From: Octopus vulgaris
Lineage: Eukaryota
NCBI GenBank assembly: GCA_951406725.2
Contig: OX597822.1
Span: forward strand, 70,990,001 to 71,054,000
Reading direction: 5' to 3'
DNA: 64,000 nucleotides
Part shown: positions 1 to 64,000 of the stretch, piece after piece
Layout of the letters: the number at the start of each line of letters is the position of its first letter
Position numbering within the stretch: position 1 is the stretch's first letter
Made by a program: the position numbers and the translations under genes
Notes under the pieces: model-generated
Seen by the model: only the letters and a program-made list of their open reading frames with translations
What the model was told of the DNA's origin: nothing
The model's database searches: none

Positions 1-369
1 ACACCCACACCTGTGCCTATATATGTGTGTGTGTATGTGTGTAAATGTATATATGTATACGTGTTAATATATATCTATATCTATGCGTTTATTTATATAT
101 CTACATCTATAGCTATATCTAGAAATGTATTTGACAGGCTTCCTCCAGTTTCCATCTATCAAATCCACTCAGAAGGCTTTCATCGGTCTGAGGCTATAAT
201 AGAAAACATGTATCCAAAGTGTCATGCAGTGGGACTGAACTTGAAGCCACGTGGCTGGAAAACCAACTTCTTACCACACAACCACACAACCATACACACA
301 TGCATGCACACACATACACACACATATATATTCAAATGTATATACACTACATACATATGTATATATATG

Positions 370-401
<32 letters not shown>

Positions 402-627
402 CATATATACATATATATACAAACACATACACATATATATGTATACACACACACACAAATATATGTATATGCTCAAATGTATATACACTAAGTATATATA
501 TATATATATATATATGTACTCATATATGTGTGTATACATATGTGTATATATGCACATATGGATACACACATGTATATATGTACATATATATATGTATATA
601 TATATAGATGTGTGAGTGTATATATAT

Positions 628-679
<52 letters not shown>

Positions 680-1435
680 GTACACATATATATGTATACA
701 CACACATAGAAATACATTCGCTTGCTCACATATGCATGATATCAGATTGATTGCACATTGAAGAGACCAGCATCTTGAGTTGTAAATTTGAGACAATTGG
801 ATTCAGGGAGCAAGACGGATTGAAGAGATACAGCATATGAAGAGATTGTGAGATTGTCTTAAAAATTAATGACTAATCAATTTATCGATAATGTCTATGT
901 CTACGCACATACCTCCATGTTTTCATATGTTTGTTTGTGTGTTTGAGTGAATGCATCTGTTTCCAATAATGAGACAATGTATTATGGAATAGTTATATAA
1001 CGTGTTTGAGAACTTAGGAGTGTGTGTGTGTGTGTGCATACATGAATGGAGAGGTATATATGTATGTGTGTGTGTGCATGTGTGTTTGTGTGTATACATG
1101 AATAGAGAGGAATATATGTATGTGTGTGTGTATGTGTGTGCGTGTGCGTTTGTATGTATAAATGAATGTCGAGGTATATATGTATGTGCGTGTGTGTGCA
1201 TGTGTGTTTGTGTGTGTACATGAATGGAGAGGTATATGTGTGTGTGTGCATGTCTGTTTGTGTGTATACATGAATAGTGTGTGTATACATGATTGTATGT
1301 TTGCAAATATATATAAATTTGTATATATATATATATAGATATATAAATGTATATATGTATACATACATATATATATGTATATATATATTTTATATATATA
1401 TATACATACATATATATATATACATACATATATAT

Positions 1436-1510
<75 letters not shown>

Positions 1511-1511
1511 C

Positions 1512-1564
<53 letters not shown>

Positions 1565-1575
1565 TATATATGTAC

Positions 1576-1616
<41 letters not shown>

Positions 1617-1671
1617 CAGCTGTATATTCAACATGCAGGAACTGACCACCTATTTTGTATATCTTAAACTA

Positions 1672-1750
1672 CCTCTGACGAGATTCGACTTTCAAGTAAT
1701 TTTAAATTTTATTAATTTTCTAAAAGTTTAGAATTGAAACAGCTGTAAGA
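1672..1750 (+). ncRNA. Hammerhead-like motif (decayed stem I)
   Basis: CTGACGA (1675-81), stem II GATTC..GAATT with long AT loop, GAAAC-AGCT-GTA (palindrome ACAGCTGT, GUA triplet); stem I only 2 bp. Confidence 0.55.
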
Positions 1751-2158
1751 AATGTTGTCAATTTTTTTTATTAATAATAAGAATGTATTATTTTATTATT
1801 TTTCTTCTTTCTTTCTTCTCCGCATTCTCTCTTTTTCACTTCTTTTTCTGTTTCGTTATTCCTCTCTTCCTATTTTCGATTTGACCCTACTAATACACTC
1901 CCTATTTTTCGGTCACTTTAATAAAACCCTTGATTCAAGAATACTGTGTATGAACTCCATACTTGGAATGACCAATTTTAAATACTATTGGATTTTACTC
2001 ATAAGGTATTGGAATCTTATATGTATAACATTCTGCTTAAAAAATGGATCTACAAATATAACATCCCTACATATCTCACATCTACTTTCTCTCTTCCACC
2101 TCATTCCCTATTTTGTATCTTATCTAAATTAACTATTACTTAACCATCCTCTCACACC

Positions 2159-2206
2159 GTCTCCTATGAAGGGATATAATAAATATCCTGGAAACAGCTT
2201 TAAGAC
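2159..2206 (+). ncRNA. Decayed hammerhead-like motif
   Basis: GTCT-CCTATGA-A-GGGATAT-aataa-ATATCCT-g-GAAAC-AGCT-TTA-AGAC; stems I and II intact, core mutated. Confidence 0.5.
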
Positions 2207-2320
2207 CTTCTATCTATAAATGTTCTAAAATCTACACAGCGTTGAGTTTTTTTATCTCATTCCGAAAAAATTTTATAAATAATAATTTGTTAATTGTCTC
2301 TCTATTTTCTTATCGTATTG

Positions 2321-2359
<39 letters not shown>

Positions 2360-2441
2360 TATATACACATATATTAATATAGATATAGATATGTATGCAT
2401 GTATGTATGTATCTCTTTATATATCTATCTATACATACATA

Positions 2442-3323
2442 TATAGGGAATCCCCCTACCAAAAAAAAACCCCAGAATTTTACAATGACATTTTATTCTC
2501 TTAGTTTTACATGTTTACATTTTTATCACCTTCAAAGTATTCCCCTTTTGAAGCAATGCATTGGTCAAGGTGCGTTTTGAAGCAGTGCTGGAACTCTTGC
2601 AAAGTGATGCCTTTTAACATCACTGTCATTTCATTTTTCACCTCTTCTACATCTACAAATTCCATAGCAGCAGCTTTCGTCACCAGAGATGACCTTTGAA
2701 AACAAGGTCTGGATCAACTTCCAACTGTTCTTTCTAATCATGACATGCATTCGGTCATGACTGCTTTTGATTTTCTGTGAGCAAGTGAGGCACAAATTTT
2801 GCTTCAACTCTTTTGATTTGCAATTCCTTGTTCAAAATTCGTTGACAGGAGCTCCAGGATACACCAGTCATATCAACATGTTTGTTTATTGCTTGGTGAT
2901 GGCCCTCCAAGATCAGTTCATGAATTTTCATGATGTTTTTATTTGTTCAGGAGGTTGACGGTCATCCAGAACAAGGTTGGTCCGCAAGCAAAAAGCGACC
3001 GTTCCTAAAGCATGAAGATCACTCATAAACTTGTATTTTGCTCATAGCAGCATCCTTGCAAGCTGTTTGAAGCATGACAACTGTTTCAGCAGCCGTTTTC
3101 CCCAGAAAAAAACCCAGAATTTTAAGGAAGCATGCTGATCCTTTGCAAAAATCAATGAACAGGAGAGAAGCACTGCAAACCAAAGACGTACCATGCAGCA
3201 GTATGATCCCATTGAGCAACACCAGTCAGCAGACTGATGCCAGATGGTCATATCAAGTGGCTTCTAGTGGCAGAAGCCTGAAGTACAATGGGGTGGTTAT
3301 TTTGGGGCATCCCCCCTTGTGTA
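2442..3323 (-). mobile_element. Internally deleted mariner transposon relic
   Basis: N-terminal GKTAAETVVMLQTACKDAAMSKIQVYE HTH; C-terminal FQHCF..LDQCIASKGEYFEGDK; degenerate TIRs in TA context. Confidence 0.8.
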
Positions 3324-3380
3324 TGTATGTACACATATCTATATACACCTTTCTCTCTATATATATGTATATATATATAT

Positions 3381-3586
3381 TGTGAAGCATGACTGTCACC
3401 ACTACTACATGAACCCGAAGATTGCAGAATTCAATGCATGAAAGTACTAGTTCAATCAGAATGAACATTTAACATTCTACTATTTCATTTTATTTTATTC
3501 AATTATAATATATTATCTTATATTATATCATTATAAGATTGTAAATAAAACGTGAAAATCAGACAAGGTTGGAATTCCTTTTATTA

Positions 3587-3587
<1 letters not shown>
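3381..3587 (+). mobile_element. Short Penelope 3'/pLTR-derived element with hammerhead
   Basis: (TA)n flanks; 3532-3585 is 53/54 identical to the Penelope 3' end at 9745-9798. Confidence 0.75.
3410..3454 (+). ncRNA. Minimal Penelope-type hammerhead motif (U4->C)
   Basis: TGAAC-CCGAAGA-T-TGCA-gaattcaa-TGCA-T-GAAA-GTAC-TA-GTTCA: 5-bp stem I, palindromic stem III AGTACT, CUA triplet. Confidence 0.65.
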
Positions 3588-3618
<31 letters not shown>

Positions 3619-3741
3619 GCATATACATATATATATACATACATATATATACACGTATATATATTTATACATATTATCGCCATCATTGCTTAATGTCTGT
3701 CTTCCATGCTGGTTGGGTGGGATACACACACATATATATAC

Positions 3742-4005
3742 TCTTTACTCTTTTACTTGTTTTAGTCATTTGACTGTGGCCATGCTGGAGCACTGCCTTT
3801 AGTCGAGCATATCGACCCCAGGACTTATTCTTTGTAAGCCTAGTACTTATTCTATCGGTCTCTTGTGCCGAACCGCTAAGTTACAGGGATGTAAACACAC
3901 CAGCACTGGTTGTCAAGCGATGTTGGGGGGGGGGGGAGACAAACACAGACACACAAACACATGCACACATACATGCACACATACATATATATATATATAT
4001 ATACG

Positions 4006-4043
<38 letters not shown>

Positions 4044-4115
4044 TACGAGTGCCACACAGTGGGACTGAACCCGGAACCACATGGTTGGTAAGCAAGCTAT
4101 TTACCACACAGCCTA
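3742..4115 (-). mobile_element. SINE family A (internal deletion)
   Basis: Reverse complement of family A. Confidence 0.85.
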
Positions 4116-4134
4116 TAAACATACATATATATAT

Positions 4135-4460
4135 CATCATCATCATCATCATCATTTAACGTCCGTTTTCCATGCTAGCATGGGTTGGACGGTTCGACCG
4201 GGGTCTGATAAGCCATGGAGGCTGCACCAGGCTCCAGTCTGATTTGACAGTGTTTCTACAGCTGGATGTCCTTCCTAACGCCAACCACTCCGTCAGTGTA
4301 GTGGGTGTTTTTTACGTGCCACCGGCACAAGAGCCAGTGCAGGCTGGCAAATGGCCACGATCGGTCAGTTCTTTTACGTGTCACTGACACGGACGCCAGT
4401 CAGGTGACGCTAGTAACTGCTACGTTCGAACGGTGCTTTTACATGTCACCAGCACTGGTG
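4135..4460 (-). mobile_element. RTE-tail repeat (family C)
   Basis: Matches 55105-55500; (CAT)n = (GAT)n tail. Confidence 0.8.
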
Positions 4461-4489
4461 TCTTAACTACAATTACCATTTGAATTTTT

Positions 4490-4532
<43 letters not shown>

Positions 4533-5617
4533 ACAACAGGCTTCCTCATAGTTTCTGTCTACCAGATTCACTCACAAGGCATTGGCCAGCTTGGGGCTAA
4601 TATAATAGAAGACGCTTGTCCAAGGTACCGTGCAATGAGACCGAACCTAAAACCAAACGGCTGCAAAGCAAGCTTCTTAACCCCACAGCCATTCCTTTGT
4701 CTGAATGCGGAATAAATTACGAGAAGATCATTGCAACCGTCTGATGATGAAATCCTGATGTAGGCATTGGGTGTCTCCTTAGTGGGTAGGGTTGCTGGGG
4801 AAAGAGGACTTCTAATGCCACTTTAGGGATGTCATTACTGCAGTTTGTACTGAACAGTTCTGCAGACACACACATTACAAGGTTTCACTCACACACACAC
4901 ACACACACACAAACATACACACACACCTTGATCGATAATGTCTGTGCGTACACATATGTCTGTACATGTAAACCAGTTTATGTGTGTGGTTGTGTTATTA
5001 ATGTGAATGAATACATTTCCAATGATGAGCGAAAGTATGTCTGAGTATGTTATTTGAATTGGCTCATCTGCATGTGTATGAGCGTGTGTGTGTGTGTTTG
5101 CATGTGTGTCTGTATATATATGCATGTGAGTGTGTGAGTGTGTATGCCTATGCATATGTGTGCATGTCTAGGAATATATACATATATATATATATATATA
5201 TACATTAATAGATAGATATATGTATGTGTGTGTGTTTGTGTGCATGTCTGTGTGTGTGAGTGTATACACACACACACACACACATATATATATTTATATA
5301 TATATTTATATATATATATGTATGTGTGTGTGTGTGTGTGTGTGCGTGTGTGTGTGTATGTATAGCAGTCCCACATACTAGCACACAGACAAACACACGT
5401 GTTTGAATCTATAATTACTTAATCTTTTCACCCCCAGTGGAACACAATGCCCCTTGAAGATATGTGCGCGTATGCATGTGTATATATATATATATATGTT
5501 ATGTGTATATATAAATGTGTTATGTATGTGTGTGTGTGTGCGTATATACATATGTATGTATGCATGTATATATGTATATACACACATGTGGCTTTCCCAT
5601 CTATTCACACAAACTTC

Positions 5618-5951
5618 ATAATGATGATGAAGACAATGATGAAGATGATGACTGTGCTGATGACTAATGATAGTGGCTATGAAGGTGATGATGATGATGA
5701 TGATGATGACGACGACGACGACCATGATGATTGTGATGATGATGATGGTGATGATGATGATGATATTGATGATGATATTGATGATGGTGATGATGATGAT
5801 GATGATGACGACGACAACCATGAGGATTGTGATGATGATTATTATGATCATGATGATTATGATTATGATGATGATGATGGTGATGATATTGATGATGGTG
5901 ATGATGATGATGACGACGACAACAATGAATTAGATTGTGATGATGATGATA

Positions 5952-6000
<49 letters not shown>

Positions 6001-6029
6001 CGACGACGACGACCATGATGATTGTGATG

Positions 6030-6061
<32 letters not shown>

Positions 6062-6156
6062 GATATTGATGATGATATTGATGATGGTGATGATGATGAT
6101 AATGATGATGATGATGATGATAATGATGACAATGATGATGGTTGTGATGATGATGA
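5618..6156. repeat. (GAT)n low-complexity tract with higher-order duplication
   Basis: Block GACGACGACGACCATGATGATTGTGAT..GATATTGAT repeated at ~5708 and ~6002. Confidence 0.9.
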
Positions 6157-6529
6157 CCAAACGAAAGCTTTATAGGCTAGAAGGATATTTTTCACATAAT
6201 ATATTTCCCAAGTCAGGGTGTGAGACTTCACAGAGAACAGGAATCTAAAAAGAAACAAAATCAATAGGAAAAGAAATTAATATCGCCTTTGGTCACAGCG
6301 GCAGCAGCAGCAGCAGCAGTAGCAGCAGCAACAGCAGCAGCTGCTGATACTGATGATGTGAATGATAATGATGATGCTGATGCTGTTGTTTGTCTTATTA
6401 TTACAGTTTCAATGTTCAATTGCGATAGATATCGAGCAAGTCTAAGATGAACACAAGCCATTATCAGAATGAGAAATTCTGGTCTATTGAGATATATAGA
6501 AAATTTTGTTGTTCCTTCTCACTACAAAC

Positions 6530-6628
6530 CGACACCAACGATAATACAACAAGTGGCGCCGATCTTTAACAATCTTCAAGAAGGTTTTCTTCTTCGTTGA
6601 TGTGTGAAAAAGTAAAAGTTTGTTTAAA
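6530..6628 (-). other. Candidate 99-nt exon (phase 2-2), possibly spliced to an exon starting at 6244
   Basis: Acceptor ttcatttgttccattAG, donor GTTTGT, one open frame [32 protein letters not shown]; next acceptor ttttgtttctttttAG at 6245; no homologue recognised. Confidence 0.3.
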
Positions 6629-6789
6629 CTAATGGAACAAATGAAAGCTCTCAAAGCCTACCCCCATCACATACACGCATACATAGGAGCACACACACAT
6701 GTGCATATTATATATATGTATATACATATGTATGCACACATACATATATACATATATATACCTAAATATATCTATATGTATATATGTAG

Positions 6790-6834
<45 letters not shown>

Positions 6835-6872
6835 TATATACATGTATACATACATACATATATATGTGTGTT

Positions 6873-6899
<27 letters not shown>

Positions 6900-6904
<5 letters not shown>

Positions 6905-7106
6905 ATGTGACCACGTGTATATCGTTGACGATTTTCTTTCTCCGTCTTCCCTTCCTTGGACTTTTCCTTTTTTCTATATTTCTGAAGAAGAGCTCCACTT
7001 GAAATATTAAATCCTCCTTCTTTCTTTCCTTTCCTGAGTGTCCAATAACACTATACTTGTTCCACATCCTCACGTTGTTGTGTTTTCTCTTTGTTCATGC
7101 TTGTAT

Positions 7107-7112
<6 letters not shown>
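6900..7112 (+). mobile_element. Short hammerhead-bearing element in (TA)n
   Basis: Homologous to 61396-61545 (...TTCCTGAG(C/T)GTCCAATAA..TTCCACATCCTC..). Confidence 0.65.
6978..7012 (+). ncRNA. Minimal hammerhead-like motif (CpG-decayed)
   Basis: ATTT-CTGAAGA-A-GAGC-tcc-ACTT-GAAA-TATT-AAAT; homologous to 61401-61433. Confidence 0.5.
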
Positions 7113-7201
<89 letters not shown>

Positions 7202-7212
7202 CACACACACAC

Positions 7213-7465
7213 AGGCGCAGAAGTGGCTGTGAGGTAAGAAGCTTGCTTCCCAACAACATGGTTCCGGGTTCAGTCCCACTGCATGGCACCTTGGGCAAGT
7301 GTCTTCTACTATAACTTCATGCCGACCAAAGCGTTGTGAGTGGATTTGGTAGACAGAAACTGCAAAAATGCCTTAACAACTGATGTTGATGTGTTTACAT
7401 CCCTGTAACTTAGCAGTTTGGCAAAACAGACTTATAGGATGAGTACCAGGCTTACAAAGAATAAC
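7213..7465 (+). mobile_element. SINE family A (internally deleted)
   Basis: Homologous to 32617-33070. Confidence 0.8.
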
Positions 7466-7469
7466 ATAA

Positions 7470-7568
<99 letters not shown>

Positions 7569-7864
7569 TGTATTTATATACATACTTTGTTGTTTGTTGA
7601 TAAGCTTGGTAATTGAAAGCACTCGATGCATTTGGGAATATTAATGTGTTTTATATACACTAGTTTGGCAGTTTGTTGCCTAAACTACTAAGTTAATGTA
7701 TATAAACCCACGCATAACATTATTCATACATAAACACACACACACACACATTTATACATATATATGTGTACATATATATATATACTTATATACATATATA
7801 TGTATTCATACACACACACATATATACATACATACAAATATACATATATGTACACACACATATA

Positions 7865-7932
<68 letters not shown>

Positions 7933-8217
7933 GCGTATATGTGTATATGGATAGTTATGTGGGTGTTTCTTTATATTGTGTATGTGTGAGTGTATGTATG
8001 TGTGTGTGTGTGCGTTTGCTATAAGCTTGCTTGAAGAAGAAAGGCAATATCTGCAGCCACTGTGACTCCCAGTGATGATCCAATGCGATTACCATAGCTG
8101 GTGCTTAGTTTGAAATTCTAGAGTTCAGTTGTGAAGAGCAAACAATATGGAAAGAGAGAGACTTCCAAAGCAATACGATTATAGTATAGGAAGGATTGAA
8201 TGAAATATTTGATATGG

Positions 8218-8885
8218 ATGCAGGCATGGCCATGTGATTAAGAGCCTCGTTTCATCACCACAAAACCACGATCCCATGGTTCAGTCCTAATAGGCCGACA
8301 AGATGGCAGAATTGTTAGCATGCCGGACAAAATGCTTAGCAGTATTTCATCTTCTGTTATGTTCTGAGTTCAAATTCTACCAAGGTTGACTTTCAGGGTC
8401 GAATAAATAAGTACCAGTTATTCATTGGGGCGTCGATGTAATCATCTTAATCCCTTTGTCTCTCCTTGTTTGTCCCCTTTATGTTTAGCCCCCCTGTGGG
8501 CAATAAAGAAATAAAAGGTCACAGCACCTTGGGCAAGTGACACTTACTATAGTTCCTGTTCAATCAACATCTTGGGAGTGAATTTGGAGACTGTGTGGAA
8601 GCCTGTCATATGTGTGTGTGTATGTGTGTGCATGCGTGTATGTATATATAAATATATATGTGTAAATGTGTGTGTGTGTGTGTGTGTGTATCTCTGCTTG
8701 ACAAACGGTATAGATTTGCTTATGTAGTCATAACTTAGCAGTTCGATAAAAAGAGACCAATAAAATAAGTACCAGACTTTAATAACAAATACATACTGGG
8801 AGTTGATTTGTTGAACAAAACCCTTGAAGATGGTGCAGCAGCAGGAATGTAGTCCAGTGGCTGAAACAAGTAAAACCTAAAAGAT
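8218..8885 (+). mobile_element. Old family A SINE with nested family B SINE (~8292-8515)
   Basis: Head interrupted after GGTTCAGTCC by a B copy, resumes at CACAGCACCTTGGGCAAG. Confidence 0.7.
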
Positions 8886-8907
8886 ATATATATATATATA
8901 TATATAT

Positions 8908-9798
8908 ACAAAACGTAACATCCCATACTGCCTAGCCAGAAGAATTTGTACTATTGTAGAAGATGCAAATATCAGGAACAAACGCCTAATAGAACTAAGA
9001 GAATTTTTGCTCAAACAAAAATACCCATCTCTACTTATAGAAAATGGCATACAGCGGGCTATAAAAATACCTATACAACAACTTAGGACAACCCAAGGAA
9101 GAGGAAAACAAGAACAAGTCATACCATTCATAGTGACACACAACCCATGTCACCAGAATATCTTCAACATTGCCAAAGCAAACCTTCCAATCATTGCCCA
9201 AAGTAATGAATTAAAAGACATAATCAAGGATCGAGCTATGGTGCTTAGTAAAAGACAGCCTAAAAACTTGAAAACATTACTAACAAAGGCAAAATTTGAC
9301 CTCAGCAACAAAGACCAAACATTCACGGTATCTAAATGCAATGATAGCCGATGTGGCACATGCCAATTCATACATACCGGTCAATATATAAACACAAAAA
9401 CCGGGAAAATATTCACAAACGCGAATATGAACTGCAAAAGCAGAAATTTAATTTACTGCATCAAATGCCCAAATTGTGAAGAAATATATGTAGGTCAGAC
9501 GGGAAACGCACTATTAGAACGCTCACGTGTACACCGGCAACAGATTAGAGACCCAGAGGTCCGTCAGATACCTTTGAGTAACCACCTAGCAACATGTGGT
9601 CGGAAAATATATATAATATTTCCATTCTACAAATTACACAGCCCAAGTGAAATCGAGAGGAAAATCAGATACAGTTTGCATAACCTAGCACTCTGGAGCC
9701 TACCCAGCTGTATTTATAGCACAGAATCACTCATCTTGCTACAGTATAAGATTGTAAATAAAACGTGAAAATCAGACAAGGTTGGAATTCTTTTTATT
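8908..9798 (+). mobile_element. 5'-truncated Penelope-like retroelement (RT C-terminus/linker + GIY-YIG endonuclease)
   Basis: Open frame 8908-9768: KRNIPYCLARRICTIV...CNDSRCGTC...NCKSRNLIYCIKCPNCEEIYVGQTG...ERSRVHR...HL; both flanks are (TA)n. Confidence 0.92.
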
Positions 9799-9816
9799 TA
9801 TATATATATATATATA

Positions 9817-10237
9817 GGTGCAGGAGTGGCTGTGATGTAAGAAGCTTGCTTCCCCACCACATGGTTCCTGGCTCAGTCCCACTGCATGGTACTTTAGGCA
9901 TGTGTCTTTCACTATAGCCTCAGGTCGACCAAAGCCTTGTGAATGGATTTGGTAGACTGAAACTGAAAGAAGCCTGTTGTGTTTGTGTATATATAGATGT
10001 ATGTATATGTGTATATACTTATGTGTGCATGTTTTTGCGCTTGTGTTTGTTGTCCCACCATCGCTTGACAACTGGTGTTGGTGTGTTTATGTCTCTGAAA
10101 GTGGTTCGGCCAAAATAAAAATGATAGAATATGTACTAGGCTTACAAAGAACAAGTCCTGGGATCAATTTCTTCGACTAAAGGCAGTGCTCCAGCATGGC
10201 TGCAGTCAAATGACTTAGACATGTAAACGAGTAAAGG
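9817..10237 (+). mobile_element. SINE family A
   Basis: Same structure as 32617-33070. Confidence 0.85.
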
Positions 10238-10361
10238 AGAATATATAAATATATGTCATATGCTGCAGTCACATGCAAAATTAAAATCTGAAGCTGAAAT
10301 GCCACTAACTCTCAAAATTGGTATGTACATTTGTTCCAACCCAATATATATACATGTGTGT

Positions 10362-10403
<42 letters not shown>

Positions 10404-10409
<6 letters not shown>

Positions 10410-10592
10410 CGTCATCCCATAAATAATGTGGTTTGTTTTAATACTTTTTTTTATTTTTCAAAATTAAAATAAACAAAGTTCTGTTTAAGTTCTTTTTTAA
10501 TCTAAAATATATTCTCCTTCATTTTCTACAATGCTCTTCCATCTATCTGGTAGACTTGCAAGGCTCCTCTTCCAAAATTCACTTGTCCGTGG
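10404..10592 (-). mobile_element. Mariner 3' end with TIR
   Basis: Minus strand RTSEFWKRSLASLPDRWKSIVENEGEYILD*; TIR-like TATTGCGTCATCCCATAAAT. Confidence 0.7.
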
Positions 10593-11234
10593 ACTGAACC
10601 TGAAACCATGTGGTTGGTAAGCAAGCTACTTACCACACAGCCACTCCTACGCCTATATGATAGCTTCCACACAATTTCCACCAACTAAATTTACTTGCTA
10701 GCTTGGCTCGGTGCTGTATAGTACAAGACCCTAGTCCAGATGCCACACTATGGGACCGAACCAAAAACCTTGTAGCTGGAAAGCAAACTCCTTATCTATT
10801 CAGCCACACTTATGCCCACGGCCATGTGTGTGCTTATAACTATTGCTAATAAACAAAAATTATTTATGAAGAACATATTTGAACTTTCATTCTAGAAATG
10901 TTCTGTCCATTTCCAGACAGTCATTCTCTATATTCTTTATACTACAATAATGGACAATATATTCAGTGGGAGAATTACCATATATTTTGGTGTTAATCAT
11001 ATTTTTGTAAGTAGTATACTGTATGAATTTTATACCAGTAAACCGCTGTTTTGCTATTATCATTAACCGTGTTATGTTCCTCACTGCTGTTCTTTTATAC
11101 AGAATATTTCTTTGGATTTAGCATAATCTAGTTATCCCTATTAGCATTATGAAACAATTTCGATACTGGCGCTATTCTTCTTGTCTTCTATCTTCATTAT
11201 TTCTATTCATGTCCATTTGCATCTCTAAACATCA

Positions 11235-11400
11235 TTGCTAAACTTATAAGAAGGTTGATGACATTTCTAGGGTTGTTGCTGATCTATTTAGGTTACATAA
11301 CTGGACAACTGAAATGCAGCTTTCATAATTTATTCATAAATCTAATGTGCTATATATATAAATATATTGGTCGTAAAAATCTGAGAGACAACATATAGTA
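11235..11400 (+). mobile_element. Degraded CR1/L2 RT fragment
   Basis: KLYKKVDD..DLFRLHNWTTEMQLS..GRKN resembles the post-YADD DLxxLxxW..QLxFN..GxKN region. Confidence 0.4.
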
Positions 11401-12269
11401 TTTGGTGGAAAGATCTAGAATCAGTAACCAACATTTGAGGTGGATCTGAGTGTTGAGTGGTGTGGCAGACAAAATGCCATGTAGTATTTAATTAGATCTT
11501 TTTCTATGTCCTTATTCAAAGTCTGACTTCACTTGTTTTCAATTTTGGGATTCTTATATCTTTTGTTGTTGTTTGTTCCTTCTTGAGCCATGTCTTGCTA
11601 ATAAGGGCCAGTTTCCTGGTTTCATTGGTGTATAGGTTCCCCACCTGGATGGAACGCTGGTCTGTCGCAGGTGAGCTGCTAGATGCAGGATGAAAGAATG
11701 AGAGACAGTTGTGGCGAAACAATCAGAAGTTCACTATTACCTTCTGCCAGAGCTGCATGGAACACAGGTGCTTTTGCTCGGCCTGAGATTTGAACTCATG
11801 ATCCCTCAACCTTGAGTCCGCTGCTCTAACCACTAGGTGATGTGCCTTCGCTCTTATATTTTTGACTTGTTTCATTCATTGGATTGTGGTCATGCTGGAG
11901 CACTGCCTGGAAGGCTTTAGTTGAACAAATCAACCTCGTTTGTCAAACACCAAAGACACACACACACACATATGATGAGCTTCCACACATTTTCCTTCTA
12001 CCAAATTCACCCACTCAATATTGGTCTACTCAGGACTATAATAGTGCCATGCAGTAGGACTGAACCTGGAACTATGTCGTTGCAGAGTTAACTTCTTAAC
12101 CACACAGCCATACTGGTACCTCTTAATGAAATAAAATATGTACAGTTATATACTGGGGGCAAATTTAATCAACTGTATACTCCCTGTATGGCCTTATAAC
12201 TGGGTTCTGAAATAAATTTGTTGTCTTTTTTTCCATTCATTTTAATCCTTATTTTTCATGAAGAATTTT

Positions 12270-12495
12270 TAAAAATCAGTTAATAATAAATTCTCCTTCA
12301 TCATTCATGAATTCCACTGGTTTGTCAATGGTTTGACAGTATAAATCACTGGGTCTTGACTTGAAGAATTCATCAAGTCATATTTTTCAGTTCTATGTCA
12401 TTGTTGAATGATATGCCTCACAGACTGTTGGAGAGAGACCCCAAAAAGTGATACATCAGAAGAATACAATGGGTGTGATAGAATTTTCTATCCGA
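12270..12495 (-). mobile_element. Mariner transposase C-terminal fragment
   Basis: Minus strand ILSHPLYSSD..SLSNSL*GISFNN (HPPYSPD-like region). Confidence 0.55.
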
Positions 12496-12496
12496 A

Positions 12497-12930
12497 AAGG
12501 TGGTGAGCTGGCAGAAATGTTAGCATGCTGGGTGAAATGCTTAGTAGTATTTCGTCTGTCTTTACATTCTGTGTTCAAATTCTGCCGAGGTCTGCCTTTC
12601 ATCCTTTTGGGGTCAATTAAATAAGTACTTGTAGAAAACTGGGGTCCATTACATCGGCCCCAGTGCCTTTAGTAGAAAGGATTATTATTATTATTATTAT
12701 TATTATGAAGGTGGTGAGCTGGCAGAAACGTTAGCATGCCAGGCAAAATGCTTAGCAGTATTTCGTCTGTCTTTACGTTCTGAGTTCAAATTCTGCTGAG
12801 GTCATTTTGCTTGTCATCCTTTTGGGGTCAAAAAATTAAGTATCAGTGAAACCTTGAGGTCAATACAATCGACTAGTCCCCTTCCCCCAAATCTCAGGCT
12901 TTGTGGCTTTAGTAGAAAGGATTATTATTA
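12497..12930 (+). mobile_element. Two tandem family B SINEs (Nin-like central domain)
   Basis: AAGGTGGTGAGCTGGCAGAA..GAGTTCAAAT..TCATCCTTTTGGGGTC..AAGTA; (ATT)n tails. Confidence 0.8.
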
Positions 12931-13255
12931 TTACTTATAAAATGGTTAATAGCAGAATTGATAGCATGCCAGACGGAATGCCATTTCAATATTTGGTACC
13001 TACAAATTCCATTGAGGAGAGATGTAGCTTCAGTTCAAATTCCATTGAGGAGAGATGTAGCTTAGTGGTTAGGGTGTTGAACTCATGATCGTAAGGTTGT
13101 GGTTTCAATTCCTGTATCAGGTGATGCATTGTGTTCTTGAGCAAAATACTTCATTTCACGTTGCTCAACTGGCAAAAATGTAATCCTGCAATGGACTGGA
13201 ATCCTATCCAGGGGTAGAATATATACACTACAGAAGGTAGGAAATTGGCTTTATG

Positions 13256-13637
13256 AAGCTACGAGCAAAACGCCCCCCCCCCCCATCTAATGGACGGTGC
13301 TGAGTTGTCAAGCATTTAAACCAAATTTTCTCAAAACAACTTGTCTGACCGTCCTATTTTGTGGCATTACTTTTTTTGCGCAAACTGCACGTGCATTTTT
13401 CTCACGTACGCATAGTATCGATCGCAACAGCTGATGTACTTGTGTGTACAAATGCACGTTCCCATGGCTTTATTGATCGCATTCTCACCTGGAATCGATT
13501 TTTGTAATTTTTTTCAAGACTTACACATGCCCTGATACCGTCGGTATCTATATATTAAATTTAAGCGCAATCAGATGGAGGATGCCTGAGATCCTAGCAG
13601 ACACACACACAGACAGAATGGATTTTATATAATAGAT
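13256..13637 (+). mobile_element. Helentron/HINE-like non-autonomous element
   Basis: 3' end ..ACAGACAGAATGGATTTTATATAATAGAT with CA/GACA repeat and a 5' subterminal stem, typical of HINE/DINE-like elements. Confidence 0.45.
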
Positions 13638-14110
13638 AGTGGGAAGGACCTTTGACCAATGGAATTTGGACAAATTTTTATTTGTTCAAATTCCACTAGG
13701 ATCAATTCAAACCTTCACCATTCTAAGGGAGATTAATAAACTGAAGAACCAGTTAAAGGTTGACTTAAATCATTGTCCCCTGCGTCAAGGTTGTGATCTT
13801 GTGACTTATTAGAAATCATTAATTGAGAGATATATTCAGATTTCTTTCACTCTTTTATTGGTTCCAGCCATCAGACTGTGCCAGCCTCCCTCTCCCATGA
13901 AGAATTTGAACAAAAATAAACATGTTTTTACAGACAGTAAACAGAAGAAAAAAAGAAAGAAAAAGAAATTTAGTTCTACAGCTGAATATATTTACTATAT
14001 TTATTTTACAAGAAACAGATAATGAATTTTTTTGACAGGAAATAATAATTTCGAACAGTTTGAACAACTTAATTAATGATAACAACAACAACAGATAACA
14101 CACATGCATG

Positions 14111-14141
<31 letters not shown>

Positions 14142-14877
14142 ATGCTTTTCAAGAAATTAAGGAATGAACAGAGAGATCAAATTGAAAAATAGAAAAATCA
14201 TTTTTACAGCACATCAAACAGAAGGGCTACTGATATGATATGAATTATCTGGTGAAGAAAATGTATGCTCGACAGAGTCGTAAGAAAACGGAAGGTGCAT
14301 CTATACTTCAGTCCTTTATCAAGCATAAAAAAAAAAAACTAATCCCTGCATCTTTCAAGATGGAGGGGTTTTTCTCATGCTCACAAAACAACAGTTGCAG
14401 GCAACACCAGCTAATGTTTGGAATATCATAATCTTTGCTGATCAAAGAACATGTTTTATTCAAGCATTATCAAATGAAATTTTTTTTTTTGAGTACTTAT
14501 AAAAAGAACTACAATTGTTCAAGGAAAGACTTCTGTCAAAACTAGTGGTTGGAAAACACTATTTTAGTCCAATACTGATTCAAGTGTTTATATGAATTTA
14601 ATTCTAGCTTGGCTAGCTTGCACACAAATCAGTCAATGCTTTGCTTACCGATTTCTATATAGGAATAAATATTTTTTAGTTTACTTGAGAATGTTTGGGA
14701 TTGTTCATCACTGAGGAGATGAAGTGAGGTCAAAATGCTGGTGTCTGATGATCTGCTGGCAGCATACTGACTGAGCTCTGTCTCACTGACAAATTTCTCA
14801 ATGACAAAATGTTACACCTAATATTTGTATAGATATTATAAACTTTATAAACATCTTTATTTTACACACATCAAGTG

Positions 14878-15060
14878 AAGTGAGCTGGCAGAATCATTAG
14901 CATGTTGGGCGAAATGCTTAGTGGTATTTCATCTGTCTTTACATTCTGAGTTCAAATGCCACCAGGGTCAACTTTGTCTTTCATCCTTTTGGGGTCAATA
15001 AATTAAGTACTAGTTGTGTACTGGGGTCGATCTGATCGCATGCCCCCTCCCACCAAATTG
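14878..15060 (+). mobile_element. SINE family B
   Basis: Same consensus as 60811-61040. Confidence 0.8.
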
Positions 15061-16474
15061 TCAGATATACCTGTAACAAAGTGTTGCCACTGTAACCTGA
15101 ACGTTGGCTGCTGTAATAAGAGTTAAGATTGTAACTTGGCCTTGTTATTGCTGGAACAAGAGGTTAATTAAGAAGCAAAAATCCTCATGTTATGAAAGGT
15201 AACATGCATTCTTGATTGGAATAAATGAAAGAGCCATTCTTGAACTTCACAAATAATTTAATACCAATTCAAAACCAGGTAAGAATTCACCAATAACATG
15301 CTTCGGTTGAAGCAATACATAAATGAAGAATGTGTACATATCTTGCCTTGTCATGTTTCATCCATAGAAGTTAAATTAAAATATACAAGAGAATTTCATA
15401 TGCCACTTAGATTTATTTCTCATGTAAAAGCAAGCTGTGCACATGTTGTGCAACTTAATAACTATGTGATGCCTGGTTGCTCCTTTAAGGCATTTGGTTC
15501 CTTGGGTCACGTGTAGCAAAATCTATGTGCTCTCAACACAGAAATGTGTCTCGCACTAAGTCTGGTGATCAAAGAAAGATCAAAGTTCTGTGGCTATTCA
15601 ATATAGAGTCTAGAAACTGTTGGCTCCCCCTGGTGACTAAATTACTTTCTAGAACATTCCATGGCTCATTGGGATTAGTAAAAGGGACATAAATCCAATT
15701 TCTTAGAAGCTTCTAGAATTGAGATCACTGTAGGTAACTCCCATAATTCGTAAATTAGGCAATGACAAATCCGTTTCAAATTACATAACTCCTATATACC
15801 CCTGTCTGTGCATTTGTGTCCTAGTATATAGTTAAAGAAATGCAAGTATCACAATATAAAGACATTAGACATAATGTGGATTCATGGCTAATTGTAACTT
15901 TGAAGTTTGAGAAGTTGAATCAGGCTTAAGAAGAAGCAACATGAGGTCAAGGAATCTCAAAATAAACTTGCAAGTGTTAATGATCCCTGAAAGCCACAGA
16001 TCCATTTTGGAACTACGCTTAGAAGAACATGCCAAGACAAATGATGATATATGGTAAAAAGTTTAGTTACTACATTGGTTGGAGTAAAACACCCCTTAGA
16101 GCTGAAAGTCTGGGAGAAGTGGAAAGATTAAGCAAAAACATGGAAAATAAGAAAAATCAACAACAGCAACAAAAAGAACAAACTCTTGTTTTCAGAGTTC
16201 CACCACCCAAAACTCTTGGGTTGGCAATGGAAATATCTTTAGACTAAGTATGTGAGACCGATGAGAAATAGCTTAATCCCCAAACAGTAGAAAATTCTAG
16301 AGCTACATCGTATTGTGTGACGAGGAAGGAATTTTCTATAAAATTCTCTTGTTCTTTCTTGTCTTGCAAACTACCTGGTTACCTCACTGGTGCCAGTTGG
16401 CATGAAAGAATCATGCTAGCACTGAGTGTAAAGTAGTTGACATTAGGAAAAGCATCCAGCAGTAGAAACCAGTA

Positions 16475-16660
16475 GAGGTGCAATGGCCCAGTGGTTAGGG
16501 CAGCGGACTCGCGGTCATAAGAATGCGGTTTCGATTCCCAGACCGGGCATTGTGAGTGTTTATTGAGCAAAAACACCTAAGCTCCATTAGGCTCCAGTGG
16601 GGTGAACCCCACTGTACTCTTTCACCACAACTTTCTCTCATTCTTACTTCCTACTTCTGC
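16475..16660 (+). mobile_element. tRNA-derived SINE family D
   Basis: A box TGGCCCAGTGGTTAG, B box GGTTTCGATTCC; homologue at 29049-29265. Confidence 0.75.
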
Positions 16661-17082
16661 CACAAAGCAAAGGAACCATGGAGTAACCCACTATGGTATG
16701 GTAAACTTTCAGACCCTAGTCTAGATTGCGAATCCTCTGTACCCAAGGATGGTTCAGCTCTCCACCCATTAAAAGCCACTGTTTACGGAATACGGATAAC
16801 AATGTAGCTTTCGCGCCCGTGCAACCGCCAGTCTATTGCATGTGGTGGGTGGATCTTCAAGTTGCCACACGCATTCTTAGTAGCTTAGAGTAGGCTCGAA
16901 TTAGAGATTATTCTTTGTAGCTAATGGCGTGAATCTTGATTGGAAGAAGAAGAAGCAGCAGAAACCATGCCAGAGCTGACGTTGGAGCTTGATGCAGCCC
17001 ACTGGCTTGTCGGATCCTGTCAAACTGTCTAACCAGCACCAACATGAAAAACAGACTTTTAACTGATGGTGGTGAAAAAGAC

Positions 17083-17119
<37 letters not shown>

Positions 17120-17787
17120 GTGATATGTTGATGATAATGATGAGATAAAGATTCCCGAAAAGTTGTTGAAAATCTGAGGATGAAAAATAGAAAGAAAAAA
17201 GAAGTCGTGAAAAGAAGACTCGGCATAACCCCCCCCCCCCAAAAAAAAAAAAACGAGGAGGAACAGTTTCTTCAAAATGGTAATAAACTCCCATCACAGG
17301 AAAATAACAAAGAAAATGAAGAGAATGAAGATGAATGAAGATTTAACAGTCTTCAAGAATCAAATAAACAGTTTATAGAGAAAATTACACGTTTGTTGTA
17401 TTACAGATTTTCTGAAGAAGTTAGAATAAGAGAAAAATAATTAAATTCAGATTATAAACATGTAAAACATAGATTACCAGTAAAATTAAAACTAAGGCAT
17501 TACAGAGAACTTAAAAGAATACCCTCAAGGTGTGAGTGTTTTTCAACACCAAATGTTACAAAATAGCTCACTGGTACATTTGCTTACAGTTGAACATGAT
17601 TTGAAAAATGGCTAAGTGAACACTCATGGTGCATCCTGACACAACCTAACCAATAATCTTTCATGTTTTTTCCTTAGATTATATCTTTCTTAAATTGTCG
17701 TATATTTTATTATATATTTTAAATTTATTTCCATATGAATGTGTGTCTATGTATGCATGTGTGTGTGTATATATAGATGTATATATA

Positions 17788-18265
17788 TCATCATCATCAT
17801 CATCATCATCATTTAGCGTCCGCTTTCCATGCTAGCATGGGTTGGACGGTTCAACTGGGGTCTGTGAAGCCAGAAGGCTGCATCAGGCCCAGTCTGATCT
17901 GGCAGTGTTTCTATGGCTGGATGCCCTTCCTAACGCCAACCACTCCATGAGTGTAGTGGGTGCTTTTTACGTGCCACCTGCACAGGTGCCAGACGGAGCT
18001 GGCAAATGGCCACAGACGAATGGTGCTTTTTACGTGTATATGTATGTATATATATATGGTGGCATGTAAAATTGCCGGTGACACGTAAAAAGCACCCACT
18101 ACACTCACGGAGTGGTTGGCGTTAGGAAGGGCATCCAGCTGTAGAAACATTGCTAGATCAGACTGGGCCTGGTGCAGCCTTCTGGCTTCCCAGACCCCAT
18201 TTGAGCCATCCAACCCATGCTAGCATGGAAAGCGGACGTTAAACGATGATGATGATGATGATGAT
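17788..18265. mobile_element. Head-to-head inverted pair of family C repeats
   Basis: 17788-18035 (-) and 18058-18265 (+). Confidence 0.85.
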
Positions 18266-18280
18266 ATATATATATATATA

Positions 18281-18351
<71 letters not shown>

Positions 18352-18390
18352 ATATATATATACATATACATATATATATATATATATATA

Positions 18391-18586
18391 TAGTTGAAAT
18401 TTACAGAAAAACAAAAGACAAAGACAGTTGTATAAACAACAAGCAGGTGCATTAGTTTGATGCTCAGGAAGGTGAGAAAGTCTTTTATGTTTCGAGCCTA
18501 TGCTCTTCAACAGAAAGGAACATGAGGAAATAAACAGAAAGAGAATAAAAAAACTTGTAGAGTTAGTGGTGGTCAATCATGGTGAG
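18391..18586 (-). mobile_element. ~200-nt hammerhead-bearing element (CUGUUGA family)
   Basis: Aligns end-to-end with 50661-50853; (TA)n at 3' end. Confidence 0.65.
18482..18517 (-). ncRNA. Minimal hammerhead-like motif with CUGUUGA core
   Basis: Minus strand CTTT-CTGTTGA-A-GAGC-atag-GCTC-GAAA-CATA-AAAG. Confidence 0.55.
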
Positions 18587-18636
18587 CACGCACATATATA
18601 TGTACATATATATACATATATGTGTGTGTGTGTGTA

Positions 18637-19032
18637 TACTCTTACTCTCATTTACTCTTTTACTCGTTTCAGTCAGTTGACTGCGGCCATGCTGGAGCAC
18701 CACCTTTAGTCGAGCAAATTGACCCTAGGACTTATTCTTTGTAAGCCCAGTACTTATTCTATCGGTCCCTTTTGCTGAACCACTAAGTTACAGGGATGTA
18801 AACACACGAGCATCAGTTGTCAAGCGATATTGAGGGGACAAACACAGACACACAAACACACACACATATAAATATATACAACGGGCTCCTTTCAGTTTCC
18901 ATCTACCAAATCCACTCACAAGGCTTTGATCAGCCCGAGGTTATAGTAGAAGACACTTGCCCAAGGTGCCATGCAGTGGGACCGAACACGGAACCATGTG
19001 GTTGGTAAGCAAGCTACTTACTACACAGCCAT
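18637..19032 (-). mobile_element. SINE family A
   Basis: Reverse complement of family A. Confidence 0.88.
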
Positions 19033-19231
19033 ATGTATATATATGTATGTATATATATGTATGTGTGTGTGTGTATATGTGTATATATGTATATATATGT
19101 GCATATAGATATATATATGTGTGTACATACATATATATGCATATATGTATAGATATAGATATATATGTATATAGATATATATATGTGTGTGTGCGTGCAC
19201 ATGTGTGTATATGTATGTATATATATATTGA

Positions 19232-19581
19232 ATAGGTTTGGAAAAGTTCAGGGAGCTACTATTGCTGCTGTTAGCAAAAGTATTTTCCTACAGAGTGAAA
19301 GGTAGATTGTATGATACTTATGTCAGAACTGCAGTGTTGCATGGCAAGTAAGACAAGGACAGTCAATGAAGAGGATATGAGAAAACTGGAAAGAAATGAA
19401 GTGAGCTGTTTCATTGGATGTGCAACGTAAGTGTGCATGAATGACATAATTTAAATGTGTTGAGAGAAAGATTCGGCATAAGAGGAATCAGATGTGATGT
19501 ACAAGAAAGAAGACTGCAATTGTATGGAAATGTGATGTGTATGAATGAAGACAGTTGTTAAAGAAGTACCAATCACTAGAT

Positions 19582-19582
<1 letters not shown>
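19232..19582 (+). mobile_element. Decayed RTE LINE fragment
   Basis: GWxKFREL-like start, VKGRLYD, MRKLERNE, WMCNVSV; homologous to 55791-56200. Confidence 0.7.
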
Positions 19583-19642
<60 letters not shown>

Positions 19643-19664
19643 TAATATAATAATAATAACAGTA

Positions 19665-19879
19665 ATCTTTTCTACTCTCAGCACAAGGCCTCACATTTTT
19701 GGGGAGGGGGGCCAGTCAAGTAGATCGACTTCAGTACGCAACTGGTACTTAATTTATCGACCCTGAAAGGATGAAAGGCAAAGTTGACCATGGTGGAATT
19801 TGAACTCAGAATGTAAAGATAGATGACATACCGCTATGCATTTTGCCCGGTGTGCTAATGTTTCTGCCAGCTCACTACC

Positions 19880-19880
<1 letters not shown>
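19665..19880 (-). mobile_element. SINE family B inserted in (AAT)n
   Basis: Reverse complement of family B. Confidence 0.8.
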
Positions 19881-19936
<56 letters not shown>

Positions 19937-19954
19937 GTAATAATAATAATGATA

Positions 19955-20007
<53 letters not shown>

Positions 20008-20060
20008 AAGCTATGCCAACACTATGGAATAACAACAGAAAAAAGATGGTATAGACACAA
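20008..20060 (+). mobile_element. R4/Dong-like LINE fragment following (AAT)n
   Basis: KLCQHYGITTEKRWYRH resembles the R4/Dong region before the RLE domain; preceded by long (AAT)n. Confidence 0.5.
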
Positions 20061-20140
20061 GGTAAAAGAAAATGCCTATAGTAGAAAGGATTATTATTAC
20101 TATAATAATAATAATTATTATTATTATTATTATTATTATT

Positions 20141-20693
20141 GAGAGAGCAGTGCATGCCATCAAATTGACATTGGGGTACAAATATATGAAGCCTAGTGTA
20201 CCCGTCATGAGTACCCGTCTGATAAGGGTACACCACGTACATGAATCACAGCCATATGTGTATGACATGGTGATCTCATATCAAGATAAACAGCGTATGA
20301 TCTAGCAGGTGGAGTCCAGTTAGAATTTTGTTCAGGTTGAGTAGTTCATCCCACTCAAAGGGTCTCTGAATAAGGGTTGTTTAAGAATGTTGAACAAAAC
20401 ACCCAAGTTTCCATACATGAATTATTCAAACGTCAAAGAATTCCACTCAACACATGGCTATGATGCTCCCCGACTACTTCTGCTTGTGATCAGAGATGCA
20501 CATACCATTAGCCACCAAGAGAAATGCTCAACTGGTTATGGTCAAGCAACTGACAAGCAAATCTGTGGTATTGAGCAGAATATTTGCTGTAGCCCATCTT
20601 TTATACCAAGGCAAAACATGAACATGATAACACTTCCAATCATTTAAGATCAGAAGCCATGAGAGCCACTGCCTGGTACGGCATCAGGGCATT
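20141..20693. mobile_element. ~550-bp non-coding element inserted in (ATT)n microsatellite
   Basis: Complex sequence sharply bounded by (ATT)n on both sides. Confidence 0.55.
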
Positions 20694-20709
20694 TATTATC
20701 ATCATCATC

Positions 20710-20740
<31 letters not shown>

Positions 20741-20774
20741 CTATTACTATTATTATTATTATTATTATTATTAC

Positions 20775-20822
<48 letters not shown>

Positions 20823-22059
20823 CATTATCATTTGGGAAGTATAATGGTACAGTATTAGACTTAATGCCTTGTAGTATTTTGTTACTTTCTTTCATGTTAT
20901 GAATTCCTTTCCATCCTTGTTCCAGTGTTGCCTTTTATCCTTCTGAAGCTGGTGAAATAAGTAAGAAATAAGTAAGTCAAGAACTAGTGGTGGTGGTGGT
21001 GGGTGTGGTGGTTGGGGTTTCGATTAAATTCACTATACCTCCACCCACCCATTAAATTTGCGATCTGGTGCCTAAAGTTAGGACATTATCATTATCATCA
21101 CCATCATCATCACCATCATTATTATTATTATTAGTATTATTATTATTTTTATTTTTATTGTTGTTTTCTTTTTACGAGAGAAGTAAAATTAGATTTGGTC
21201 TTTGATGTTAAAAGAATCCATTGGAAATATGGCGTTTAGAAAGTGCTTTATACAGATAATTATAAGTGATTTAACTGCAGCTAATAAAGCGCAAGTTAAC
21301 TGCATCAACAACAAGTCACAGCAGTTGGTTTGAGTTATGAGCTCGGCAAAGATTATAGAATCACTTTAACCCTTTACTGCATTGTCGGATGTCGTTTACA
21401 TGCCATCCAAATACGTTTGCTGTGTCCAAACGTTTATAAGTGAATCCATCACCGTCGTCACTTATTGTCATCCCCATAATTATTTTTCTTAATTCATTTT
21501 TATGCATTTATTTGGAAGAAAATGTGTTGTAATATCTCAAATGGAATAATGGGCACACAGCTTTAACTTTAACACAAAGTGGTGTTTTAGCGACACAAGT
21601 TGTAAAATAGTGTTAGTTGAAGGTAATAAAAGTCACATCAAGCCGGAACGTTCCAGTCAGTATCTTAGATAGCAAAACATTGGTTTAGGTGGCTTTTTAC
21701 TGTCAAACCGGCAGAAACACACTTGCAGTGATATCAAACAACACTAAATTAAATGTTAGCAATTTTTTTCTTACAAATCTGCCAATGGGATTTTAACATC
21801 AAGCAAACGAATCTAGCGTTTGTCAGCGAAATGTCTTTCTTGTGGTGCTGTCACCATTTCTGTGTTCTGTATTGGCAGTGATGGAGTAGGAACTTTTGAT
21901 AAAATACAAGGAATATGGAATATGTTGATGGGAATGTTGCTGTTTGATTCTCTTAAAGTCAAGCAGAATTATGGGGAAACTTTTATGGCTGTTCTGGTGA
22001 CTGAAAGACTAAAACGGAAGCATTATAATTACAGACATATATGTGTGGAGATACATATG

Positions 22060-22458
22060 CACACACACACACACATGCATACACACACACACACACACAC
22101 ACAGACACTCTAACATGAATACATATAAACGCACACACACACACACATGCATGCACATATACACACAGACACTCTAACATGAATACATATAAACACACAC
22201 ACACACACACATGCATGTACATATACACACAGACACTCTAACATGAATACACATACATGCACACACACACAGGCATACACATATGCACACAAACACTCTA
22301 ACATGAATACACATACACACACACACACATGCATACACATATACACACAGACACTCTAACATGAATACACACACATACACACACACATGCATACACACAC
22401 ACATGCATACACACACACATGCATACACACAGACACACTAACATGAATACACATATAT

Positions 22459-22460
<2 letters not shown>
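22060..22460. repeat. ~58-bp CA-rich tandem repeat
   Basis: Recurring ACACTCTAACATGAATAC anchor, about 6 copies. Confidence 0.75.
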
Positions 22461-22492
<32 letters not shown>

Positions 22493-23167
22493 TCTCATAT
22501 GAATATGTACACACTCACATGGATACCCAGAAAAATACGCATATACACATACACACATATATACATTCTCTCTCATGAATACACACACACACAGACAGAC
22601 ACATGTATACACACATACTCACATAGATACACAAAAACTGTGCATGTAAAAAAATAAGCACGTACATATACACATACTCTCACATGAAAACACACACAAA
22701 CACATGGATACACAAAACAATACATACATACATACATACATACATACATACATACATACATACATACATACATACAACATAATACATACATACATACATA
22801 CATACATACATACATACATACATACATACATACTTGAATAAACATAAACACACATATAAAACATTCAAACCAAGGAGAGAGCCTCTATGTGGTCACACTA
22901 CCTCCTAGAAAAAGCAACCAAATTTTCTATTCTCACCTCACCAAGGACACACTGGACAATGAAGTCTTGGATTCTCAGTTCACAGATAAAGTAAAAAAAA
23001 CAAAAAAAAACAAAAACAGAATAGTTACAGCTATGACCAAAGGGAACCTGAGATGGAGTGGCTTTGATCAAGGGTCAGTTTCATCAAAATTGATGCGGAT
23101 AGGTGAATGGGATGATAACAACAATGATAGCAATGGATAGATATGTAGATGTGTGTGTATATATATA

Positions 23168-23201
<34 letters not shown>

Positions 23202-23209
<8 letters not shown>

Positions 23210-23781
23210 GCAGTAAAAAAGTTTTGGCTATTCTTTCTACTTAAAAGGGAAGGTGACTTACTTTCATTCACCCTTTGAATTTGGCTGTACTGGCAAGAAT
23301 TACGCTCGCTCTGATACCATGAGTTGAGGTGATGTCTTCTAGTGCCTTCAAATTTAATACACAATTATTAATAATTGAGACGCAATTATTTATAATTGAA
23401 GAGTCCTACGCTGAGGAGGAAAATAGTCAGGTAAGACATAATTATTTAATTTTTATGCTCTGCAATGACTTAATTCCGAAACGTGTGTCCGTAGGTAACT
23501 TAATATAGAATGATTTTCGTCATTTCTTTCTCTTTTGCCTGCGTCGTTTGTTTTTTAAGTGCTTTGGTTTTACTGGGATCTCCCTTTTAAGTAGAAAGAA
23601 TAGCCAAAACTTTTTGACTGCTATTTCTAAATTCGGTGTGTGGTGAGGCAAATCGTTGCTGAACCCTTAATTACTTAGTATTACTTGAACCTTCCTTGAA
23701 TGGGTCTTTTACATGCCGAACTCTACTTGGTGAAATTGACGATTATTTCTAAATTAATTAATTGATTTCACCCTTTATTAT

Positions 23782-23785
<4 letters not shown>
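23202..23785 (+). mobile_element. Non-coding Penelope-like element with inverted 5' segment and hammerhead
   Basis: (TA)n flanks; 23202-23250 is the reverse complement of 23581-23629 (48/49). Confidence 0.7.
23405..23495 (+). ncRNA. Type I hammerhead ribozyme, canonical core
   Basis: Stem I CCTACG (23405-10)/CGTAGG (23490-95); core CTGAGGA (23411-17); stem II GGAA/TTCC extended by AGTCA/TGACT and CATAA/TTATG; GAAA (23478-81); stem III AC-GTGT-GT; GUC cleavage triplet at 23487-89. Confidence 0.85.
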
Positions 23786-23815
<30 letters not shown>

Positions 23816-24359
23816 GTAGGGAATATAATTCCAAAACTTACAGGGAAAAATTCAATTTAACAATTTTAAATCAAGTGTCAAGAGTCAAGACTATTGAAAA
23901 GGTTGCAAGATGCAATGAAAATTTTAGGAAAATAAAAATAAGAAATAAGTGGAAATTTTACTTGTGAGTGTGTTACATTATAAGGCACAAAAAGAAATAG
24001 ACTCTCCGTAGACACAACAGAATTTTAAATCAAATTTCATAATATATAATATATAATATATCCTTCGACAAAATAAGATATATTTTTATTTTAAGAAATA
24101 TTGTTAAATGCTTTTCAATTATTTATAGCTAATACACGTATTTTTTATTTATTTATTTGATAATTAGTTTAAGTTAAGATAAGTACATTTATTCTATTAT
24201 TATTTTTTATTATTTATTACCTTAGACCAGATGAGTGACTATATTTTAAAATAGAATTAATTTTAGTTCGATTTAATTCTATTGATTTTTAAAATAAGGT
24301 TTTTTATAGTATATGTTTTCGATATAGTGTGAATAACATCTTTCTTTATTGAATTGTTT

Positions 24360-24687
24360 AGTAGGAGTGGCTGTGTATTAAGAAGCTTGCTTATCAACCA
24401 CCTGGTTACAGGTTCAGTCCCACCGTGTCGCACCTTGGGCAAGTGTCTTCTACTATAGCCTTAGGCTGACCAAAGCCTTGTGAGTGGATTTGGTAGACGG
24501 AAAATGAAAGAAGCCTGTCATATATATGTATATATGTATATATATATATGTGTGTCTTGACAACCAATGCTGGTGCATTTACATCCCCGTAACTTAGCAG
24601 TTCGGCAAAAGAGACTGATAAAATAAGTACTAGGCTTACAAAGAATAAGTGCTGCAGTCAATTTGCTCAACTAAAGGCGGTGCTCCT
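24360..24687 (+). mobile_element. SINE family A (3'-truncated)
   Basis: Homologous to 32617-33070. Confidence 0.85.
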
Positions 24688-26299
24688 TTATATAAATATA
24701 TAAATTATATATATATATATATATATGCATGTATATATATACATATTGCAACATATACATACATGTGCATAGACATATTTAAACATGAATTGATCTGTGT
24801 TATATGTATATACATGTGTGCATATACAGATATGCACACACATATGTATAAGAATGTGTATCAATTTGTGTAATTAAATTTGTGTCTGTAAATATCAATT
24901 ATTAGCTGAAAAGCCTCTCTATCTGATGGTTTTTAAGCTACCTCCTGTGGAGGGCTCTTCATTGGACCTTGGGCCAACAAGGACACATCATGCATTGAGT
25001 ACATATTAAATTTTATTAAACTTGACAAATACTTTTCAAGCAATGAACACTTTTTATCAAAACAATGATATAATTTGTCTATTTGAAACTTACTGCAAAG
25101 CTGCATGATAAACAACATTTTTTTATCTTCCCATTTGGGGGTCAGTACAATTTTACAATTATTTTTTCTGTCTAACCTCTTTCTTTCATTCTCTTTCTGT
25201 TGATTGTTTTCACCCATCACCATCACCAGTAACACCACCATCACCACCACCACACCTGCCTTACACACTCCATTCAGACTTCTGATGCCACCACCATCAA
25301 TACCTTCAACTTTGCTGCCTTCCTTTCCACCGCCATCACCACTGTCTTTCACATCACTTATTATCACTGTCTTCCCTGATCACCACCACCACCACCACCA
25401 CCACCACCATCATCATCATTGCCTGCGCTTCTATCATAACTATAGCTCATACTATTATAATCATCTCATTACCATCACAACCATCAATCCACTACCATCC
25501 TCACTGTCTCTATGCCTACTATTACCCTCACCCCAGTAGGAGGAATAGTATAAGTGTCACTGAATAGTGAGAGAGGGGATCAAAGTGTGACATACTGACA
25601 CACAGAATTTCGTTTTGGCATTTATTGTTATAGATTAATGAGGTTGAGTATGTTGCTCATTATACATTTCTGATAATGTGTGTATGCATGCCCGTAAATA
25701 CATGTGATTATTATGTGAATGCCTGCGTGTATAACATATGATCATGATCATCATCGTTGTTATCACTGTCATCGTTATCATCATTGTCATCGTCATCGTT
25801 ATCCTTGTCATCATTGTCATCACCATCATCATCATCGTCGTCGTCATCATTTTCATTATCGTTGTCATCATCATCATCATCATCACCATCATGTTTGTGG
25901 TTGTCATCTTCATCATCATCATTGTTGCCATCTGCCACATCACCATCATCCTCATCCTCTTCACCACCACCAACTACCACCATCATCATTATCACCATCA
26001 TCATTGTTGCAACCATTGTCATTTTCATTATCATCATTCTAACCTAACATTCCCCTTTCTACATTTGGGTGGGTCGACTAGGTTTATCAGTATCTCACCT
26101 CTTGGCACATCTGATAACATGCATCAGCTTCTTATCATTGCATGCCTTGGTACTTACTACCATCCACTTTACAGTGTGGACCATGTGCATCTTATTGTGC
26201 CGCCAAAGAGATTGCCTGTTGAGTTTCTTCTACATTTACTTTTGTACATTTCTAGAGTTACAATTCTTCCAAGCAGGTTGCCTGCTCTGTGAAATCATA

Positions 26300-26920
26300 G
26301 TCATGGCTGATGTTGGTGCTGCCTGATTGGCACTCATGTTGGTGGCACGTAATAAGCACCATTCAAGTGTGGGTTGATGCCTGTGCCGCCTGACTGGCTT
26401 CCCATGCTGGTGGCTTGTAAAAACCACCATCCGAACTTGGTCGATGCCAGTGTCCCCCAACTGGCTCCTGTGTCAGTGGCACATAAAAAGCACCATCCAA
26501 ACATGGTCAATGCCAGTGACCCCTGACTGGCTCCCATGCTGGTGGCATGTAAAAGCACCATCCAAACATGGTCAATGCCAGTGCCCCCCGATTGGCTCCT
26601 GTACTGGTGTACGTGAAAAGCACCATCCGAACCTGGTCAATGCCAGTGACACCCGAAAGGCTCCCGTGCCAGTGGCACATAAAAAACACCATCTGAACAT
26701 GGTCAATGCCAGTGACCCCTGACTGGCTCCCATGCTGGTGGCATGTAAAAGCACCCACTACACTCTTGGAGTGGTTGGTATTAGGAAGGGCATCCAACTG
26801 TAGAAACCCTGCAAGATCAAATTGGAGCCTGGTGCAGCCTACTGGCTTGCCAGTCCTCAGTCAAACCATCCAACCCATTCCAGCATGGGAAACAGACATT
26901 AAACAATGATGTTGATGATG
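26300..26920 (+). mobile_element. Family C repeat with expanded ~62-bp internal tandem array
   Basis: About 7 units of GGTGGCA(C/T)(A/G)TAAAAGCACCATCC(A/G)AACATGGTCAATGCCAGTG.. Confidence 0.85.
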
Positions 26921-27062
26921 ATATCTCCAGCAGCCATTCCTTGTTTTGGTAAGATATACATTTTTCCAGCTGGATGCACTTATTCAGAGATGGTGTAATT
27001 CTAGAGGAGTTTTGTAAGGTTCGATGACATAAATAAAGCTTTACTTATAAATTATAGATATA

Positions 27063-27450
27063 GGCCCAGGAGTGACTGTGTGGTAAGAGGCTTACTTCCC
27101 AACCACACGGTTACGGGTTCAGTCCCACTGCCTGGCACCTTGGGCGAGTGTCTTCTACTACAGCCTCGGGCTGACCAAAGCCTTGTGAGTGGATTTGGTA
27201 GACAAAAACTGAAAGAAGCCTGTCATATATATATATATATGTGTATGTGTTTGTGTGTATATGTTTGTCTCCCCACCATCACTTGACAACTGATGTTGCT
27301 GTGGTTTACTTCCCTGTAACTTAGTGACTCGGCAAAAGAGACTGATTGAATATGTACTAGGCTTATAAAGATAAATCCTGGGGCAGATTTGTTTGACTAA
27401 AGATGGTGCTCCAGCATAGCCACAATTAAATGACTGAAACCAATAAAAGT
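27063..27450 (+). mobile_element. SINE family A
   Basis: Same structure as 32617-33070. Confidence 0.85.
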
Positions 27451-27484
27451 ATAATATTGTTATAGAGGGAACGTGAGGAAATAT

Positions 27485-28095
27485 TCTTTTCTACTCTAGG
27501 CACAAGGCCTGAAATTTTTGGGGAGCGGGGCAGTCGATTAGATTGACCCCAGTATGCAACTGGTACTTAATTTATCAACTCCGAAAGAAAGAAAGGCAAA
27601 GTTAACCTCGGCAGAATTTGAACTCAGAACGTAAAGACAGAAGAAATACCTATTTCTTTACTACCCACAAGGGGCTAAACACAGAGGGGACAAACAAGGA
27701 CAGACAAACGGATTAAATCGATTACATTGACCCCAGTGCGTAACTGGTACTTAATTTATCGACCCCGAAAGGATGAAAGGCAAAGTCGACCTCGGTGGAA
27801 TTTGAACTCAGAATGTAACAGCAGACGAAATACGGCTACGCATTTCACCCGGCGTGTTAACGTTTCTGCCAGCTCACCACCTTTTTAAAGGTGGAAATTC
27901 TTTCCTACTCTAGGCACAAGGCCTGAAATTTTGGGGGGAGGGGGCCAGTTGATTAGATCGACCCCAATATGCAACTGGTACTTAATTTATTGACCCTGAA
28001 AGGATGAAAGGCAAAGTCAACCTCAGCAGAATTTGAACTCAGAACATAAACACAAACAAAATACCGCTAAGCATTTCGCCAAGCTCACTGCCTTA
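27485..28095 (-). mobile_element. Cluster of family B SINEs (one dimeric, one monomeric)
   Basis: Three repeats of CTGGTACTTAATTTAT(C/T)..GAAAGGCAAAGT. Confidence 0.85.
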
Positions 28096-28745
28096 ATGCA
28101 AGGAAATATTAAATAGCGTACTCCAAGACACTTTATGTCCCTGATACAAAAACTTGACTACAAAATCTCAACTGATATTTTATAGCACCTACAGTATTCA
28201 ACCATTTTTGGGGCCAATCTGCTGATAACTGCCTCTATTTCTATATACAAGACTTCTTTGTTTTAAATTATCTATACAAAGAGACCTTCCATCATAATTT
28301 TAATTAAGAACATTTTGTTGAAATATGTTCAAACGCCATCTAAAATAATGAAATAGTTATTTTAACAAATCCCTTCAATATCTTTTTTTTTTTTTGTTAA
28401 TATTACAACAACAACAGAAACAGCAAAAGCAGCAACTCAACAACAACAACGACGACAACAACAATAATAATATATTGCAAAATTAATTGAAATGCATAGG
28501 CAGTGTATTTCATTAGGAATATGATCATGAAAGGGTTAGCACTGCAGAATATGTTTTCCAATAATTAAGTTTGTCTTCAGATCCAGAAAATAATTCGGCT
28601 ATAATTAGTAACTGATTCATTATTGAGAACCGGTCACATGTCATCGTTATCATCATTGTTGTCGTCATTGTCATCATCAGCATCGTCGTTATCATCATCA
28701 GCATTGTCATCATCATCATCATCATCGCTATCATTATTGCCGTCG

Positions 28746-28784
<39 letters not shown>

Positions 28785-29048
28785 CTACCATCTAACATCC
28801 ACTTATTCATGCTTGCATGGGTCAGGTATAATTTGTTGAAGCAGATTTTTCAGTGACATCAACCCAACCCTCATCTGTTTCCAAGTGAAGGTAATATTTC
28901 CCCATCACCAGACATGTTTAACACAGAAGACTGGAACCAAACAAAATGGTCTTGCTTGCATAATGATGAGGCTCATTTACAACCATCACATGATGTCTAG
29001 ACAAAAGTGTTCAGAAACAGATATACAGACGCATACCTAAACATATGT

Positions 29049-29265
29049 GGAGGTGCAATGGCCCAGTGGTTAGGGCAGCGGACTCATGGTCATAGGATTG
29101 CGGTTTCAATTCCCAGACGGGGCGCTGTGAATATTTATTGAGCAAAAACACCTAAAGCTCCACGAGGCTCCAGCAGGGGGTGGGGGCAATCCCTGCTGTA
29201 CTCTTTCTCCGCAACTTTCTCTCACTCTTTCTTCTGTTGGCCTGCTCACTTAGCCAGCGGGGTGT
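29049..29265 (+). mobile_element. tRNA-derived SINE family D
   Basis: Homologous to 16475-16660. Confidence 0.75.
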
Positions 29266-29281
29266 GTGCCTTTGTGCTTTT

Positions 29282-29655
29282 TTTGTCCCCGCCCCCCACT
29301 GTTTGACAACTGATGTTAGTGTTTTTATGTCCCCATAACTTACAGGTTCAGTACAAGAGACCGATAGAATAAGCACCAGGCTTACTAAGAATAAGTCCAG
29401 GGTTTGATTTCCTCAACTAAAAGGTGCTGTTCCAGCATGGCCACAGTCAAATGACTAAATTTAGTAAAATTATATATATATATATATATATGACAGGCTT
29501 CTTTCAGTTTCCGATTACCAAATCCACTCACAAGGCTTTGGTCAGCCCGAGGCTATAGTAGAAGACACTTGCCCAAAGTGCCATGCAGTGAGACTGAACC
29601 TGGAGCCATGTAGTTGGGAAGCAAGCTACTTATCACACAACCATGCTTATGCCTA
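29282..29655 (-). mobile_element. SINE family A pieces (3' half on + strand followed by 5' half on - strand)
   Basis: 29282-29470 matches the A tail on +; 29490-29655 matches the A head on -. Confidence 0.7.
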
Positions 29656-30584
29656 TATATATATATATATGAGTGTGTGTGTGTGTGTATGTATATGTAT
29701 GTGCATATATATATATATATATGGATACAGTTTGTGTATCAAATAGCTAACTTAAGGCGATGGCCTCATGGAGCTAATAAGCGGACAGCTTTATTCTTAT
29801 TTTTATAAGAATGCCATATTAGTATGGCGATAACTATTATATATATATATATATACATATATGCATGTGTGTGTATGTGTGTGTGTGTATGTGGGGGAGG
29901 GTGCAGTTTGTGCATGTATGTACTGAGATGAGTCTTTTTCTTACTTTCCTTCCTTGGAAATAGTTGAGGATTGGTGACGTGTAGAGCATCCAGCTGTTGA
30001 AAATTTGCCTCACCAAATTCTGTCTTGCATGGCCCATGCAAGCATGTAAGAGTGGCAATGAAAATGATGATGACGACAATGACAGCAATAAATGATGATG
30101 ACGACGATGGTTATGATGATAGTGGTGGTGCGGTGACAGTGGTGGTCATGGTCGTGGTGGTGATACAGATTATTATGGTTGTTCAGCAAATCTTCATTTG
30201 TGATCCTTTGATTACTGAACATTTTGGTCTTTGATGTAAAGGATTGCTATCTACAATTCCAATCCTTTACAGTTAGAAGAGTAAAGGGCCAATATGAAAT
30301 GGTGTTCAATAGTTGTATGTGATGATATCGAGAATGCAAGGTGGGTGCCATGGAGAGGGGGGAAACCTGGCAGCATAAATGTGTGGGGAGATGAAATATG
30401 TGCATTTCTGCATTCATATAATTTTAATTATAGCAGCTGAGATAGTGCAGTAGTTAGGAGGATGATGGAGGTATGGGTGTCGGGAAGTTGGGCTGTGAGA
30501 ATGGCTTGAATGCAGGAGCATAAGCAAAATGATATGCTTTTTGTTGTCAAAAAGGATGGACCCTCTCAAGGACAGTGAATCCCT

Positions 30585-30780
30585 ATTGATCTTGGTCCTT
30601 TGTCATGTTGATCCGTTGTTATGTTGATCCTTTGTCATGTTGATCCTTTGCCATGTTGATCCTTTGTCATGTTGGTCCTTTGCCATGTTGATCCTTTGCC
30701 ATGTTGATCCTTTGCAATGTTGATCCTTTGTCATGTTGATCCTTTGTCATGTTGATCCGTTGTCATCTTGGTCCTTTGTT
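30585..30780. repeat. 16-bp minisatellite
   Basis: Unit ATGTTGATCCTTTG(T/C)C, roughly 11 copies. Confidence 0.85.
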
Positions 30781-31760
30781 ATCTCTTCTGTGAGACTTTA
30801 CACCCAGAGGTTGATCTTCACTACTTTGTCACACGTCTTCTTGAGCCTTCCTCTTCTGCATATCTCATCCATATTTAGTGATTGGTACTTCTTTATGCAG
30901 TTGTCTCCACCTGTACACATCACTTGACTATACCAGTTCAGTCTCCTTCTTTGCTTACAACTTCTGATGACTCTTATACCCAGTTTTTCTCTCAATACAT
31001 TTGCACTTTATTGTATATGCACAGACATTGCACATCCAGCAGAGTAAGCTAGCTTCATTCCTTTCTATTCTTAGCATAACCTCTGCATTCTTGGCTTTCA
31101 TTTCCCTTCCATGTAGCATCACTGATTGTACGCAAGTTGCCTGTCACCCTGAGAGAGGCTTTTTGTTATCAACTAATGTAATAATTCTCTGAACTTTCAC
31201 CATCCTAGCAACTATACTTTCAGAGCATCCTCCTCCACTGCTAACAAGGTTACCTGGGTAACAAAGGCTATCAACTATCTCTAGTGAAGGACCTGGGAAT
31301 TTGAGGAAATCTATTTCCCATGGATTCAGAGTATTTATCGAGCCACTGCATCTGTCACAAGCATAGTCCACTCTCCATTAACCTTCCTGTGATTTCACTG
31401 CATTGCCTATGTGTCCATAGTTTGCACTGGGTACACCTTTTATACGTATTGAGCAGGTCCATTTTCCTGACAACAGTAGCTTCCTTTCTGTTTATCTGTC
31501 TCCTAAAACTTTGGTCTTTTGCTAAGTTAACTTTAAAGCTCTTTGATTCAAAGTTTTACTTTCATGACAGAAATTTTTTTCTAATTCTATTGCAATTATA
31601 AGAACAAAGTCGTCAGCATAGAGGAGTTCTTGCAGGAACCCAGTCTTAAACTTCTCTTTTGTGATGGCTTGAAAGAAAGACCATGATGAATAAGAAGGGA
31701 TCGCGAACCAAGCCTTGCTGAACTCTTCCTTTCATGCTTAATTGATTGCTGTACTCTTTG
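30780..31760 (-). mobile_element. Decayed RTE LINE RT fragment
   Basis: Minus strand VQQG..LLYADDFV (YADD ~31608-19), then RRRLNWYSQV..RGRLKKT. Confidence 0.8.
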
Positions 31761-31794
31761 TTAACTCTCATTTGACTGGCAGTATCCCTTTACA

Positions 31795-32338
31795 TTCCCT
31801 ATCTTGCCCAGGATATCAATCGTCTGGAAGCTGTTCAGTGACATGCAACCAAAAGAATACCCTCCATCAGGCATTTGCCATATCCTGAACGCCTTACTTC
31901 CCTGGGCATGGACACATTGAAACTCCGACGTCTGGCAGCTGACTTGGCAGACACCCATAAAATTATCAACCATCGTACAAACAATAACTCTGAGCACCTT
32001 TTCAAACTCCACCCATCTAACACCCGTGGACATATTTACAAAGTAAGAAAACAGCACAGCTCCCATGACTTCAGGAAACATTTTTTCACGCTGAGAATTG
32101 CTGAAGCATGGAACAAACTGCCGGCATCAGTTGTTAGTTGTCGGAGCACTGCATCCTTCAAAACTTCCATGCTTCCTGAGATTCGCCAACACCACACCTG
32201 ATTTTCTCCCCTCCATACACACACAAGCATGTATCTGACTCATACATTGTTCGCTTTCCAGACATTTCTACATTACTGCATGTACTTTATATGCACTTTC
32301 TGACAAGTTGTGGTGCACCTGAGCACTGTATACAATAA

Positions 32339-32395
<57 letters not shown>
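31795..32395 (+). mobile_element. CR1-clade LINE 3' end with (ATT)n tail
   Basis: LEAVQ*HATKRIP..YPERLTSLGMDTLKLRR..D..TRGHIYK..RKHFFTLRIAEAWNKLP; (ATT)n 32340-32395. Confidence 0.88.
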
Positions 32396-32616
32396 ATGGC
32401 TTGACTGGCTCTAATCAGGCCATTTGTCTACACCTAGTTTCTGCAGGGACCATCAAATCAGCGAGCAAAGGACTCTGTTGAAGGTTTTTCATAAACCAAT
32501 GAATACCAAGAACAGTGGTTTACTTTCAGCAAAATGCTTCTCCTGCAGTTGCCTTACAAGAAAGAGAGCATCAGTTGTACTTTTCCCTGATAAAAAGAAA
32601 CAAATTGCATCCAATA

Positions 32617-32781
32617 GGCATAGGAGTGGCTGTGTGGTAAGTAGCTTGCTTATGAACCACATGGTTCCAGGTTCAGTCCCACTGCGTCACACCTTATGCA
32701 AGTGTCTTCTACTATAGCCTCGGGCCAACCAAAGCCTTGTGATTGGATTTGGTAGACGGAAACTGAAAGAAGCCCATCGTA

Positions 32782-32853
<72 letters not shown>

Positions 32854-33070
32854 CGTATATGTTTGTGTGTCTGTGTTTGTCCCCCCAACATCGCTTGACA
32901 ACCGATGCTGGTGTGTTTATGTCCCTGTAACTTAGTGGTTCGATAGAATAAGTGCTAGGCTTACAAAGAATAAGTCCTGGGGTCAATTTGCTCAACTAAA
33001 AGGCAGTGCTCCAGCATGGCCGCAGTCAAATGAAACAAGTGAAATGAAACGAGTAAAAGAGTAAAAGAGT
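32617..33070 (+). mobile_element. tRNA-derived SINE family A, full length, with internal microsatellite
   Basis: A box TGGCTGTGTGGT, B box GGTTCAGTCCC, internal (TA)n/(TG)n, tail (GAGTAAAA)n. Confidence 0.9.
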
Positions 33071-33344
33071 AATCTAGGCTAATTCTCTACCCAATTAGCT
33101 TGAGTTATAACTGTTATTGTAGCTCTTAATACAACAAAACCTCGTCTCATTAATACCTCTCATCCTGAACAAATCAGTTTATGTCTCGGGTGATGAACAA
33201 TATTTTAAGTAATCTGGTGAGAATGGCAGGTTACAAGCTAGGAGAATAAGCGAGAGAGTTTCAGTCTAACTTTCATTTAGTATACGTCCCTGCTTGAACT
33301 CACTTTGCCTTTTCTAGAATTTCCTATATGGTAAATAGTTTTGG

Positions 33345-33471
33345 TTCATGTTATGTCACACGTTTGGATGATCTCTACTCAACTCTACTCTTCTCTCAAC
33401 GTCTAGGCTTCTCCCTCTACATCTGTATATTGAGCTAGTTTACTTCATCGTCTGGGGGCGTCCACACAACA
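33345..33471. mobile_element. Second copy of the same LTR family (opposite orientation)
   Basis: Reverse complement TGTTGTGTGGACGCCCCCAGACGATGAAGTAAACTAGC.. matches 37375 onward; left boundary uncertain. Confidence 0.75.
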
Positions 33472-33503
33472 GTTTATGAATATTTTGGATGATGACTGAC
33501 CTT

Positions 33504-33672
33504 CAGGGCAGGCTCAAGGTACTGACAACTTGGGCAGTCACCCAAGGCCGTCATGTGCTTTTTAGTCTACATTTTCAGTTTATCGCCTTGTAAAAGTTTT
33601 TAAAAAATTGTACTTGTAAGGGCGCCAAAGTTCAGCTTTCCTGGGGCAACAGTAACCCTAGGGCTGACCCTG
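33504..33672. mobile_element. hAT-type MITE
   Basis: TIRs CAGGGCAGGC / GCTGACCCTG; 8-bp TSD CTGACCTT (33496-503) vs CTGGCCTT (33673-80). Confidence 0.7.
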
Positions 33673-34184
33673 CTGGCCTTCAAGAATGAATTTAATTCAT
33701 AATCTGAGGTTCCACTATTTATAATTATATGTTGTCTGTTTTATGGCATGCAACCGTTTTACAACATATTTTTCTTAAGGGATCAATCAACTCTGCTGGA
33801 CATAGCAAATGGGTAGACTGAAAGGAAAAGTTGGAGAACTCTGTATGGAGGTCACACAGGTCTATGGGATATTCAGCCAGTTACACTTTAACTTCAAAAG
33901 TAGGAATTCAGTTGGTCAAACAACTGAATGTTCATCGTTGTGTTTAAATCGGATGCAAATCCACCAAGAGATAAAGAATTAATTAGAAACCATAAAAGAA
34001 GAGAGTGAGGAGTGGGTAGAGAGGGAGAGATGTAAGTGAATGGGGAGGGAGAGAAAGGGGAGAAAGAAGAGCATAGGAAAGATGAAGAGCACAGTGATGG
34101 AGAGAAAGAGAGCTGTAAAAGAAGAGAAAGAGGCACAATAGAGTGACTAATTTAGAGACAAAGTGTAAATGAGATTGACACACA

Positions 34185-34784
<600 letters not shown>

Positions 34785-34875
34785 CAGAGAGTAAGAAAGA
34801 GAGCTTTGCTCTGTTGGAAGTTCTACAGCTGAGTGGAAACCTTGCAAGACCTTTGTAATCAATAACATCACTGAC

Positions 34876-34929
34876 CTGTGGAAATGTTCCATTGTTGTCT
34901 GACATTTTTGCTCAAGTAGAATATTCTAA
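34876..34929 (-). other. Candidate 54-nt exon
   Basis: Acceptor cattttcAG, donor CAG|GTCAGT, open phase-1 frame RIFYLSKNVRQQWNIST. Confidence 0.3.
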
Positions 34930-35403
34930 CTGAAAATGTGTCTCTTCTAAAAAGGCCCACCTTTCCCCCCTGCCACACACACACCGATATGCATTCAACT
35001 GGAACAAACCAAAACATTAATACACACACACACACACACAAACCTAAATGTATACACACACTCACTTTCTCCACCTTCCTGGCCACCACTTAAACTAGGC
35101 CGTCTTTAATTACTACAACCTTTCACTAAGTCTTGTGAAGCTGTAATTACTATCCCCAGTTACGAACACTCCACACACACACACATACACATACACACAC
35201 ACATACGCATGCACGCGCATACGAGCACACATCTTGAGAGAGAGAGAGATAATGTCACATAGGTTGCCTTTTATTCCATTCATTTATCAGTTTATTCCTG
35301 GGGTTTGTTTTGATGTTTTCCAGTAACAGCCTCAAAATGGGGGAAAAATTTTTGGCTTTTATTCAATTAAGCAATGATAATACATACACACAATCAAACT
35401 AAA

Positions 35404-35488
<85 letters not shown>

Positions 35489-35556
35489 GTCAGTCTATCT
35501 ACTTGCCTGTCCACCTGTCTGTCTTTCTGCCTGGTAGCTATTTCTCTCTCTCCCCA

Positions 35557-35593
<37 letters not shown>

Positions 35594-36279
35594 CTATCTT
35601 TCAATCTATTAGAATATCAATCTGTTTGTCTACCTACCTCTCTCTTCACCCACACATCCATCCATCCATTCTTCTATCCGTCCATCCATCCATCCATCCA
35701 TCCATCCATTCTTCTATCCGTTCATCCATCCATCCATCTGTTATAACAGACTCTACTTCCTGAAGTACTAAGGGTTTGTTTGTTTGTTTTTTCCGTTTCT
35801 ATAAGTTTTGTTCTTGTAAAAAAAAAAAACCCAAAAAACTCAGGTATGTCTATCTGTCCGTCTATTCATCTGTCTTGTCTTTCCTTTCAGTCAGACAAAC
35901 ACATAACAACATGTATAAGTTTGTGTATGTGTGTGTATGTGTATGTATGTGGGAGTTTGCTTTATAACCACGTAGTTCTTAGACATCTCACAGGTTTACA
36001 CCTTGAACAGGTGTCTTCAGCTGCAGCCTCAGGTGAACCAGTGGATTGTGAGTTGGAAAATGGTAGAAGAGAACTAGATGGAAACCCATCTTAAGATACA
36101 TAAATACATATATGTGTGTGTGTGGGCATGGCCGTGTGGTAAGAAGCTTGCTTCCCAATCACATGGTTTTGGGTTCAGTTCCACTGCATGGTACCTTGGG
36201 CAAGTGTCTTCTGCTATAACCTTAGGCTGATCAAAGACTTGTGAGTGGATTTGGTTGACAGAAACTGAAAGAAGCCCTT

Positions 36280-36325
<46 letters not shown>

Positions 36326-36434
36326 TGTGTATGTATGCATGTATTCCATCAATATATGTGCATATAAGCACACCTTTACTTATTCTGTCAATTATTTTAT
36401 CTCAACATTAAGAATTAATAACTTGGGGTGCTAA

Positions 36435-36740
36435 GAGCACCATCCGAGTGTGATCATTGACAGAGCAGCGAACTGGCCTCCATGCCAGTGGCATGTAAAA
36501 GGCACCATTCAAGCGTGATCGTTACCAGTGTTGCCTTACTGGCCCCCGTGCTGGTGGCATGTAAAAGCACCCACTACACACTTGGAGTGGTTGGCGTTAG
36601 GAAGGGCGTCCAGCTGTAGAAACTCTGCCAGATCAAGATTGGAGCCTGGTGCAGCCATCTGGTTCGCCAGTCCTCAGTCAAATCGTCCAATCCATGCTAG
36701 CATGGAAAGCGGACGTTAAACGATGATGATGATGATGATG
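36435..36740 (+). mobile_element. Family C repeat
   Basis: Ends GGACGTTAAACGATGATG. Confidence 0.8.
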
Positions 36741-36840
36741 ACTTTCATATTTTTTTTCTGCAATCACTTCCACACCTGATATTTGGTACACCATGTACCT
36801 GTTCTAGCAACATTGATTTGATGGAGGGAGTGAGCTAATG

Positions 36841-38180
36841 TACGAGGGTGGGCTGGAAAGTTCATATGAGGGAATAATGCTAGGAGGTATGAAATCTTGC
36901 ATACATTAGTTTCAACACTCCTTATAACTAATTTCATTGTTTCTTTCCAGGTAAACTGACATCTGACTGTTTAAAGAAGACACCTGACTGTCTAAAGTAA
37001 TTAGTAGTGATTTCTCTTGAAAACGGACAAAATTTGGCCTCATGCTGTTTTCAAGTACCTGCAGAAAAAGGCTTTAGCCCCCACCAGGACATTCAGGTTG
37101 ACATGATTGTTACATTAGGGGACAATGCTCCAGCTTTATCAAGTGAGCAGCTGAATGTAGAATGAGAAGGGATAGTCTTGAAGATCATCCAAGGTCTGGA
37201 CGTCTTGTAACTGTCACCACTGAGGAAAACAGTGATCATGTTTGCCACATGGTGGTGGATGATAGGTGATTCACTATAGATCAAATAGCCAATACTATTG
37301 GCATATTCTGCAAGAGAGTTTAGAATATTCTGCACAATGAACTTGGCATGACATAGGTTTCTACTCTGTGGGTGTGTTGTGTGGACGTCCCCAGATGATG
37401 AAGTAGGCTAGCCCAGTACGTAGATATAGAGGGAGAAGTTTAGACATCGAGAGTTGAGTAGAGGTCATTGGAATGTGCGACATAACAGTGGCAACGAGGA
37501 TTTCGTAGCATACACAGCCACTGTGTAGTATTGCAATATAACAGGGTGCTATGTCTTCTGACACCTTATCAAAAACACACCTGGCTGATCACAATATGAA
37601 AGATCTGACATTGTTTGACACAGCTCCAGTTGGTTTCCCTGAATGTTTTCTAAGCCAGGATGACTGTTGGATTCATCACTTTGATTCAGAGAGAGAGAGA
37701 GATAATCCACGCAGTGGAAATACCCCTCTTCACCTGCTCCAAAGAAGGCCAAGGTCGTTTCATCTGCAGGGAAGGTGATGGCCTCAGTATTTTGGGATGT
37801 AAAAAGCATTGCATTTATTGATTCACTTCAAATGGGCCACACCATCAACAGAGAATACTATACCAACTTGCTGAGGCAGTTATGAAAGGCTATAAAGACC
37901 AAGTGGCCAGGAAAACTGATGAAAGGGGTCTTGTTCCATCAGAACAATGCTCCAGCACACAAGTCCTTGCTTTCAATAGATGCTGTGCATAACTGTGGCT
38001 TTTAACTGGTTGATCACTCTATTTATTCTCTTGATTTGGCCCCATCTGACTATCATGTCCCTTAACTTGAAAAAAAAAAAAAACCCCACTTGGCTGGGAA
38101 GATGACATTATATCTGGTGTTGATAACTTTTTTTGATCAACAAGATGGAGGCTTTACCAGTGGGATCCAAGCAACAAAAC
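36841..38180 (+). mobile_element. Near full-length decayed mariner transposon
   Basis: 5' TIR TACGAGGGTGGGCTGGAAAGTT; LEDHPRSGR; WV|LCLLTP (WVPxxLT motif split by an LTR); PKKAKVVSSAGKVMASVFWD; VLFHQNNAPAH; YSLDLAPSDYH. Confidence 0.9.
37375..37543. mobile_element. Solo LTR (TG...CA) with 5-bp TSD
   Basis: Starts TGTTGT, ends ATAACA; TSD GGGTG at 37370-74 and 37544-48; inserted into the mariner WVP motif. Confidence 0.85.
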
Positions 38181-41100
38181 TTGCTTTGTTCCTTTGAAAT
38201 TTCAAATGATCTTTAATATCTTACTTCTCCCCAGTGTTGTAGAGAACTTTGGAAAATAGTGATCACAAACCCCCTTTTTTTTTTTAGAAAAGAGTAATTC
38301 TTGAGTTATTTCATAAATATATACACTCTTTATGACATTGTAAAAATAAATCAAATTTTTTAAGGAAAATATGTATGAAATATCAAAGTGAAATGAAATA
38401 TGAAATATGTATCACAATTGGTTTATTCTGGGATGTGCCAATATCAGGAGAAATTTACACAGTCAATAACACAGCAAGAAAAACAGTGATGAAATATGCA
38501 GATCAAATTGCTTATTCATGAAACTAGGAAAAATTCATTGTTATTTAATCCCAAAGTCCATGTATGTGTGCACAGAGCAAACAAAAAAAGACAAAAACAA
38601 AAAAAGAACTCATAGAAGGGAAAGTGTATGCTTTCAGAAATGTGTGTGTATATGTATATATGTGAGAAAGTGGAATTAAGTATGATTGTCAAAAATTCGG
38701 CATTTATCCAGCAGTTCTTTGTGGTTTGATAAAGCCACAATAAGAAGTAGAAGAGAAAATAGAGTAAGAGAGATGTCTTGGTCAGTGGTCCGGAGAGATT
38801 TTTTACAGACCCCCTCTCACAATTTTGGTGAAGTGTCTGTGGGACAAGTTGAGTCATTCAAGCTCTGCAATCTGTCTTTATTTCTCATGTAAAGATGTCT
38901 TATATAAGGCCCAATACGGGTTTCAAATTTTGGCACAAAGCCAGAAATTTTGGAGCAAGGGGTAAGCCAATTACATTGACCCCAGTACACAACTGGTACT
39001 TATTTTATAGACCCTGAAAGGACGAATGGCAAAGTTGACCATGGCAGAATTTGAACTCAGAATGTAAAAACACAAAGCGCTTTGTAAATGACAATAAGCA
39101 TTTCATCTGATATGCAAACGTTATCAATTATTAATTATTATCAGTTATTAATGTGCAAACAAGTCAGCTTCTTGCAGTCTGTGAAAATTCCCTGTTGCCA
39201 ATTGATTTTTCTAGGGGCCACCTGCTTTTTCAGTGGTTACCTATTTTCTTTTTGTTTTTTCATCCAAGGGAACAATTCTGAACATTATAGGTTTTGTGTA
39301 TAAGTGAAATAGAAGGTTTTAGTTTCAAATCCTGGTTGACACCAAGATCTGACACTACCATAAAAGAGAGAATTATAGACTAGTAACACAACTAATTTTA
39401 GTCAATCAGATTCCAAACACATCAAAACGTGTGTTTGGCAATATAATGAAGAAGGATTTCAAACACTTTTGGCTTATAAAAGGAACTGTTCTCAGATATT
39501 CCTTCAGAGCTTGTCTTCTGTTGGTTTATTATCATGCTCCCACTTACTCACATTCTCTACTGCTTTCACTTACTTGACTGGTCATTGCTGAAAACTTCAA
39601 AGAACACAAAGAAATGTATACACCATCAACCTTAAACTTTCACTCTCTCAACACTCAAACTAAATAGATAATGAGAATATTTTAGACACAGACATACTTA
39701 CACTATCGCATGCACATTGACAGCAGACACACACATATATATATATTCTTTATCTGAATGGTTTAGTCATTTCTTCATCGATATACTTTCTCTGGTCCAT
39801 TGTTACCAGCTATTAACATTGTTCAATAAAAACATTTATACCTATGGAAATAGCTTTTCTCTTTTTCTCCTTTTGTCCACTTGACTAACACTTAAATTTA
39901 CAATTAAGTTAGTGACCTTTAATCATCTTCACAAATACACACACATAAGCATGAACACACACATACACTTTCTCTCTCTCACTCTCTCTGTTACACACAC
40001 ACACACACACACACACATACACATGCACACACACAATGAGCAACCACATAATCTCTGTCCATCAAATTCTACTCAGATTGGTCAAACTGAAACTAAGGCA
40101 CAAAATACTTACTTGACCAAGATGTTGTGCTTTGGAATCAAATCTGATACCATTGCTTCCCAGCCATGCAGTTTGGGGCTTAGTCTTACTGTATAGCATC
40201 TTGGGCAAGTATCTTCCAATATAGCACCAGGTCTACAAAACTGCTGTAAGCACTAATAATTGCTATGAGTTGCATATTGGAAGAAAGTGTGAGAAGATAC
40301 AGAAGTAGGAATACAGGAGGGAAGTGGGACCATAAAGAAAGCGGGGGGTTTTAACTATGTGTGCTGATAATGGAAATGTAGGTGGAGGATAAGTTGGGTG
40401 TGACAAATATGGAAAAAATAGTTGTGCTGATGCCACTTAAAAAGCAACCAGTTTGCACTGTTAAAGTGGTTGATGTTTGGAAGGGCATCCAGTTGTAAAA
40501 ACCATACCAAAACTGACCTCACCTGTGTTGGTGCCACGTAAACGGTCCTCAGTACACTCTATGGAGTGGTTGGTGTTAGGAAGGGCATTCAGCTGTAAAA
40601 ATACCATGCCAAAACAGACACAGAAGCTTGGCCAACTCTTGTCAAAATGTCCAACCCATGCCAGCATGGAAGGAGGACGTTAAACGATGATGGTGATGAT
40701 AATAATGATGATGATGATGATGATGATGATGAATATTTTGAGAGCACATTGTTATAAATAATATCTTGCAAGATAAAATTTATCAGTGTGTTTGTCCAAA
40801 AAAAGGACCATGGTAAAGAAAATTTTCATACTTTCTGTTGTGCAGAGATTGCAAGTTTTTTTTTAATTACAAATGTATGATTTCCTTTTTTTCAGGGTTT
40901 TCCAGTAAGATAAAAGTGTGTAGACTTATAAGTTCCCAGATATTTGAGATTAGTGAGTGTCTGGTTAGATCTGGTGGGGTTTCTAAACATGGAAACTGAT
41001 GAGGAGAACATCTCCATGAGGGGTATAATCCTCTACCAATACATGTGAAATAAATCCTAAGATGATGTAGTTAGTTATGTTTCTGAGTAATTTGTATCTG

Positions 41101-42514
41101 TACTGTCATTGAAGCAGGTTGGGGATATTTTCAACCACATAGAATTTATGCTTTCCCAGTATCATCATCATCATCGTCGTCATTGTCATCATCATCATTT
41201 AACGTCAGTTTTCCATACAGGTTGAATGGTTTGAGAGGATTTGGGAAGCTGGAGAGCTACACCAGACTTGATTTGTCTGTTTCAGCATAGTTTCTATGGC
41301 TAGATACCCTTCCTAATACCAACCACATTACATAATGTACTGGGTACCTTTTACATAGCACCAACACAGGTACTATTTCCCCCTTGCATGATGGCGAATA
41401 TTCTACGGAGATGATTGCAATTGTTTTCATAAATTAATAGTTTCATGATCAGTGATTCAGTTATACATAAACAATAATTTTCTATGTCAAACTACAAGAA
41501 TCCATTTATATTCTTATTCAGTAGGAACTCCAAGAATTTTCTTCCACAAAGGCGAAAGTAAATACCCTCTAAGATTTCCTATGATATTGTCTAAAGATCA
41601 GATTTCATGAGCTTTATATTCATAAATGATGATTTTGATACAAAATTCAATACATTGTTCTTAAAAGTAAAGGAAGAGGATGTTGCTGGAAGGAATTTTG
41701 TTCAGTTAAAAACATTGAAATTATGATATAATTTTTTGTCCCTTTCAGTTGATTGTCATTAAATGCAAATTATAAAGCATTAACGATTAAATATTTTAAA
41801 TTAAAGCCATAAATTGCTATTCTTTCAAGCATTTAAAGCCTTTATTGATTTAATATTATCAACCAAAGATAACCACACCTAATATATAAAATACAAATTA
41901 TAAAATTAATCTTTAAACTATATTTTCCTTAACATTGATAATTTTTATTATAATCAATATTCAACTTCCCTATCTTTATTAATTGTTAAGGATCTTTATT
42001 TTATGAAAAAATTTCAACATTTTCCCCATAAACTCCATTTTAAATTAGATAGATATTTCCAATCTAATGATTCAACATTTTCTGTTAGATGACGATGATG
42101 ATGATCATGATGATACTGATGAAGATGATGACAATGATGGTGATGATGATGATGCCAATAACACTGTTGCTGTTGCTGATGATGCTGATGATAATGCAAT
42201 TGAAAACTACTAACTTACTAATATATATATGTATCGATTTCATTATTTCCTGTCATTTACCTTATTTCTTTACTTCCACATATATAAATATCATATTTTA
42301 TGTTCTTCAACATTTCCATCACATACTCTCTCCTTTACTTAATTGTCTCACGTCAATGATCTTGACATCTATCTCTTTTCTCTCGCTCTCCTTCTCCATA
42401 CACACACATACCCACACATATCCATACACACACATCACATCCATACACACACATCAGTGTTGTATTCAAAGTAATGCAAAAATAGAATAACTTCTAATAT
42501 GAACTTATACAGGC

Positions 42515-42915
42515 TCTTTTACTCTTTTACTCTTTTACTTGTTTCAGTCATTTGACTGTGGCCATGCTGAAGTACCACATTTAGTCGAGCAAATTGACCC
42601 CATGACTTATTCCTTGTATACCTAGTACTTATTCTATTGGTCCCTTTTGACGAAATGCTAAGTTATGGGGACGTAAACACACCGGCATCGGTTGTCAAGC
42701 GATGTTGGGGGGGGGGACATACATATACACACTCATACATGTAACATATATACGATGGGCTTCTTTCAGTTTCCGTCTACCAAATCCACTCACAAGGCTT
42801 TGGTCGGCCCAAGCTATAGTAGAAGACACTTGCCCAAGGTGCCACGCAGTGGGACTGAACCCAGAACCATGTGGTTGGTAAGCAAGCTACTTACGACACA
42901 GTCACTCCTACGCCT
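42515..42915 (-). mobile_element. SINE family A
   Basis: Reverse complement of family A. Confidence 0.88.
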
Positions 42916-42974
42916 GTTCAAATTGCACATTATTAGCAGAACAGCTCTTTCTTAATAGTAACTCTTCTTCATTG

Positions 42975-43960
42975 CAGGCTAATAATGAGTTCCAAGAATA
43001 TGCAACACACCGTCATTGAGTTCTAGATGAAGGGAGAGGTGCAGGCTGTCTGACATCCACAGAATATTACATGTTGCTTATGGTGATAAAACGATTGACG
43101 ACAGCATTATACACAAATTAGACTTCAGTTTGAAGAAGGGGGAAACCAGCATTGAAGACAAACCAAGCTGTGGGTGAACATCAAGTGCAATCCCTGACAT
43201 AAATTGCTAGTGAGTGAACGAACTGATCTGCATGTACAGATGAACCACAATCCAAGACTTATTGTACAACTTGATTGTGGTTACAATGCAAGGTGGAAGA
43301 TGGTAGAAAACTTTGGGTTTCAGATATTGTGTGTAAAGTGTGTACTTTGCTGAATTGACACTGATTTGAAAGATAGAAGTGTGGAAGTCTGCTCTGATCT
43401 GCTTGAAGCATTTGAAGTCAATGAAGACACAGCTTTTCCTGATCTGGAAGCAAAAGCCAAGTCCATAGAATAGCATGACACCACTCGTTCAAAGCCTAAG
43501 AAGTTTAACAAGAGTTCCAATTGATCTGATCAATGGAACAGCCTACCCATGAAATAAACATGTAAGTGGTTGAATACTTCATTGACACATGTACCCTAAA
43601 CATGGATCTCAAAGAGATTCAGCACGAGACAGAATGTGACAAGGTTGGCCCTTTGAATTGGACGTAGAACTCATTTTTGCCAGCTGAGTGGACTGGAGCA
43701 ATGTGAAATAATGTCTTGCTCAAGGACACAAAGCGCTGCTGAGAACCAAACTCATGACTTTTCGATTATGAGTCAAATACTCAAAACATTAAGCTACGTG
43801 CCTTCATGTGCCTATGTTTAAAAACCAGCCATAGGTAAAGAAAGTCACAGTTATCATCTTTTGCATTACCAGGGAATCGTTCTTGATGATTTTGTGGAGC
43901 ATGGCTGTTCTGAGAACGGTGAGCAGTGCATTCAGGCATTCAGAAAGTTTAGCAAAGCCA
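42975..43960 (+). mobile_element. Decayed mariner relic interrupted by a SINE
   Basis: VIEF..DIHRILHVAYGDKTIDDS..GETSIEDKP; later YQGIVLDDF. Confidence 0.6.
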
Positions 43961-44521
43961 TTAGAAGAGACTGAACAAGAATCTGGAAATAATCCACCTA
44001 CATCATGACAATGCATGACTACACATCTTCGGCTACAAATCTGGAAATCAGCAAATTGTTTGAGACCCAAGATCCAAACTGCAGATGATGAACATGATCT
44101 GCAAATCAACACTGAATATTGTAGGTTTTAGGACACAAGATGTTATATAGGACAGACCAACACAACACTTTCCCATAGTCTTCCCATGCACTTGCTACTG
44201 CACAATATTACATCACACACTTTCATCATTGTGATCATCATCGTTTTCCTTGCTTGTATGGGTAAGATGCTTTGACAGGTGCTGGCCAGCTGGAGTGTTC
44301 TGTTTTGGAATGGTTTCTACAGCTGGATGCCCTTCCTGATGCCAACGACTTTACAATGCTTCAAATGTGGCACCAGCATGGATGCTTTATATGTGACATT
44401 GGCATGGGTGCTTTAAACAAAGCAATGAAATTAGATGATAAAATACTAGAGGAAAATTCTTACATATTCTATGGAATTCCACACAAAAATAGAAGACTAT
44501 TTATGAAAACCACACTCATAT

Positions 44522-44689
44522 AGGTGTAGGAGTTGCTGTGTGGTAAGTAGCTTGCTTATGAACCACTTGATTCCAGGTTCAGTCCTACTGCGTGGCACCT
44601 TGGGCAATTGTCTTCTACTATAGCCTCGGACCAACCAAAGCCTTGTGAGTGGATTTGGTAGACGGAAACTGAAAGAAGCCTGTCGTATA

Positions 44690-44720
<31 letters not shown>

Positions 44721-44965
44721 GTGCGTGTGTGTGTGTGTATGTGTGTGTGTGTGTGTGTGTTTGTGTGTCTGTGTTTGTCCCCCCAACATCGCTTGACAAC
44801 TGATGCTGGTGTGTTTACATCCCCGTATCTTAGCGGTTCAGCAAAAGAGACCAATAGAATAAGCAGTAGGCTTACAAAGAATAAGTCTTGGGGTCGATTT
44901 GCTCGACTAAAGGCAGTGCTCCAGCATGGCCACAGTCAAATGACCGAAACAAGTAAAAGAGTAAA
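44522..44965 (+). mobile_element. SINE family A
   Basis: Same structure as 32617-33070. Confidence 0.9.
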
Positions 44966-45320
44966 GCAATAAAACGTTAGAATAAATGTTCAAACGCAAA
45001 CACATAAAAATTTAATATGTGGATTCTGACATGAAAAAAATAAATTAAGGATCAAAATTTCACCGTGGTAAACAAATCAACATTTGACTGCTGAAGCATA
45101 ATGCTAATGGGCAACCAACAATTTGCAGGAAAGCCTACATGAATTCAATCAGTATATAAGAAATAAGGATTGTTGGTAATGAGACTGTGAAAGCCTAGAA
45201 ACATCAGATGTGTATTTAGGAACTCTATTGTTCCAAACCAACTGCACAAAGCTAATAAGGAAATATGGAATGTATATAATAAAAAATATGAAATTTGAAC
45301 ATAGTTGTGCATTTAACAAA

Positions 45321-45369
<49 letters not shown>

Positions 45370-45469
45370 TGTACATATAATACATCTATAACTATATCTA
45401 CAGAAACACACATGCATATATACATATACATGCATGCATATCTATATTTATATATACACATATATACTC

Positions 45470-45504
<35 letters not shown>

Positions 45505-45848
45505 TATAAGTGTATATATATACATATAATTATATATATATATGCATGTATATATATATATATACATGTAGATATGTATGTACATATATATATATATATA
45601 GATGTATATATTTATATATATATATATTTGTCTATATATTTCTTTGAAGTCTGCTTTTCAAGTAAAAGGAATTTAATTACAGGGGAGTTCAAAAGCTCTT
45701 AGCTAGTGTATGATTTGTTGGTGAAAAAAATATTGACCTCACCGATTGCAGCCCAGTTACAAACAATAATATCACCATCTTTAGTGTAGCTCATGGTAGA
45801 TTGTAACCATACACATGGGTACGTAAACAGTCACAAACATATACATAC

Positions 45849-45896
<48 letters not shown>

Positions 45897-46249
45897 TAAA
45901 GGTGGAACCCCAGCATGACTGCAGCCTTTGGCAGAAATCAGTGAAAATTAAAAAAAAGATGCATGCATGAATATATATATATATATATATATAGATAGGT
46001 AGATAGATATTCACGTGTATAAACACAAAAAACACATATATCCACACAAACACACTCGTGCATACATACACGCACACACACATACACTTATGCAGACACA
46101 TACTCATGCACACACACTCACAAGCACATGAATACACACACATACATGCAAGTTTCTTCCAGCTTCCTTCTATCAAATTCCTTCCCAATATTTATATCAC
46201 AATCCAAACGTATGATGAATATATGTAGACACACATACACACACACACA

Positions 46250-46676
<427 letters not shown>

Positions 46677-46913
46677 TATATATGTGCATATATATATATA
46701 TCATCATCATCATCATCATCATTGTTTAGCGTCCGCTTTCCATGCGAGCGTGGGCTGGACAGTTCAACTGGGGTCTGGGAAGCCAGAAGGCTGCACCAGG
46801 CCTAGTTTGATCTGGCAATGTTTCTATGGCTGGATGCCCTTCCTAACGCCAACCACTCCATGAGTGTAGTGGGTGCTTTTTATGGGTGTGTGTATATATA
46901 TATATATATATAT

Positions 46914-48470
46914 TATACAAATTCATCCTACTGAACAACTATTTCATGTTCGATACAGTTCACTATCGACAAAAATGTGGAATTGCAATGGGAACCTGAG
47001 CTGCTCCAGTGATTGCAAACTTTGTGATGGGTTACCTAGAGCTTAAAATATATCAGTCATCACTACAAAAATATGGCACCTCATTTGATTGCTATTTAAA
47101 GGAGAACTGGAAGAGGTATTAGGACGATTGCTTTATACTTTGGAAAGACAGCATGGACAAACTCCTTGATTTCAAAATAAGGCTTAACAATATTAATAGC
47201 AACATGTAATTCACCATGGAGCACAGCAGTAAACAACTCCCTTTTCTTGACACCCTAATTAAAATAGTCAATAACCACATCGAAACAGACATCTTCTATA
47301 AACCCACAGATTCTAGACAATACCTATTATTCAACTCATGCCACTCCAAACACATAAAAATTAATATACCATATAATTTAGTGAAAAAAATCTGTACCAT
47401 AGTTTCGGACACCTATACTCATGAACGAAGACTCCTTGAACTCAGATCAATACTAATCAAAAGACATTACCCAATATCATTAATAAATGATGGCATTAAA
47501 TGAGCTAAGGAAATAGATATATGAACATTAAGGGAAATCAACCAAAATACTAAACCAGACTTAAAAATACTCCCATACATCTCCACATATAAACCTAGAA
47601 ACAACGAAGCTTTCAACATTATCATCCAAAATCTTCCCATCCTCACCGAAGATAACACAATGAACAAAATTTTAGGCTCACACAAAATTATCAAAAGCAA
47701 AATGCAACCTAAATCATTGAAAAAAATATTAACCAGTGCAAGACTATATCCATTAACAACAGAACCAAAAGTGAAAAAATGTGGTCGACCTAACTGTGGT
47801 ACTTGCCCCCATCTCTTGGAGGGTTCAGAGTTCCACTTTAAACAAGGTGAAATATTTAAGATTAAATAAAATTTCACCTGTGCCTCAGAAAATCTAATCT
47901 ATGCCATTACATGCTTAGGCTGTGGTAATAATTATATTGGCCAAACAGGAATATTACTCCATTGAAGAACTATTCTCCACAAAGAACAAATCTACCACCC
48001 ACAATACAGACAGATACAGGTTAGTGAACATATAGAAAGGTGTGCTAGGAATCTTAATCCTAATTTCCTAATTTTCCCCTTCTATCAATGTTCACAGAAC
48101 ACCTCAGTACAACAAAGAATGAATAAAGAGGCAACTTTCATCAATAAATATTTTCCACAACTCAATATGAACACATAACATAATAGAGAACACTACTAAC
48201 CTTTCAATTAATACCACTAAGCCCTATACATCCCATACACCATTTACATTACAGATCTATATCTACCCTAATTGCACCAAATCCAGAACAACTTACCTCC
48301 CTTACACATAATCTTTTTACTCAGGGACTAGTAGACCTGACACTGTTCAGTAATCGGTGTGCATTCAAAGCAATAATTTGTAAATTCATGAAACCAGTAT
48401 GCTTTTGAATCTCTTTAACAATTCACAATAATGACTTTTATTACTTTTATCCCTACCTAAGTTCATCTAA
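46914..48470 (+). mobile_element. Penelope-like retroelement pseudogene (RT + GIY-YIG)
   Basis: FILLNNYFMF..QKCGIAMGT*AAPVIANFVMGYLE; WKRY*DDCF (disrupted YxDD); LPFLD..FYKPTD; CGRPNCGTCP; ENLIYAITCLGCGNNYIGQTG; multiple stops; coding relic ends ~48178; starts at (TA)n. Confidence 0.92.
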
Positions 48471-48473
48471 TTG

Positions 48474-49349
48474 TTGGTTGAGGAAGGTCATGTGGTTTTG
48501 TGGTTTGATGTTAGTATAACCATATATCAGTGATAACAGTTAGTTGGTGTTGGCTCTGCTGTGAAGAGCTCTCTGCTGGAGTTGGTAGAACTCAGCAGTG
48601 ATGGTTTGGAGCAGATACACTCACTTCAACTGCACACTTCTGATGGGCTTATCAACCCTCTACTCCACACAAGATGTCAAGGATAAGTTCTATGATCAGT
48701 TTCTCGGAAAGTACAAGGTACCCCATATGGTACCACATGTGAACAGGAAATCAACCACATGGTGGACAGGAAATCAATCAGGTTGTTGGAGGGGAGGTGA
48801 GAAGGGGCAGTATGTGTAAGTATATAGTTGGATATGTTGGTGTTGATGCACTTAGACGGTTTTCTGTGCATGTTTATATTGATGCGAGCATGTGCATCTG
48901 CAGATGGGCATGCATGTATATGCCCACACATACACATACACACATATATATATATGTATATATATGAACAGACATGCATATGTGCACACACACATACACA
49001 TGCATGCACACACACATCCATACATGCGTATTCATTCATATGCACAATGCATGTATTTGTATATTTGTATATGTATGTGTGTGTGGGTGTGTGCATGTGC
49101 GCCCATGTACAGATGTGCATGCTTGCATCAATACAGACATGCAAACAAAACCATATGAGCGTGTCCACACACCCACATATCCAACTTGCGCATACTGCCC
49201 CTTCTCACCTTCCTTCCAATAACCTGAACGATTTCCTGTCCACTATGTGGTCGATTTTCTGCTCACCATGTGGTGTTTCCCAACTGTTGTCACTGATATA
49301 TGGTTATATCAACATCAAACCACGACACCATGCGACCTTCCTCGACCAA
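48474..49349. repeat. ~880-bp imperfect palindrome
   Basis: 48474-48545 pairs with 49281-49349; 48730-48945 pairs with ~49070-49277; centre near 49000. Confidence 0.8.
48546..48700 (+). mobile_element. RTE-type AP-endonuclease fragment
   Basis: GVGSAVKSSLL..(frameshift)TLYSTQDVKDKFYDQ resembles the APE GVGFAV..YAPT..KDxFY motifs. Confidence 0.6.
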
Positions 49350-49507
49350 TCAGAGCCCGCCTTACAGTAATAACAATCAACTTCTTTGATTCAAATTCAA
49401 AATGGCTGAAGATTAGCATCATGCTTGAAACTCTCGGAGTACCAATGAATTTGAATCAAACTGTTTTGATCAATACATACATATATACATATACATACAT
49501 ATATATA

Positions 49508-49721
49508 TAACGGGAAGCTTTATGAAAATAGACAAAAGACGAAGGCAGGTGGAAAACAAACAAACAATTGTATTAGTATGGCGCTCAGGAAATATAAATA
49601 AAACAAGTCTTTAACGTTTCGAGCCTACGCTCTTCAACAGAAAGATACACAGAGAGAAAAAAAATACAGAAAGAAGGAGAGAAAAAAAATGCATGCAGTA
49701 ACTAACGAATCAACATGGCGA
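49508..49721 (-). mobile_element. ~200-nt hammerhead-bearing element (CUGUUGA family)
   Basis: Starts GTCGCCATGTTGA on minus strand; (TA)n flanks. Confidence 0.65.
49608..49645 (-). ncRNA. Minimal hammerhead-like motif with CUGUUGA core
   Basis: Minus strand TCTTT-CTGTTGA-A-GAGC-gtag-GCTC-GAAA-CGTT-AAAGA: perfect 5-bp stem I, 4-bp stem II, ACGU palindromic stem III, GUU triplet. Confidence 0.65.
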
Positions 49722-49741
49722 CATATATATATATATATATA

Positions 49742-50082
49742 AAGGGTAAAGACCCCCTTCGGTCATGAATGACCATGGGATTGCACCTAGAAAGTTGCCC
49801 TTCTAGACACAAGTCCGGGCAAGGTTGTTTTTTTTATGGAAGACCAGCAGTCGCCCATGCATACCAGCCTCCCCTCTCCACGCCACCAGTGTTATCCAAG
49901 GGAAAGACAAAGGTCGATACAGCTTGGCACCAGTGACGTCGCAACTCATTTCTACAGCTGAGTGAACTGGAGCAACGTGAAATAAAGTGCCTTGCTCAAG
50001 AACACAACACGCAGCCCGGTCCGGGATTTGAGCTCACAACCTCACGATCGTAAGCTCGACGCTCTAACCACTGAGCCATGCA
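49742..50082 (-). mobile_element. tRNA-derived SINE
   Basis: Minus strand TGGCTCAGTGGTTAGAGCG..GAGCTCAAATCCCG..TTGAGCAAGGCACTTTATTTCAC. Confidence 0.7.
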
Positions 50083-50240
50083 CATATGTACATATATTCA
50101 TATTCAATATGTATGACGTGTGTATACATACATTCAATATATATGATGTGTGTGTGTATATATATATACACACACACATACACAAATAATGTAATGTGGA
50201 GTAATGATAAATGCACAAAAAACCGTAATTGGAATTTTAA

Positions 50241-50436
50241 AGCTTTATATAACATACCTGTGTTTCCCCAAGCCGATTGGCACTATTGTGCAAGTCAATT
50301 GTCATACGGTCTTGGTGTTGAATTAATAGCAAATAAACATTTTTTCTATTGTTAATGCATGAAGATGCATGCCGATTGGCTTGCACAACGAAAGTGCCAA
50401 TCAGATTTTGGAAACATGCAGATGTTTTATATAGCT
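50241..50436. repeat. Foldback/MITE-like inverted repeat
   Basis: 50241-50305 is the imperfect reverse complement of 50369-50436. Confidence 0.75.
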
Positions 50437-50660
50437 TAAAAACCAGTTTGTTTTCATTATTTCTTATTGCTTACGACGTGGCTCAAAGTCCACATGCTAG
50501 CTTATCCTGCAATATGATGGTTATTTTGAAACTACATGGAACATAGGAGTGGAGTGTGAAGCTGTTTACTGAACCAAAAATATCTGGTAATGTCACATGC
50601 TTCCCATCACACTTTTAAGCTGTATAAAATTGAATATTATATAAATATGCTATATAACCA

Positions 50661-50853
50661 GTCACCATGCTTGATCGCTAAGTCCACAAGCTTTTTTACT
50701 CTCTCTTTGTTTATTTTCTCTTATTTCTTTCTGTTGAAGAGCATGGGCTCAAAATGTAAAAGACTTTCTCACTTTCCCGAGCATCAAACTGATATACCTG
50801 CTTGTTTTTCATACACTTGCCTTCGTCTTTTTTCTTTCTGTAACTTTCAACTA
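50661..50853 (+). mobile_element. ~200-nt hammerhead-bearing element (CUGUUGA family)
   Basis: Starts GTCACCATGCTTGA, ends ..TTTCAACTA. Confidence 0.65.
50726..50763 (+). ncRNA. Minimal hammerhead-like motif with CUGUUGA core (decayed)
   Basis: TCTTT-CTGTTGA-A-GAGC-atgg-GCTC-AAAA-TGTA-AAAGA; GAAA->AAAA and CG->TG fit CpG decay. Confidence 0.5.
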
Positions 50854-51047
50854 TGAATATATATTATTGGTGGAGGCATGGTTGTGTGGTAAGATACTTG
50901 CTTCCCAACCACATGGTTCAGGGTTCAGTTCCACTGCACAGCACCTTGAGTAAATGTAATCTACTATGACTTCAGTCAAACCAAAGCTTTGTGAGTGGAT
51001 TTCATAGATAGAAAATGAAAGAAACCTGTCGTATATGTACATATATA

Positions 51048-51436
51048 TACTCTTTTACTTGTTTCAGTCATTTGACTGCAGCCATACTGGAGCACCGTCT
51101 TTAGTTGAACAAATCGACCCCAGGACGTATTCTTTGTAAGCCTAGTACTTATTCCATCGGTCTCTTTTGCTGAACCGCTAAGTTACGGGGACATAAGCAC
51201 ACAAGCATCGGTTGTTAAGCGATATTGGGGGGACAAATACAGACACACAAACACATACACATACATGTATATACATATATACGACTGGCTTCTTTCAGTT
51301 TGTGCCTACCAAATCCACTCACAAGGCTTTGGTTGGCTCGAGGCTATAGTAGAAGACACTTGTCCAAGGTGCCATGCAGTGGGACTGAACCCGGAACCAT
51401 GTGGTTCATAAGCAAGCTACTTACCACAGCCACTCC

Positions 51437-51437
<1 letters not shown>
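51048..51437 (-). mobile_element. SINE family A
   Basis: Reverse complement of family A. Confidence 0.88.
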
Positions 51438-51493
<56 letters not shown>

Positions 51494-51808
51494 GCATGCA
51501 TAAGTTTATGTTTGATGTTGTCCTCCTCACCATTTGACAACTGGTATTAGTGTGTTTATGTCCATGTGAATTGGCAGTTCAGCAAAATAAGACTGATGGA
51601 ATAAATACTAAGGTTAGAAAAAAAAATACTGGTGTTGATTTGTTCAGCTAGAAACTCTTGAAGGCCACAGACGTGGCCACAGATGGAAACAATGTAAAAG
51701 AACAAAAGGATATATATATATGATAAATAAGCAAGTATTAATCTAATCTACTTCCTCTCTCTCTTCCATTCTCTCTCTGTCTCTGTCTCTCGTTCTCTCT
51801 CACTCACA

Positions 51809-51841
<33 letters not shown>

Positions 51842-52292
51842 GTATATAGAAGACAAAGGATGATAGTGATTTCAGAATTTCAGATTCCAGTTCAGTGATC
51901 TTCGTAACACTGATGTTTTCGTTTTTTAAAGCCTTTTTAACAGTTTTTGGTTCATTGTGTGAATAGAGCATAGTAGTTATAAAATAGGAATAACTTAATA
52001 GTGTACTTTTGTGTCTTATGAAGAAATATTTTTATGATTAGTTTAAACAGATATGCAGAAATATAAATTATATAAAATGAAAACTGAAAAAAACTTTATA
52101 GCTTCATTATGTCAATCGAGAAAAAGCTTCGAAGTCACTGTCAAGCTTTTATTTGTAAAAGTATATCTGATATTCTATTTAAATATATTGTGTGTGCTTT
52201 AAATAAATATTTGACTGTTTTTATACATATATCAATACATATAGAAACAAATATTAATATATCTTACTCTCTGGTCTTCGTGTTGATGTGTA

Positions 52293-52372
<80 letters not shown>

Positions 52373-52637
52373 TATATATATATAAGTATAGACATATATA
52401 TATATATAAGTATAGATAAGTATGTATAAGTATAGATATATATATATATCACTGCCATACATAAGTATATAGATATATGCAAACACAGTGATATAGACAC
52501 ACTTACATAAAGACGCAAATGCATAAATATAAATATATAGTTTATACATATATATGCACACATATGTATTTATACAATATATATGCATGTATAAATACAC
52601 ATGTGAGTGTGTATATAAATATATATATATATACATG

Positions 52638-52683
<46 letters not shown>

Positions 52684-52720
52684 GGTATATGTATGTATAT
52701 ATACACATGTGTATACATAC

Positions 52721-52752
<32 letters not shown>

Positions 52753-54133
52753 TTCATACTTATATATATATTTATATACATTGATATTTGTACACATACA
52801 CTCATTCACGTGCACACATACACCCCCACACACACATGCGTGCACATACACACACAAATATATATATATCAATATACATACATAGATATAAATATATATA
52901 TATATATATATATATTCACAAAACATAACAAAATATTCAAAAAGATCATAGGTTCAGTTTTGGATTGAATTGAATTTATGTATCAACACGACTGAACATA
53001 AAAGCAACATGAAAGGGCAACTACATACAATCATACAATTACAACCAAGCTTATTTAATCCTCCTCACATAACTGAAAAAGTTAGGAACTTTGTGTTGCT
53101 GAATACCTTTAGTTCTTATATAATTTACCGATTGTAAAAATTTTGGTTAATATATAAATTAAATTAATGTATTATTATTCTGCAAGCTATGTGATAACAT
53201 AGAATTAACTTGTTAATTTGGCTGTTGTTAGGTTATGGTAGTTGGTAGGCAGGAAAACATTTGATCCTGATAATTTATGACCAGCCAATATACAGGAATA
53301 TAAAGAGAGTGCCATCTGTATATTGATTGTGTTCCCTTTGTTGTTTAATTGTTGGAAATATTCTGCTTTAGAGTTACTTAAGATAACTTTCAGCCTCCGT
53401 GCCTGGTTTTCATGTAAATATTATCTCGTAACACTCAAACTATCGTTTCTGCAATTCTTGCATGAGTGGTACATCGTTTGTGCAACATGGAAAAAAAAAA
53501 ACATGCTTTTAGCATTGCTCGGAACTGTTTTCTTGTGCTTGAAGTCTTAAAATTCACCTTTGGTTAGAACCCTGTACTATATGAAGACCTGTTACAAAAA
53601 TCAAACTTGCAGCCCTTAACTATTTCACACCATTATTAATTTTTCTGCCTTGGCTCAGCTTTAATCATCATCGTCATCATTATCATCACATTTGTTGTCA
53701 TCATCATCATCATTTTCATCATTGGCAGTTCGCTGTGCTCAAGAAGAGGAGAATATATATATATATATAATAAACTTTGGTTGTAGAACAAACAACAGAT
53801 TTAAGGTCATCCACCTAACAAATCACATCTCAAACATTTAATCATATAAAAAAACATAATGCTTTTTCTTATATACATAGAATACAGATGCATAAAATCA
53901 CAGAAGATGAAACAATAATTCATTTATACAAGCAAATGAAAAAAAAATGTGTGAATACATTCTATCGCAATTAAAAATTATACTTCAGCGTCTAAAAAAA
54001 TTTTTTTAACATTATAACACCTAGAATAATAAATATATAAAAATATAAAAATATATAAATATACGAAAATACATATATATATATATAAGAAACATATAAA
54101 TACATAATATATAAGGTAAGATAAAAGTTCATC

Positions 54134-54345
54134 AAGAGGATTGCATTTTGGGGATTTAGGGGTGATGTGGTCTCAGAAATTATCTGACAGCCATCACTGG
54201 GTTCTCCTGCTTGTGTGGCATGGTGCATAGTCCTGTTGCCAAACATAGGCTCTTCCAGCAGCCACCCTCTTGATCCAGGGCAGGACTACTTCCTCCAGAC
54301 ATTTGGTGTAGGCCTCTGTGTTGAGTCTGAGGCCATGTGGAAATC
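54134..54345 (-). mobile_element. Tc1/mariner-superfamily (maT/DD37D-like) transposase fragment
   Basis: FPHGLRLNTEAYTKCLEEVVLPWIKRVAAGRAYVWQQDYAPCHTSRRTQ*WLSDNF. Confidence 0.75.
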
Positions 54346-54414
54346 GATGAACTTTTATCTTACCTTATATATTATATATTTATATGTTTCTTATAAATAG
54401 GTATTTTTATATAT

Positions 54415-54690
54415 CAATAGCCTCGCCTGGCCCCCGTGCCTGTGGCACATAAAAAGCACCATCCGTTCGTGGCCGTTTGCCAGCTCTGTCTGGCACCTGT
54501 GCGGGTGGCACGTAAAAAGCACCCACTACACTCACGGAGTGGTTGGCGTTAGGAAGGGTATCCAGCCGTAGAAACACTGCCAGATCTGACTGGGCCTGAT
54601 GAAGCCTTCTGGCTTCACAGACCCCAGTTGAACCGTCCAACCCATGCTAGCATGGAAAACGGACGCTAAACGACGATGATGCTGATGAAA
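54415..54690 (+). mobile_element. Family C repeat inserted in foldback arm
   Basis: Interrupts the right arm of the 53735-55002 inverted repeat. Confidence 0.8.
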
Positions 54691-55072
54691 TTTTTATATT
54701 TTTATATATTTAATATTCTAGGTGTTATAATGTTGAAAAAAAAATTTTTTAGATGTTGAAGTATTAATTTTTAATTGCGATAGACTGTACTCAGACATTT
54801 TTGTTTTATATGCTTGTCTAAATGAATTATTGCTTCATCTTCTGTGATTTTATGCATCTGTATTCTATGTATAAGAAAAAAGCATTATGTTTTTTCATAT
54901 GTGATTAAATGTTCGAGATGTGATATGTTGGGTGGATGACCTTAAATTTGATGTTTGTTCTACAACCAAAGTTTGTTATACTCGTCTCATTTACTTGAGC
55001 ACTTCTATAGCAGTCCTATTAACCCTATTGTTCCTAATAAGAAACAATCACTATTATTATTGATATATATGC

Positions 55073-55104
<32 letters not shown>

Positions 55105-55106
<2 letters not shown>

Positions 55107-56312
55107 CATCATCATCATCATCATCGTTTAACGTCCGTTCTCCATGCTAGCATGGGTTGGACGGTTCGACCGGGGATCTGGGAAGCCAGAAGGCTGCACC
55201 AGGCTCCGGTCTTATCTGGCAATGTTTCTACAGCTGGATGCTCTTCCTAACGCCAACCACTCCGTGAGTGTAGTGGATGCTTTTTACGTGCCACCTGGAC
55301 TGGAGCCAGGCGAGGCTGGCATCAGCCACGGTTGGATTGGTGCATTTTACATGCCACCGGCACGGAAGCCAGTCGAGGCAGCACTGGCTTCGGCCACAAT
55401 TCGGATGGTGCTTTTTACGTGCCACCGACACGGAAGCCAGTCGAGGCGGTGCTGGCATCGGCCACGATTCGGATAGTGCTTTTTACGTATCTCCAGTCCA
55501 GGGGTCCTGACATCTGCCAGGTGCCAGTCATAGGATTGGTTTGATTTCGATTCCGCTTTCGATTTCACTTGCCCCAACAGGTCTTCACAAGCAAAGGTGG
55601 GTAGGCATAGGTGCCTGTCATTGGATGAGGTTCGATATCGACTTTGCTTGCCTCAACAGGTCTTTGTGTGTCCAAGGGAGGAAAGGCATGCATAAGTGGG
55701 CTGGACTCACTTGTCCTGTCTGGTCTTTTCACACTCAGCATATTTCCAAAGGTCTCGGTTGCAGGTCATTTCCTCAGTGAGACCTAAAGTTCAAAGGTCG
55801 TGCTTCACCACCTCAGCCCAAGTTTTCCTGGGTCTACCTCTTCCACGGGTTCCCTCCACTGCTAGGGATTGGCACTTTTTCACACACCTATCTTCATCCA
55901 TTCTCGCCACATGACCATACCAGCGCAATCGTCTCTCTTGCACACCACAACTGATGCTCCATAAGTCCAACATTTCTGTCAGGGTACTAACGCTCTGTCG
56001 AGCATGCACACTGACATTACACATCCATCGGAGCATACTGGCTTCATTTCTCACGAGCTTACGCATGTCCTCAGCAGTCACGGCCCATGTTTCACTGCCA
56101 TGTAGCATGGCTGTTCGTACACATGCATCATACAGTCTGCCTTTTACTCTGAGCGAGAGGCCTTTAGTCACCAGCAGAGAGAGGTAAGAGCTCCCTAAAC
56201 TTTGCCCAGGCTATTCTTACTCTAGCCGTTACATTTTCACCACACCCACCCCCACTACTGACTTGGTCACCAAGATAACGGAAGCTATCAACTACTTCTA
56301 GTTTTTCCCCCT

Positions 56313-56315
<3 letters not shown>
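55105..56315 (-). mobile_element. RTE-clade LINE 3' part with 3'UTR and (GAT)n tail
   Basis: ORF 55791-56171 KGRLYDACVRTAMLHGSETW..RRLRWYGHVARM..RGRGRPRKTW, running into short tandem units and GGACGTTAAACGATGATG. Confidence 0.9.
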
Positions 56316-56362
<47 letters not shown>

Positions 56363-56590
56363 TCATCATCATCATCGTCATCGTTTAACGTCCACTTTCC
56401 ATGCTAGCATGGGTTGGACGATTTTGACGGAGGGCTGGCGAACCAGATGGCTGCAATCTTGATCTGGCAGAGCTTTTACAGCTGCATGCCCTTCCTAGCA
56501 CCAACCACTCCAAGAGTGTAGTGGGTGCTTTATATATATATATATGCATATATGTGTGTGTATGTGTATACATATATATACATGTATGTA

Positions 56591-56625
<35 letters not shown>

Positions 56626-56664
56626 TAGCTTAAAAAGCCATCTGATAGGGTGGCTTCTAAGCTA

Positions 56665-57235
56665 ATATATTTTCAGATTTTCATCCAAACTGTATTGTAG
56701 ACATTTGTCAAGCTTTTTCGATTTTCCAATCGCATGCAAATGGTTGCAGGCAGTTTTCTGGCTAACCTGTAGTTCTTTTGCCAGTTCTTGGGTGGTTTTA
56801 TATGGATCTTTCTTAATGATGGTCTTTAATTGACCGTCATCGATGAGAGATGGGTATCCACTACAATCACGGTCTTCAAGGCTCAGGTCGCCACTGTGAA
56901 ATCGTTTAAACCATTTTTGAACTGATCACTCACTGCTCATTTCCTCACCAAATGTTTCATGGATATCTTGAGCAGTTTCAGCTGCTCTACGTCCTTTTTT
57001 GAAGTTGAATAGCAAAATTGCTCGAATATCATGCTTTGACAATTCCATTTCAGATGATTGTTACAATGGTGGAAAAAATATCAATGTTAATTTATTGACG
57101 CATTTGAGCAAGTCTATGTCTGTATTATTAGACAATTGTAAAAAAAAATGTTTAGAAAAAATTCAAAACTCTGCAAAAATCCAATACAGATTCTTCATGA
57201 TTCAAAACACTGCTTACGTTTTACTTAACCTGATA
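56665..57235 (-). mobile_element. Mariner 5' half (Hsmar1/cecropia-like HTH)
   Basis: ATG at 57048: MELSKHDIRAILLFNFKKGRRAAETAQDIHETFG..VQKWFKRFHSGDLSLED..DPYKTTQELAKEL; TIR TATCAGGTTAAGTAAAACGT. Confidence 0.85.
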
Positions 57236-57431
57236 TGTGTATGTGTGTATGTGTATATCTTTGTGGGTTTGTTTGTCACTTCTCCAGTTTGAAAGCTAGT
57301 GTTGGTGTGTTTATGTCTTCGTAACTTAGCAGTCTGGTGAGAAAGAAATCAATGGAATCAGTACCGGGCTTAAAAAAATATTAAGCACCAGAGTTGATTT
57401 GCTTGATTAAGATTCTTCGAATTGTTACCCC

Positions 57432-57820
<389 letters not shown>

Positions 57821-57829
57821 AATAATACA

Positions 57830-58035
57830 AACATTAGCATGCCGGGTGAAATACTTAGCGGTATTTCATCTGTTTTTACTTTCTGAGTTCAAATTCCGCC
57901 GAGGTCGACTTTACCTTACGTCCTTTCGAGCTTGATAAATTAAGTACCAGTTGCGTACTGGGGTAGATCCAATCGACTAGCCCCCCTCCCCACAAATTTC
58001 AGGCCTTGTGCCTAGAGTAAAAAAGTAGAAAAGAA
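57830..58035 (+). mobile_element. SINE family B
   Basis: Same consensus as 60811-61040. Confidence 0.8.
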
Positions 58036-58381
58036 TACAAACACACAAAAATACAAGACTGTCATAGCTGGACTGACTTTGATCATTGGTTTACTCAATC
58101 AAGTCTAACCTGGGGCTAAACAACACCACCAACAACAATAACAACAACATCGAAACAAGATTAACAACTTGTTACAAAAGGAAAACACCACTGTAAATTT
58201 ATAATTCCAAATTTTTAATGATTTCTAACATAACTAATTACTTTATTCTGCTCATATTTCCCAGACTTCCATTACAAGCAAATATTGTCACATTCTGAAA
58301 CTAAATTAATCTTGGTTTACTGTAGAGTTTCTATTCATAGCATTCCACATGTGTACTCAATATCAATTATGACTGCCTCAC

Positions 58382-58454
58382 CCAGAACTACAGGAATACA
58401 GGAACACATCACAAACATTCAAATAACTCGCAACAAAGATGGCTACAAGTGTTC
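58382..58454 (-). other. Candidate 73-nt exon
   Basis: Strong acceptor ttgttgtttctttgtgtttcAG, donor GG|GTGAGG; open phase-1 frame TLVAIFVASYLNVCDVFLYSCSS. Confidence 0.35.
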
Positions 58455-58639
58455 CTGAAACACAAAGAAACAACAATAAACTAATTAACGAATTTTTATT
58501 GTTGTGAACTTAACCAGACAAGCATTAACAAAGAGCTGCAAGAGCTATTACCAATATGGTATAATATATATAATACATACATATATATACACACACACAC
58601 ATATATGTGCATATATATACAATATGATATAATATTTGA

Positions 58640-58671
<32 letters not shown>

Positions 58672-58935
58672 AATTATAAATATAATGTATATATAATTGT
58701 ATGTATAATGTATATATCATATTTATATGTATATTATATTTACATGTATATATTATATTTATATATATATATATATATATATATGGACGTTAAACGATGA
58801 TGATGATATATACACATATACATATAAATATGTAAATATATATGTGTGTGTGTATAACTATAAACATACATAATATCATCATCATCATCAACACTAAATG
58901 ATGATAATGTTATATATGTTTATACATATGTATAT

Positions 58936-59046
<111 letters not shown>

Positions 59047-59614
59047 TATATATGCATATTTACAAATGCATACACACACAGATATACATTGTCTGTGTGT
59101 GTGAATGTGTATTGTGAATATCATACATATTGGATAGTGAAGTTGAGTTGTTAGAGTGTCAGATACATTTTGCGGTATTTATTTTAGCTCTCTGCAATCT
59201 AAGTTCAAGCACTACCACAGTCAACTTTGCCTTCCAATTTCCAAAGATTGATAAAGTACCACTCAAATACTGGTGTTGATTCTTCTTTCTTTCCTTCCCT
59301 TTTTCTCCCTCTTTCTCTCACCCACTTTCTCACTCCACGAACTTTCTGGACAACCCAATAGTAAGTATAAGAGAAGGCTTTATCCTTAAGGAAAGGGCAA
59401 TGCTTCATGTTCAAGAAAGTTGGTAAGAATTCCATATAGTGTACTCAAGGAACAAAGAAGGGTCACAGGTTGGTAAACAGAGAAGACAGACTTCACATGC
59501 TTTTGATGCATGGGAGCAACAAGCCTTTAGAAAACATTGGAAATCGTTTCTCTCAAATGCCCAGAAGGCTTTGTAAAATTAGTTATAGTTTTCATTACCA
59601 AGGAGACATAATTA

Positions 59615-60110
59615 ATAGTGGGAATTGATGCTTTGAAAATATAGGAATCAGAGTCAAAACAGGTTGGAAAAAGTTCTGAGAACTATTATATCTGCTAGCA
59701 ACAAAGGGCTTTTTGAGACAGACGCTTGAGTATGGAGTGTTGTTTAACATGTTGTGAGATATTGGCTTTGAATAATGACGATGTACAAAGACAAGAAAGA
59801 AATTGATTAAGTATGCTTTGGTGGATGTGTACTGTTAGTGTGCATGAGCAACAAAGTTCAATTAAGCTGAGAGAAAAACTAGATAAATGCAGAATTAGAT
59901 ATAATGTGGAAAAGAGAAGATATGAAAGGATTCTGGTGCATAAAGCAGTACGAATCCTCAAAATTGGAACATGTGGAAAAAACAGGAGACTGAAGAAGAC
60001 TTGAGATAAAATGGTGAAGACTAATCTCAAAATGGCATTATCATGGAAGAAATGATTAAGGGCCATGATGACTGTTGCACATAATGCAGAGAAAACATGA
60101 TCATTCATGC
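59615..60110 (+). mobile_element. Highly decayed RTE LINE fragment
   Basis: RVKTGWKKF*ELL; MLWWMCTVSVHE..LREKL. Confidence 0.6.
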
Positions 60111-60269
60111 AAGCTTGGTGTAATGTAGGTTAAAATGGAGTTTGTGATGGTAGCTGGGCTATATAGTATGTATATCTGCATCCAAGCATTTGACTCCTTT
60201 TGTTTCTGTTAGTCACCTTCTGCTGCCAGTCTTGCTTATTCATTACCCTCTCATTATTGTATTGTCTCT

Positions 60270-61040
60270 AAGGTGGCAAGCTGGCAGAATCGCTAGCACT
60301 CCAGGCGAAATGCTTAGCGGTATTTCGTCTGCTGTTATGCTCTGAGTTCAAATTCTGCTGAGGTCGACTTTGCCTTTCATCTTTTCGGGGTCGATAAATT
60401 AAGTACCAGTTACGCATTGGGGCCGATGTAATCAACTTAATCTCTTTGTCTGTCCTTGTTTGTCCCTTCTATGTTTAGCCCTTTGTGGGCAATAAAGAAA
60501 TAAGAAACTGGGCGGAATACTTAGCGTATTTCTTCTGTCTTTATGTTCTGAGTTCAAATTCCAATAAGGTTGACTTTGCCTTTCATCCTTTCATCCAGTC
60601 AATGTTGTTATTGATGTTGTTGTTGTTAGAGAAGTAACTGGGTAGCTTTTATTCTTCTTCAGCATCATCATTATTATCATTATTATTGACGTGCTTTCAG
60701 GGTTGATGAATTAATTACCAGTTGCATTCTGGGGTCGATCTAGTCGACTGGCCTTCTCCCACAAAATTTCGGGCCATGTGTTTAAGTAGAAAAGAATATT
60801 AAGCAGGATGAAGGTGGCGAGCTGGCAGAAACGTTAGCACGCTGGGTGAAATGCTTAGCGGTATTTCGTCTGCTGTTATGTTCTGAGTTCAAATTCCGCC
60901 AAGGTTGACTTTGCCTTTCATCCTTTCGAGGTCAATGAATTAAGTACCAGTTGTGTACTGGGGTCAATCTAGTCGACTGGCCCCCTCCCCAAAAATTTCG
61001 GGCCATGTGTCTAGTGTAGAAAAGTAGTAGAAAAGAAGAT
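60270..61040 (+). mobile_element. Tandem family B SINEs (dimer + monomer)
   Basis: GCCTTTCATCCTTTCGAGGTCAATGAATTAAGTACCAG resembles the Nin domain of Nin-DC SINEs (from memory, not aligned). Confidence 0.85.
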
Positions 61041-61395
61041 TATTGTATTGTCTTCTGTTCATTGCACAGGGTTACCTGAGCAACATCGAATCTGTTCACT
61101 GTCAATCCCTTTCCACCATCTTATCTCTCTACTTCACTTTCCATCCCACTTGGTGCCTGAGTAAAGAGTGCTTGTATCATTTACTTTTTTACACTTTTAC
61201 TTGTTTCAGTCATTTGACTGTGGCCATGCTGGAGCACTGCCTTTAGTCAAACAAATCAACCCCAGAACTTATTCTTTGTAAGCATAGTACTTGTTCTATT
61301 GGTCTCTTTTGCCAAACCACTAAGTTACGGGGATGTAAACACACCAGCATCGGTTGTCAAGCGATGTTGGGGGGACAAACACAGACACACAAACA

Positions 61396-61545
61396 TTATA
61401 TTTCTGACGAAGAGCTCCGCTTGAAACATTAAACCCTCCTTCTTCCCTTCCTTCCTGAGCGTCCAATAATACTATATATGTTCCACATCCTCGTGTTGTT
61501 GTGTTTTCTCCTTGTGTTTTCATGTTTGAATTAACTTTATATATA
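61396..61545 (+). mobile_element. Short hammerhead-bearing element nested in a SINE's internal microsatellite
   Basis: Interrupts the minus-strand SINE at 61180-61718; homologous to 6900-7112. Confidence 0.65.
61401..61433 (+). ncRNA. Minimal hammerhead-like motif
   Basis: TTT-CTGACGA-A-GAGC-tcc-GCTT-GAAA-CATT-AAA. Confidence 0.6.
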
Positions 61546-62609
61546 TATATAAACGACAGGCTTCTTTCAGTTTCTGTCTACCAAATCCACTCACAAGGCT
61601 TTGGTTGGCCCGAGGCTATAGTAGAAGACACTTGCCCAAGGTGTCACGCAGTGGGACTGAACCTGGAATCATGTGGTTCTTAAGCAAGCTTCTTACCACA
61701 CACCCACTCCTACGCCTAGATGTGTAGGTATCTACTCACTTTATCCTCCTGTATTGATAATCATCTCTGTAATACCCTCCTGTAATATTATCCATCACAC
61801 ACACACACACACTCGCTCTCTCTCTCTCTCCTTTACACCATTCTCTTCTTGATATCCATCATTCTTATGTCATTGTTATCACAATTATCCATCATTTGCT
61901 CTAAGTTTTGCCAGCAAACATTGATCTTGCTTATGCATAACCACCTCATTTCATCCAGATGCCATGTTAGTGACATTCATCCCACAATCTCACCTGCCAT
62001 TCACTCTTCACCCCCCCTCTCATTGTCTCTCTCTCCCCCTCTCTATTTCACATGTAGCTGCACTAGTGTTTCTCTCCCTTACTCTCTCTTCTTACTCTCC
62101 TGCCGATTTCTATTTATTATTATTTCCTTCCCATTCCCCTTCTATATTGCCACTAAAGTCACTCTGTAGCCATTCATTCATACTCTTGCTTCTTTCTCCT
62201 CATCTTTGTTCATCTTCTTCATTCAGTCCTTCTACATTCTCTCCTTTTGCATTCATGATGCTCTGAACGAATGAGAGAATCATAGAATTTGGAGGTCCTT
62301 TTCATCTTGCAGGGTACAGAACAATATAGTTGACAAACATATGGAAGCAACATGGAATCGAGAGGACCATTTTAGCAGTGTGTTGTTGAGGAACTGACAA
62401 GCTCTTTGAAAGCTAACAGCATGAGAGAATGACCGAACACACTTTGTAAAGTGTTTGGTGGTGAGAAAGACATCTTACTGTAGGAACCTTAGCAAAACAG
62501 ACTGTATTAATGAGACATGGTCACCTAAGCCACTGTGGTCAAGAAGTGACTTGGACAGTGTGAGAACCAGCCAAACCCATGCCAGCAGGGAAAGCAGACA
62601 TAAAACAAA

Positions 62610-62631
62610 GATGATGACAGCGGTGACTACA

Positions 62632-62667
<36 letters not shown>

Positions 62668-62999
62668 TTGTCGACAATGATGATGATGATGATGATAGTG
62701 GTGATGATGGTGATGATGATGATAGTGACGACGACGATGGTGATGATAATGATGATGATGATAATGATGATGATAATGATAATGATGATGACGACTATGA
62801 TGATGGTGATGCTGATGATAACCGTGACAACAGTAACAACGATGATGATGATGATGAAGATGACAGTGACAATGGTGATGATGACGATGACAATGATTAT
62901 GATGATGATGATGATGAAGACGACAATGAACATGACAACAATGATGATGACGGCGACAATGACGACGATGATGACGGCAACAATGATGATGATAGATGG

Positions 63000-63035
<36 letters not shown>

Positions 63036-63202
63036 TGACAACGATGATGATGAAGACGACGACGATGACGATGACGGCAACAATAACGATGATAGGTGGT
63101 GATAATGACGATGATTATGACGATGACAACAATGATGACGACGATGACAATAATGATGACGATGACAACGACGACTATGACGACAGCAACGACGATGATG
63201 AT
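62610..63202. repeat. (GAT/GAC)n low-complexity tract
   Basis: Direct inspection; follows a family C tail. Confidence 0.9.
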
Positions 63203-63928
63203 GCTTACTTATTTACAACTACACATACATATTATATAAACACACACACACACACACACACATACATACTACAGAGCAAACAGTATATTCCCACAGAGAA
63301 ATTCTTTATTATGTTTATAATATACATAATACACACACACACACACACACACATATTTCATATATTTTATATAACAATAACTTTGATCATTTTTGATTTT
63401 ATATGTAATTTTAATACTAAGCCTATTGAAACTTTACACTCTTGAAAAATATAACTGCAAGAATTTTACAGAATTTTATTTCTTTAGTTATTTCTATATT
63501 TCCTTTTATAAAATTATTCTTCAAGCAAATATATTAATTAATATCACTGCAGTCTAACTATTAATTATTAATTTTGTCGTAGATAACATTTTATGTAGCC
63601 GCTAGAATTTTAGATTAATTCTATACATGTGTTTATACTGCTTTAAATCTTCAAATACACAAAAATAATTTTAATTATTTTATATTGTATACAGAGCTAA
63701 ATATTTAAAACTTGAGTCCAAATTCTTTACAGTCTACTTACAATAATATAAGCTACTTCATGTCATAAAATAACAACTTCACATATGTGTTATTCTTTGT
63801 GACAACAACATTCAATGTAATTGATAAAATAACTAGATTATTTATTAATAGCTATTATGTAGAAAGATTTCACACACTCTTGAGATGCTGCTTAGAAGTA
63901 TCGATATGTCTCTTAAAAATTTTGCAGA

Positions 63929-64000
63929 TTATTGTGATAAGTGCTGTTGATATGCAAGTTGAACTTCTGCTGATCGTTGCCTGGAGGAAAAACTTGAGTA
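63929..64000 (-). CDS. Possible C-terminus of a gene entering from the right edge
   Basis: Open minus frame YSSFSSRQRSAEVQLAYQQHLSQ* followed by ~500 bp of AT-rich unique sequence; too short to identify. Confidence 0.2.
   Translation of the reverse strand, partial: YSSFSSRQRSAEVQLAYQQHLSQ

Follow-up and report, generated by a model that had tools for sequence, protein, structure and literature searches.

Two probable insertions of one Penelope-like family in (TA)n of Octopus vulgaris, a short copy with a minimal hammerhead motif and a coding copy lacking it

The analysed window, which is the whole stretch of 64,000 nt from contig OX597822.1 of Octopus vulgaris, contains two plus-strand insertions that lie 6 kb apart, each within (TA)n. 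The short copy (3380–3585), bordered by (TA)n at 3358–3379 on the left and 3586–3611 on the right, is organized as a pLTR with a hammerhead, an AT-rich spacer and a tail, and is annotated as the 5'-truncated last ~206 nt of a Penelope-like family. The coding copy, with (TA)n at 8884–8907 on the left and 9799–9816 on the right, is composed of a 5'-truncated ORF (8910–9669), a 75-nt piece of the family 3' region (9670–9744) and a 3'-terminal stretch of 54 nt (9745–9798) running directly into (TA)n. The output of the whole-window repeat finder was dominated by microsatellites.

A minimal type I hammerhead motif was observed at 3410–3454 of the plus strand, as the preliminary description had proposed, and was recognized by a descriptor scan, by a covariance model, and by architecture and covariation in relatives. 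It comprises helix I of 5 bp (3410–3414/3450–3454), helix II of 4 bp (3423–3426/3435–3438), the core CCGAAGA (3415–3421), an intact GAAA (3440–3443) and, in place of helix III, the 4-nt palindrome GTAC (3444–3447), with the cut predicted after 3449. A match of comparable quality was found by the descriptor scan in 1 of 20 shuffled windows, and under the covariance model, trained solely on motifs from eight relatives, 3409–3455 was the top-ranked match in the 64-kb window (19 bits, E 0.0026), the runner-up having an E of 0.93. The hammerhead was not found by a local Rfam search with E up to 10 and was absent among the matches listed (best 150 of 292) by the whole-window Rfam search, which returned microsatellite-driven miRNA matches; the folding energy of the region was unremarkable compared with shuffles (z -0.5). 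The core deviates from the CUGANGA consensus, U4 being C at 3416, with GAAA and UA unchanged, and judged by its letters the motif is either a core variant or a decayed hammerhead. A strong loss of in vitro activity has been reported for U4C (PMC3088659), and the putative ribozyme at 3410–3454 is likely to be weak or inactive; if the U4C core were family-wide, it would represent another natural variant ribozyme. Neither the descriptor scan nor the covariance model detected a hammerhead in 8908–9800, in agreement with the earlier claim that the coding copy lacks one. Another hammerhead element, of 213 nt, is located in (TA)n at 6900–7112, and the other copy of that family is shortened to 141 nt.

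The two copies share their 3' end, as had been described, with 53 of 54 bases identical between 3532–3585 and 9745–9798 (both plus strand) and a sole mismatch of C at 3578 to T at 9791. From 3529/9742 onward the identity is 55/57 (BLAST E 1e-21 within the 64-kb window), and both copies stop at the same terminal base inside (TA)n. No similarity between them was observed upstream of 3529/9742, and BLAST of both pieces within the window gave no further match better than E 0.002. The last ~39 nt of 3532–3585 likely represent the Penelope tail; in the contig of X20 record 24, the 39-nt end piece 9760–9798 adjoins an inverted pLTR piece. No full pLTR-ORF-pLTR arrangement was seen among the contigs examined, and an exact 26-nt pattern from the common end matched no contig of the metagenome, genome or viral sets. 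All three frames through the 3' end are closed, which rules out an ORF start inside the tail.

The ORF of the coding copy (8910–9669, plus strand) encodes the end of the RT thumb, a C-x4-C-xx-C linker and a GIY-YIG endonuclease with CCHH. It matches its relatives up to residue 254 (ERKIR, 9669) and misses only the last ~15 residues, to which the conserved E and N belong. In the alignment, the linker cysteines C144, C149 and C152 precede the endonuclease, and the CCHH motif (C187, C190, H209 and H226) is nearly invariant across 12 sequences; such a motif, whose two cysteines lie between GIY and YIG, is a feature of C-terminal EN+ PLEs (PMC8557442). The fragment is 59–62% identical to the C-terminal part of the proteins P0001–P0003, with RVT_1 followed by GIY-YIG in P0001 and P0003, and a contig end carries the ORF on upstream of 8910, the RT core being missing from the window copy. 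The single ORF with RT and then GIY-YIG that defines C-terminal EN+ PLEs was thus found through the relatives and the contig end. On its predicted protein, 8910–9669 represents the end part of a Penelope-like ORF whose linker is of Neptune/Nematis type, and the family would be assigned to the Neptune or Nematis type by this linker and by (TA)n.

Compared with contigs from two studies, the coding copy displays two gaps, of 429 and 148 letters. In X17 record 8 (1132 nt), 9234–9669 corresponds to letters 1–436, 9669–9755 to letters 866–952 and 9745–9776 to letters 1101–1132; X19 record 16 (799 nt), from a separate study and with a different organism label, has identical gaps of 429 and 148. At the first junction (9669/9670, plus strand), 429 letters covering the ORF end, the stop and the first part of the 3' UTR are gone relative to both records; the following 75 nt (9670–9744, plus strand) are, according to the contigs, genuine element sequence kept between the deletions; and at the second junction (9744/9745, plus strand) about 159 nt are gone, probably 7–8 nt plus the sequence of 3380–3531 with the hammerhead. 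The earlier statement that GIY-YIG similarity is lost after ..ERKI by an internal deletion stood as to the loss, which follows ERKIR (9669), and had to be amended from one deletion to two. By eye and pattern only, the kept piece shows a splice-acceptor-like run at its end and a TATA-like word at 9711. The junctions have only one letter of microhomology, and deletion 2 lies in an imperfect 9-of-14 repeat.

The stretch 3384–3531 measures exactly 148 nt, and TTGT occurs at both 3380–3383 and 9752–9755. In one X20 loose end, the AT-rich spacer of the short copy sits immediately before 9746; a second, on the opposite strand, equals 3380–3395, with 7 new letters before it and, before those, 4 letters equal to 9741–9744. 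By hand comparison, the X20 letters predict 4 mismatches to 9745–9755, and 4 other letters were counted in 9669–9755 of both long contigs. The identity of the 148 and 429 letters was deduced from length, from the sequence at the ends and from the number of mismatches; the region is bridged by only 2 of 24 contig records (4 runs), Logan contigs of a multicopy repeat may be mosaics, and the X20 loose ends carry another organism label. Since the 148-letter fit and the X20 loose ends coincide with it, the short copy very likely represents the final ~206 nt of the family and not a separate mini-element, and the length and the matching ends place the hammerhead in the family 3' end. The preliminary description had regarded the pieces as complementary parts of one Penelope family with the ribozyme in its 3' end, a proposal supported by the fit in two studies and by the X20 ends; its proposed check, whether 3381–3587 occurs in the family 3' UTR, was answered in part, as 148 extra letters stand at the exact place and length in two contigs, with their content deduced. 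Its term mini-element was dropped, the short copy being colinear with the family 3' end, as expected of a solo pLTR or of a copy truncated on its 5' side. That the short element is instead an unrelated hammerhead repeat with the last 54 nt of a PLE captured, or that the coding-copy junctions are an assembly error, would agree with the lack of anything in common upstream of 3529/9742 and with the absence of the window's junctions from every contig of the 4 runs. It is nevertheless the most improbable of the alternatives, because the 148-nt fit is exact in two studies, a loose end joins the 5' letters of the short copy to letters matching 9741–9744, the ORF relatives carry the same ribozyme type, and an assembly error would leave the family link unchanged.

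The coding copy differs from the contig at 1 position in 436 nt, by which the family looks young; given this near-identity outside the gaps, both gaps appear recent. The same near-identity would suit the view that the deletions arose in RNA processing, with the coding copy reverse-transcribed from spliced or ribozyme-cut-and-rejoined RNA, as would the start of deletion 2 directly after an acceptor-like AG (9743–9744) and the PLE introns known near the ribozyme (PMC4209133, PMC2377424). With the junctions fixed by the contigs, however, GT..AG is impossible for either removed piece on both strands, the acceptor-like site is retained on the intron side with the would-be exon lost, and the ribozyme cut site falls inside deletion 2 and not at its end. 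The junction letters rule out splicing as the cause, and processing as a whole is very improbable. The share of words found in the best run, 0.93, equals the share of 31-mers off both junctions; this hints weakly, without being counted as evidence, at deletions confined to the coding copy in the window.

A protein-based locus search recovered 16 related loci, all in metagenome contigs, and none in the genome or viral contigs. Behind the endonuclease, a strong hammerhead match of the same type was observed in 11 of the 16, namely eight loci of the training set, one identical to a training motif and two held out (E 4e-9); L006 and L012 gave weak matches only, and no match was obtained in L008, nor in L011 and L015, where the ORF is followed by 0 and 83 nt. 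In the closest locus, L001 (50% aa), helix II starts and ends as in the window motif and the palindrome plus UA is present. In the hammerhead alignment of the relatives both sides change in 10 of 11 pairs, and 0 of 500 shuffles reached as high a value. At the DNA level, the short copy shared only short AT-rich words with the 16 loci (best E 0.005).

The two pieces are best explained, with a probability of about 0.9, as separate insertions, both now dead, of a single young Penelope-like family in (TA)n, the short copy likely being its last ~206 nt with the hammerhead and the coding copy having likely lost the hammerhead and the ORF end by two internal deletions. Going by what is known of PLEs, (TA)n would be nicked by the GIY-YIG endonuclease and RT would initiate at a constant position, 136 nt downstream of where the ribozyme cuts, giving both copies their common 3' end; synthesis would have halted at ~206 nt in one insertion and run longer in the other, with the deletions likely arising from RT template jumps or later repair. 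A ribozyme without its own helix III, having only a 4-nt palindrome, would need to dimerize or to be assisted by protein in order to cleave, and as the short copy extends ~70 nt past the cut site, it was presumably made from uncleaved RNA.

Three breakpoints fall within about 11 nt, namely the 5' end of the short copy, the left end of deletion 2 and the 5' end of the inverted piece in X20 record 24, and they possibly mark a fixed pLTR start. A more far-reaching proposal, which we consider doubtful, is that such a start precedes the ribozyme core by about 45 nt, maybe as a transcription start or intron end, and that RT from the tail runs off there, yielding in mass ~210-nt hammerhead solo pLTRs in (TA)n as the birth state of retrozymes, with the same site serving as a jump point that produces ribozyme-less copies. 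It is somewhat less probable still that the short copy is no one-off truncation and belongs to a non-autonomous family that propagates itself, as a solo pLTR of fixed length or a retrozyme-like unit with its own promoter and borrowed PLE enzymes. The breakpoint cluster would fit such a family, as would a TATA-like word 32 nt before an initiator-like word at the breakpoints, the similar length and (TA)n setting of the element at 6900–7112, and the derivation of animal retrozymes from pLTRs in a preprint (bioRxiv 10.64898/2026.07.22.740005). The clustering, however, has n = 3 and was spotted post hoc; the TATA/initiator pair is absent at the matching place upstream of the ribozyme in 12 relatives; the 141-nt copy of the second hammerhead family is what plain truncation gives; and the short copy, a single monomer in the window with no tandem array, was colinear with the full element to the extent tested and does not end at the ribozyme cut site. 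The young-looking family offers a fair test case for the PLE ribozyme role and for a fixed pLTR start.

The phenomenon itself, PLE terminal-repeat hammerheads and scattered truncated copies, is already published (Cervera and de la Pena 2014), and ribozyme loss by deletion in a longer copy is ordinary for the PLE class. A description of this family was not found in the literature on octopus Penelope hammerheads or microsatellites and on cephalopod Neptune; the main text of the O. vulgaris repeat paper has neither 'hammerhead' nor 'ribozyme', and its supplementary repeat library may contain the family. The result carries little weight as a discovery, and its practical use is that it ties a short octopus hammerhead repeat to its parent element.

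Most minimal hammerheads of metazoan PLE pLTRs are found singly and are probably associated with truncated elements (Cervera and de la Pena 2014, PMC4209133); as far as the available text of that paper goes, its main text does not name any octopus family. The window motif resembles those motifs in being type I, with a short helix I, an unpaired base after A9, a site in the terminal repeat and a tiny palindromic helix III needing a dimer, whereas it differs in U4C in the window copy and, in this copy and eight aligned relatives, in U-U for the usual G10.1-C11.1 and a 4-bp helix II. Non-LTR retrozymes, as the same preprint describes them, are likewise short, non-coding, pLTR-related units with a type I hammerhead; they form tandem units each with a complete hammerhead, whereas the short copy is a monomer, single in the window, that ends at the PLE 3' end. 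With PAc, a Poseidon of Anolis carolinensis (Frangieh et al. 2024, PMC11167929), the family shares a fixed 3' end downstream of the hammerhead, an AT-rich target and insertion from uncleaved RNA; Poseidon, unlike the window family, is without linker cysteines, and the PAc ORF begins inside the ribozyme, whereas the window family has no open frame through its 3' end. The Neptune/Nematis C-terminal EN+ PLEs (Craig et al. 2021, PMC8557442) differ, as described there, from the two window copies, which are dead fragments, and resemble the family in RT, a CX2-5CxxC linker and GIY-YIG with CCHH, in (TA)n targets with no clear target-site duplication, and possibly, to judge by X20 record 24, in a 30–40 nt tail adjoined by an inverted truncated piece.

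The window consists of AT-rich animal DNA with many (TA)n, (CA)n and (GAT)n runs, and the short, hammerhead-bearing copy (3380-3585, + strand) and the coding copy (8910-9798, + strand) were observed to end on the same base before (TA)n, with their 5' starts also lying in (TA)n. Bases 3532-3585 and 9745-9798 are identical at 53 of 54 positions, as in the preliminary description, and at 55 of 57 when counted from 3529/9742 (BLAST, E 1e-21); upstream of this common part, comparison within the window revealed no relation between the two copies. In the ORF of the coding copy (8910-9669, +), the end of the RT thumb is followed by a C-x4-C-xx-C linker and then by a GIY-YIG domain carrying the CCHH motif, the domain being recorded by Pfam at E 4e-4, just under the cut-off, and the CCHH motif and linker being read from the alignment. 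Octopus sinensis supplies the nearest named protein (78% over 149 residues), which makes an octopus the likely host, and 59 longer relatives and 37 of similar length were found, the top three being 59-62% identical; P0001 and P0003 display RVT_1 followed by GIY-YIG. Four Penelope-like proteins (P0005, P0008, P0010 and P0044) are filed under bivalve bacterial symbionts and likely represent host DNA within symbiont assemblies. By its linker the coding copy would belong with the Neptune/Nematis type, whose members have been proposed to favour (TA)n (PMC8557442). A block of the type E..F...FK..LN closes 10 of the 11 aligned relatives, the odd one, P0071, being itself cut short, and the block is missing after ERKIR in the window copy, in agreement with the loss of GIY-YIG similarity noticed earlier after ERKI. 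The catalytic residues outside the GIY-YIG core are R, H, E and N (PMC8557442); R205 and H209 are kept, the final E and N have been lost, so the endonuclease of the coding copy is predicted to be inactive.

Most of 8908-9800 is present in 20 of the 24 public runs listed, and contigs were mapped for four runs from four studies (24 contig records, in sets such as X17, X19 and X20), two of which bridge the 3' region, namely X17 record 8 and X19 record 16. Letters 1-436 of X17 record 8 correspond to window 9234-9669 with 1 difference, letters 866-952 to 9669-9755 with 4 differences and letters 1101-1132 to 9745-9776, while X19 record 16 exhibits the same layout, with gaps of 429 and 148 letters in both. 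Mapped pieces overlap because TTGT occurs at both 3380-3383 and 9752-9755. At one loose end in X20 the AT-rich spacer of the short copy abuts 9746 directly, and at a second, on the opposite strand, 4 letters equal to 9741-9744 are followed by 7 others and then by window 3380-3395; compared with 9745-9755, these 7 letters and TTGT show 4 mismatches in 11 positions, the same count as in both long contigs by hand comparison. Gap lengths, end letters and mismatch counts, taken from contigs of repeats that can be mosaics, suggest that the intact 3' end of the family would run from the ORF end through ~380 nt of UTR, 9670-9744 and 7 nt to 3380-3585, which would place the ribozyme core ~500 nt past the stop and leave 136 nt between the cut site and the 3' end. 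The observed link is real, and the earlier reading of both copies as pieces of one family was right in outline, since the 148-letter gap equals the length of window 3384-3531 (148 nt) and the X20 ends join the pieces, their order being deduced. The internal deletion proposed with it does follow ERKIR, but the contig gaps indicate two deletions, at 9669/9670 (429 letters) and 9744/9745 (about 159 nt, visible as the 148-letter gap).

The hammerhead described at 3410-3454 (+) comprises helix I (5 bp), a CCGAAGA core, an unpaired U, helix II (4 bp), GAAA, a GTAC palindrome, UA and the 3' strand of helix I. It was undetected by an Rfam search and its folding energy is ordinary; a covariance model made from 8 motifs behind the endonuclease of relatives, with the window sequence left out, upheld it, ranking 3409-3455 first in the 64 kb (E 0.0026; runner-up E 0.93). 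These motifs come from 16 metagenome loci encoding proteins 35-50% identical to the ORF; both sides change in 10 of their 11 pairs, a score reached by none of 500 shuffles, which relatedness can inflate. Applied to the 16 loci, the model matched 11 strongly, of which 8 had served to build it, 1 has a motif identical to one of these 8 and 2 were held out; it matched 2 weakly and 3 not at all, two of these last retaining <=83 nt after the ORF. The core lies 63-415 nt past the stop in 10 loci, L007 being left out for its early stop. Core position 4 is C at window 3416 (U4C), most likely a change in the short copy, because a scan permitting U or C at this position returned CUGA for each of the 8 loci whose core is of the window type; a family-wide variant is the second possibility. 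U4C is reported to lower activity in vitro considerably and still to allow viroid infectivity (PMC3088659). In the window copy and in each of the 8 aligned relatives, U-U replaces the usual G-C pair at the base of helix II, and a 4-nt palindrome follows GAAA (CCGG, GCGC or CGCG; GTAC in the window). Weaker second matches downstream of the first (L014:2460-2495, -; L013:1324-1368, +), one inverted, are expected for inverted or tandem pieces of the terminal repeat (pLTR). ACGT-centred palindromic words (GACGTC, CACGTG) cluster in the 110 nt upstream of the ribozyme in L002, L003, L004, L007, L009, L010, L013, L014 and L016, and are perhaps promoter elements.

Further repeats were observed in the window. 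A second hammerhead repeat of 213 nt within (TA)n at 6900-7112, with another copy at 61397-61536 (both +; 86.5% alike over 141 nt), has intact cores (CTGAAGA at 6982, CTGACGA at 61404), is unrelated in sequence to 3380-3585 and probably represents the pLTR of a different Penelope-like family. An older, longer ORF remnant at 46901-48175 (+), beginning in (TA)n, covers the C-terminal half of RT and the endonuclease (41-45% to the same relatives), and pattern and model scans found no convincing hammerhead behind it. An inverted pair at 17790-18265 (193 nt, 93% complementary, 90 nt apart) has the look of a common foldback repeat, and more copies of it lie near 46700 and 54500.

The 5' end of the short copy (3380), the left end of the second deletion (9741-9745) and the 5' end of an inverted piece in X20 record 24 fall within ~11 nt, at a site with an acceptor-like AG and an initiator-like word, 32 nt 3' of a TATA-like word at 9711. 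This cluster of three events, noticed post hoc, would fit a fixed pLTR start, and in Penelope of D. virilis an internal promoter is present, along with an intron of 75 bp that ends against the ribozyme (PMC2377424; PMC4209133); no promoter words were found at the matching place upstream of the ribozyme in 12 relatives. GT-AG introns as the source of both deletions were ruled out on either strand, and the ends of each deletion have one letter in common, so template jumps or repair likely caused them; microhomology-mediated internal deletion has been described in a Penelope copy (PMC3846280).

The protein of PAc, the Poseidon element of Anolis carolinensis, nicks AT-rich DNA and reverse transcribes uncleaved RNA from a fixed site (PMC11167929), and by analogy the protein of the present family likely acts in the same way, which fits the common 3' end and the short copy extending ~70 nt beyond the cut site; premature stops of reverse transcription would leave solo pLTR stumps. 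In X20 record 24 a 39-nt end piece adjoins an inverted pLTR piece, a tail-plus-inversion layout described before (PMC8557442; PMC3846280). For Octopus vulgaris, 31 Penelope-like families with recent activity have been recorded (PMC13282606), and the supplement of that study may list the present one; the sources searched contained no description of its ribozyme. Minimal hammerheads are mostly single motifs, probably tied to truncated Penelope-like elements, and are described as weakly active and dependent on dimers (PMC4209133); hammerheads in the terminal repeats of these elements are already known, a 2026 preprint deriving retrozymes from such repeats (10.64898/2026.07.22.740005).

Follow-up and report, generated by a model that had tools for sequence, protein, structure and literature searches.

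A non-coding repeat with a long-armed type I hammerhead motif in Octopus vulgaris, likely mobilised by Penelope-type elements

Introduction

The described elements closest to the repeat analysed here are the animal non-LTR retrozymes (PMC7229834; bioRxiv 10.64898/2026.07.22.740005), the Penelope-like elements (PLEs) of the Hydra clade (Craig et al. 2021, PMC8557442) and PAc, a Poseidon element of Anolis (Frangieh et al. 2024, PMC11167929). Hammerheads with a short palindromic stem III are described as mainly active as dimers (PMC4209133, PMC6765202), and those of coral and mussel as cleaving as single units (PMC7229834). Hydra-clade proteins are marked, in the account of PMC8557442, by RWK, DKT and CxCx5C without DKG, and the clade inserts in (TA)n. 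The anole PLE has been reported to nick AT-rich DNA on both strands in vitro, to initiate reverse transcription internally, at two sites by which a tail is defined, and to extend on both strands (PMC11167929). A literature search for octopus hammerheads or retrozymes, or for the long arm described below, found no paper (Repbase, subscription papers and supplements were outside its scope).

We analysed a window of 64,000 nt of the O. vulgaris genome, in which a preliminary description made from the sequence alone had placed a canonical hammerhead inside a Penelope-style element. It is quite probable, in our judgement, that this window copy is a 5′-truncated member of a multi-copy non-coding repeat of ~600 nt with a conserved type I hammerhead motif, and a passenger of a PLE reverse transcriptase (RT)/endonuclease, probably of the Hydra clade, whose ribozyme is predicted to be mainly dimeric and to be poorly formed by this solo, mutated copy.

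Results

A type I hammerhead with a 60-nt stem II domain

The motif consists of the following parts, in window coordinates and on the plus strand:

23405–23495, plus: type I hammerhead, whole (direct reading, descriptor, paralogue conservation, covariation)
23405–23410 and 23490–23495, plus: stem I, CCTACG/CGTAGG, 6 Watson–Crick pairs, read directly
23411–23417, plus: core CTGAGGA (CUGAGGA), read directly
23418–23477, plus: stem II domain, 60 nt (fold and covariation), folded into a 4-bp helix IIa, a 3x3 internal loop (AAU/UAA, last A at 23473), a 5-bp helix IIb, and a distal helix and loop
23478–23481, plus: core GAAA, read directly
23481–23488, plus: stem III, ACGTGTGT, 2 bp plus tetraloop, a decayed palindrome
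23489, plus: C17 of the GUC cleavage triplet, with cleavage predicted after C23489
23496–23497, plus: bulge following the 6-bp stem I, with U1.7 at 23496

Direct reading thus bore out the core nucleotides CUGAGGA, GAAA and GUC and the perfect 6-bp stem I of the preliminary description, and its extended stem II of ~60 nt corresponds to the 60-nt domain. As in type I hammerheads, CUGANGA, GAAA, UH and three helices are present and the motif ends in stem I. A strict hammerhead descriptor matched once in the window and at least once in 0 of 200 dinucleotide shuffles; our initial search for CUGANGA…GAAA had a gap limit of 38 nt, which put this long-armed motif out of its reach. Rfam at gathering thresholds gave no match in the window. 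Hammerhead_1 (RF00163) matched 23405–23495 below threshold (18 bits vs a cut-off of 34, E 0.33), a weak score likely due to the long arm, since the RF00163 model has a short stem II. When 23395–23505 was folded alone, stem I had a mean pair probability of 0.91, as against 0.0 in folds of the whole unit, in which context that of stem III was 0.01; the unit without its inverted arm folded better than shuffles (z −5.4, 40 shuffles).

Insertion of the window copy into (TA)n

The insertion is laid out as follows:

23158–23203: (TA)n target, left flank
23202–23250, minus: inverted partial copy (monomer ~398–447) of 23581–23629, 48/49 identical
23247–23250: GGGA microhomology where the inverted arm meets the direct unit, present in both (by comparison with paralogue 5′ sequences)
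23247–23783, plus: direct 5′-truncated copy, monomer ~64–600 of the ~600-nt non-coding unit
23632–23720, plus: predicted 3′ hairpin domain, which includes the proximal end site (fold and alignments)
23682–23783, plus: 102-nt "tail" between the two preferred 3′ ends of the family (monomer 498, at 23681, and 600, at 23783)
23784–23812: (TA)n target, right flank

The 49-bp inverted repeat noted earlier is real over 23202–23250, and extends in full to 23199–23250/23581–23632 (96% over 52 nt); the location of the element inside (TA)n was confirmed by the two flanking tracts, within which a target-site duplication is not readable. The right arm of the repeat lies 154 nt inside the 3′ end, so that the repeat does not pair the two ends of the element. 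A 5′ inverted piece was present in 18 of the first 30 loci, as befits the Penelope hallmark that the preliminary description saw in it and as described in PMC8557442, and its coordinates differed by locus, those of 398–447 occurring in the window copy only. The inverted arm is therefore a product of the window copy's own insertion event and not a terminal repeat of the family. A MITE or terminal-inverted-repeat DNA element was rejected, as the inverted arms vary by locus and 12 of the 30 loci lack any. The signature of Penelope-like insertion is found here in all its parts: 5′ truncation, partial tandems, a 5′ inverted copy, an optional tail and a microsatellite target. In L042, a ~71% relative, the outer helix of the 3′ hairpin domain has changed in a compensatory way. 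The window copy itself is solo, with a single hammerhead motif and no tandem unit.

A multi-copy family with two 3′ ends

A first-look search gave 2,749 candidate places for the element in the genome; the best 40, which were scored, are 90–98% identical, the window copy itself excepted. Sampling throughout took the best BLAST matches to the window copy or to a few paralogues, with the best 40 of 1,700–2,700 candidates scored per search, and is thus biased toward close relatives. As reference we used a natural monomer (L002:1441–2040; 600 nt, 34% GC). The full natural monomer region has no ORF longer than 53 aa, and the RT plus GIY-YIG ORF that defines an autonomous PLE is absent from the unit.

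After de-duplication, 131 segments with an identity of 86% or more were used to map the ends. Of their 3′ ends, 113 fall at two sites separated by 102 nt (80 at monomer 597–600 and 33 at 494–504, with 18 elsewhere), and the sequence that follows is (TA)n in 93, the next monomer in 23 and other in 15. Direct tandems occur at 24 loci, 8 of which span two cleavage sites, and upstream of monomer position 1 these 24 loci have the monomer's own 3′ end, that is, cyclic head-to-tail continuity. When a dimer served as query, its 40 best places held neither a long tandem array nor a trimer. No copy fetched, sister subfamily included, continued upstream into shared coding sequence. None of 103 non-junction 5′ ends fell at monomer 302–308, where a pile-up at the cleavage site would lie. 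Five independent copies start within the five bases of monomer 116–120 (window 23299–23303), a cluster that may reflect either the start of transcripts or RT halting at a hairpin.

A sister non-coding subfamily, 75% identical (L224–L253, e.g. G000:C25:44610260-44615357), has 1,959 candidate places. Many of its copies share CCGAUGA and the loss of the pair adjoining GAAA, so that a sister ribozyme that is probably impaired seems, to judge by these copies, to have spread. One sister-subfamily locus has four units in alternating orientation.

Conservation and covariation of the ribozyme

Over 55 complete copies, the core columns hold no shared inactivating variant; shared variants lie at N7 or in loops, or keep the pairing, one distal stem I pair being the exception. 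Both U1.7 (23496) and the A that closes the 3x3 internal loop (23473) are invariant (55/55), and we take them, by analogy with the hammerhead literature, to be candidates for a loop 1–loop 2 contact. The covariation alignment had 45 rows (44 distinct), made up of 38 of the 55 family copies and 7 rows of the 75%-identical sister subfamily. Across the 44 distinct rows, 93.9% of cells are paired, compared with 17–39% for slid controls. Six of 29 pairs, in stems I, IIa and IIb, changed on both sides, a count that 63 of 500 shuffles reach, and this covariation comes largely from one subfamily split, with few events. That paralogues keep the core and stems, a check set beforehand, thus held for the 55 copies, with covarying stems I and II. 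A covariance model built from 12 near-identical copies was too narrow, returning over 25 sources the window copy, one truncated paralogue and one weak other motif.

Stem III is a decayed palindrome

Stem III had been proposed to be a CpG-decayed palindrome, and the family agrees. It reads ACGCGCGT in 21 of 23 informative rows of the sister subfamily (30 loci; four rows from one cluster) and in both units of a divergent copy (L270), and because of this ACGCGCGT is, on sequence comparison, the deeper state. The window copy's own subfamily has ACGTACGT or ACGTGCGT; among family copies 23485 is A in 36 and G in 17, and 23486 is C in 52 and T in 2. The window copy has T at 23486, where 52 of the 55 copies have C and C is almost the sole letter in four public runs. 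The likely path is from ACGCGCGT to ACGTGCGT, and thence either to ACGTACGT, which restores the palindrome, or, in the window copy, to ACGTGTGT, in which it is broken. Predicted energies of the 8-bp homodimer are −13.3 kcal/mol for ACGCGCGT, −8.8 for ACGTGCGT, −9.8 for ACGTACGT and +0.8 for ACGTGTGT, so that the private change in the window copy takes the predicted homodimer helix from −8.8 to +0.8 kcal/mol; its heterodimers are predicted at −4 to −5 kcal/mol.

Four near-private changes were counted in 540 nt of the window copy, one of them this stem III hit that broke the palindrome. Its nearest paralogue is 1.7% different, the arms of its inverted repeat differ at 1 of 49 sites, and no identical copy of the element was found among the sampled copies, which were picked for likeness to it. 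The window copy thus appears fairly young, not brand new: the "young insertion" proposed earlier stands on the first two counts, less so for want of an identical copy. Its ranking as the best candidate for an active ribozyme was not borne out, since the motif is solo and no stem III homodimer scored was weaker than its own; the window copy is an ordinary, partly decayed family member. The tandem copy L102 (G000:C11:31733046-31733969, minus strand), with two intact hammerhead motifs and perfect palindromes, is the better substrate for a cleavage test.

Coding Penelope-like elements in the same genome

Young coding PLEs were located by a GIY-YIG family search and a Hydra-type endonuclease query. 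Those of Hydra type have intact ORFs of 947 and 882 aa with an Asn-rich insert; one lies as follows:

G000:C1:99946500-99954500, minus: coding Hydra-clade-type PLE (L203:3048–5891; also L204, L206, L211 and L215)

A Pfam search gave no match for the 947-aa protein, in which RWK, DKT and CxCx5C are present and DKG is absent. A hammerhead with a 60-nt arm lies 1.1–1.6 kb past the ORF, and the hammerheads of these elements have a 56–60-nt stem II, a palindromic stem III, ~100-nt tails and (TA)n ends. As the resident Hydra-clade PLEs carry long-arm hammerheads of the same size and ~100-nt tails, they are, by analogy, likely helpers of the monomer family.

The autonomous parent for which the preliminary description had called for a BLAST search was not found by sequence in the sampled PLE loci: blastn against the loci round 30 GIY-YIG hits, 10 PLE loci of greater length and 50 of Hydra type returned no coding element sharing the monomer sequence, only separate inserted pieces of the monomer family, and local alignment of the monomer to five coding 3′ ends was at chance level (at best 9 of 200 shuffles). 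It is thus architecture and analogy that point to a Hydra-type helper.

A very young PLE of Neptune type is also present:

G000:C16:20834500-20841500, for example: Neptune-type PLE (copies L091–L096, 91–98% identical)

It has two ORFs, a 479-aa ORF1 and a 781-aa RT/endonuclease with a CX2-5CxxC linker and GIY-YIG, and also ends in (TA)n, a point against the choice of a Hydra-type helper. The hammerhead in its pLTR looks degenerate, with UUGAUAA in place of CUGANGA. Neptune-type coding fragments lie in the window at 46919–48166 and 8917–9609; compared with the 781-aa ORF, their amino-acid identity is 56% and 39%, respectively. Stem II domains of 54–91 nt and different 8-nt palindromes (ACGATCGT, ACAATTGT, ACACGTGT, ACGGCCGT and others) are seen in other hammerhead families encountered in the genome.

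Transcripts and other motifs

Contigs of public runs presumed to be RNA cover the monomer family, though contigs cannot show ends, strand or circles; none of those listed bridges the inversion joint of the window copy. Stem II contains CAG/GTAAGA, a consensus-like splice donor, at 23430/23431 (23430–23436), and downstream of the cleavage site a pyrimidine tract (23520–23559) ends in AAG. An intron over half of the ribozyme (23431–23559) was not supported: the sister subfamily has a changed donor, contigs showed no GT–AG joint in 4 runs or in a further check of 4 runs, and none of the 131 segments lacks the putative intron stretch.

Short-spacer CUGANGA…GAAA matches number 11 in the window, vs 3.6 expected (e.g. 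6982–7004 and 61404–61426, plus strand, and 56047–56074, minus strand); among them there may be hammerheads from other PLE families, minimal or decayed in form. Elsewhere in the genome, L167 (G000:C5:6546758-6546804, minus strand) is a textbook short-arm type I hammerhead that clears the Rfam cut-off at 45.5 bits, and ~400 nt further downstream the same strand carries a long-arm hammerhead. Tandem arrays of a GC-rich unit of 66–68 nt, presumably part of an octopus SINE-like repeat, occupy 26322–26755 and 55308–55488 of the window.

Discussion

The monomer family probably owes its spread to an enzyme borrowed from Penelope-type elements. In the mechanism that we propose, a tandem copy would be transcribed, and the two hammerheads of the transcript, paired via the 8-nt palindrome, would release a monomer by cleavage, with circularisation possible. 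The helper protein would nick both strands of a (TA)n tract and cDNA would be primed at an internal site, monomer 498 or 600; two cDNAs joining at their truncated ends via microhomology would then leave an inverted arm and a direct unit, with GGGA as the joint in the window copy. Within the ribozyme, the long arm would retain the usual 4-bp helix II and make the loop 1–loop 2 contact through its internal loop, not a hairpin loop.

The template can be narrowed down. Since copies read through two cleavage sites and no 5′ ends lie at the site, the cleaved linear monomer is excluded as the usual template; a re-ligated circle and an uncleaved tandem transcript both fit. That the latter is used, with the hammerhead a conserved passenger unneeded for insertion, is a variant of the monomer-excision step compatible with the rest of our proposal, and to it we give a little less than an even chance. 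It accords with the read-through at 8 of the 24 tandem loci, the 0 of 103 non-junction 5′ ends at monomer 302–308, the lack of a trimer among the 40 scored places and the spread of defective-looking sister motifs, and hammerhead mutants of the anole PLE are reported to insert normally (PMC11167929). However, a re-ligated circle yields the identical read-through pattern, the conservation of stems and palindrome includes compensatory changes, and the retrozymes of coral, mussel and axolotl are described as accumulating as circles (PMC7229834). Cleavage may be dispensable for spread, because many sister copies share core or stem II changes.

Whether the window copy is itself an active, self-cleaving monomeric ribozyme, as the preliminary description read it, is a separate matter, and we think this unlikely. 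No damage is seen in its core, in stems I and II or at U1.7, 2 bp are kept in the monomeric stem III, and invertebrate retrozymes with a short stem III are reported to cleave singly in vitro, at ~0.8/min in coral and ~0.1/min in mussel (PMC7229834). Against this stand the pair probabilities in context (stem III 0.01, stem I 0.0), the homodimer helix at +0.8 kcal/mol with heterodimers at −4 to −5, and the report from Xenopus that only 1 of 9 tested dimers cleaved (bioRxiv 10.64898/2026.07.22.740005). We find it quite improbable that the unit represents the pseudo-LTR of some autonomous PLE, rare or decayed, with its copies being 5′-truncated insertions of that element: coding Hydra-type elements do share the hammerhead architecture and tail length, and a rare coding member could be missed where the best 40 of 1,700–2,700 candidates were scored per search, but in the 24 tandem loci the monomer's own 3′ end precedes position 1, and no fetched copy, sister subfamily included, runs upstream into shared coding sequence. 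Beyond the passenger reading that we prefer, one may speculate, at long odds, that a separate class of hammerhead is common to the PLEs of octopods and to their non-coding passengers, with a stem II arm of 55–90 nt and a tertiary contact via the internal loop, in which the arm would be a control element (for protein docking or, in the monomer family, as a 5′ splice site making splicing and self-cleavage mutually exclusive), and that a Hydra-clade RT would mobilise the passengers by structure and not by sequence.

If confirmed, these findings would extend animal retrozymes to a cephalopod genome, and would make long-armed type I hammerheads missed by the Rfam model common there, in coding PLEs as well as in passengers. 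With its three palindrome states and its solo and tandem copies, the monomer family offers natural mutants for testing the need of PLE hammerheads for dimerisation and the role of cleavage in transposition.

Comparison with known systems

The monomer family resembles the animal non-LTR retrozymes in the features that can be tested, and is a long-armed variant of them. Like those described (PMC7229834; bioRxiv 10.64898/2026.07.22.740005), it is a non-coding AT-rich repeat (34% GC here) with one type I hammerhead per unit, a short palindromic stem III, monomers and partial dimers, and co-existing autonomous PLEs, and its 600 nt fall within the 51–972 bp range given for retrozymes (bioRxiv 10.64898/2026.07.22.740005). 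Hammerheads in consecutive tandem units, as in retrozymes, were found in the family (L102; 8 of 24 tandems), the window copy being solo. In contrast to the 4-bp stem II hairpin of the retrozymes described, the monomer family has a 60-nt stem II domain, and it differs further in its strong (TA)n targeting, two fixed ends, 5′ inversions and no long arrays seen; retrozymes are reported to accumulate as circles, whereas the monomer family is known here from DNA sequence and contigs.

With the Hydra-clade PLEs described by Craig et al. 2021 (PMC8557442) it shares (TA)n insertion, a canonical hammerhead, a tail, partial tandems and inversions, and with the members resident in this genome a long-arm hammerhead of the same length. 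Those elements encode a protein, whereas the monomer unit encodes none and has no significant similarity to the resident Hydra-type elements examined. The two internal 3′ end sites that define a tail and the AT-rich targets are shared with the PAc Poseidon element of Anolis (Frangieh et al. 2024, PMC11167929), whose both-strand priming would explain the inversions of the monomer family; PAc is autonomous and has a short tail (30–40 bp, as described for Penelope), compared with 102 nt in the monomer family.
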